30,388 nt of DNA from a virus (Duplodnaviria > Caudoviricetes). The stretch lies in the IMG/VR virus record IMGVR_UViG_3300037604_000007, positions 1 to 30,388 of that record; one strand, 5' to 3'. The position numbers and the translations under genes were made by a program. Shown here one piece after another: positions 1 to 30,388 of the stretch; within the stretch, counting starts at the first letter, position 1, and each line of letters begins with the position of its first letter. The notes under the pieces were generated by a model, which made no database searches, was not told the DNA's origin, and saw only the letters and a list, made by a program, of their open reading frames with translations.

Positions 1-217
1 ACCTATTAAATTTTCCATTGTTTTTTATTTTTTGTTGTATCTATCCCAGTTTTGTTGAACACGTTTTGCGTGTACTAGGTCTATTTCTAATTGTGTTAGT
101 ATTTGTTTTTCTCGTAGCTTATCGCAAGGGCACTCTTCTTTTGTTTGCTCTAAGATAGCTAAAGTTATTAAAACTCCTAAAATAAACGATATTATTATTT
201 TCATTTTATGTTTTTTT
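1..217. repeat. Terminal direct repeat, left copy (identical to 30172-30388 except one base)
   Basis: Base-by-base match to 30172-30388; single mismatch G128 vs A30299. Indicates a circular or complete genome of about 30,171 bp. Confidence 0.97.
25..204 (-). CDS. Small protein with N-terminal hydrophobic anchor, 59 aa (MKIIISFILGVLITLAILEQTKEECPCDKL...), not in the ORF track
   Basis: Manual translation; its ATG overlaps the TGA of the upstream nuclease gene (ATGA at 201-204); TAA at 25-27. Second copy at 30196-30375. Confidence 0.7.
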   Translation of the reverse strand: MKIIISFILGVLITLAILEQTKEECPCDKLREKQILTQLEIDLVHAKRVQQNWDRYNKK

Positions 218-446
218 TAAGGCAGAACGCATCTGCTCCGTATTGTTTTAATTCTTCAATTCTAAATTTCTGCAATGGTTTGAGCGTGTCGTGTGATTCT
301 TTGACTTCGATAAACATAGGTTTCTCACCCTCTTTTAAACAAAGTAAATCGGGGATTCCATTTTTGTTTGTCTTAATCAAGTTTATGACGTAATATCCTA
401 ATTTCTCATACTTCTTAATTAACTCTGTTTGGTACTTACTAGCCAT
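201..446 (-). CDS. VRR-NUC (PD-(D/E)XK) nuclease
   Basis: GIPDL...FIEVK...LQKFRIEEL motif; coupled to an SF2 helicase gene as is usual for this family. Confidence 0.9.
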   Translation of the reverse strand: MASKYQTELIKKYEKLGYYVINLIKTNKNGIPDLLCLKEGEKPMFIEVKESHDTLKPLQKFRIEELKQYGADAFCLKKNIK

Positions 447-1674
447 TGATCCTTTTGAAATAATTATTTGTAAAATCGAGTTTGTTGCTCACTCGATTAT
501 AAATGTGTTTCTCAATTCCACCTTTTGAAAATATGAAATAAACATTATTGTCTTTTGTTCTTTCTTTCGATGTCATTCGGTCTTTTCCTTGGATGTATGA
601 CAATGCGCTAAACTCGATGTTGTAATAGATTAGCGCATCAGCGGTCGATAGGTTTACCCCCTCTCTACTGCTCCTTATTTGTCCTAGGAATACCTTATCT
701 TTTGATTGGTTAAACTCCTCTGGGCTCTCGGTAAAGTTAATGAATAATTTCTTTAACAGATTGAATTCCTCTTTAAAAATATAGAAGATGGCTATCTTCT
801 TCCCTTTGAAATGTTCGCGAATAAACAATCCTTTGTTGTAGTCGAGTATCTTCGAGTTACCGCTTTCAAATTTGATTGTTCCGCTACACAATTGGTGTAT
901 CTTATTTTGCAATTTTACCGATGTGTCTGCTAGTACTACTTCGTTCTTTCCCTCAATAACTAGGTCTTTCTTCAGTTGCTTGATTAGTTTGTAGGTCTTT
1001 GGTTGCATCTCAACCTCTAGAACGTACTCATTAACTCGCTGATTAAATCCGGCTTGTTCTTGGGTGTATGAAATGAAGTAGTCGTTAATTTTATCCATTA
1101 TCTTGTCTTTGTATGCTCCTGAATAGTCGTTAACGGTTGCGTAACCTAAGTCTCTTTTAACTACGTTAACATAATCTTTTGCCCACTTGTAAAAGTTTGC
1201 GTACTCTTTGAATGGAGAGTAAATATCGGAGAGTCTAAACTGGTGGAATAGTTGCGAGTAAGACTCTGGACTCGGTGTTCCTGATAGTAAAATAATTTTT
1301 GAATAAGGATTATCTTTGATTAGTTTCTTTAGGTCTTTAAATCTTTTGCTAGGCTTGGGATAAGTTCCTATTGAGTGCGCCTCGTCAATTATAAACACGT
1401 CATAACCTCCCTCTATTTTGTGTAGTGATTCGTAATTAATAACGGTTAGTTTGTACACTGGGTTAAGTAGTTCGTAATCTTTTTCTATTGATTTTATTGC
1501 TTTTTTCTTGGTTACAAAAAGAACATTGTTAACGGTAAATTTATCTGCCAAGGCTAAAGATGTTAGCGTCTTTCCAGTTCTTACTTGCATCGATAGGTAA
1601 ACCAAGTTTAGATTGATTAACTTAGAGTACCCCTCGTTTACAATACCCTCTTGATATGGTCTTAGCTTAATCAT
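439..1674 (-). CDS. SF2 (SNF2/DEAH-like) helicase
   Basis: LRPYQ Q-motif, TGKT Walker A, IIDEAH Walker B, LSGTP motif III, EGVNL motif V. Confidence 0.93.
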   Translation of the reverse strand: MIKLRPYQEGIVNEGYSKLINLNLVYLSMQVRTGKTLTSLALADKFTVNNVLFVTKKKAIKSIEKDYELLNPVYKLTVINYESLHKIEGGYDVFIIDEAHSIGTYPKPSKRFKDLKKLIKDNPYSKIILLSGTPSPESYSQLFHQFRLSDIYSPFKEYANFYKWAKDYVNVVKRDLGYATVNDYSGAYKDKIMDKINDYFISYTQEQAGFNQRVNEYVLEVEMQPKTYKLIKQLKKDLVIEGKNEVVLADTSVKLQNKIHQLCSGTIKFESGNSKILDYNKGLFIREHFKGKKIAIFYIFKEEFNLLKKLFINFTESPEEFNQSKDKVFLGQIRSSREGVNLSTADALIYYNIEFSALSYIQGKDRMTSKERTKDNNVYFIFSKGGIEKHIYNRVSNKLDFTNNYFKRING

Positions 1675-2015
1675 AGTACGGTTATTTCGTTGGTTATGTT
1701 GTGAAGTATGTTTAATTCATCGAAAGATGTTTTGGAAAAGTCAAAATCTAGTTGAAAAGCAATCCAGCATCCTTTGTGGAATCTTACTTCTTGTTTACAA
1801 ATAAAGAACCCTTTTTCTTCGACTGAGTCGATTAATTTCTCTCCGATAATATCACCTTCGTATATTTCAACTCCTTTTGAGTCTTTTAAACCAGTGTATC
1901 TTTGAACCTCGACGTGGTTGAGGGCGATTAATTTGTTCAGGTTCTTTAGTATTTTAATACTCTACCAGTCGTAGGATGCGCCAGTTGCTTTGTTTATCGC
2001 TCTAAATTTTATCAT
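1671..2015 (-). pseudogene. YopX-family gene interrupted by one in-frame TAG (codon 18, 1962-1964)
   Basis: Manual translation MIKFRAINKATGASYDW*SIK...QRYTGLKDSKGVEIYEGDII; IKFRA and TGLKD..G.EIYEGDI are YopX signatures; ATGA overlaps with both neighbouring genes. Confidence 0.85.
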
Positions 2016-2242
2016 CTTATTATTGGTTTTTTGTTGTACAATTCTCTTCGGTCTATTTCTGTTAGTTTGCCAGTGTCTAAGTTCTTAACGGTGTCTTTAG
2101 CGTTCCAAGGGGATTTCTTAAATGACTGCTCGTCTTTCTCAGTTGAGGTGGTTCCAACGATTCTGAGTCTTTTGTCTGACCCTTTAATGTGGAACACCTC
2201 GTGAACATTAATACTTCCGTTGTCGTTAATTAGTGGAGTCAT
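2012..2242 (-). CDS. Hypothetical protein, 76 aa
   Basis: Fills the gap between primase and YopX with tight coupling to both. Confidence 0.75.
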   Translation of the reverse strand: MTPLINDNGSINVHEVFHIKGSDKRLRIVGTTSTEKDEQSFKKSPWNAKDTVKNLDTGKLTEIDRRELYNKKPIIR

Positions 2243-2244
2243 AA

Positions 2245-4581
2245 TTAAAACGGATTTTCTTCTATTTCTATTTCATCTCCTATACTGAACCATCTTTGTC
2301 CGTTTGTGTTTCCCTGAGTAAATTCTTGTCCTATAAATTTAGCGTATTTCTGTAACCAAATATTAAAACGCTTTCGAGTAAGCCACTTATTAAAATCTTT
2401 GTATTCTGAAATAAAATTATCAAAATATAAAACTTTGTCGTTTCTTTTCCCAACGGGTAGGTTATCCTTATCGGTTGCCCATTCGTAAAATTCCATGGAA
2501 GTTTCAGCAATAAACTTTCTAAGTTTTAGGTTCTTTGCGTTTTGCTTTACAAGTCCATTCTTTAAATAAGCTTGTAGGCAATAAATCATGTAATTGTCAA
2601 AGTTAATAAAATCTTCCTCATTCCATTCATCAAATAATTCTCTTCCAAACTCGTCAAATGGAGTTAAAGCATCTCCGTAATACTGGGCAACTTCTAATTC
2701 GAATCTTCGTCTATTATGTGAATTTCCCTCTCCTTTTATTGCGTAGTTAGTACTAATTAACATCTTTGGGGATTCTTCTACGCTTAGCTTTATGGCATCT
2801 TTATTCTTTCTCTCTAGGGTTATTCCCTCAGTAACTAAACTAAATTTTTGCTCAAAATCAAAATTTTTCTTTACATCATCAAAAACAAGTACTTGTGTAT
2901 CTTGTGTAAGTGTTTGATATGGAAATGATTTTTTATCGTCAAAAGTTTTTCCGTCCAAAATAGCCACCTTTCTAATTTGCCTGATACCCTGAACAAATAA
3001 TCCCTTTCCAGTACCTCCCTCTGGATTGTCCGAAATAACTTCGTCATTGAGAATTATACACTTGTTATTCCTTTTGTTTTTATAATTTGAAATAAGGTAT
3101 CCTATTGCCGTTTCTGTTGCCAAAGGTTCTTTGTTTGAAATGTTAAAAATGAATTTTTTGTAATCATTTTTAGTTGTTTCTGATTTTACAAAATCTCTTT
3201 TTATTATTTGATTATCCCAAATGTAGCCATCAATGTCAATGTAGTCAACAAGTCTACAATCGTTTTTAGTTACCTCAACAACCCCATTTGAATAAGCAAT
3301 ATAAGAAACGTCTTTAGTACCCTTTAAAAGCATTAATTCAATAGTATCTAGTATCAAAAGAAACGCCTCTGTAAATAGATTCTGATACGATGCGCAATAC
3401 TTATACACTTCGCTATGTCCATTTTCAAGCAAATAATTTAAAACAAAATCTTTGATTTTTGCCTCAGAAGTTTCCTTAACTTTATTTGATTCTACTTTTA
3501 CAAAAGTTGGTTTTTCAGCATTTGCTGGAAAGTATTTTTTAAATCCACTGTTTTCAAGGAAGAATTTATATTTTAAAGTGTCAACAATAACTTTTTGTTT
3601 TCCGTTTTTTTGTTCTTCCGTATACCAAAAATCCTCGTGTTCAATTACTTCTTTAATTTCATCGTAAACCTCTGGTTCAATCTTATGCTTATGTATAACT
3701 CTTTTTTTACCCTTGCTCAAATCTGACTTTATTCTATCTATTTTAGAATAATCTTCAAAGTATTTTGTACCAAAACTTCTTTTTTTGTAAGCAGATTTTA
3801 TAGCGTTTTTCATTTCACTTTCTGAGAAATCTCCGTAAACCACATTGTTAAATATGTAATTTTCTGTGAAAAATTCACTCAATCCATATTCGCAAAATGC
3901 TCCAGCTAAATCAAAAATATAGTTATTCCTTTCTCCTTTAACAAAATCCTTTTGCCAATTAAAATTAATTATTTTCTCAGCAATAACGTGTTCCTCATTT
4001 ATTGGTAGTAGCGGTGGCTTTTCATTAACCGTAAAACCTTCATCTTTTAATACTGGCTCAAACGTTTCAGCATCCCAATTTATGTATATCTCAGGATCGT
4101 AAGACTCAAAACAAACTCTACTTACATCTGAATTAGCAGTATCAAAATAGTCATATTGAAACTTATCCGAAAACTCTTTAAAATATTTTGAATGAGTTAT
4201 TTTATCTGTCTTGGGTATTTTTACAACTCCTTTTATTCCATTCCCACTAGGAGAAATAAATAAGCTTACAAAATGTTTGTTCTGTTTTAAAATTGACAAA
4301 TGACTATACATTTCTTTGCTACTAGGATATTTATCGAAATCAACTATCATTAACCCTGAATGCTCTATAAGTCCACTTGCTCCTCTTTGAGAAAACGAAC
4401 CGTTAAACATAATACACGGCAAAGTATTTTTTAAATACTTATCTCCTTTTCTAATTTTTTCTATCTTATCCTTGCTTTTACCGTTTTTTATACGATTAAA
4501 CACACCCTCTAAAGTTAAGGAGTAAGGAACATCCTTAGATTTATAAAGGTCTTTAAAAACGCTTATTTTAGTTTCTTTCAT
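2245..4581 (-). CDS. Primase-helicase (BT4734/VirE-N-like N-terminus, PriCT-like domain, P-loop NTPase)
   Basis: KNTLP..MFNGSF...HSGLMIVDFD, FISPSGNGIK, DVSRVCFESYDP, GERNNYIF, GGTGKG Walker A, LVFDD Walker B. Likely start is the ATG at 4581 (MKETKIS). Confidence 0.9.
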   Translation of the reverse strand: MKETKISVFKDLYKSKDVPYSLTLEGVFNRIKNGKSKDKIEKIRKGDKYLKNTLPCIMFNGSFSQRGASGLIEHSGLMIVDFDKYPSSKEMYSHLSILKQNKHFVSLFISPSGNGIKGVVKIPKTDKITHSKYFKEFSDKFQYDYFDTANSDVSRVCFESYDPEIYINWDAETFEPVLKDEGFTVNEKPPLLPINEEHVIAEKIINFNWQKDFVKGERNNYIFDLAGAFCEYGLSEFFTENYIFNNVVYGDFSESEMKNAIKSAYKKRSFGTKYFEDYSKIDRIKSDLSKGKKRVIHKHKIEPEVYDEIKEVIEHEDFWYTEEQKNGKQKVIVDTLKYKFFLENSGFKKYFPANAEKPTFVKVESNKVKETSEAKIKDFVLNYLLENGHSEVYKYCASYQNLFTEAFLLILDTIELMLLKGTKDVSYIAYSNGVVEVTKNDCRLVDYIDIDGYIWDNQIIKRDFVKSETTKNDYKKFIFNISNKEPLATETAIGYLISNYKNKRNNKCIILNDEVISDNPEGGTGKGLFVQGIRQIRKVAILDGKTFDDKKSFPYQTLTQDTQVLVFDDVKKNFDFEQKFSLVTEGITLERKNKDAIKLSVEESPKMLISTNYAIKGEGNSHNRRRFELEVAQYYGDALTPFDEFGRELFDEWNEEDFINFDNYMIYCLQAYLKNGLVKQNAKNLKLRKFIAETSMEFYEWATDKDNLPVGKRNDKVLYFDNFISEYKDFNKWLTRKRFNIWLQKYAKFIGQEFTQGNTNGQRWFSIGDEIEIEENPF

Positions 4582-4595
4582 AAAAAAACAATAAA

Positions 4596-4662
4596 GCACC
4601 CTCAATTAAATTAATTCCTATTAGGCGTAAATGAAGCCTATTAATTTAATGGTGTTGGGTGC
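4596..4662 (-). promoter_or_regulatory. Nested stem-loop in the 5' leader of the primase gene
   Basis: GCACCC(4596-4601)/GGGTGC(4657-4662), ATTAAATTAA(4605-4614)/TTAATTTAAT(4641-4650), TAGGC(4622-4626)/GCCTA(4636-4640); ends 15 nt before the ATG. Confidence 0.6.
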
Positions 4663-4711
4663 AATTAAAAAATCTGTGTATATCATTCACTTTGTTTAAT
4701 AATAGGATATG

Positions 4712-4719
4712 CAAATATA
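4712..4719 (-). promoter_or_regulatory. Bacteroidota -7 promoter element TATATTTG upstream of primase
   Basis: CAAATATA on + strand; matches the TAnnTTTG consensus; no clear -33 element. Confidence 0.55.
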
Positions 4720-4820
4720 GTAATATTTTTCAAATATTTAGATAATTAAAATAATTATTTGTAAAAAACTAATTTGCAAACATTTACGAAAAAAAAACAA
4801 GTTTCGCAACACATTGAAAT

Positions 4821-4880
4821 CAAAAAAGCACCCCCCCCTATCAAAAAATAAAAAATAGTTTCTAGGGGGGGTAGGAAAAC
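4821..4880. repeat. C8-TATCAAAAA...TTTCTA-G-run-TA element, copy 1
   Basis: Aligns with 19447-19505; intergenic; the C-run can pair with the G-run. Confidence 0.75.
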
Positions 4881-4916
4881 CCCAAAATAATTTTAAAATG
4901 TGTACTATTAAACCAC

Positions 4917-4950
4917 AAAAAAACCCTATCAAAATTAATTGATAGGGTTT
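4917..4950 (-). terminator. Intrinsic terminator after the SSB-like gene
   Basis: Perfect 12-bp stem AAACCCTATCAA/TTGATAGGGTTT (4921-4950) running into a T-tract on the - strand, 22 nt after the stop codon. Confidence 0.75.
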
Positions 4951-4972
4951 GATATAGGTTGTTTAGTTTGGT

Positions 4973-5623
4973 TTAGAATGGGTCTTCTTCTGTTTCAACA
5001 TCTTCCACGACTTCATTTCTTCCAAAGTATGAATCCATATAAGACTGCAATTTATCTGCGCACTTGTTCGCCATTTTATCCTCGGACTTTGTAATATTTG
5101 ACCCGATAGTAAATTCGGGAGAAGAAAATTTAATACTTCCTTTCTTTCCCTCCTTTGCAGAATTAACTTCAATCCATTGGTTATCCAGCAAATGATTGTT
5201 GTCATTGTAGAAGTCTGAGTAAGCCTTAACTCCGATTCCTTTTAATTGTATGTTAATAATCTCTCCTTGTTCGTTCATTGCGTATATCGAACGATGATAC
5301 ACCGCTCCAGCGTTCTTTATTCGCTCCTTGATATCTTTGTACAATCCACTTCCAATTTCTCCACCTTTGAACGCTTTTACGTTCATTTCCTCTTTTCCTA
5401 TTGAGTAAACCTCATTTGAGTAGATACCGCTTTCTGAGGCATCATTCCAACCTTTTACAGTATGGTAGTGTTCTAAGAACAGAAACTTGATTGGTAATTC
5501 CACAAGGATATTCTTTCCTTGCTCTTTGTCGTAATAGGAAAAAGCTTGCTCATTGCTTTTCCAGTTTAAGTACTTCGTTACTGGTGAAGTTGATCCGTTC
5601 GTTGGTCTGTTTAATCTTGCCAT
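4973..5623 (-). CDS. Probable single-stranded DNA-binding protein
   Basis: Beta-rich 216 aa with acidic tail ending EEDPF; lies between Gp157 and primase. Confidence 0.6.
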   Translation of the reverse strand: MARLNRPTNGSTSPVTKYLNWKSNEQAFSYYDKEQGKNILVELPIKFLFLEHYHTVKGWNDASESGIYSNEVYSIGKEEMNVKAFKGGEIGSGLYKDIKERIKNAGAVYHRSIYAMNEQGEIINIQLKGIGVKAYSDFYNDNNHLLDNQWIEVNSAKEGKKGSIKFSSPEFTIGSNITKSEDKMANKCADKLQSYMDSYFGRNEVVEDVETEEDPF

Positions 5624-5670
5624 CGTTTTTTGTTTTTATCTCGCTTTCCAAATATGTAGGGGAAAGCATC

Positions 5671-6159
5671 CTACTTTATTTTTAAATTAAATTGCTCCAC
5701 AATGTACGCATTTTCAATTTGTTTACCAAGTTTTAAGTCTTTTTTTATTGCAATTTTATCCGCTTGTTCCGTTACCTTGATTGTTTTGTATTCCTTTGGT
5801 AACTGGTTCACATCCTCCACCTCAACTCGTTCAGATTTTCTTAATCCGAATGTGTTTGTTCCGATAGTAAACTCTCCGAAAGTTTGAATAGCCCCTACAA
5901 GCCTATTCTTTAGATTATGGGTAAGAGTATTGTTTCTTTTCTTCAACGCTTGTAACCTCTTTATTTCATTGTCAATTTGCATATTAAAAGCATCCTTTGC
6001 CAATATTACAGAATGGTAAGCGATTGCTTTATTTTGTAACTCATTTTGGTTAATGGTTAATTGTTGTTCAATCTCTGGAGTTATTTCTCCATCCAGTTCT
6101 TCCACTTGGTTAATTAGTTCCAAGTATTCTTGTTTGATGTCGTATAGTGTGTTTTTCAT
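5671..6159 (-). CDS. Siphovirus Gp157 family protein
   Basis: TLYDI start, coiled coil EIKRLQALKK, C-terminal DKIAIKKDLKLG..I..A..NLKIK; likely start ATG 6159 (ATGA overlap). Confidence 0.85.
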   Translation of the reverse strand: MKNTLYDIKQEYLELINQVEELDGEITPEIEQQLTINQNELQNKAIAYHSVILAKDAFNMQIDNEIKRLQALKKRNNTLTHNLKNRLVGAIQTFGEFTIGTNTFGLRKSERVEVEDVNQLPKEYKTIKVTEQADKIAIKKDLKLGKQIENAYIVEQFNLKIK

Positions 6160-6398
6160 TTGGTGTATTTTGAGATTAGTATTAAATTGTAGCATTGCCC
6201 CGATTCAATTCTTTTAACCGCTATTAGAGACAATCCTTTTCGCTTTGCATATCCCTCTTGGCTTATGTTGTGCTTAACTCTAAACGTATAAGACTCAAGC
6301 AAACAAGATAGTATCTCGTTTCTGATACTTCCTTTCGGCAAATCTTTTAGAAAAGTATCGTTATTGATACGTTTTGCAAAGTTAAATATCTTGTCCAT
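6156..6398 (-). CDS. XRE-like helix-turn-helix protein
   Basis: R..HNISQEGYAKRKGLSLIAVKRIESG pattern. Confidence 0.6.
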   Translation of the reverse strand: MDKIFNFAKRINNDTFLKDLPKGSIRNEILSCLLESYTFRVKHNISQEGYAKRKGLSLIAVKRIESGQCYNLILISKYTK

Positions 6399-6433
6399 AG
6401 TTAGTTGATTAGGTTGTTACTGATAAAAACAAG

Positions 6434-6754
6434 TTACCCAACATTTAAGTCAGGCAACTTTGCTTCTATGTGAAATTTAGGGCTTATTTGTTTCCCTCTT
6501 TGCTCTAACCAACTATAAGAATCAAGTCCTACTTTTTGCCTTATCAATCGGATGCCTCGCCAAGTCAGTTTCCCTTTGGTTATTTCGCCTTTAATTGGTG
6601 GTTCTGCCATTGTTCGTAAGGCTATTATAAATAACTCTTCTTCTTGTCTGCGAACTTCATCAAAAAAACGTTGGGTAACACTGGCTATATTTAATGCCAA
6701 GTGATCGTCAACTTGAAAGTTCGGGTGTTCAATTCTCTTTAATTCGTATTCCAT
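6434..6754 (-). CDS. Cassette gene, hypothetical protein (MEYELK...LNVG)
   Basis: The ATG lies inside the loop of the attC-like site 6670-6801; the TAA stop is part of the GTTA core at 6433. Confidence 0.75.
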   Translation of the reverse strand: MEYELKRIEHPNFQVDDHLALNIASVTQRFFDEVRRQEEELFIIALRTMAEPPIKGEITKGKLTWRGIRLIRQKVGLDSYSWLEQRGKQISPKFHIEAKLPDLNVG

Positions 6755-6801
6755 AATTTTTAGTATTAAATTTGGCACTAAACATAGCCTAAACGTTAGG
6801 G
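6670..6801 (+). repeat. attC-like site A
   Basis: GGGTAAC(6673-6679)...GTTAGGG(6795-6801); inner arms 6683-6700 and 6772-6789 complementary at 16/18. Confidence 0.8.
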
Positions 6802-6805
6802 TGCA

Positions 6806-7009
6806 TTAGTCAGTCATACTAACAGTCCATTCAAAAAACGATTGACTGTTTAGTAAATCAAAAAGCTTAGGTATTGAGTCTTTTTCTATAATCAATCCTT
6901 TACTAATATCTATTATTAGGTGTCTATTTGGTTTTTCTGTTTTTCCAGAGCCTTCTCTTAATCCTGTCACAAAAGGCATATTTTTTAATTTATCTATTAC
7001 TTCTTCCAT
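6806..7009 (-). CDS. Cassette gene, hypothetical protein, 67 aa
   Basis: ORF fills the space between GTTAGGGTGC (6795) and GCACCCTAAC (7020). Confidence 0.75.
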   Translation of the reverse strand: MEEVIDKLKNMPFVTGLREGSGKTEKPNRHLIIDISKGLIIEKDSIPKLFDLLNSQSFFEWTVSMTD

Positions 7010-7019
7010 TTTAATTAAC

Positions 7020-7153
7020 GCACCCTAACAATTTGTATAAATAATAGCCTGTTAAGGTGTCTTTTTAAAGCTATTTTGTATTTCCAAATTTAGTTTTTTA
7101 ATCAAAGTTTCTCGCTTACTTTCGGCTACACACCATATACAATCACGTTGGGC
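7020..7153 (+). repeat. attC-like site B
   Basis: CCCTAAC(7023-7029)...GTTGGGC(7147-7153); TTGTATA(7033-7039)/TATACAA(7136-7142) and TAGCC(7045-7049)/GGCTA(7124-7128). Confidence 0.78.
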
Positions 7154-7159
7154 GTAATG

Positions 7160-7369
7160 CTACTTCCACCAATAATCATTTGCATTTATGCTATTAGGAT
7201 TACTACATACTTCATTAATACTAATAGTAGAACTAAGTCGCTCATCCTTGATTAAATGGTATTCCCTGTTTTTATATTCGTAAATTAATTTGTCACCAAA
7301 TTTTTCACTATGAAATATATTAGGTGATACCTCAATAAATTTCATTCCTTTATAATAAAACCCTTTCAT
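7160..7369 (-). CDS. Cassette gene, hypothetical protein, 69 aa
   Basis: ORF lies between the cores at 7147 and 7392-7401. Confidence 0.75.
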   Translation of the reverse strand: MKGFYYKGMKFIEVSPNIFHSEKFGDKLIYEYKNREYHLIKDERLSSTISINEVCSNPNSINANDYWWK

Positions 7370-7391
7370 ATTTTCTAATTTAAACCGCTAC

Positions 7392-7524
7392 TACACACAA
7401 CAACGTATATAAGTAATGGCAGGTTATTGTTTAATTCTAAGTTTCTGTTTATCTATTTACTTTTTTCTTATTCGATAAGTAGGTGCTTTCTATCTACCAC
7501 TACTTATATACTGTACCGTTAGCC
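7392..7524 (+). repeat. attC-like site C
   Basis: ACACAAC(7395-7401)...GTTAGCC(7518-7524); arms 7405-7424 and 7492-7511 complementary at 17/20. Confidence 0.8.
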
Positions 7525-7647
7525 CACATTAGGAGTGCCTAAAAATTTATGGTTTAGCTCAGCCATGTACTCATATCCGCCCTTTTGTTTCAAAACTTCA
7601 TTCAGTTTTTTAACTTCTTCACTCCAATAATCATTTTCTTTATTCAT
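7519..7647 (-). CDS. Cassette gene, 42-aa peptide (MNKENDYW...PNVG), not in the ORF track
   Basis: Manual translation; the TAA stop is part of the GTTA core at 7518. Confidence 0.6.
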   Translation of the reverse strand: MNKENDYWSEEVKKLNEVLKQKGGYEYMAELNHKFLGTPNVG

Positions 7648-7677
7648 AATTCGTAAATTTTACATACACTATACCCG

Positions 7678-7875
7678 TTATGTACCATTAGGTAACTTAC
7701 GTATCATCCAATTAACCATATCTTTATAATTTATGCTTGTAGTCTCTTTATTACCATTATTATCCTTCGTTATTAAGGTGTCGTATTGGTATTGTTCGTG
7801 TTCTATTTTTACAAACTCTTTAGCTTCTTTACCTTTACTTTGTGCATACTGTCTAAATAATCTTCTTCCATTCAT
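7678..7875 (-). CDS. Cassette gene, hypothetical protein (MNGRRLF...PNGT)
   Basis: ATG at 7875; the TAA stop is part of the GTTA core at 7677. Confidence 0.7.
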   Translation of the reverse strand: MNGRRLFRQYAQSKGKEAKEFVKIEHEQYQYDTLITKDNNGNKETTSINYKDMVNWMIRKLPNGT

Positions 7876-7907
7876 ATTTTTTGGTTTTATTGTAGCAAAA
7901 GTTGCAA

Positions 7908-8057
7908 TCACCTTCTTTTGTCATTATCTTTTGTTTTAGTTTTTAATCCGTTACTATTCATATTGCAAATACGTTGTATGCCATTAAAGCATCGCTTGTA
8001 ACTTATTTCTTCATTTGACTTTTCTACTACGTCTAAAAGGTTTTTATAATTTTCCAT
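7908..8057 (-). CDS. Small hypothetical protein, 49 aa (MENYKNLL...), reading through the core site at 7973
   Basis: Manual translation; A-rich leader; may be a remnant. Confidence 0.4.
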   Translation of the reverse strand: MENYKNLLDVVEKSNEEISYKRCFNGIQRICNMNSNGLKTKTKDNDKRR

Positions 8058-8076
8058 TTTTCTAACATTAATTAAC

Positions 8077-8304
8077 CTAAATACTATAATACCGTATCAA
8101 GAATTCAAGTTTGTTCTTCTTCTCTTTCCAGTAATTCCACTCTGGTAGTTCAATCCGAACAAAGTACTCTATTACTTTTAGCTCTTGCCTTGCCAGTTCA
8201 ACTATATCAGCCTTACTCATTCCCTTTATCAACTCCCTTACAAAAGTAGGACTGACAGATTCGGGTAAGCTATTCCTCACTAAGTTGTATATGACCCTAT
8301 TCAT
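8077..8304 (-). CDS. Hypothetical protein
   Basis: ORF in operon position; ATG at 8304. Confidence 0.7.
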   Translation of the reverse strand: MNRVIYNLVRNSLPESVSPTFVRELIKGMSKADIVELARQELKVIEYFVRIELPEWNYWKEKKNKLEFLIRYYSI

Positions 8305-8319
8305 ACCCAAAGATGCACA

Positions 8320-8730
8320 TTAACTTTGATATTTCAAAATTATAGAGTTAGAAATTTCCTCTCTTTTGTCAGCGGTGAAATTCACCATTTTATGAGTAAG
8401 CTGGTTATTCAGTTTCCTAACGTGGTGTCTAATCTCTTTGTCAAACTCTTTGAAGTTTTCAATTTGAGTTGATGAGTGTATAATTGTAGCGTGGTCTTTG
8501 TTTATGAATTTACCTATTTTAGTAAGGCTCTCATTAGTGTAGATTCTGCAAAAGTAAGCGTACAATTGCCGGGCATAAACATACTCCCTTAGCCTTGTTT
8601 TACGAGTCTTAACTTCTTCAAAATCCATTCCTAACTCCTTGCAAATAGTCTTTAGAATTAACTCCTTGGATAAGTGGCTTAATGGTTTAAAATTCTTGAA
8701 TGTTCCAGCGTAGATGTATGGATGTATCAT
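8320..8730 (-). CDS. DnaA C-terminal (domain IV) HTH protein
   Basis: R.REYVYARQLYAYFCR.YT.ESLTKIGKFINKDHATIIHS matches the DnaA domain IV signature. Confidence 0.88.
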   Translation of the reverse strand: MIHPYIYAGTFKNFKPLSHLSKELILKTICKELGMDFEEVKTRKTRLREYVYARQLYAYFCRIYTNESLTKIGKFINKDHATIIHSSTQIENFKEFDKEIRHHVRKLNNQLTHKMVNFTADKREEISNSIILKYQS

Positions 8731-9002
8731 TGTGCTTTCTGTATTAATTCGTTTATACTCTCCTTTGTTCGTTGATTGGAGTTGTAGTTCTCAATGCACC
8801 TCCTGAATAAATCAATCACCATTGGAGCATTCGCCTCTGTTAGGTTTCTATTACCTCTCACGATTGCCGTAAGTGTCAAAGGATTGTATGAATGATTTTC
8901 AGCTATCTCTTTAATATCTCCAATTTTTTGGTTGTAGATTATGTAGTTGGCTAACTCCTTACTGATTGGAGTTCCAAAATGTTTGTGTTCAAATATTGCC
9001 AT
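8727..9002 (-). CDS. Hypothetical protein, possible HTH
   Basis: IKEIAENHSYNPLTLTAIVRGNRNLT pattern; ATGA overlap. Confidence 0.6.
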   Translation of the reverse strand: MAIFEHKHFGTPISKELANYIIYNQKIGDIKEIAENHSYNPLTLTAIVRGNRNLTEANAPMVIDLFRRCIENYNSNQRTKESINELIQKAQ

Positions 9003-9006
9003 TGTT

Positions 9007-9246
9007 TTAGTTTTTAAAATTTGTGTTATCTATTAAATATTTTATCTCTTTTTTTGTCAAATTCCAGTCTATTACAAAATCGGAAAATTCTTCTTCAATA
9101 CTATTCCAAAATTGATAGGTTCCAGTTCCGTTACATTCTTCGCATTTAACTTCTCTGTAACAACCTCCGCAACATTCATTGCTTTGATTGTGGCAATTCA
9201 TTACTTCACTTTTACCACTTCCGTTACATTCTTCACAATTTCTCAT
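9007..9246 (-). CDS. DnaJ-type zinc-finger protein
   Basis: Two CxxCxGxG motifs (CEECNGSG, CEECNGTG) flanking C...CCGGC. Confidence 0.8.
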   Translation of the reverse strand: MRNCEECNGSGKSEVMNCHNQSNECCGGCYREVKCEECNGTGTYQFWNSIEEEFSDFVIDWNLTKKEIKYLIDNTNFKN

Positions 9247-9509
9247 AAGTTAAATAATTCGTTAATTTCTTTAAAGAAGTCTACTCCTCCGATTGTTGTC
9301 GTTACAATTCCACCAAGTTCCCTAACGTGGAATCTTAATTCTGCTCTTGTGTCAAAGTTCATAAATTCGGTTGCTCCATCTTTCCAGTCTTGGATGTCAT
9401 CTATTAGAGTTGAGTCTGTTGTCTTAAATTCCCCAGCGATTGCATAGTCTTCAATCACATAAACCTTGAAATTTCCTTGTCCTTGTTTTTTAATGATAAA
9501 ATCTGTCAT
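9243..9509 (-). CDS. Hypothetical protein, 88 aa
   Basis: Coupled ORF with A-rich leader. Confidence 0.75.
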   Translation of the reverse strand: MTDFIIKKQGQGNFKVYVIEDYAIAGEFKTTDSTLIDDIQDWKDGATEFMNFDTRAELRFHVRELGGIVTTTIGGVDFFKEINELFNL

Positions 9510-9525
9510 CTTGTTTTGGTTTTGT

Positions 9526-9541
9526 GGGGAGTTGCCTCCCC
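9526..9541 (-). promoter_or_regulatory. GC-rich hairpin with GCAA tetraloop between early genes
   Basis: GGGGAG-GCAA-CTCCCC on the - strand; no U-tract follows on that strand. Confidence 0.6.
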
Positions 9542-9549
9542 TTGTTAAT

Positions 9550-9765
9550 TTATTTAGTTACTACTTTTGCACTGATTAACGTGCAGGGTGTGCTAAATCT
9601 TTGAGCGAGTATTTGAGTTGCCCAAATGTTTGCAATTTCTTGGTCTCCGTACTCATTCCAGATTTTTTCTTTTGGTGTAATGTCTGCTACCATTATAGAA
9701 TTAGCAGCTATAATTCCGTTTCCGATTCTGCTGTTCGGCTTGTAAGTTATTTTCAAAGTTGTCAT
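9550..9765 (-). CDS. Hypothetical protein, first gene after a consensus promoter
   Basis: ORF with A-rich leader directly downstream of 9807-9837. Confidence 0.75.
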   Translation of the reverse strand: MTTLKITYKPNSRIGNGIIAANSIMVADITPKEKIWNEYGDQEIANIWATQILAQRFSTPCTLISAKVVTK

Positions 9766-9806
9766 ATTTTTTGGTTTTTAATTGTTGTTTTGTATTGATT
9801 ACATTA

Positions 9807-9837
9807 CAAATATAGAACACTTTTTTATATCTACAAA
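9807..9837 (-). promoter_or_regulatory. Consensus Bacteroidota promoter TTTG-N19-TATATTTG
   Basis: CAAATATA at 9807-9814 and CAAA at 9834-9837 on +; 19-nt spacer matches the -33/-7 consensus. Confidence 0.8.
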
Positions 9838-9855
9838 CTTTTTTGCAAAAAACTT

Positions 9856-10191
9856 TTAAAAATTTTCTTCTTTCGTGAATTTATTAGGCTTTTCAATCAC
9901 TTCCGATTGAATCATTTTGAGCAATATTGAATAGCAAGTAAGATCAAGCATTGAATCTTCAATAGATTCGTTGTTTGGTTCAGCACCTTGTAACAACACT
10001 CCAAGCCTTGCAACCTTTGTAGCAATCAATGATAAGCAATTCTGTTGAGCAGATAACCCAATAATGCTTCCAGCAAGTTTAAAGTTGCTTAAACGGTCTG
10101 TATTGGAATAGTCATTCCCCTTTTTAAACATAGTTTGTTTTACTTCTTCAATTATTACCTCAAATTGTTCTTGTTGCTCTTTTAGATTCAT
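9856..10191 (-). CDS. DUF1599 / nucleotide-modification-associated domain 1-like protein
   Basis: KKGNDYS...NF...K.ARL...NESIEDSMLDL..YSIL pattern. Confidence 0.7.
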   Translation of the reverse strand: MNLKEQQEQFEVIIEEVKQTMFKKGNDYSNTDRLSNFKLAGSIIGLSAQQNCLSLIATKVARLGVLLQGAEPNNESIEDSMLDLTCYSILLKMIQSEVIEKPNKFTKEENF

Positions 10192-10309
10192 ATTTTATTT
10201 TGTTTGTAAATCTTAGAAATTTTCTCCATTTCACACGAAGTCGATTAAGTTCGACCGTGTCAGTCTTTTCGTTAGAAACTAGCTTTAAAAATCTGTCTTT
10301 ATTGTTCAT
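10160..10309 (-). CDS. Small basic protein, 49 aa (MNNKDRFLKLVSNEKTDTVELNRLRVKWRK...), not in the ORF track
   Basis: Manual translation; ATG 10309, TGA 10160-10162. Confidence 0.6.
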   Translation of the reverse strand: MNNKDRFLKLVSNEKTDTVELNRLRVKWRKFLRFTNKIKYESKRATRTI

Positions 10310-10318
10310 ATTGCTTTT

Positions 10319-10453
10319 CTAAATTAACAAATTAAGCCTTAGCGTTATAACTGCGAGGTTCATAAACCCCACCTTTATATTAAGCATCTGTTTCTTATTC
10401 CCTATCTAGAAAGGGGTCAGTTCCAACGACTAAGGCTTAATTTGTTGGTTTAG
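10319..10453 (-). ncRNA. Candidate structured RNA or TIR-bounded element
   Basis: Perfect 17-bp inverted repeat (10326-10342/10430-10446) extended by further outer and inner stems. Confidence 0.5.
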
Positions 10454-10643
10454 TTAATCTTTCAATTCCTCTCCACAATTCTTCTGCGTTATCGTTCCAA
10501 ATATACTCACAAGTTTCTAATTTATGGTTAAACGGCACTTCCACAAAAAACAATTCTTCGTTATAGTAGTCAATCTTTGTAAATCTGTGGCACTCGTATC
10601 TTAACAAACAACCCTCGCCAGTACATTTAGTTAGTTCTTCCAT
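10437..10643 (-). CDS. Small Cys-rich phage protein
   Basis: TKC.GEGC.LR..C.RF...CEY pattern. Confidence 0.75.
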   Translation of the reverse strand: MEELTKCTGEGCLLRYECHRFTKIDYYNEELFFVEVPFNHKLETCEYIWNDNAEELWRGIERLTKPTN

Positions 10644-11197
10644 TAAATAATTTTACTTCCTTTACTTAAATTATCAAAAGCCCACAAAGGTTGTAAATTA
10701 TTATAATTACACAACCTTTTCAATTCTTCTTTGTCTTTTGCAGATGACAAAGGTATTATATGGTCAATATGCCATCCCTTTTTACCATAGTTATCCCAAG
10801 TCATTCCATTTTTAAATTTAGATTCTATATGTTTTTTAGCTTCATCGAATTTACACCCCAGCATCTTTTCATTAGAACTATCTTTTTTCCAAGAACTTCT
10901 ATTAAAAGCCATATTTGTTCTTTTTCTTAATGCAACCTTGAATTTGAATAAATCATCTTCTTTTAATTTGTTTCGCTTTCTATCTCTATAATACACCCTC
11001 ATTTTATCCTTGTTAGATTCAAGCCACTTATCCCTATTTTCTTTTATTTTTTCTTTGTTTTCTTCTCTATATTTTATATGATAGTCTTTTATTTTTTCTT
11101 TGTTTTTATTAGCATACTCCAAAACATTTTCTTTTATTTTTTCTTTGTTTTTTTTGTAGTATTCTTGGTTGTATAATTTTGTTTGCTCTTTATTCAT
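10643..11197 (-). CDS. HNH homing-type endonuclease
   Basis: MTWDNYG..WHIDHIIPLS...NLQPLWAFDNLSKG; N-terminal NKEKIK repeats. Confidence 0.88.
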   Translation of the reverse strand: MNKEQTKLYNQEYYKKNKEKIKENVLEYANKNKEKIKDYHIKYREENKEKIKENRDKWLESNKDKMRVYYRDRKRNKLKEDDLFKFKVALRKRTNMAFNRSSWKKDSSNEKMLGCKFDEAKKHIESKFKNGMTWDNYGKKGWHIDHIIPLSSAKDKEELKRLCNYNNLQPLWAFDNLSKGSKII

Positions 11198-12429
11198 AGA
11201 AATATTGGTTTGATAGTATTTTCAATACCTATAAAAGATTCTATTACGAATCCTCTGCGACCTTTTTTAAAATTTGTAGAAACCCATTGACTACTTGGAG
11301 AAAGTGCTGGATAGTTGTAATAGTAGAAGTCATCGGATCCAGCCATATCGAATAAGCATTGGTGCGAATCCCCTTTTTTAAATACTATCTTCTTTGCTTT
11401 CTTGTAAATATCGTTGTGTTTGCAATATTGGTCTATTTTCTCTATTTGCTTTGTATCGAGTTGTGGCTTAAATCCAAACTTCAATGTGCTATCGTCTTTT
11501 CCGTGAGTTATAACAAAGCAAACATCATTAACAAAGTAGTGGCTTATAAAGTTTCGGTAATTATTTACGGTTACGTTTCTGTATTTCTGTTCAGCCAAAC
11601 TTTTGAAAGCTGAATTTACAAAGTAACCAAACGACCCAGCGTGGTTATCGTTACAAATGTTGTTGAATTTAATCTCTTTGTAATGGTAGATTAACTTATT
11701 CAGGATATTCATCTTGAATTTCAAAGCAGTATCGAATACTTCTTCATTAGTCATATTCTGTGGCAAATCGTGACCTCCTCTTGTAGTCTTACCATTAAAT
11801 CCATCTAACAAATCCCCAAGTTCATCCACAATAAGCAAATTGCTGGTTTGATTTTGTACAATATTATGTACAATTTCATCTGATGCTTTGATCACTTCTT
11901 CAGCATTCCACTTTGTCGCATACATTGAATTCCCTTTTGAATTAGTGTCCATACCTATGTGAACGTCTGAATAGGTTAGTACGTCAAAATCTGATGGATT
12001 GTACTCTTTTGAAATTTCAACCTCAACTGGATTGATATGCTTTGAAATTATTAAATCAAAATCAATTTCTTCTTTTGAAATATCAATTACATTTTCTTTA
12101 AAAACTATATTATAAAAAGGTGTTCCAGTATGCGAAACAAGTTTGTAAGACGTTATGTCTTTTCGTGGTAGATTGTACACTTGGCAATATTCGTCAATCT
12201 CCATCATTTTACCCTCTTTACTCCAAGCAGATAAAAGAAATTCTTTCTTTGGTTTGTATTGGTTAGATTTTGATTTGCTTTTAACCTCAACTTTTACCCC
12301 TCTCATTTCGTCAAGTTTACTAACTTCTTCATCTGTTAAGTAGTATCTTGGGTTGCCGTGTCTGGTTTTTGGTTTTAAGGCAAAGCCTAGACTTATAGCC
12401 TCGGAGTTGTTCAGTCTTATTCCTTTCAT
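11194..12429 (-). CDS. Calcineurin-like metallophosphoesterase
   Basis: SDVHIG, GDLLDG, NDNH, THG and GDSH motifs in the canonical order. Confidence 0.82.
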   Translation of the reverse strand: MKGIRLNNSEAISLGFALKPKTRHGNPRYYLTDEEVSKLDEMRGVKVEVKSKSKSNQYKPKKEFLLSAWSKEGKMMEIDEYCQVYNLPRKDITSYKLVSHTGTPFYNIVFKENVIDISKEEIDFDLIISKHINPVEVEISKEYNPSDFDVLTYSDVHIGMDTNSKGNSMYATKWNAEEVIKASDEIVHNIVQNQTSNLLIVDELGDLLDGFNGKTTRGGHDLPQNMTNEEVFDTALKFKMNILNKLIYHYKEIKFNNICNDNHAGSFGYFVNSAFKSLAEQKYRNVTVNNYRNFISHYFVNDVCFVITHGKDDSTLKFGFKPQLDTKQIEKIDQYCKHNDIYKKAKKIVFKKGDSHQCLFDMAGSDDFYYYNYPALSPSSQWVSTNFKKGRRGFVIESFIGIENTIKPIFL

Positions 12430-12434
12430 AATAA

Positions 12435-12496
12435 CAAATATACTATAAAATTTTTTACTCTCGATTTTTTTATGTTAATTTGCATATAAATCGAGA
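12435..12496. promoter_or_regulatory. Divergent promoter region with inverted repeat
   Basis: -7 element CAAATATA at 12435-12442 (- strand); TCTCGATTT(12459-12467)/AAATCGAGA(12488-12496). Confidence 0.55.
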
Positions 12497-12499
12497 ATT

Positions 12500-12838
12500 A
12501 TGCTAAAACAGATATTAACAGACAAGGTGGATAAACTTTGGGAAGAATGCCAAGACAGAAACATTGGAAGTAACGAGGCTGAGCTTGACTTTAAGGCTAG
12601 TATCGTTGATTTTATGATTAGCGAGAAACATTTTAAACAAAATAACATCAAGAATTACTTAACCTACTTATTGATAATAGTAGCAAGCTTTATAACTTGG
12701 TTTTGTATTTTTTCGTTTGTATTTTTTTTCTTTAATTTGACAAACTGGAGTGAGAAGTCGGTACTAGCTTTTATATTTCTATCTGTATGCACGTATTTAG
12801 GATTAATAATAAAGTACGAAATCAAAAAAAACAAATGA
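12500..12838 (+). CDS. Membrane protein with two C-terminal hydrophobic segments
   Basis: Hydrophobic runs LTYLLIIVASFITWFCIFSFVFFFF and SVLAFIFLSVCTYLGLII. Confidence 0.75.
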   Translation: MLKQILTDKVDKLWEECQDRNIGSNEAELDFKASIVDFMISEKHFKQNNIKNYLTYLLIIVASFITWFCIFSFVFFFFNLTNWSEKSVLAFIFLSVCTYLGLIIKYEIKKNK

Positions 12839-13059
12839 AAAATTTAAGAAAAAAACTAATCTATGCACTTTATATTTTGTTGGTTGCTTTTACTTCTTGT
12901 ACTAACGAAAAAAACGATATTAGTAGAATTAAAATAGTAGAAACTACTGTAATTAACAGGCATAGACTAAGCATTATTAAGGTTGATGATAAAGAGTTTT
13001 TCGTGAACGCTAACGGAGGTATAGAACCATTAAGCAATTGCAACCAACCAACACAATAA
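12835..13059 (+). CDS. Small lipoprotein
   Basis: ATG 12835 overlaps the previous TGA; MKNLRKKLIYALYILLVAFTS-C signal peptide and lipobox. Confidence 0.75.
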   Translation: MKNLRKKLIYALYILLVAFTSCTNEKNDISRIKIVETTVINRHRLSIIKVDDKEFFVNANGGIEPLSNCNQPTQ

Positions 13060-13411
13060 AACCAATAATCCACCAGTTAAACTTCTTTGTTTCGTAATAT
13101 TTTACTGGAATCTTTCGCTCAATAACCTTATCAATAAAGATTGTATCACATTCCCCATTGATATAGACTGAATCCCTTATTTTAACCACCTTTACCGTTA
13201 GATTATCCTTTGTTACTATCACCGTATCAAACAACAAAGATTCGTGTACTATCGTATCTGAAACAACCTTATCTGTAGTTAATTGAATCGTGTCAATCAA
13301 TGTAACTGAATCTGTCGTGTGAACAAATGGATATTTGCGAACCAATCTCGAATGCCTTTTGATTGGACTGCATGAAGTTAAAATTAATAATATTAGGATA
13401 CAGTGTTTCAT
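13010..13411 (-). CDS. Candidate unimolecular spanin (N-terminal lipobox, C-terminal TM)
   Basis: MKHCILILLILTS-C, beta-rich middle, WWIIGFIVLVGCNCLMVLYL tail; directly follows holin and amidase. Confidence 0.65.
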   Translation of the reverse strand: MKHCILILLILTSCSPIKRHSRLVRKYPFVHTTDSVTLIDTIQLTTDKVVSDTIVHESLLFDTVIVTKDNLTVKVVKIRDSVYINGECDTIFIDKVIERKIPVKYYETKKFNWWIIGFIVLVGCNCLMVLYLR

Positions 13412-14001
13412 ACACCGAGAAAGTTGCAAATAAAATCAAAATGTAAATTCACAATCTTATCCTGTCCTTCTTCAGTCATGAGTATTTCCTTGCATTCCTT
13501 TTCATTTGTCATGAAGAAATTTTCCGTCAAAATAAATGGACAAATCGTGTTTCTTAATATGTAGAAATCATTATTTTTAACACCTCTATTCAACGAATCA
13601 GGAAATTCAACCTTCATTTGTTTTGAAATCAAATCCGCCATTACCAAAGAATCAACACTGCAATTGTTTGACACATGAACACTCCACCCATTCGCCCTTG
13701 CATCTTTAAAGGCATTGGAATGAACAGAAATACCAATGAATTCAGTATCAGGATTTGATTTGATTTCATTATTTATGAAATTAACTCGTTCACTCAACTT
13801 CATATCCGCTTCCGATGGATTTGCATTGAATACCTCAATACCTTTATCAGTTAATTTATCAGTCAATTTGGCAACAATCTGACGATTTCCAACTCCTTCA
13901 AAATATTGAGAACCATCATCCCAAATTGGTGACCTTTTCCCAGCGGTTTGGTAAACACCATCAATCATTCCACCATGTCCAGCATCTAAAATTACAATCA
14001 T
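13408..14001 (-). CDS. Endolysin, N-acetylmuramoyl-L-alanine amidase (Amidase_3)
   Basis: ILDAGHGG, E, ISVHSNA, F.ILR.T.CP.ILTENFFM motifs. Confidence 0.93.
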   Translation of the reverse strand: MIVILDAGHGGMIDGVYQTAGKRSPIWDDGSQYFEGVGNRQIVAKLTDKLTDKGIEVFNANPSEADMKLSERVNFINNEIKSNPDTEFIGISVHSNAFKDARANGWSVHVSNNCSVDSLVMADLISKQMKVEFPDSLNRGVKNNDFYILRNTICPFILTENFFMTNEKECKEILMTEEGQDKIVNLHFDFICNFLGV

Positions 14002-14435
14002 TTCTTCAATTCGTTTAAATCTTTCTTAAATTCTTTTGCTCTCTTTATTAAAGATCTCACAATCTCAACAAATGGTTTATTCCCTAACTTTTGACTTGTT
14101 TCATCAATTGACTTCATTTCAATGTATATCCAAAAGGCAGTAACCAATTTAACGCTTAATAATTTAATTCCAAATAATTCACCTTCAAATATCACCTTTG
14201 AAACAATCAAAGCAAATAAGATGCTGAAAGTGTAGAAGAAAGTTTTAACAACCACATTAAACAACTTGTCTGACTGATATTCTTTGTTTTTTATCGCGTT
14301 ATAAATTCCGAGAATTGTATCACCAGCAATTGCCATAATAACCAATAAAACCATTCCTTGAATTGGTGCAACAAATGTCGCAAATATCATACACAAAGCC
14401 ACAAAAGATTCCTTAATGTTGGTTAAATCATTCAT
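13998..14435 (-). CDS. Holin
   Basis: Several TM segments, DTILGI...K and IE..SIDE motifs, charged C-terminus; precedes the endolysin. Confidence 0.85.
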   Translation of the reverse strand: MNDLTNIKESFVALCMIFATFVAPIQGMVLLVIMAIAGDTILGIYNAIKNKEYQSDKLFNVVVKTFFYTFSILFALIVSKVIFEGELFGIKLLSVKLVTAFWIYIEMKSIDETSQKLGNKPFVEIVRSLIKRAKEFKKDLNELKK

Positions 14436-14983
14436 TTTATCAAGCTATAATTGAAACCATTACTTTTGCTTACCGAACAATCATCCCTTAAATGCCTTCC
14501 TTTTATATTGGTGCAATCGCATCCATTATCCCAAACATCAAATCCAGCATCACACAAATATGTGCGAATCACATCGAAATAACTATTTGCCCTTTGTTTG
14601 GATTGTTCCCAAATATCCTTCCTATCTTTTGAATCTGTGGTTTGACTGAAATCACTCAATTTAACAGTATTTCCGAATGGTGTGTCGTTTGTAACTCCAA
14701 AATAAGTGTATCTACCCCATGCAAATTCAACCAAAACTGCCTTCAATCCTTGTTGTGTCCATGTGCATGAATCTTTTTGAAAGTCACCACCATTCAATAA
14801 TTCGGAATAAACTGGATTTGTAAGATTTGCAAGCACATCGAAGTAAAATGAATTGCCCAACAACAACCTCAAATCTTGCTCCTGTGCATCTCTTATGTAT
14901 TCGTTTATTCTTGTAGTTGGTGTATGCAAAGAAATGTCTTTGTAATTCGCCAAATCTGCCGCATCAATTATCAAATCAATCAT
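14432..14983 (-). CDS. Probable head-tail adaptor
   Basis: YIRDAQ..DL..LLG..FY..., GLKAVL..FAWGRY pattern; follows the portal gene. Confidence 0.6.
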   Translation of the reverse strand: MIDLIIDAADLANYKDISLHTPTTRINEYIRDAQEQDLRLLLGNSFYFDVLANLTNPVYSELLNGGDFQKDSCTWTQQGLKAVLVEFAWGRYTYFGVTNDTPFGNTVKLSDFSQTTDSKDRKDIWEQSKQRANSYFDVIRTYLCDAGFDVWDNGCDCTNIKGRHLRDDCSVSKSNGFNYSLIK

Positions 14984-16056
14984 TCTTCAATTAGTTTTTG
15001 GATTTCAAAATCTGTTGATCTCATTTGTTCACTGCTCGAATTCTTGTAAAAATCAGTAAACACCTTATCAATGTACATTCTATAATGTTCTGTTTTTTCT
15101 TGCAAAAATATCCGCATCTGTTTAATCAACTCACCACTATTTCCAAATATACCACTTGAATTTGATGTGTCAATCAATGCTGGAGGAACTCCGAATGCTT
15201 TGATCACGTTTTCACTTGCTTTTCTGTCAGTGTATTCAAATAATTTATCGTTAACATTTGTGTTCACTTCTTTAAAGAAGATTTCTTTGTCAAGTTCATC
15301 ACTATCCAAATCTGCTTCAATATGATTGAAAACTCCTTGACCATCAACACCAAGTTGACTCTTGAAATTGGATTGGAATGCATCCTTCTGTCTTTGACTT
15401 TCAAATTTCTTGGTCACAACAATCAAGTTATTCAAGAATCCCTTGTTCAATAAGTTATTCTTAAATTTAGAGGATTTGAACTCACTATCAGCATCTTTTA
15501 TTGCTGGATGCACTAATGACATTGGATATATTCCTGATTCCAATTCGGAATAGAAAATTTGACCTTTAAATTCTTCAATTCCGACCTTTGAAATTTGATT
15601 CAACACAACATCAGGATTGTAAACGTCAAATTCTGAAATTGGTTCTTTCTTATCGTGCCAATTTTTAGACAATTTCAACTTTGATTTGTACCCATTCACG
15701 TCATCCTTTCCCCATCTAACCCAGTTGAAAGGAATGTGTTTAATGGATGAAATCAATCCGAGTTCATTGTAGCCTGTGTGTAAAGCAAAACCTTTATAAT
15801 ATGCAATGTCTGCGGAAACCTTTGAAACAATGTCGTTTATAGTTTCATTGTCTTTGTTTACGAAGAAATCAACCGATACCCCCTTTCCTTTTATGAACTT
15901 CTTAATCAAATCAACACACGCAGATGCACTAACAGAGTTATCAATAACTGACTTCACCTCATTTGGATAGTTGTTGTCTTCTCCGTAGTTAAATATCCCC
16001 TTTCTTTTGTCAAAAGATGGTTTATTGTTCGATATGTTTGTTGATCCTGAAATCAT
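14980..16056 (-). CDS. Portal protein
   Basis: YGEDNNYP start, HIPF..VR, AFGVPPALI motif; 358 aa. Confidence 0.88.
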   Translation of the reverse strand: MISGSTNISNNKPSFDKRKGIFNYGEDNNYPNEVKSVIDNSVSASACVDLIKKFIKGKGVSVDFFVNKDNETINDIVSKVSADIAYYKGFALHTGYNELGLISSIKHIPFNWVRWGKDDVNGYKSKLKLSKNWHDKKEPISEFDVYNPDVVLNQISKVGIEEFKGQIFYSELESGIYPMSLVHPAIKDADSEFKSSKFKNNLLNKGFLNNLIVVTKKFESQRQKDAFQSNFKSQLGVDGQGVFNHIEADLDSDELDKEIFFKEVNTNVNDKLFEYTDRKASENVIKAFGVPPALIDTSNSSGIFGNSGELIKQMRIFLQEKTEHYRMYIDKVFTDFYKNSSSEQMRSTDFEIQKLIEE

Positions 16057-16472
16057 TCTCCTTCAGTCTTAACCTCTTTTTTTACAACCTTCTTTTTTCT
16101 TGGTTTTTTAGCAACCAACAATTCTTCCCAATTTTCAGGATATCTTTTGAAATGAACTATCCTAGCTTTGTTTTGTTTCAAATAGTCAATTGCAATCTTA
16201 TCCGTTAATGTGTCATTTGTATAAATTTCTCTTGAATTGTGTTTCCTAATATTAGAAACAGACAATTCGAATTGTGTAGTCTTTTCCATTTTTATCCTTT
16301 TTTGTTTATTGTAAAGATACGAATTTAATCTGATATACGCATTCGTATAACACGCTGGACAACCCAACTTAATCTTTTCATTAAACGTATCAAAATAAAG
16401 GTCAGCTAATTCCTTTAATAGAACAGCTGACCTCATTACTTCATTGATATCTCTTTTTAAGATATCCGCCAT
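16053..16472 (-). CDS. Hypothetical protein with CxxC and basic tail
   Basis: GCPAC motif; position in the head/tail operon. Confidence 0.7.
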   Translation of the reverse strand: MADILKRDINEVMRSAVLLKELADLYFDTFNEKIKLGCPACYTNAYIRLNSYLYNKQKRIKMEKTTQFELSVSNIRKHNSREIYTNDTLTDKIAIDYLKQNKARIVHFKRYPENWEELLVAKKPRKKKVVKKEVKTEGE

Positions 16473-16474
16473 TA

Positions 16475-17071
16475 TTATGGAGTTGGAGTCAACAATGCAG
16501 TCACTGCCGCTTCTGTTGTTGCATCATCAGTGATGAAGAATGCGTAAGGAAATCCATTGTTTTCAAATCCATCTTTGTTAGATAGTGTGAATGGAAGTCC
16601 ACCATTTACATTTGCATCGAATACTGCTTCAGTCAACACCATTCCTTGATCGTATCCGAACACTTTGTATCTTGATGAACCAGTTCCATCCGAACCGATG
16701 TATTTCATTTCAAGAACCGCAGTAATTTCAGCACCATTGGTGTATGCCTTTAATTGTTCCAATGCAGTTGGATTAAGGTCTCCGATGTAACCGATTAATG
16801 TGTGGATCCATCCGTCAAAGGTATCGTCTTTTGGTGCAAAAGTTGCTTGACCATTAAGAAGTGTTTTTACTCCTGTCATCAAGTACGCTTGTTTCCCTCC
16901 TGACTTCAACACTAAAGACTCAATGATTTCTTCATTTGTCGCATTAAATACGGTAGCACCTTTGTCGATGTCCGATGTGTTCATGATTGTGACAGATTGC
17001 ACTATCCCCTTTGTGGGGATAGATGTACAATCTAATTCAAAACCACTTGTGATATTTTTTTCGCAAGCCAT
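16475..17071 (-). CDS. Probable major tail (tube) protein
   Basis: MAC....GF.LDC....GI start, beta-rich 198 aa, directly after the capsid gene. Confidence 0.65.
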   Translation of the reverse strand: MACEKNITSGFELDCTSIPTKGIVQSVTIMNTSDIDKGATVFNATNEEIIESLVLKSGGKQAYLMTGVKTLLNGQATFAPKDDTFDGWIHTLIGYIGDLNPTALEQLKAYTNGAEITAVLEMKYIGSDGTGSSRYKVFGYDQGMVLTEAVFDANVNGGLPFTLSNKDGFENNGFPYAFFITDDATTEAAVTALLTPTP

Positions 17072-17089
17072 GTTTTATATTTTTAAAAA

Positions 17090-18166
17090 TTAATATGCAA
17101 CTACAATCTTGTAGTCTTCTTCCAACAATTTAGCATCAACCTGAACTGCCCATCTGTTATAGTTAAGGTTGTCTTTTCTGTCGTAGAAGAACTCATAAGA
17201 ATCCAAGTCACCTTCAGATAATAGACCTAAACTCAAAGTTGTTGGAGTCACGAACAATGCTCTGTTTGGCATATCTGCAACAGTTCCATCGAATGTTGAA
17301 TCGTAGATTGTTTTTGACCAATCAGGTCTTTCAATCACATCAATTCCCATGAATGCACCAACTCCTGTGATTGCTCTACCACCAGTCTCCAATTGCTCAA
17401 CTGCAATTGCTGAACCAACTGTTTGTTCTTGCATGTAGAAAAGGTAGTTGTCAAACATTTCAGAAGTCAAAGCAAAATATGCATTTGAATCATTCTTCAA
17501 TCTTGAATCTGCTGCCATGTACATTGATTTCAATGTGTTGTAAGCAGTATCAGATGCAAGTGTTACTTGTGCTGCATAAGTTGCTGCTGCATTTTCAGAG
17601 ATTGAAATCACTCTGTTTGCTGGAATTGTTACTGCTGCAACTGCATCGAAAATTTGCTTCCAATATCCATCCAATCCAGTGATCAAAGTAGCATCAAATG
17701 TGTTACCCGCTGGATTAACGTATGCAGTATCTCCGAATGCCGAAACTCTGTAAATTGCATCCAAAATTTCTTCAGCAGTTTTAACCGCCAAGAATTGTGC
17801 AGTTTCACTTCCTTCCAAGTTGTACTTTTCAAGTGTAGTTCGGTAGTTGTTAAGCATGTAGTCCATTGAACACTTAAGTTCATCTGAACAGATTGCTAAT
17901 TCATCTGCGATTGAGATAGGAGTCCAAGTTTTTGTGGAAGTTGGATATGAACTTCCAGTTGGGAATGAACAATCTCCAGTCATCTTTCTTCCTGATGCTC
18001 TGTTTCCAATCAATTGGATTCTTTTGTTGCATTCGATTCCAGTAAAGATTGCATGTAATCTTGAAACAGGAACATTTGCATTTCTGAAAGCACTCGCAAA
18101 TATTACTTCGCTTAATGCTTGTACATCCTTTTCAAGGACTGCTGGTGTTGGGTTAAATATAGCCAT
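17090..18166 (-). CDS. Major capsid protein
   Basis: 358 aa directly after protease/scaffold; FGDT, DG.WK.I and terminal VVAY patterns. Confidence 0.8.
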   Translation of the reverse strand: MAIFNPTPAVLEKDVQALSEVIFASAFRNANVPVSRLHAIFTGIECNKRIQLIGNRASGRKMTGDCSFPTGSSYPTSTKTWTPISIADELAICSDELKCSMDYMLNNYRTTLEKYNLEGSETAQFLAVKTAEEILDAIYRVSAFGDTAYVNPAGNTFDATLITGLDGYWKQIFDAVAAVTIPANRVISISENAAATYAAQVTLASDTAYNTLKSMYMAADSRLKNDSNAYFALTSEMFDNYLFYMQEQTVGSAIAVEQLETGGRAITGVGAFMGIDVIERPDWSKTIYDSTFDGTVADMPNRALFVTPTTLSLGLLSEGDLDSYEFFYDRKDNLNYNRWAVQVDAKLLEEDYKIVVAY

Positions 18167-18180
18167 TTTTGTTTTTTGTT

Positions 18181-19227
18181 TTATTTTTTGATTCTAATTG
18201 TATTGTTTATTTCTTCTTCTTTTTTGTTTGTGTTGATTTCAGGTGAAACAGATTTGTTCATCTTTTCAATAATTGGAACTAAATTTTTCAATACTTCCAA
18301 TGATTCAGATTGACCGTTGATTGAATTTTTCAATTCGGAAAGTTCCGCTTTTAATGCTTCAACTTCCAATTCTAATTCACTTGGTTCTGCAACAACTTCT
18401 TCTTCAACTGGTGCAATTTCTTCTTCAACAACTGCAACTTCTGTGATCACTCCGTCAACTGTTGTCACAATGTAACCACTTTGAAGAACGTGTTCAGCAT
18501 CAGGAACATTGCTTCCATCTTCCAATGTTAACTTATCACCAACCATTGGTTCAGCAACTTCAGAAGAAGATTCAATCTGTGTTCCATCTTCCAATGTTAG
18601 CATTACGTTTTTAACTTCTTTTTTAGTGATTCCTAAATCATCACTTATTTTCTTTAAACTTTCTTTTATGTTCATCTTGTTTGTATTTATTTTGGCAACC
18701 GCCTTTAATTTTTCAACTTTAATTGTGGCAAATCCTTTTTCAATTTGCTCATCTGAATTGAATTCAGTTTCAACCTTCATTAGTGACAATGATTCTTCCT
18801 TTGTTAAATTTGTTTTTGAAACATAAATGTCAGAAATCAATTCATTGTACTTTCTCAACCCTTCGGATTGTTTCGCTAATTCATCAGCATCACCGACTGT
18901 CATTGTCCAAGCATTGTGAATGAACAACTGACTGTTTGGTGTTGCTTGTCTTTCTTCTCCAGCTAAATAAATAACAGTCGCAATTGATGCGGTCAAACCC
19001 TCATTAACTGTTGTTACTTTCTTATCCAATGAATTAAGGAAATCATATATTGCCAATCCTTCATAAACGTCACCACCTACTGAATGGATATGAACAATGA
19101 ATTCTTCAGCATCCTTTTGTGAATTCACCGCATTCACCACAGATGATAAAGATACAATACCGTATTCTGATGATTCCTTATCTTGCCAATTAGCAATTTC
19201 CCCGTAAATGTAAATATGTCCAATCAT
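18181..19227 (-). CDS. ClpP-like prohead protease fused to an acidic scaffold domain
   Basis: IHSVGGDVYEG, ASIAT, FIHNAW motifs; acidic coiled-coil C-terminal half. Confidence 0.92.
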   Translation of the reverse strand: MIGHIYIYGEIANWQDKESSEYGIVSLSSVVNAVNSQKDAEEFIVHIHSVGGDVYEGLAIYDFLNSLDKKVTTVNEGLTASIATVIYLAGEERQATPNSQLFIHNAWTMTVGDADELAKQSEGLRKYNELISDIYVSKTNLTKEESLSLMKVETEFNSDEQIEKGFATIKVEKLKAVAKINTNKMNIKESLKKISDDLGITKKEVKNVMLTLEDGTQIESSSEVAEPMVGDKLTLEDGSNVPDAEHVLQSGYIVTTVDGVITEVAVVEEEIAPVEEEVVAEPSELELEVEALKAELSELKNSINGQSESLEVLKNLVPIIEKMNKSVSPEINTNKKEEEINNTIRIKK

Positions 19228-19232
19228 GAATA

Positions 19233-19240
19233 CAAAGATA
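19233..19240 (-). promoter_or_regulatory. -7 element TATCTTTG just upstream of the protease ATG
   Basis: CAAAGATA on +, 5 nt from the start codon; a second element CAAATATA at 19325-19332. Confidence 0.55.
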
Positions 19241-19327
19241 AGTAAAATAAACTTTCTAAAATTATAGAACTTTCAATAATTACTGAAAGTTTAATATATA
19301 ATAATACTATACCTAATTTAATAACAA

Positions 19328-19360
19328 ATATATATATAAATAAATAAATAAATAAATAAA
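19328..19360. repeat. (AT)n followed by (TAAA)6 tandem repeat in a very AT-rich intergenic region
   Basis: TAAA x6 at 19337-19360. Confidence 0.85.
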
Positions 19361-19446
19361 GTTATTAACAAAATAAAGGTTTTTAGATAATTTCGGATTA
19401 AACACTAACAATCAGTATTTTATGGAAAATTAAAATAATTGATTTC

Positions 19447-19505
19447 CAAAAAACGACCCCCCCCTATCAAAAATATTTAAGTCTTTCTAAAGGGGGTATA
19501 AAAAC
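19447..19505. repeat. C8-TATCAAAAA...TTTCTA-G-run-TA element, copy 2
   Basis: Aligns with 4821-4880. Confidence 0.75.
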
Positions 19506-19513
19506 GGGTTAAA

Positions 19514-19744
19514 TTATTTAAAAAATGAAAGAACTTGGTATATTCTTGGTTCCGATAGGTTGCATTTTTGACTAACATTGTAGATTATATCACTTTTTTT
19601 ACCACCTTTAGACAACTCATGATGATATGTTTCGTATACCTCAACCCAATAAACCCAGTTTTTATTGACAATCCCCATTTCAATACCCTTTTGAAATAGG
19701 TTTTTTTGCTTCAAATCATTGATGTAATCTATTTTACCACTCAT
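19514..19744 (-). CDS. Small HTH protein, possible late regulator
   Basis: C-terminal VSQKCNLSEPRIYQVL HTH-like pattern. Confidence 0.6.
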   Translation of the reverse strand: MSGKIDYINDLKQKNLFQKGIEMGIVNKNWVYWVEVYETYHHELSKGGKKSDIIYNVSQKCNLSEPRIYQVLSFFK

Positions 19745-19985
19745 TTATTGGGCATTTTTCGTTAATACTGCGGACTTTCATTGCAATTGGACAACTGCAT
19801 TCACCACAAATTGATCCGTTTATCTCTTTTATCTCATCTTTAACCCATGCAAAAACCTTACTTTCTGCCTTCTTTGGACATTTAGCACATATTTTTGCAC
19901 GTTTTAATGCAACCTTTTCCACCTCTGTGTCATTTGTTAGGTAATTATACCACCCTTTTATTATATTAGATACTTGCATCTTCAA
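19734..19985 (-). CDS. Small Zn-binding protein
   Basis: R..IC..CP...C..C.C....K.R.....CP...W pattern. Confidence 0.75.
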   Translation of the reverse strand: MKMQVSNIIKGWYNYLTNDTEVEKVALKRAKICAKCPKKAESKVFAWVKDEIKEINGSICGECSCPIAMKVRSINEKCPINEW

Positions 19986-22686
19986 CTTTTGTTTGGTAAC
20001 TACTCACATTCGAATCAATGTCCTTCACATCAACAACATATTGAACATTCTCATTAATTGGATCAACTAATCCACTTGCGGTGTCTCTTATCACGTTTGA
20101 TGCAATTGAATTACTTACTGTTGGGCTAGTAAATGTTGTTCCGTCTGCATATCCCTTAACCGCATATCTGACTGCATCGAATCCAAGCATTGAATTCAAC
20201 TTTGATTGTTGCTTTTTATTCAATATTGCTTCACCCGTTTTAACTGTTGCCAACATATTATCACCATTCGACCTTGATATGTTTGGAGTTCCCGATATTA
20301 CACCTGTATGTCCTGTTAAATCAGTCACGCTGTATTCACCACCAACTGGTGCAATACTTTCTGAACCATCCGCAAACCCAGCTATTTTTGAAACATTTTT
20401 CAATCCCGATGCAATTGCAACACCAGCTGCGATCGAACCCCTAATTGGTGAGTCAGGTGTTGGTGGAACAAATTGTGACAAATACGCTTTTTGTGCTGCC
20501 AAATATGTTGCAATAGATGTTTCTGCAATTGCAGCGACTTTGTATGCAGCAGTGTTTTCTTCAAACAATCCTTTAACATCACCAGCGAATTGTTGGGCTG
20601 CTTGTAATTTTGAATTTTCTTGTGCTCTATATATTGCAATCTGTTTATTTGCGTATTCTTCAGATATTTTTGTTGTGTCTGCACCAATCTTTTTGGCGTA
20701 TTCAATTTCCTTTTGATATTTAAATTCAAGTTCTAACAATTGTCTTTCTGCATCACTTTCTGCCTCAATCAATTGTTTGTCCCTTTCTTCCTGTGCTTTT
20801 GTTATTGCTTCTTGTTTGGCTTTTTCTTCATCTTGTTTTTCTTGGTCTTTTATTGCTTTTTTACCATCTACCAACGCCTGATCAATTGCAATAATTTCAT
20901 TGTTGAATTCATTTTGTGCAGTCAATTGACTTGCTTTGAATTCTGCATCAATCACCTTCAACCTCGAATCAAATTCTTTTTGTGATATTTCTTTGGTCTT
21001 TAATTGGTTTTTAAGTGACTGAATTTCCAACGCATTTGATTCTTCTGCTATTCTTTTTTGCTCATCAAATATTGTTTTTAATCTTGCTTTTTCTTCATCC
21101 ACAATCCCTTGTGTCAATACCTTAACACCATCAATTTTACTCTGATTGGTTTGCTTGAATATTTCAAGTTCAGCATTCAGTAAATCAATTGCATTGGCTG
21201 CAATAGTTTCCTGAAGTTTCAATTCATCCTTTAATCTTTTCAATCTATCTTCCTGTGCCTTTTTTCTTTTTGCTTCTTCTTCTTTAGCAACTGAATTCTT
21301 TGTTCCTAAAAATTTTAACTCCCTCGCTTGTGCCTCCGTATCTTTCTGTATCCTCTCTGCTTTCAGTCTGTTTAATTCTGCCAAATCTTCTCGACTTGTG
21401 TCGTTCTGTTCCTGCTCTAGTGTCTTTTGTTGAATCTTTAAATCAAGGATATTTTTTTCGCTATTCGCTAATTCATCAGACAATACCTTTGCTCTTTCAA
21501 CTGCTGCATTCCTTTCGCTTGCTGAAAGTGTCGTGTCTTTTGCGATTGCCTCTTGTTGTTTGATTTGGTCTAGTAACCTTGCATTATTTATTATTTGGTC
21601 ATTTTCTTGCTTTTCAATTTCAATTCCTAGCTTCACTATTTCCTTTTGTCTTGCAATGTTCGCTTTGATTTGGTCACCAGCACCTGCGAAAGAACCTGCT
21701 AATTTCTTTCCGTTGTCAACAATTGCATTTCCTGCCGAAATAGATTCATCTGCTAATCCTTTCAATTCGCCTTTTAATTTCTCAACTTCTTCATCTGTTC
21801 CAAACAATTGCGCCCATCCTAATTGAATTAATTTAACACCCGCAAGAAACGTGTTTTTAAAAATAACGAAATTATTCTTTAATATCTCAAAAGCTGGAAT
21901 CGCAGCGTTTTGTAATATCGCAACAATGGCTGAAAACGCTCCCTTTACTGGTGCCAAACCTTTTGCAATTGCATCAGCCCCCCTTTGTGTAGATGCGAAT
22001 GCTGCAATCAATGAACCTAACAATACGACTATTGCCCCTATTCCTGTCGCTATCAATGCAATTCTAAAAAGCTTTAGCCCGTTTGTAGTTCCTTTTAGAG
22101 ATGCACTTACACCTCTTAACGCCGCTTGTTTTGATTTGAGATTGCCAATGATACTACCAACATTCACACCCATGATATTGATTGACCCACTCAAATCTGT
22201 AACTGCTGCCTTGTAATTTCCAACATCAACTTGGTTATTCCCTATTGACTTGCTTAAGTCTTTGTATTCTTGGTCCTGTGCCTCGATAGTTTTAAGCAAC
22301 TTTCCACCTACTTGCTCATTCTCCCTTTGTTCTTTTGTAAGATTCTTGTAAGTTGTCTTATTAATGTTCAAAGCATTCCTTAAAGAATTGATTGAACCAT
22401 CTGTTTTAACAACCGTCTGTTGTTCCCTTTCTTGCGCCTTGATATTGTCTTCCAGAATCTTCTTGTAAGTTCTGCTTTCACCGCTTAACTTCTTAATGGA
22501 TGCCTCATTCTGTGCATACGTTTGTGCTTGGTCTGCGTTTGCCTTTGTCAATCCATCTGTGGACTTCTTCAATTGCTGATTCTCTTTCTTCAAAGATGCA
22601 ATTTGTTTCAAGACATCACCTTGTTTCTTCAACACTTGTGAATTGTCAATATCTAATTTTAGTAGACTTACTATTTGCTCTGCCAT
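19966..22686 (-). CDS. Tail tape measure protein
   Basis: 906 aa, long coiled coils, VGNY motif, hydrophobic ALIATGIGAIVVLLG segment, C-terminal FADG...GE.ILN. Confidence 0.9.
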   Translation of the reverse strand: MAEQIVSLLKLDIDNSQVLKKQGDVLKQIASLKKENQQLKKSTDGLTKANADQAQTYAQNEASIKKLSGESRTYKKILEDNIKAQEREQQTVVKTDGSINSLRNALNINKTTYKNLTKEQRENEQVGGKLLKTIEAQDQEYKDLSKSIGNNQVDVGNYKAAVTDLSGSINIMGVNVGSIIGNLKSKQAALRGVSASLKGTTNGLKLFRIALIATGIGAIVVLLGSLIAAFASTQRGADAIAKGLAPVKGAFSAIVAILQNAAIPAFEILKNNFVIFKNTFLAGVKLIQLGWAQLFGTDEEVEKLKGELKGLADESISAGNAIVDNGKKLAGSFAGAGDQIKANIARQKEIVKLGIEIEKQENDQIINNARLLDQIKQQEAIAKDTTLSASERNAAVERAKVLSDELANSEKNILDLKIQQKTLEQEQNDTSREDLAELNRLKAERIQKDTEAQARELKFLGTKNSVAKEEEAKRKKAQEDRLKRLKDELKLQETIAANAIDLLNAELEIFKQTNQSKIDGVKVLTQGIVDEEKARLKTIFDEQKRIAEESNALEIQSLKNQLKTKEISQKEFDSRLKVIDAEFKASQLTAQNEFNNEIIAIDQALVDGKKAIKDQEKQDEEKAKQEAITKAQEERDKQLIEAESDAERQLLELEFKYQKEIEYAKKIGADTTKISEEYANKQIAIYRAQENSKLQAAQQFAGDVKGLFEENTAAYKVAAIAETSIATYLAAQKAYLSQFVPPTPDSPIRGSIAAGVAIASGLKNVSKIAGFADGSESIAPVGGEYSVTDLTGHTGVISGTPNISRSNGDNMLATVKTGEAILNKKQQSKLNSMLGFDAVRYAVKGYADGTTFTSPTVSNSIASNVIRDTASGLVDPINENVQYVVDVKDIDSNVSSYQTKVEDASI

Positions 22687-22690
22687 TGTT

Positions 22691-25264
22691 TTAATTTAAT
22701 TTTATTAGAACCCATTCTGACAGACCATCTGGTCTTGTCTTAATCGATTGAACTACAAATTTACTGTTTAATTGTGAAATGAATATTTTGTTTTGAAAGC
22801 TAAAAGCATCAATCAAATGTCTTGGAACACGCATCAATAATTTCACTTCTTGATACCTGTTTAAGACGTAATCTCTAAGACTAGAATAGTTGTCTTCAAT
22901 TAACCCATTCCAGTCTAATCTGTTAGAGTTTGTAGCGATAAATAAACCTAAAGAAATTGTGTTGACAACTCCCGAATAATTAATAACGTCAAAAGAAAGG
23001 CTGTTAATCACTTGAACTGCATCAGCTGGAAACAATCCTTGCGCATCGTAAAAATCATAATTGACAACTCTAAAACCAACATCTTTAGATGATGAATTTA
23101 GATTAGTGTCTTCATATCCATCTGCACTCATAAGTTGCAAGTTAAGAGAAATATCTCCTATTTTCTTATCGTGAAAAGATGCCGTTATATTGCTATCTAT
23201 TATCGTCTTGTCTTTATTGAAATTGTTTGCAACAAAAACGCTATTAAATTTCTCAGGTCTATTTTCTAGATATTTGTATTTGAAATGGTTCACTTTTCCG
23301 AAACCACTTTCAAACTTCTTGCTAATCACGTTTGAGAAATAGTCTGATAAATCAATTGTGTTTCCAATATTAGGAGTGTAAACATCGTTAAGGCTATAAA
23401 CTTCAATGTTTTTGTTAAGCGAATCCACCTCAAAAGCTAAATTGAATAATTCAAAAATGTAGGAAATGAAATCTAACTGAGTCAAGTCTCCAAATATATT
23501 GCTAAAGTACATATCGCTTGATTCAATAACCCCTACCGAACTAATATGAGGATGTCCGTAATCTCCAAAAGAAATTTTATAATCCGAACTAGCAATAGTT
23601 GAAGAAACTACCGTTTCAATCACACTACCTTTTGGATAAACATTGGTTGTTGTAAAATATCCCGCGTAATCATTAGCGGTTGTTGATGGCGAGTATGATA
23701 ATCCGTAAGTACCTGGTTGCAACACTCCGTCTATGTAGGTCTGTATTAATATGTTACTAGTGCTGAAAGTTTCTATCTTATAAGAATACGTGTAAAATAT
23801 TCTACCAGTTTTTTTTGTCTCAAAAGTATTTAAAACAATGCTTTGAATTCCATTAATTGTGGTGTTTTTTGATATTTCATTTACCTCTGCGTTAAAGTCA
23901 AATAACTTACCACCACCAAACAATCTATTGGTTAACCTTCCGTTTGTATTATCGTTAAATGTGTACCCTACATCTTCCGCAATAAACTCGAAAGCCTTTA
24001 ACACATCGATATAAGGACTCATTTGGTATTCTGCTATTTCAACTGAATTAGGAACGTAATTAACAACAGGAATAACACTACCATACAAATCCTTTAAATT
24101 AGGCTGGGCAGTATTGTACCAAGATGCACCATCAGCAGTAAGAAAGGGATGCGGTCTATTGTCAAAAGGTTCGTAAAGATACTTATCTCTTATCCGATCA
24201 AAGAAATCATTAATTCCATGTGTCACGTCAACCTTATATCCAGCATCTGAAATTTCTCTTAAATTCAATCTACCTTTTTTGATTATTGGTGTACCATCTT
24301 GGATGTATTCAACATAATTAATTTGATAAGGTTTGTTTGACACATTGCCATTCAAATCTAAGTAATCAAACACCTCACTATTATTCGCAGTAAATGGAAG
24401 TACGAAGTTATTGGTCACTCCTGACAACCTTTGTTTTAAATTATTGACATCAAATGATTGCTTTGTTACACTTACAAACTGGTCTTCAAATAAATCAATT
24501 CTACTCTTTTCGATTCCACCGCCAACTGTTCCAATTTGCTCCCTTATCCACATAAAATCATCAATGTATGTGGGACTTGGATTCGTTGTTGTAATTGTTC
24601 CAGTATAAACTGCGTTAATATCTTGGATGGTGTTACCGCTACCCTCGTTTGTTGGAAAATATGCTTTTAGTCCAGTTTCAGCACCAGTGTAAACTCGTGT
24701 CATATCTGCGACAATTTCGGATTGAGTTCTTGCAGTATTCCAAACCGCTAAGTCTTTAAGTTTACCGTTAAAATAATCCGTTAGCAAAGTCCAATTTCCC
24801 CATTCAAAATTAGCTCCACTTCTTGTAAATCCTAAATTTGCAGTAGGGGCGGTATTTGTCTGCGCCACTCCATCAACGTACATTGTAGCTCCTGTTGTTG
24901 CATCTAATGAAATTGAAATATAATACCATTGTCCACCATTGAAATACTGCCCAGCATTTGACTCAATTAAAACAAAACTGTTACCGCTCGAAGAAGTAGG
25001 TAAATACATTCTAATCACACCAGTATCTCTAAATTCAGCGTAGAAAGTACGTTGACCACTTCCAGCGTATTGAGATGCAAAAAATTGCCTATTCTGACCA
25101 TTGAAAGTTGTCACATCAGGATTAATCCACATAGATATTGTCCTTGTTCCAGTTATAAAACTATTCCCTAAATCAACCTTATCTGAATAAACAGAATCAA
25201 AATGCAACGCATCATCAAAAACAGGAACGCTTCCGTTTTCTTCAATTAAATTTAACTCATTCAT
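22691..25264 (-). CDS. Tail tip/hub protein with an N-terminal LamG (ConA-like) domain
   Basis: TISMWI, WYYISI, MYVDG, FNGKLKDLAVWN, AYFPTNEGSG LamG motifs followed by an IDL..D...LP.T.NN tail-protein start. Confidence 0.75.
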   Translation of the reverse strand: MNELNLIEENGSVPVFDDALHFDSVYSDKVDLGNSFITGTRTISMWINPDVTTFNGQNRQFFASQYAGSGQRTFYAEFRDTGVIRMYLPTSSSGNSFVLIESNAGQYFNGGQWYYISISLDATTGATMYVDGVAQTNTAPTANLGFTRSGANFEWGNWTLLTDYFNGKLKDLAVWNTARTQSEIVADMTRVYTGAETGLKAYFPTNEGSGNTIQDINAVYTGTITTTNPSPTYIDDFMWIREQIGTVGGGIEKSRIDLFEDQFVSVTKQSFDVNNLKQRLSGVTNNFVLPFTANNSEVFDYLDLNGNVSNKPYQINYVEYIQDGTPIIKKGRLNLREISDAGYKVDVTHGINDFFDRIRDKYLYEPFDNRPHPFLTADGASWYNTAQPNLKDLYGSVIPVVNYVPNSVEIAEYQMSPYIDVLKAFEFIAEDVGYTFNDNTNGRLTNRLFGGGKLFDFNAEVNEISKNTTINGIQSIVLNTFETKKTGRIFYTYSYKIETFSTSNILIQTYIDGVLQPGTYGLSYSPSTTANDYAGYFTTTNVYPKGSVIETVVSSTIASSDYKISFGDYGHPHISSVGVIESSDMYFSNIFGDLTQLDFISYIFELFNLAFEVDSLNKNIEVYSLNDVYTPNIGNTIDLSDYFSNVISKKFESGFGKVNHFKYKYLENRPEKFNSVFVANNFNKDKTIIDSNITASFHDKKIGDISLNLQLMSADGYEDTNLNSSSKDVGFRVVNYDFYDAQGLFPADAVQVINSLSFDVINYSGVVNTISLGLFIATNSNRLDWNGLIEDNYSSLRDYVLNRYQEVKLLMRVPRHLIDAFSFQNKIFISQLNSKFVVQSIKTRPDGLSEWVLIKLN

Positions 25265-25265
25265 A

Positions 25266-26399
25266 TTAGTAAGATTGATTGTAAATTATGCCTAAATCAA
25301 AGGTGAAAGAAAATTGTTTTGATATTTGTTTACTGCTGAATCCACCTGAATTGTTTGTCATTTCAACCCTTCTCCATTTGTTACCACCTTCCCACAATTC
25401 AATCACAGGACTATTGATTAATGCCGTCATCATGTTATTGTCACTCTCGCTGGATGTTGTTTCAGTTACCACCAAATAGTCATTTACTTCATTTCCAAGT
25501 GACACATTCCTACTTCTTGCAATGCTTAAATCGTTGTAATTTCTTTGAACTCTTGATTTGTTCTTTCTTTGCTTTTCAATCGTGTACACATCAGTAAATA
25601 ACCAAAAGGATTGACCACCATTGCTATTGGTAAACCTGAAATATTTGCCTTCGCATTTCGGAACCCTATAATCAATATCCACAAATGTGTCTGATGCACC
25701 GATATTGGCGATTTCATATCTTGAAGTGTTTGACAAATTTATCAATTCATTACCATCTGAATCAATTAACACCAATCTCAACATTCTATCTTCCAATGTT
25801 GTTGGAAGCGATGAGTTAATAACTATCAAACCAAGCGAATCAAAAACAATTTGTTGAGATGAACCAAATGAATCAAATTGAACGTCTATTGGGTAACCTT
25901 TCCAACAAGTAACTTGAAAGTCATTCACACTTAACTGCTCCATGTATGCGGATGGTGCATTGTAGGAATAATCAATCATGTCAGCAGATTCCAATATCTG
26001 CCTACTTGCTTTCAAGAAATAAACAGGAATAGATGTGATCAAAGTATCAACAACCGCTGTGCCATTATAAACATTGATTTCAAACAAATATCCCCTTGAG
26101 ATTGTATCATCAACAAATAACGCACTTGATGCAGTCAATATACTTGGGAATGTGTATTGCGGTTCAATGAACTGTTCAAATTCATAGACAGTCCCTCTTA
26201 CAATTCCACTTAAATTGTATTTGAAATTACCCGATGCATCAGGAATCAATTCAACCGTGGTAATATCAACACCTATTGAATTTTTGATCGTCACATTCGC
26301 TTTGTCATAAGATGCAACCGAACTACTGAAATCTAAATAGTAAGGATTGAATCCAGCAATCAATCTGGAGTCATTCGGTAAATTAGTTGTTATTGCCAT
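25266..26399 (-). CDS. Probable minor tail structural protein
   Basis: F.NSNGG.S.WLF and L..SP.I patterns; position in the tail cluster. Confidence 0.6.
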   Translation of the reverse strand: MAITTNLPNDSRLIAGFNPYYLDFSSSVASYDKANVTIKNSIGVDITTVELIPDASGNFKYNLSGIVRGTVYEFEQFIEPQYTFPSILTASSALFVDDTISRGYLFEINVYNGTAVVDTLITSIPVYFLKASRQILESADMIDYSYNAPSAYMEQLSVNDFQVTCWKGYPIDVQFDSFGSSQQIVFDSLGLIVINSSLPTTLEDRMLRLVLIDSDGNELINLSNTSRYEIANIGASDTFVDIDYRVPKCEGKYFRFTNSNGGQSFWLFTDVYTIEKQRKNKSRVQRNYNDLSIARSRNVSLGNEVNDYLVVTETTSSESDNNMMTALINSPVIELWEGGNKWRRVEMTNNSGGFSSKQISKQFSFTFDLGIIYNQSY

Positions 26400-26620
26400 A
26401 TCATTTTGCCTTTTAAAAGTTTCACTATTTGCATTCCTTCATCCTTCGATTTCACCCAACAAACAGGATGTTCAGTTTTAAACACTTCATCCTTCCACCT
26501 TCTCCATCCTTTGACCTGAATTCTGTACCTCATGACCTCATTGTCAATCAACCTCGTGTCCTTAACCAACCTATATTTTTTACGCTTTTTGGTAAAATTT
26601 AAAAATTTCAACGTCAACAT
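26390..26620 (-). CDS. Small basic hypothetical protein (start uncertain; first in-frame ATG at 26533)
   Basis: Fills the gap between two structural genes. Confidence 0.5.
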   Translation of the reverse strand: MLTLKFLNFTKKRKKYRLVKDTRLIDNEVMRYRIQVKGWRRWKDEVFKTEHPVCWVKSKDEGMQIVKLLKGKMIWQ

Positions 26621-27035
26621 TGTTTAATTCTTTTTTTTGTATTTCTTGTAATAATTTCTCAATTCTTCCATCTAACAAAATAGACGAAATAACCTTCCCA
26701 ACATTGTATTGATTTGGAACTTTTATTCCTTCTCTTGCTATTTTACGTGCAATCAGGAAAGCGAGTTGTTCATCGGTTATGTTATCCCTTTTTACAATCT
26801 TACCCAATTGCACCCACTTCAATATTGCATCCATTGGTGGAAATTTTCCCGCCCTTCTTCCTGTCTCCATTACCCTTGCATGAAGTGGTGCTTTAATCTC
26901 AATTGAACTATCTGATGTTTCATAAACCAAACCACGTTCAAATGCACCCGACGCCTTCAAACCCATCTTAATGTAGTTTAGCACCAAATCTTTTGTGGTC
27001 TGTTTACCAAAATTATCTAACTCCTTTTTATACAT
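26580..27035 (-). CDS. Probable neck/tail-completion protein (HK97 gp10-like)
   Basis: ASG...L, E.GRRAGKFPP..AI..W...K, AFLIARKIA.EGI motifs. Confidence 0.65.
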   Translation of the reverse strand: MYKKELDNFGKQTTKDLVLNYIKMGLKASGAFERGLVYETSDSSIEIKAPLHARVMETGRRAGKFPPMDAILKWVQLGKIVKRDNITDEQLAFLIARKIAREGIKVPNQYNVGKVISSILLDGRIEKLLQEIQKKELNNVDVEIFKFYQKA

Positions 27036-27480
27036 CTAAATTCGCAGTAAAGTCAATTAAATATCCATCCATGTTTGCATCCATGTAGTTCACCCTTTTG
27101 GTTATTTGTGAAACAGTTAAATCAATCTCACTGCAATTATTCAGTTGACTGATGAATGTTGTCATGTCATCGTACAATGGAACAAAGTATTTGTCAAACC
27201 TGTAACTTAATCCACTTGGATCATTGTTTCCCTGATAGAATGTTTCAGATATTACCGATTTCATTCCCATGAAAAAAGTACCTCTGAAATTGGCTAAATT
27301 CAAATACAATTCACCTTGTTTGACTGGAACAATATCCATTTCATAAAGGTGAAGAAATTTATCTGTTGTCGCTTCGTTTGTCTTTAAATTAGCAAATGCC
27401 CTTGTTCCATGTGCAAACACGAATCCATTGCTGGATGAGTAGTTGTCAAATAAAGTGACTAATGTTTGTAGTTCGTTCAT
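27028..27480 (-). CDS. Probable tail terminator-like structural protein
   Basis: 150 aa, position in the cluster, C-terminal N.DG..I.F strand. Confidence 0.45.
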   Translation of the reverse strand: MNELQTLVTLFDNYSSSNGFVFAHGTRAFANLKTNEATTDKFLHLYEMDIVPVKQGELYLNLANFRGTFFMGMKSVISETFYQGNNDPSGLSYRFDKYFVPLYDDMTTFISQLNNCSEIDLTVSQITKRVNYMDANMDGYLIDFTANLDV

Positions 27481-28031
27481 TTTATCTTGTTTATTAAGTC
27501 AGAGTAGTTCTTTTCAAAAAGTGAATTTACACTACTCTGTAATGTTACAAAGGTAGTGAAAAAATATATCTTTTCGTAAGGCAAATTCTCGTAGTATTCC
27601 CACTTTGATTTGTCCCCTTGTGCAAGTGAATCAACCAAGTTATAAATACCAAATTGATTGAGTCTTTTTGCACCACTCATTTCCATTGCAATCTGTTTAT
27701 TAGCATCAACAAATGAATCTAATTTGGATTCACGTTCCCTTGACAATTCCAACTTCTGAATGATGTGATTAATCAATCCAAATAACGTATTTACTTTAAG
27801 AAATGGAATCAGAAACATTGGAATTCTAAACACCATTTTTAATGCGATACAAATGTCAACAAAATCACCTGATGACATTAACCGCCTTAAATAGTCAAAG
27901 TCTTTCAATTTAAACTGAAACACTTCTTTTGCTTTAAAGATAAACCTATCCTTTGGCTTTACCAGTGTCAAATATTCAAACGCTTGAATCTGATCTTCTT
28001 CCGATAATTTCAATAACTTGTATAACCTCAT
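27477..28031 (-). CDS. Hypothetical protein, possible tail assembly chaperone
   Basis: FG.Y..VD.LA.GD..K.E....LPY pattern; follows terL. Confidence 0.5.
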   Translation of the reverse strand: MRLYKLLKLSEEDQIQAFEYLTLVKPKDRFIFKAKEVFQFKLKDFDYLRRLMSSGDFVDICIALKMVFRIPMFLIPFLKVNTLFGLINHIIQKLELSRERESKLDSFVDANKQIAMEMSGAKRLNQFGIYNLVDSLAQGDKSKWEYYENLPYEKIYFFTTFVTLQSSVNSLFEKNYSDLINKIK

Positions 28032-29369
28032 AATCTTAACCCTGAAAAACCTTTATTTACTAATTCAAAATAATATCGCATCATAATCGAATCCCAATCA
28101 TCAGGAGACCTTCCAATTAATTCCTTCACCTTTTCCTTTGGCAACAACTTAACCTTTCCATCTTTGTCCATCTCAACCAATTTCACCGCTTCCATTTCCT
28201 CACTTATCAAATCAATTATTTGCTTATCTCTGCAAATCTCTCCAACCTCTTTGTTGACAATTTTCAACGCCATCTTATGTGAACATTGATTTTTCAAATT
28301 ATCGTAATTCTCTCCATTCAATGCTTTGGAATTATTTACAAATCCTTTGCATCTTAGAATATCAATAAGTCCACCACCAACACCATCTTCATCTGCAACA
28401 ACTCTTGACCTACTTACACCATATTCAGCCATTAAATTCCTAACCCTATCTGCAAGTTCAGTGATTGTGTTTTTATCAATTGCAATCCTTTTGATGCATA
28501 ACCAACCTTTCCAAACTCGAATGACTGATTTGTCCTTTCCTTTTCTTGCTACGTCCACCGTTAAATAGACTTCTTTTTCTTCACTTAAATGTACCGGATT
28601 AAAATAGTCAACAATAGAATCAAAATCAATCAAGGCACTTGGGTCATCGTCATACTCCCAATTCCCAAAATACAACCTTTGTTTACTATTCTTATCCAAA
28701 CTCAACAGTGATTCAAGGTAAGACTCAGGAAGATGTGGATTGTCAGTTGGTAATGCTTGGATAAACACCTTGCCTTTTGGAAGTGTTCCATCTTTTGACT
28801 TCTTATAAAATTCCTTGTAAGTCCAATTTTTAGCTGGATTGCAAGAACCTAATACCTTTGGAATGATTCCAAATTGATTAAGTTTATATCTGCACCTCGA
28901 TAAGACAATCTGCCAAGCCTTGTGGACAACCTGATTGCATTCATCTATAAATGCACCACAGATTTCAAGTGAACCAAGTGAATCAAAATTGGGGTCAGAT
29001 GGATAAAGAAATAAATCCTTCAATAATATCTCACTCCCATTATTCCACTTGATAACATTGGATTGCGCATTGTATGTGAACTGGTCACCCAAATTAAGCA
29101 AGGATGTTAATTCAAAAAATGTGTTTAAAGTTGTTTCTTTGAGTGCCTTTAATTTAGACCTACCCATTAACCACCTCGAACCCTCGTAAGTTTGGCAATT
29201 TTCAATAAGCCATAAACACCCTAAGGCTGACTTACCTCCACCCGCTGCACCAATTTTCACCCCCCCTTTCATTATAAAAGGGGGGTTAACAACCTCCGTA
29301 TAAAACCTCCTTTGTCTCGCTATCTTTTAGGAAGTATACGGCATTTTCTTGTTTAATTAATAATTTCAT
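28028..29369 (-). CDS. terL: Terminase large subunit, split by a 43-nt coding gap (29249-29291)
   Basis: 5' part MKLLIKQENAVYFLKDSETKEVLYGG (29369-29292) plus 3' part AAGGGKS...FIDEC...CNP...DVARKGKD...SPD..D; joining them restores LYGGAAGGGKS. Confidence 0.88.
29249..29291 (-). other. 43-nt insert in the terL Walker A motif: stop codon plus hairpin between matched GGT codons
   Basis: mRNA reads GGU|UGUUAA-CCCCCCUUUU-AUAAU-GAAAGGGGGG-GUGAAAAUU-GGU|GCA. Confidence 0.85.
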
Positions 29370-29388
29370 TCAATTTTTTTTGATAAAA

Positions 29389-29396
29389 CAAATATA
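29389..29396 (-). promoter_or_regulatory. -7 element TATATTTG upstream of the terL ATG at 29369
   Basis: CAAATATA on +; another copy at 29718-29725 precedes terS. Confidence 0.55.
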
Positions 29397-29402
29397 CAAA
29401 AA

Positions 29403-29687
29403 TTATTCAGGTTTCACGCCATTTCCTAGTATTACATTAACAGATTGCATTTTCTCGCCGTCTGTGGTGTGGTCTATTCTTTCCGTAGGTCTTCCAAGGT
29501 AATACTCCAGAAATAGCTTTATCGCTTGCATATCTCCTTTTAAAGCTTCTTGCTTTAATTTTATAATGACAGAGACTACCTCTTCGCTTGTCGATGCTTT
29601 ATCAAGAAGTTTCTTGTATTCGTTTTTCCTTTTATCAACCCCTTTCGCTTTAGTTGAATTACCCCCGTTGTTCTTTCTCTTATCCAT
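29403..29687 (-). CDS. terS: Probable terminase small subunit
   Basis: MDKRKNNGG start, A.KGD.QA..L.L.Y..GRP...ID.TT.GE motif; directly upstream of terL. Confidence 0.75.
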   Translation of the reverse strand: MDKRKNNGGNSTKAKGVDKRKNEYKKLLDKASTSEEVVSVIIKLKQEALKGDMQAIKLFLEYYLGRPTERIDHTTDGEKMQSVNVILGNGVKPE

Positions 29688-29736
29688 ATCAATAGAATTC
29701 AAATTTTGATTTTACTACAAATATAGTAAAAAAATA

Positions 29737-30189
29737 TCACTCTACTATTTCAATCTTATCAACATCTACTCCAAACTTTTCTGATATTTCCTCAATAGTT
29801 ATTTTTGTTTTCAATTTTCGGATGTGTTTCCAATTATCAACACAAAAAGGTTTGTTGTTTTTAAATTTTTTTCCATCCATATTCAAAACACAAACAAATG
29901 GAAATTCTGCTCCCTCTATCTTTGTTATAAATATTCTTTGTTGCTATTCAGTATCATCATCCCTAACCCCAACCAATTCCCCTCTTTCAAATTCTTCTAC
30001 TAGGTGGTTCTTAATTTCACTTGCTGGGTAGTACCACCAGTCTTCTTTAAATCGAACCCCAGATAAATCACTATCTTTATTAGAGAATTCTATTATTCCT
30101 ATTTCCCCGATGTGTTTATCCATATCGCTTATATAATGTGGGCCTTTAAACCTAAAACCTCTCACTCTTTTACCTATTAAATTTTCCAT
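29737..30189 (-). pseudogene. Phage gene of 150 codons interrupted by one in-frame TAG (29944-29946)
   Basis: The frame stays open past the TAG: ...ELVGVRDDDTE*QQRIFITKIEGAEFPFVCV...ITIEEISEKFGVDVDKIEIVE-TGA(29737). Confidence 0.75.
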
Positions 30190-30388
30190 TGTTTTTTATT
30201 TTTTGTTGTATCTATCCCAGTTTTGTTGAACACGTTTTGCGTGTACTAGGTCTATTTCTAATTGTGTTAGTATTTGTTTTTCTCGTAGCTTATCGCAAAG
30301 GCACTCTTCTTTTGTTTGCTCTAAGATAGCTAAAGTTATTAAAACTCCTAAAATAAACGATATTATTATTTTCATTTTATGTTTTTTT
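30172..30388. repeat. Terminal direct repeat, right copy
   Basis: Matches 1-217 with one mismatch. Confidence 0.97.

Follow-up and report, generated by a model that had tools for sequence, protein, structure and literature searches.

In bacterial integrons, recombination takes place on the folded bottom strand of the cassette site, which is cut within an AAC triplet, and the cassette genes lie on the top strand (PMC5027507). An insertion in the integrase IntI is essential for integron function (PMC8138268), and recombination is raised when the folded strand serves as the lagging-strand template (PMC5371416). Bacteroidota are listed among the phyla with integrons (PMC8618304), with one complete integron described in Bacteroidetes proper (PMC9024848). 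Arrays of attC-like sites (CALINs) are also found in lytic phages that have no integrase (PMC9892861); among these, Polaribacter phage P12002L carries a small CALIN in which two sites, pointing in divergent directions, were named and tested, and P12002L_attC1 was the only one of six sites not recombined by IntI1 (PMC9892861). In T4-type phages, stem-loops between small genes (PeSLs) drive gene gain, gene loss and the formation of circles (PMC2839356). In the phage genome analyzed here, we consider it likely that positions 6415-7975 form an array of the integron kind, in which three intact plus two degenerate single-gene cassettes face a docking site at 6433, and that the recombinase acting on it is borrowed from the Bacteroidota host or from a co-infecting phage.

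The window (the whole analyzed stretch of 30,388 nt) is the entire phage contig IMGVR_UViG_3300037604_000007. Genes for terminase, portal, head protease, tape measure, holin, endolysin, primase and helicase were recognized, all on the minus strand, which is G-rich, although coding bias confounds any reading of that strand asymmetry. Cultured phages with a related portal nearly all infect Bacteroidota. IMG/VR enters the contig as linear and 84% complete; because a 217-bp direct repeat with one mismatch occurs at both ends, and because the window is colinear with the complete relative G027 (25 of 37 G027 ORFs match, with order kept), it was treated as complete and appears to represent a circle of 30,171 bp. 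That this phage encodes no integrase, as the preliminary description held, was confirmed: searches of the whole window with PF00589, PF00239, the array recombinase as query and the family profile returned no tyrosine or serine recombinase (positive control: E = 2e-120). The two complete members of the lineage that were seen, the window and G027, both lack the array enzyme, and none was found in the relative L208 within its 7-kb locus, the part searched. Upstream of the array, the window also encodes a stand-alone DnaA C-terminal HTH domain protein (8320-8730) that is kept in relatives.

All six GTTR-N5-(C/A)AT cores reported for the region were present (6433, 6795, 7147, 7518, 7677 and 7973), and their spacings of 362, 352, 371, 159 and 296 bp were reproduced. 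The core motif is common on its own (23 copies on the + strand, including an unlisted one at 7950), and the weight rests on the pairing of unit ends rather than on the motif alone. On recomputation, the two ends of each intact unit matched each other at 10/10, 10/10 and 8/10 positions, and the ends brought together in each assembled palindrome matched poorly (5/10, 5/10 and 3/10), both as claimed. Two perfect 10/10 pairs within 1.6 kb arose in 4 of 1,000 Markov simulations, a frequency that applies to a region picked after the fact. A stop codon lies within 16 nt of five of the six cores, and the core at 7973 falls inside a 49-aa ORF. Another core, at 12474, was rejected as an array site: the only ORF whose stop codon it meets is a doubtful one on the reverse strand, and it has no hairpin.

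The three palindromes described earlier were called as full-length hairpins by a scanner that gave one match in 1.8 Mb of reversed sequence. All are imperfect, closed by AAC/GTT triplets and interrupted by an unpaired central spacer (5-7 nt after AAC vs 3 nt before GTT). Cassette 1, the intact unit nearest the dock (6434..6795, minus strand), carries a 106-aa gene (6434..6754, minus strand) that begins within the loop of the hairpin, continues across the GTT arm and stops at the TAA of TAA|C; its product had no match in PHROG, Pfam or NCBIfam. The attC-like hairpin A of this unit (6677..6797, minus strand) is more stable when folded from the gene strand (arms, -14.1 vs -12.2 kcal/mol), and the site around it (6670-6804, minus strand) is the only one whose whole-site fold was significantly better than shuffles (z = -2.4). 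Cassette 2 (6796..7147, minus strand) encodes a 67-aa gene (6806-7009); the left arm of its hairpin B (7027..7149, minus strand) is poorly paired, and the arm of the surrounding site (7020-7156) was not formed in the minimum-energy fold. In cassette 3 (7148..7518, minus strand; 69-aa gene at 7160-7369), in which the end match has drifted to 8/10, the arm of hairpin C (7399..7520, minus strand) does form in the fold, with a whole-site z of -0.7 (7392-7527). No extrahelical bases were present on the gene strand of hairpins A and C. The search for a repeat family uniting the three hairpins found none, and a search of 6000-8400 against Rfam yielded nothing at E ≤ 1; a Bacteroidota promoter octamer is present in one of the three hairpins and occurs 30 times on the strand. 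Five gene units had been proposed, of which these three are intact; that the remaining two core intervals, 7518-7677 and 7677-7973, are degenerate had been overlooked. Each retains only a remnant of the left arm, with the right arm absent: the first (7519..7677, minus strand) with a 42-aa ORF (7519-7647) and a best end match of 6/10, and the second (7678..7973, minus strand) with a 65-aa gene (7678-7875) and a best end match of 5/10. The left-arm remnant of the latter matches Cellulophaga phage phi39:1 over 41 bp, and five of six homologs of its gene have no called hairpin nearby. End matching therefore drops with distance from the dock at 6433 (10, 10, 8, none, none).

The limits of the cassettes were read from homologs. 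The 106-aa gene has 27 relatives among viral contigs, of which the eight closest and one distant relative were aligned over cassette 1. In L040, L042 and L044-L047, the shared DNA begins at the AAC/AAT that precedes the hairpin, takes in the loop and the gene, and ends at TAA. Up to the 3' AAC, 28-30 of 30 positions were identical, and past it 4-6 of 30; divergence on the other side sets in just before the 5' AAC/AAT, so that the breaks are sharp and only AA or AAC is common beyond the junction. A homolog of cassette 2 (L073) and one of cassette 3 (L075, with ends matching 10/10) likewise break directly after the 3' AAC. This AAC-to-TAA sharing, together with the breaks, indicates that the hairpin moves with the gene downstream of it and that crossover occurs at the + strand G|TT, as had been proposed. 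Comparison thus shows that a cassette opens, in gene direction, with the C (or T) of AA|C, continues with the hairpin, the leader and the gene, and closes with TAA. The agreement across related phages is not complete, as some changes lie away from G|TT: L043 switches 7 nt inside the box, ahead of the core, L041 has lost its unit ends, and the left junction between the window and L208 is not at a core. Over 246 phage units, own-end matching averaged 5.16/6, vs 2.65/6 for the end of another unit. Judged from these homologs, the window units are real mobile single-gene cassettes exchanged at the + strand G|TT. Cassette 1 also occurs within the recombinase-bearing array of phage G005, the gene of cassette 3 is present without a hairpin in L076 and L077, and none of the window cassette genes was found in the chromosomal stretches examined. 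It is also worth noting that hairpin B looks chimeric and is 91% identical over 148 bp to a site in Cellulophaga phage phi19:3, where it fronts another gene. A hairpin that keeps its outer boxes recurs in the window (6795-7149), phi19:3 (L037:4820-5170), L068 and contigs of runs X6 and X13, where the genes behind it are of similar length but unrelated (gene 6806 in the window, gp034 in phi19:3), as if a single cassette frame had been refilled.

The core at 6433 had been read as one more attC core, a reading that was overturned. It is instead best described as a non-hairpin, attI-like docking site (6415..6435, + strand; crossover G|TT at 6433/6434), which ranked first among 711 AAC/GTT positions under both a phage-derived model (score of 11.4, next 7.8) and a chromosome-derived model (about 13.3-13.5, next 11.1), the two scores being nearly equal; dropping the mis-picked row L135 from the phage model left it first. 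The second-best match to the chromosomal model (11.1) lies at 19488-19508, is intergenic and has no hairpins. In L208, the same dock and the HTH gene behind it stand between the same flanks and hold two unrelated units, with ends matching 10/10 and 9/10, so by comparison the dock is occupied by different cassettes in relatives. The L208 dock is identical at 16 of 18 positions to a chromosomal dock and scored higher under the chromosome model (23.4) than under the phage model (16.6). Directly behind the window dock, the HTH gene (6156..6398, minus strand) encodes an 80-aa protein with a weak match to HTH_3 (Pfam E = 0.007, below cut-off); it had no relatives among viral contigs and seven protein matches, itself included, and homology to phi19:3 gp035 was ruled out as the two do not align. 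The conserved upstream flank gene (8077..8310, minus strand) is found together with the Gam-like gene at 5671-6162 in 25 relatives, in which the gap between them is 9-36 bp (13 relatives), is 128-938 bp of other DNA (11 relatives) or contains the dock (1 relative, L208, the only one in which the HTH gene travels with it). The spot therefore also gains DNA by other routes, since 11 of the 25 relatives hold other DNA there without the dock module. In phi19:3 (L037:4780-4835), the site at which the array ends ranked first among 191 when scored with the phage docking model; a 78-aa gene comes next, and then a long phage integrase.

Read data, in the form of assembled contigs from relatives, extended these observations. 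At 6433-6436, contigs from four other studies (runs X5, X6, X7 and X13) begin, terminate or change to other sequence, and in X7 the letters past the dock look like the end of a new cassette. In one X5 contig, 6436 is joined to 8083, which looks like an empty dock, although with a 29-nt side at 85% likeness this joint is weak alone. No joints were present at the locus in runs X1, X4 and X11. Taken together, the rank of the dock, the L208 allele, the run contigs and the decay of end matches favor repeated capture at 6433 in a lineage whose complete members (window and G027) are without the enzyme. The proposal that the phage gains and shuffles early genes is thus upheld for gain and replacement at the dock, but not for early timing or for reordering within the array. 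Recombination at the array is read from comparison of assembled contigs rather than from direct observation; its present activity, host supply and single-strand folding are what we infer.

Across 29 phage records searched, PF00589 was encoded by three. In one of these, G005, 24 sites end at a dock placed before a co-directional 267-aa tyrosine recombinase, which combines PF13495 (the IntI-type N-terminal domain) with PF00589. Against TIGR02249 this protein scored 157.6, below the integron-integrase cut-off of 265, and it has about 48 residues fewer than IntI4, the insertion included (residues 172-210 span IntI4 174-260). Among viral homolog loci (39 of 42 scored, several of them near-duplicates), upstream sites were on the same strand in 36 of 39 and on the opposite strand in none, and the three misses have <400 nt upstream; a conserved non-hairpin site lies ∼50-58 nt before the recombinase gene in 31 of 33 rows, with one missed and one mis-picked. 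A homolog at E < 1e-40 was detected in 69 of 201 sampled genomes of the Bacteroidota phylum, with a dock downstream of the recombinase gene in 19 of the 30 chromosomal loci listed. All 14 extended chromosomal stretches scanned, chosen for already showing a site or dock, carry hairpin sites (up to 21 in 20 kb). By comparison, then, members of the site family stand next to a recombinase that has no IntI insertion, both in phages other than this one and on Bacteroidota chromosomes. The labels "IntI-type" and, taken strictly, "attC" were not supported, given this enzyme, hairpins without conserved extrahelical bases and antisense genes. Two other candidates were set aside: the 418-aa integrase adjacent to the phi19:3 array, which gave only a weak XerD match, and the loci from a genome scan that used the single recombinase as query, which were mostly unrelated integrases (15 loci, of which 10 were scanned and 3 had one site each). 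In one chromosomal stretch (L184, chromosome G137), the recombinase points away from the array, as in the classical integron layout, and in the 13 others it points into it. Plasmid pHH1107 (L197:6055-8076) is laid out like a first cassette of the chromosomal type, with tnpF, a homolog 46% identical to the array recombinase, then a dock-like site and then tet(X3); no full hairpin was called after tet(X3).

Every gene in the window array is reversed relative to the integron cassette layout, and the same was true of the phage family at large. A scanner fitted to phage sites of this kind picked out 318 distinct sites and 246 units in 123 viral loci. In 228 of the 246 units the longest ORF was on the folded, hairpin-first strand, and in 87 of these 228 it starts inside the hairpin; the longest ORF was on the opposite strand in 8 units, and 10 units had none. 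Chromosomal units of the same site family were canonical in 41 of 48 cases; in 6 of 48 the longest ORF was in the phage orientation, some of these being doubtful. On the gene strand, the longer spacer follows AAC and G-T oppositions exceed C-A oppositions by 420 to 25, traits that are in part products of the scanner, which rewards G-T. The first 12 bp of the arm had no bulge in 228 of 318 phage sites and in 65 of 75 chromosomal sites. The phage arrangement is a mirror image of the bacterial integron, with genes antisense to the cassette polarity. In a chromosomal array of 21 sites (L176), a few units have an ORF on the folded strand, one encoding a 182-aa protein, and these reversed units are possibly phage-type cassettes in a host array.

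Set against described systems, the array shares with integrons (PMC5027507, PMC5371416 and PMC8138268, as far as those accounts were available) a dock that, elsewhere in the array family, stands beside a tyrosine recombinase with the IntI-type N-terminal domain PF13495, as well as crossover in AAC, folded-hairpin sites with an asymmetric spacer, and single-gene cassettes with matching own ends. It differs from them in that the family recombinase is without the IntI insertion, the family hairpins are without conserved extrahelical bases and have boxes of up to ∼12 bp, and the phage gene sits on the folded strand, behind its own hairpin and facing the dock, often starting in the loop; the integron attI adjoins its recombinase, whereas the window phage has a dock but no enzyme. 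The window thus presents an attI-type non-hairpin site, AAC/GTT hairpins with a spacer and cassette footprints, but not the IntI insertion, conserved extrahelical bases near L'' or top-strand genes placed 5' of attC and read from an attI promoter. The cassette array is real and well supported; it works like an integron while departing from it in three defining features (IntI insertion, extrahelical bases and gene orientation). A CALIN, as IntegronFinder defines it, has at least two attC covariance-model hits and no intI, and intI was indeed absent from this genome. P12002L (L084) carries 10 sites of the window's hairpin family, P12002L_attC1 (30009-30055) among them, and the "bottom strand" of that site in PMC9892861 is the gene-sense strand, the same polarity as in the window. 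The published P12002L_attC2 (L084:29200-29245) is the downstream end of that array on the opposite strand and was neither called as a family hairpin by the scanner nor scored as a dock. The available portions of PMC9892861 name no docking site, reversed gene orientation or non-IntI enzyme. No description of such a dock, of reversed cassettes or of an insertion-less enzyme was found in the open-access literature of PubMed Central and bioRxiv, subscription papers being outside the scope of the search. PeSLs, as presented in the available text of PMC2839356, are sequence-conserved promoter-terminator units that recombine together, whereas the window hairpins are conserved in structure, break at a fixed triplet and end at a dock, and they contain no sequence-conserved promoter and terminator stem-loop.

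Trans supply of the recombinase, as earlier suggested, is the best reading, because the cassettes exchange at G|TT and the genome is without a recombinase of its own; the preliminary description named the host as the probable source, and we lean only modestly toward the host over a co-infecting phage. Several other accounts of the locus were weighed. The array might have been built by site-specific recombination elsewhere, have entered this lineage as one block, and now vary only by homologous or illegitimate recombination at short boxes in the manner of PeSLs, for which shuffling and mini-circles have been published (PMC2839356). That 24 of 25 relatives have neither the dock nor the HTH gene nor the array would fit such an entry, as would the off-core breaks, the hairpin frame found in front of different genes and the degenerate distal units. 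However, there are sharp breaks beyond which only AA or AAC is shared, the hairpins have no sequence in common, and in the window and L208 one dock is filled with unrelated cassettes whose ends match perfectly, an outcome not expected from homology-driven exchange; we regard this account as unlikely. A true CALIN, with attC sites recombined by a canonical IntI of the host, is a good deal less probable still. It would account for the conserved AAC/GTT triplets, the asymmetric central spacer and the cassette footprints, and virulent-phage CALINs are on record in which five of six tested sites recombined with IntI1 (PMC9892861), but the one tested hairpin of this family, P12002L_attC1, is the one that failed (PMC9892861). 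The array-adjacent enzyme, moreover, falls below the integron-integrase cut-off and is without the ∼48 residues that include the IntI insertion, the arm bulge is absent in 228 of 318 phage sites, and complete integrons are nearly unreported in Bacteroidetes in the available account (PMC9024848).

The tie between docks and a dedicated recombinase, in phages and chromosomes alike, also argues against action of host XerC/XerD on the folded hairpins, as occurs with phages of the IMEX type, which integrate through a folded single-stranded attP that mimics dif and recombines with it. XerC and XerD occur in nearly all hosts, which would suit orphan arrays, and the window boxes of 11-12 bp with a central spacer presumably resemble dif. 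In a quick tree, however, the array enzymes stood apart from three host XerC/D-like proteins (SH-aLRT of 100; the tree has no IntI row, leaves out 20 of 30 "phage" rows, one of them the MAG contig L085), and we give Xer action as little credence as a canonical IntI. Chance palindromes or terminators between small genes can practically be dismissed: the core motif is indeed common and two of the three whole sites fold no better than shuffles, but a single polarity, the footprints and the breakpoints are common to 318 distinct sites from phages and 75 from chromosomes, the scanner control yielded its single match in 1.8 Mb, and the breakpoint and footprint data already contradict such an origin.

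The preferred reading, an integron-like array served in trans, suggests how capture would proceed. By analogy with integrons, a circular cassette would fold its hairpin on the gene-sense strand, the recombinase would cut at AA|C and exchange one strand with the double-stranded dock, and replication would resolve the junction. Given this proposed exchange at the dock, new cassettes would enter the leftward operon at its downstream end, each bringing its own leader, and often its start codon, in the hairpin loop; phage promoters lying upstream would presumably drive their transcription by read-through. With distance from the dock, units would be older and decaying. If the genes are co-oriented with replication, the folded strand would be the lagging-strand template.

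More broadly, and with a little less than even confidence, we suggest that a second integron system, one without the IntI insertion, is common to Bacteroidota phages and their hosts. In it, lytic phages would keep only the landing site, parasitize the host enzyme and maintain a pool of reversed cassettes of their own, with the hairpin frame supplying the gene start. The published negative result of IntI1 on P12002L_attC1 would be explained if its cognate enzyme is the insertion-less recombinase. An IntI-type N terminus in an enzyme that is without the IntI insertion and apparently acts on hairpins without extrahelical bases would make the step from a simple tyrosine recombinase to an integron integrase testable. 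With a recombinase homolog in 69 of 201 genomes, the finding points to gene capture in a phylum where integron surveys report almost none. A single hairpin frame found with unrelated genes bears on cassette genesis and would, if true, expose how new cassettes arise. For the phages themselves, the array offers a site-specific route by which the mosaic small-gene regions of Bacteroidota phages may be assembled, in a genome of 30 kb for whose single landing site natural alleles exist.

Follow-up and report, generated by a model that had tools for sequence, protein, structure and literature searches.

A 43-nt gap in the terminase gene of a pond phage belongs to a family of hairpin cassettes that ribosomes probably bypass

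Results and Discussion

The only terL gene of the phage is split in its Walker A motif

The window analyzed here is the whole stretch of 30,388 nucleotides that makes up IMG/VR record IMGVR_UViG_3300037604_000007, from a phage sampled in a pond. Within the 30.4-kb, AT-rich record are genes for helicase, primase, portal, head protease, tape measure, and lysis proteins. The record probably represents a complete circle, since its ends overlap by 217 nt (positions 1–217 and 30172–30388; 216 identical) and three runs each assembled it as 30.2-kb contigs; the overlap was found despite the linear class and 84% completeness rating of the record. A tblastn search detected a single gene for the large terminase subunit (terL). 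The nearest cultured TerL proteins are those of Cellulophaga phage phi10:1 (71%) and Flavobacterium phage 11b (60%), both encoded by genes that are uninterrupted at the site described below. Based on these relatives and the presence of an SD-like motif upstream of only 1 of 25 genes, the host is likely a member of the Bacteroidota.

The terL gene lies downstream of a putative small subunit gene, in the position where relatives encode an Sf6-like or gp3-like terS (Table 1). Its first part is contained in a short frame (ORF1, 29369–29286) that runs for 26 codons through GGU and then reads UGU and UAA; the encoded peptide is the opening peptide of uninterrupted relatives. The second part resumes in the +1 frame. 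A PDB sequence search with an uninterrupted TerL relative gave no match.

Table 1. Features of the interrupted terL locus
Feature	Position	Strand	Basis
Putative terminase small subunit, directly upstream of terL	29403–29702	−	Position; phrog_38011, function unknown, no Pfam match
terL part 1: 26 codons, AUG to take-off codon; KQ motif and first two glycines of the Walker A region	29292–29369	−	
Predicted 5' stem-loop in terL coding sequence, 13 bp, ending just ahead of the take-off codon	29296–29341	−	Folding
Inferred take-off codon GGU (Gly26)	29292–29294	−	Sequence; fixed 5-nt offset to hairpin across the family
Non-coding gap, 43 nt: UGU, UAA, hairpin, A/U spacer, landing GGU	29249–29291	−	Sequence; one of 48 family members
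UAA, second codon past take-off, ends ORF1; last A is the first stem base	29286–29288	−	Sequence
Gap hairpin, 11 bp, C-run/G-run core, 6-nt loop holding AUG 29272	29259–29286	−	MFE fold
A/U-rich spacer, 7 nt, ahead of the landing codon	29252–29258	−	Sequence
Inferred landing codon GGU	29249–29251	−	Triplet just before homology to uninterrupted TerL resumes
terL part 2: remaining Walker A, ATPase and nuclease domains, open to natural stop	28028–29248	−	phrog_2, E 5e-30; Pfam Terminase_3

An initial reading of this DNA, made from its letters alone (hereafter the sequence-only reading), had described terL as broken in its Walker A motif by a 43-nt gap between GGU codons, and we confirmed the sequence, frames, and coordinates of this interruption. 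Its claim that removing exactly 43 nt restores the motif also held: among deletions of 30–59 nt, only that length worked, in five equivalent placements, and the resulting motif is that of uninterrupted relatives. The insert itself, which that reading had proposed verifying across 29240–29300, is spanned without difference by contigs of runs X1, X2, and X3 (depth 27–62) and X4 (depth 5.4); X1–X3 may each be the source of the record, and X4 is not so marked. Contigs of run X12 cover 29055–29285 only, and those of X5, X6, and X9 do not reach the insert. The 43-nt insert in the only terL gene is real.

Some structural details required revision. The gap does fold into a hairpin, with 11 bp (29286–29276 paired with 29269–29259; −18.9 kcal/mol) rather than the 10 bp first described; its z-score against dinucleotide shuffles was −2.4, with 4 of 200 shuffles folding equally well. 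The AUG at 29272 lies within this hairpin as claimed, but in the loop rather than the stem. The SD-like GGGGUG ahead of the landing codon is likewise present, but this G-run is the 3' arm of the hairpin, and an SD role is doubtful because SD-like motifs are so rare in this phage and Bacteroidetes ribosomes are reported not to recognize them (PMC7797042). The UGU codon between take-off codon and stop, noted as a departure from T4 gene 60, was confirmed at the +1 position; UGU is used 3.2 times per 1000 codons in the genes of this phage. We rejected a transcription terminator as an explanation of the gap hairpin, given that no U-tract follows it on either strand. A second C-run/G-run hairpin (about −19 kcal/mol) lies at 4833–4870 in AT-rich, apparently intergenic sequence upstream of the primase gene; it does not sit in a broken gene and is possibly an origin or terminator element.

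The sequence-only reading overlooked a second structure, a stem in the coding sequence 5' of the gap. Positions 29341–29329 pair with 29311–29296 (−13.5 kcal/mol), with pair probabilities mostly of 0.82–0.88 and z-scores of −2.9 against dinucleotide shuffles and −2.8 against synonymous recoding. This stem is among the weaker ones of the family described below. The same region of the closest TerL relative (L001), which is 96% identical and uninterrupted, reaches −5.4 kcal/mol and forms no stem.

Related cassettes interrupt several families of essential phage genes

We searched for comparable inserts in related genes. Of the best 80 viral TerL relatives, 75 are uninterrupted, with a fixed spacing between the KQ motif and Walker A, and five (about 6%) carry an insert. 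Two hairpin-blind scans, which required nothing but 25–54 additional bases separating the Tyr-Gly codons from the GKS motif, returned 18 loci with the same anatomy in 18 of 18; five of them are on the same contigs as the five carriers above. No locus was found in a scan for 1–24 extra bases after TAT in Walker A. A metagenome scan anchored on the G-run gave 51 loci, of which 23 were in TerL (19 long cassettes and four of another, 8-nt kind) and the 28 non-TerL matches were left out. The G-run pattern matched four times in GTDB, never in TerL, and hence revealed no host-linked prophage. Four scans using the ends of the hairpin itself yielded at least 277 matches, most of them unrelated; at least 179 were non-redundant, at least 114 had a strong hairpin, and 40 were curated as cassettes. 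By eye, no split domain was recognized in 26 further matches with long frames on both sides, among the matches listed.

The curated set comprises 48 distinct cassettes (at least 48 overall) of 37–45 nt. They interrupt TerL-A (29), PBSX-type TerL-B (10), TerL-C (1), Terminase_1-type TerL (2), and PolB (6). Outside TerL-A, insertion sites are the Walker A motif of PBSX-type TerL, a third TerL type, and a position before Walker B of Terminase_1-type TerL; the PolB cassettes occupy three codons around motif B on contigs of 78–204 kb. All three frames are represented (29, 12, and 7 cassettes). The positions where coding resumes were set by Walker A spacing, uninterrupted homologues, and cross-checks of the PolB loci, rather than by codon matching. 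The sequence-only reading had suggested looking in terL genes of related phages for inserts with matched codons and a compensated hairpin; the 48 related cassettes, in TerL and PolB genes, have mostly synonymous flanking codons and covarying hairpins.

In a quick tree of 103 TerL rows, inserts were scattered and the starred branches force at least eight gains or losses; the uninterrupted rows are the 80 nearest relatives only, and insert-only clades may be a sampling effect. No cassette was found by blastn in cultured phages, and phi10:1, 11b, FPSV-S2, NatCom_3357, and two huge-phage polB genes are uninterrupted at the site. The viability of cassette carriers is suggested by their recurrence across metagenomes.

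In four loci from the metagenome scan (L100, L101, L126, and L131), the Walker A motif of TerL holds a gap of 8 nt that starts with UGA and is bounded by GGU on one side and GGC or GGU on the other. Their 5' coding stem is strong (−22 to −27 kcal/mol), and they lack a gap hairpin. Given how similar the gap bases are to the long cassette's 3' tail, these gaps may be deletion derivatives that hop by means of the stop codon and the 5' stem.

Two stems and their spacing are conserved

What stays invariant among the cassettes is a pair of stems and the way they are spaced. In 46 of 48 cassettes, the gap stem begins 5 nt past the take-off codon, and the spacer on its 3' side measures 4–9 nt and is composed largely of A or U (267 of 316 bases; 84%). 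Four C-G pairs of the stem are near-invariant, and all 48 cassettes retain a U+4:A pair across an A × purine mismatch. The closing pair covaries (A-U in 25, G-C in 13, and U-A in 9 of 48), with a 5/5/5 split in the 16 hairpin-blind cassettes, where it was not imposed by the search patterns.

For the 5' stem, we folded the 60 nt ending at the take-off codon and calculated z-scores against synonymous recoding. Insert alleles of TerL-A had a median of −21.7 kcal/mol and z of −4.6, with 25 of 27 below z −2, compared to −9.2 kcal/mol and −0.3 in uninterrupted TerL-A alleles, with 9 of 69 below that value (p about 1e-12). Different 5' stems occur in all five protein families and end 0–5 nt before the end of the take-off codon; none above background was detected in L006, L033, and L178. 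There was no barrier stem 3' of the landing codon (−11.1 versus −10.2 kcal/mol for insert and uninterrupted alleles; p = 0.31). The 12th residue after the KQ start is Ser in 76% of TerL-A insert alleles, whereas uninterrupted alleles vary (Lys being commonest at 34%). This preference is apparently due to codon pairing in the 5' stem, such that RNA structure shapes the protein.

Landing triplets match take-off codons at their first two positions

In 43 of 48 cassettes, the landing triplet encodes the same residue as the take-off codon, but the two are identical in only 11. Mismatches at codon positions 1, 2, and 3 numbered 2, 3, and 37, respectively, in contrast to 47, 48, and 32 for the control triplet just before the landing site. 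The hairpin-blind cassettes behaved similarly, with 15 of 16 landings synonymous and two identical. Since cassettes at one site are related, we also counted site groups, of which 8 of 11 matched by modal codon (permutation p = 2e-5). The matched residue varies by site, i.e., Gly, Ala, Ser, Leu, or Cys. A target-site duplication in decay would not be expected to spare positions 1 and 2 so selectively. Many of the third-position differences (e.g., GCC/GCA and CUU/CUA) need two-out-of-three pairing; gene 60 mutants are reported to land in the P site with the third base unpaired (bioRxiv 2024.12.09.627546).

By inspection, a C-to-U change accounts for four of the five non-synonymous landings (GCU/GUA, GCG/GUA, GCC/GUU, and CGG/UGA), and an anticodon G could still pair there. 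In the last of these, in a TerL gene (L248:901–940), a UGA landing triplet thus lies opposite a CGG take-off codon. The fifth, UAU/AAC in PolB (L178:901–940), pairs poorly and lacks a 5' stem, and this cassette is possibly decaying or misassembled. Loci L094, L106, L107, L108, L306, L200, and L217, from separate lineages, have a GUA or GUU landing opposite an Ala take-off codon. They provide a natural test: the residue would be Ala if ribosomes hop and Val if nucleic acids are joined.

The codon following take-off showed no comparable constraint. Sixteen different triplets occupy this position in the 48 cassettes, with UUU and GUU commonest, and a stop directly follows take-off in three. The second codon is a stop in 36 of 48 cassettes; among the 16 hairpin-blind ones, this holds for only 9. 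The suggestion that a stop or hungry codon triggers the hop is therefore not upheld as a general rule, as the +1 codon is variable and often abundant. We likewise dropped take-off at the +1 Cys codon of this phage, given the unconstrained +1 codon and the lack of an in-frame Cys triplet before the resume codon.

Inserts are associated with HNH nuclease genes

With Pfam, HNH_3 genes were detected in the terS–terL interval of nine insert loci and NUMOD-type genes close to three others, compared to none among 106 upstream ORFs of 61 uninterrupted loci. With a local HNH profile, built from nine of the insert loci, hits within 800 nt upstream were obtained for 10 of 24 insert alleles and 0 of 72 uninterrupted alleles (p = 2e-7), leaving 14 insert alleles without HNH. 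This profile found nothing over the whole record of the present phage, which has no HNH gene between the putative terS and terL. For the PolB cassettes, the 800 nt upstream revealed no nuclease. In one locus (L090:1447–1785), a NUMOD4-type gene lies downstream of the insert-bearing terL, in addition to an HNH remnant upstream.

The HNH association points to a selfish-element origin, rather than to the possible limiting of TerL levels suggested by the sequence-only reading, and mirrors that of MobA with gene 60, where the insert is described as protecting against the nuclease (bioRxiv 10.1101/2022.08.31.505936). By our model, the insert would have spread with an HNH homing nuclease gene located between terS and terL. 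The nuclease would cut intact Walker A sequences, and the insert would disrupt this target. The present phage would then have lost the nuclease and kept the insert.

The gap is probably read by ribosome hopping

The proposal of the sequence-only reading that ribosomes hop between the matched codons is supported by comparison, i.e., by the 48 cassettes, their synonymous flanks, covarying hairpins, and 5' stems, and the closed frames detailed below. From these sequence comparisons, we consider it probable that the 43-nt gap is read by programmed translational bypass of an insert that protects against a homing nuclease. The gap hairpin, positioned 5 nt past take-off, would pause the ribosome during decoding of the take-off codon and its transfer to the P site. 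With the preceding codon still in the P site, the first hairpin base stands 11 nt away from it, a spacing at which the dnaX and HIV hairpins are described as blocking A-site binding or translocation (PMC7282821). This pause is our proposed trigger of take-off, since the A site usually holds neither a stop nor an unused codon. Peptidyl-tRNA-Gly would leave GGU 29294–29292, cross the gap, and re-pair at GGU 29251–29249, yielding full-length TerL. The 5' coding stem would zip up as the mRNA exits the ribosome and thereby pull the ribosome forward, as in the gene 60 model in which 5' stem pairing is the motor (PMC5009743). The tRNA would scan the A/U spacer and land on the first pairable triplet, chiefly through positions 1 and 2; the G-run may double as a mini-SD. 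Ribosomes that do not hop would stop at UAA and release a 27-residue peptide.

We lean slightly toward a broader model, in which the cassette is a portable, stop-independent module. A hairpin cassette could enter after almost any codon of an essential phage gene, and Bacteroidota ribosomes would hop by RNA structure alone once a local 5' stem evolves. Such modules would serve homing nucleases in place of an intron, without splicing. They would have entered four or more terminase families as well as a huge-phage DNA polymerase, and in a shrunken form of 8 nt, hopping at a stop, the 5' stem may be the sole driver.

Alternative explanations

The gap could instead be removed from the RNA as a micro-intron, cut by a trans-acting nuclease and ligase (or a trans ribozyme) that recognizes two adjacent hairpins. 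Introns and inteins are common in motifs of the kind hit by the inserts, the two conserved stems flank the 5' junction at a fixed distance, and a protein could bind at the C/G core together with the invariant U-A pair and the A × purine mismatch. We nevertheless regard RNA removal as unlikely. The junctions show no base conservation from site to site, the distance on the 3' side ranges over several nucleotides, and splicing has no need for an insert-end triplet that codes for the same residue as the last exon codon. Group I and group II introns in particular were rejected. Group I introns are bounded by an exon U and an intron G, and group II introns have their own ends; none of the five junction placements fits either, the gap is just 43 nt long, and there is no Rfam core, the best Rfam match (E 0.83) being far below gathering scores.

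It is very unlikely that the parts are not joined at all, with TerL produced from an internal start (AUG 29272, keeping G-x4-GKS) or by a simple +1 frameshift and the 26-residue piece being dispensable or acting in trans. In this phage, the resume frame is indeed open through the gap, with both AUG and GUG, and 11 of the 48 cassettes, this one included, lack a resume-frame stop. However, the present phage is the only one of the 48 with an in-frame AUG in the gap; a truncated product from AUG 29272 may be possible for it alone. The other 37 cassettes contain a resume-frame stop, which in 10 cases coincides with the landing site or immediately precedes it. In 29 of 48, the last such stop is followed by no AUG, GUG, or UUG, which excludes reinitiation, read-through, or a one-base frameshift there as a source of the intact motif. 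All 12 in-frame cassettes contain stops as well. Moreover, the upstream peptide is as conserved as in uninterrupted genes, and at the PolB and Walker B sites the upstream part is longer than 100 residues or catalytic.

Slippage between direct repeats of 2–3 nt, through which the hairpin would be lost in DNA or skipped by RNA polymerase and a minority of templates would give intact TerL, is highly improbable. Slippage is known to occur at strong palindromes with short repeats on either side; a microhomology of 2 nt would likewise put no constraint on the third base, and uninterrupted alleles adjoin insert alleles on the tree. Against this, identical triplets are a minority, and the repeat always corresponds to codon positions 1–2 in frame in all 11 site groups, a frame partly fixed by the curation of pattern matches. 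No joined, gap-less form was present in contigs of X1–X4, which drop rare variants. Nor does slippage predict a 5' stem built into synonymous codons.

Both parts of terL look maintained in the comparisons that follow. None of 29 downstream frames contains a premature stop, and 15 are complete at 402–408 residues. The dN/dS ratio was 0.11 both upstream (21 codons) and downstream of the gap in 44 insert-insert pairs, which may include branches whose history lacks the insert, and 0.14 and 0.15, respectively, in 182 uninterrupted pairs. That the selfish insertion kills terL, leaving dead alleles in phages that persist as defective or helper-dependent elements, is hardly credible: no cultured carrier was found and few of the best 80 relatives carry the insert, but the open frames, low dN/dS, compensated hairpins, 5' stems specific to each site, and a genome that looks complete, with a single terL and a contig depth of 27–62, all speak against it.

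Comparison with known bypass systems

Hopping over a gap, as we propose here, is a very rare way of reading a gene. Long programmed bypass in print comprises T4 gene 60 with its homologues and the Magnusiomyces mitochondria, with Streptomyces phage Hau3 as a candidate. In gene 60, a 50-nt bypass is accompanied by a MobA HNH cassette, and homologues are known (bioRxiv 10.1101/2022.08.31.505936; bioRxiv 10.1101/2024.12.09.627546). The present cassettes resemble gene 60 in having landing codons that match those of take-off (GGU/GGU in this phage) and in the predicted 5' stem-loop in coding sequence. They differ from it in sequence and in host genes, which are four TerL families and PolB rather than a topoisomerase. 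A stop or rare codon directly follows take-off in gene 60, compared to a variable sense codon here (UGU in this phage), and the take-off codon is not part of the gap hairpin's 5' arm but sits where the upstream stem ends on its 3' side. The cassettes lack the forward barrier stem that gene 60 has 3' of landing. Gene 60 has a mini-SD 5–7 nt before landing; the G-run of the cassettes, which may have a similar role, ends 4–9 nt before landing but is a paired hairpin arm, and the likely hosts of cassette phages do not use SD pairing. The adjacent HNH gene is absent from this phage, but lies upstream in the subset of insert alleles described above.

The byps elements of Magnusiomyces capitatus mitochondria are described as inserts of 27–55 nt across several essential genes, akin to miniature mobile elements (PMC5009743; gene 60 preprints above), and share with the cassettes imperfect take-off/landing matches, read as two-out-of-three pairing, and an A/U-rich 3' part. 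They are mitochondrial, have an unused A-site codon as trigger, and are said to be context-independent. In contrast, the cassettes involve bacterial ribosomes, no unused codon (16 different +1 triplets), a site-specific 5' stem, and an HNH link. By these comparisons, the cassettes appear to work like gene 60 and to spread like byps, while departing from both in the tests that define them.

The Hau3 terminase candidates are similar in that non-coding blocks lie in conserved TerL junctions with surrounding RNA structure and a hop has been proposed (PMC10732093). However, the Hau3 blocks are described as 7–10 nt long, led by a developmentally controlled UUA, and proposed to be regulatory (PMC10732093), whereas the 48 cassettes span 37–45 nt, never have UUA at +1, and are unrelated to them in sequence. 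The 8-nt, stop-led gaps of L100, L101, L126, and L131 are nearer to Hau3 in size. A 29-nt hop reported in a Prevotella loescheii adhesin involves a Bacteroidota host and proved hard to reproduce in E. coli, which calls for caution in the design of reporters; according to the review, it is a single chromosomal case that was never followed up (PMC5009743).

The mostly open-access literature found on bypassing with terminase, polymerase, byps, or HNH covers gene 60 homologues, Hau3, and reviews, but not the cassette family. Our analysis adds a single sequence family shared by four TerL types and PolB, together with codon statistics for each position and controls that compare insert with uninterrupted alleles. 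If our reading is correct, the cassettes would represent a third bypass family, in unrelated essential genes and apparently without a take-off stop or SD pairing, and hopping would be a recurrent answer of bacterial ribosomes to selfish insertions. With the 48 natural variants and their near-identical uninterrupted alleles, it becomes directly testable whether the 5' stem is the driver, a disputed point, and by what rules P-site re-pairing proceeds. As a practical matter, gene callers cut terL and polB short in cassette-bearing phages.
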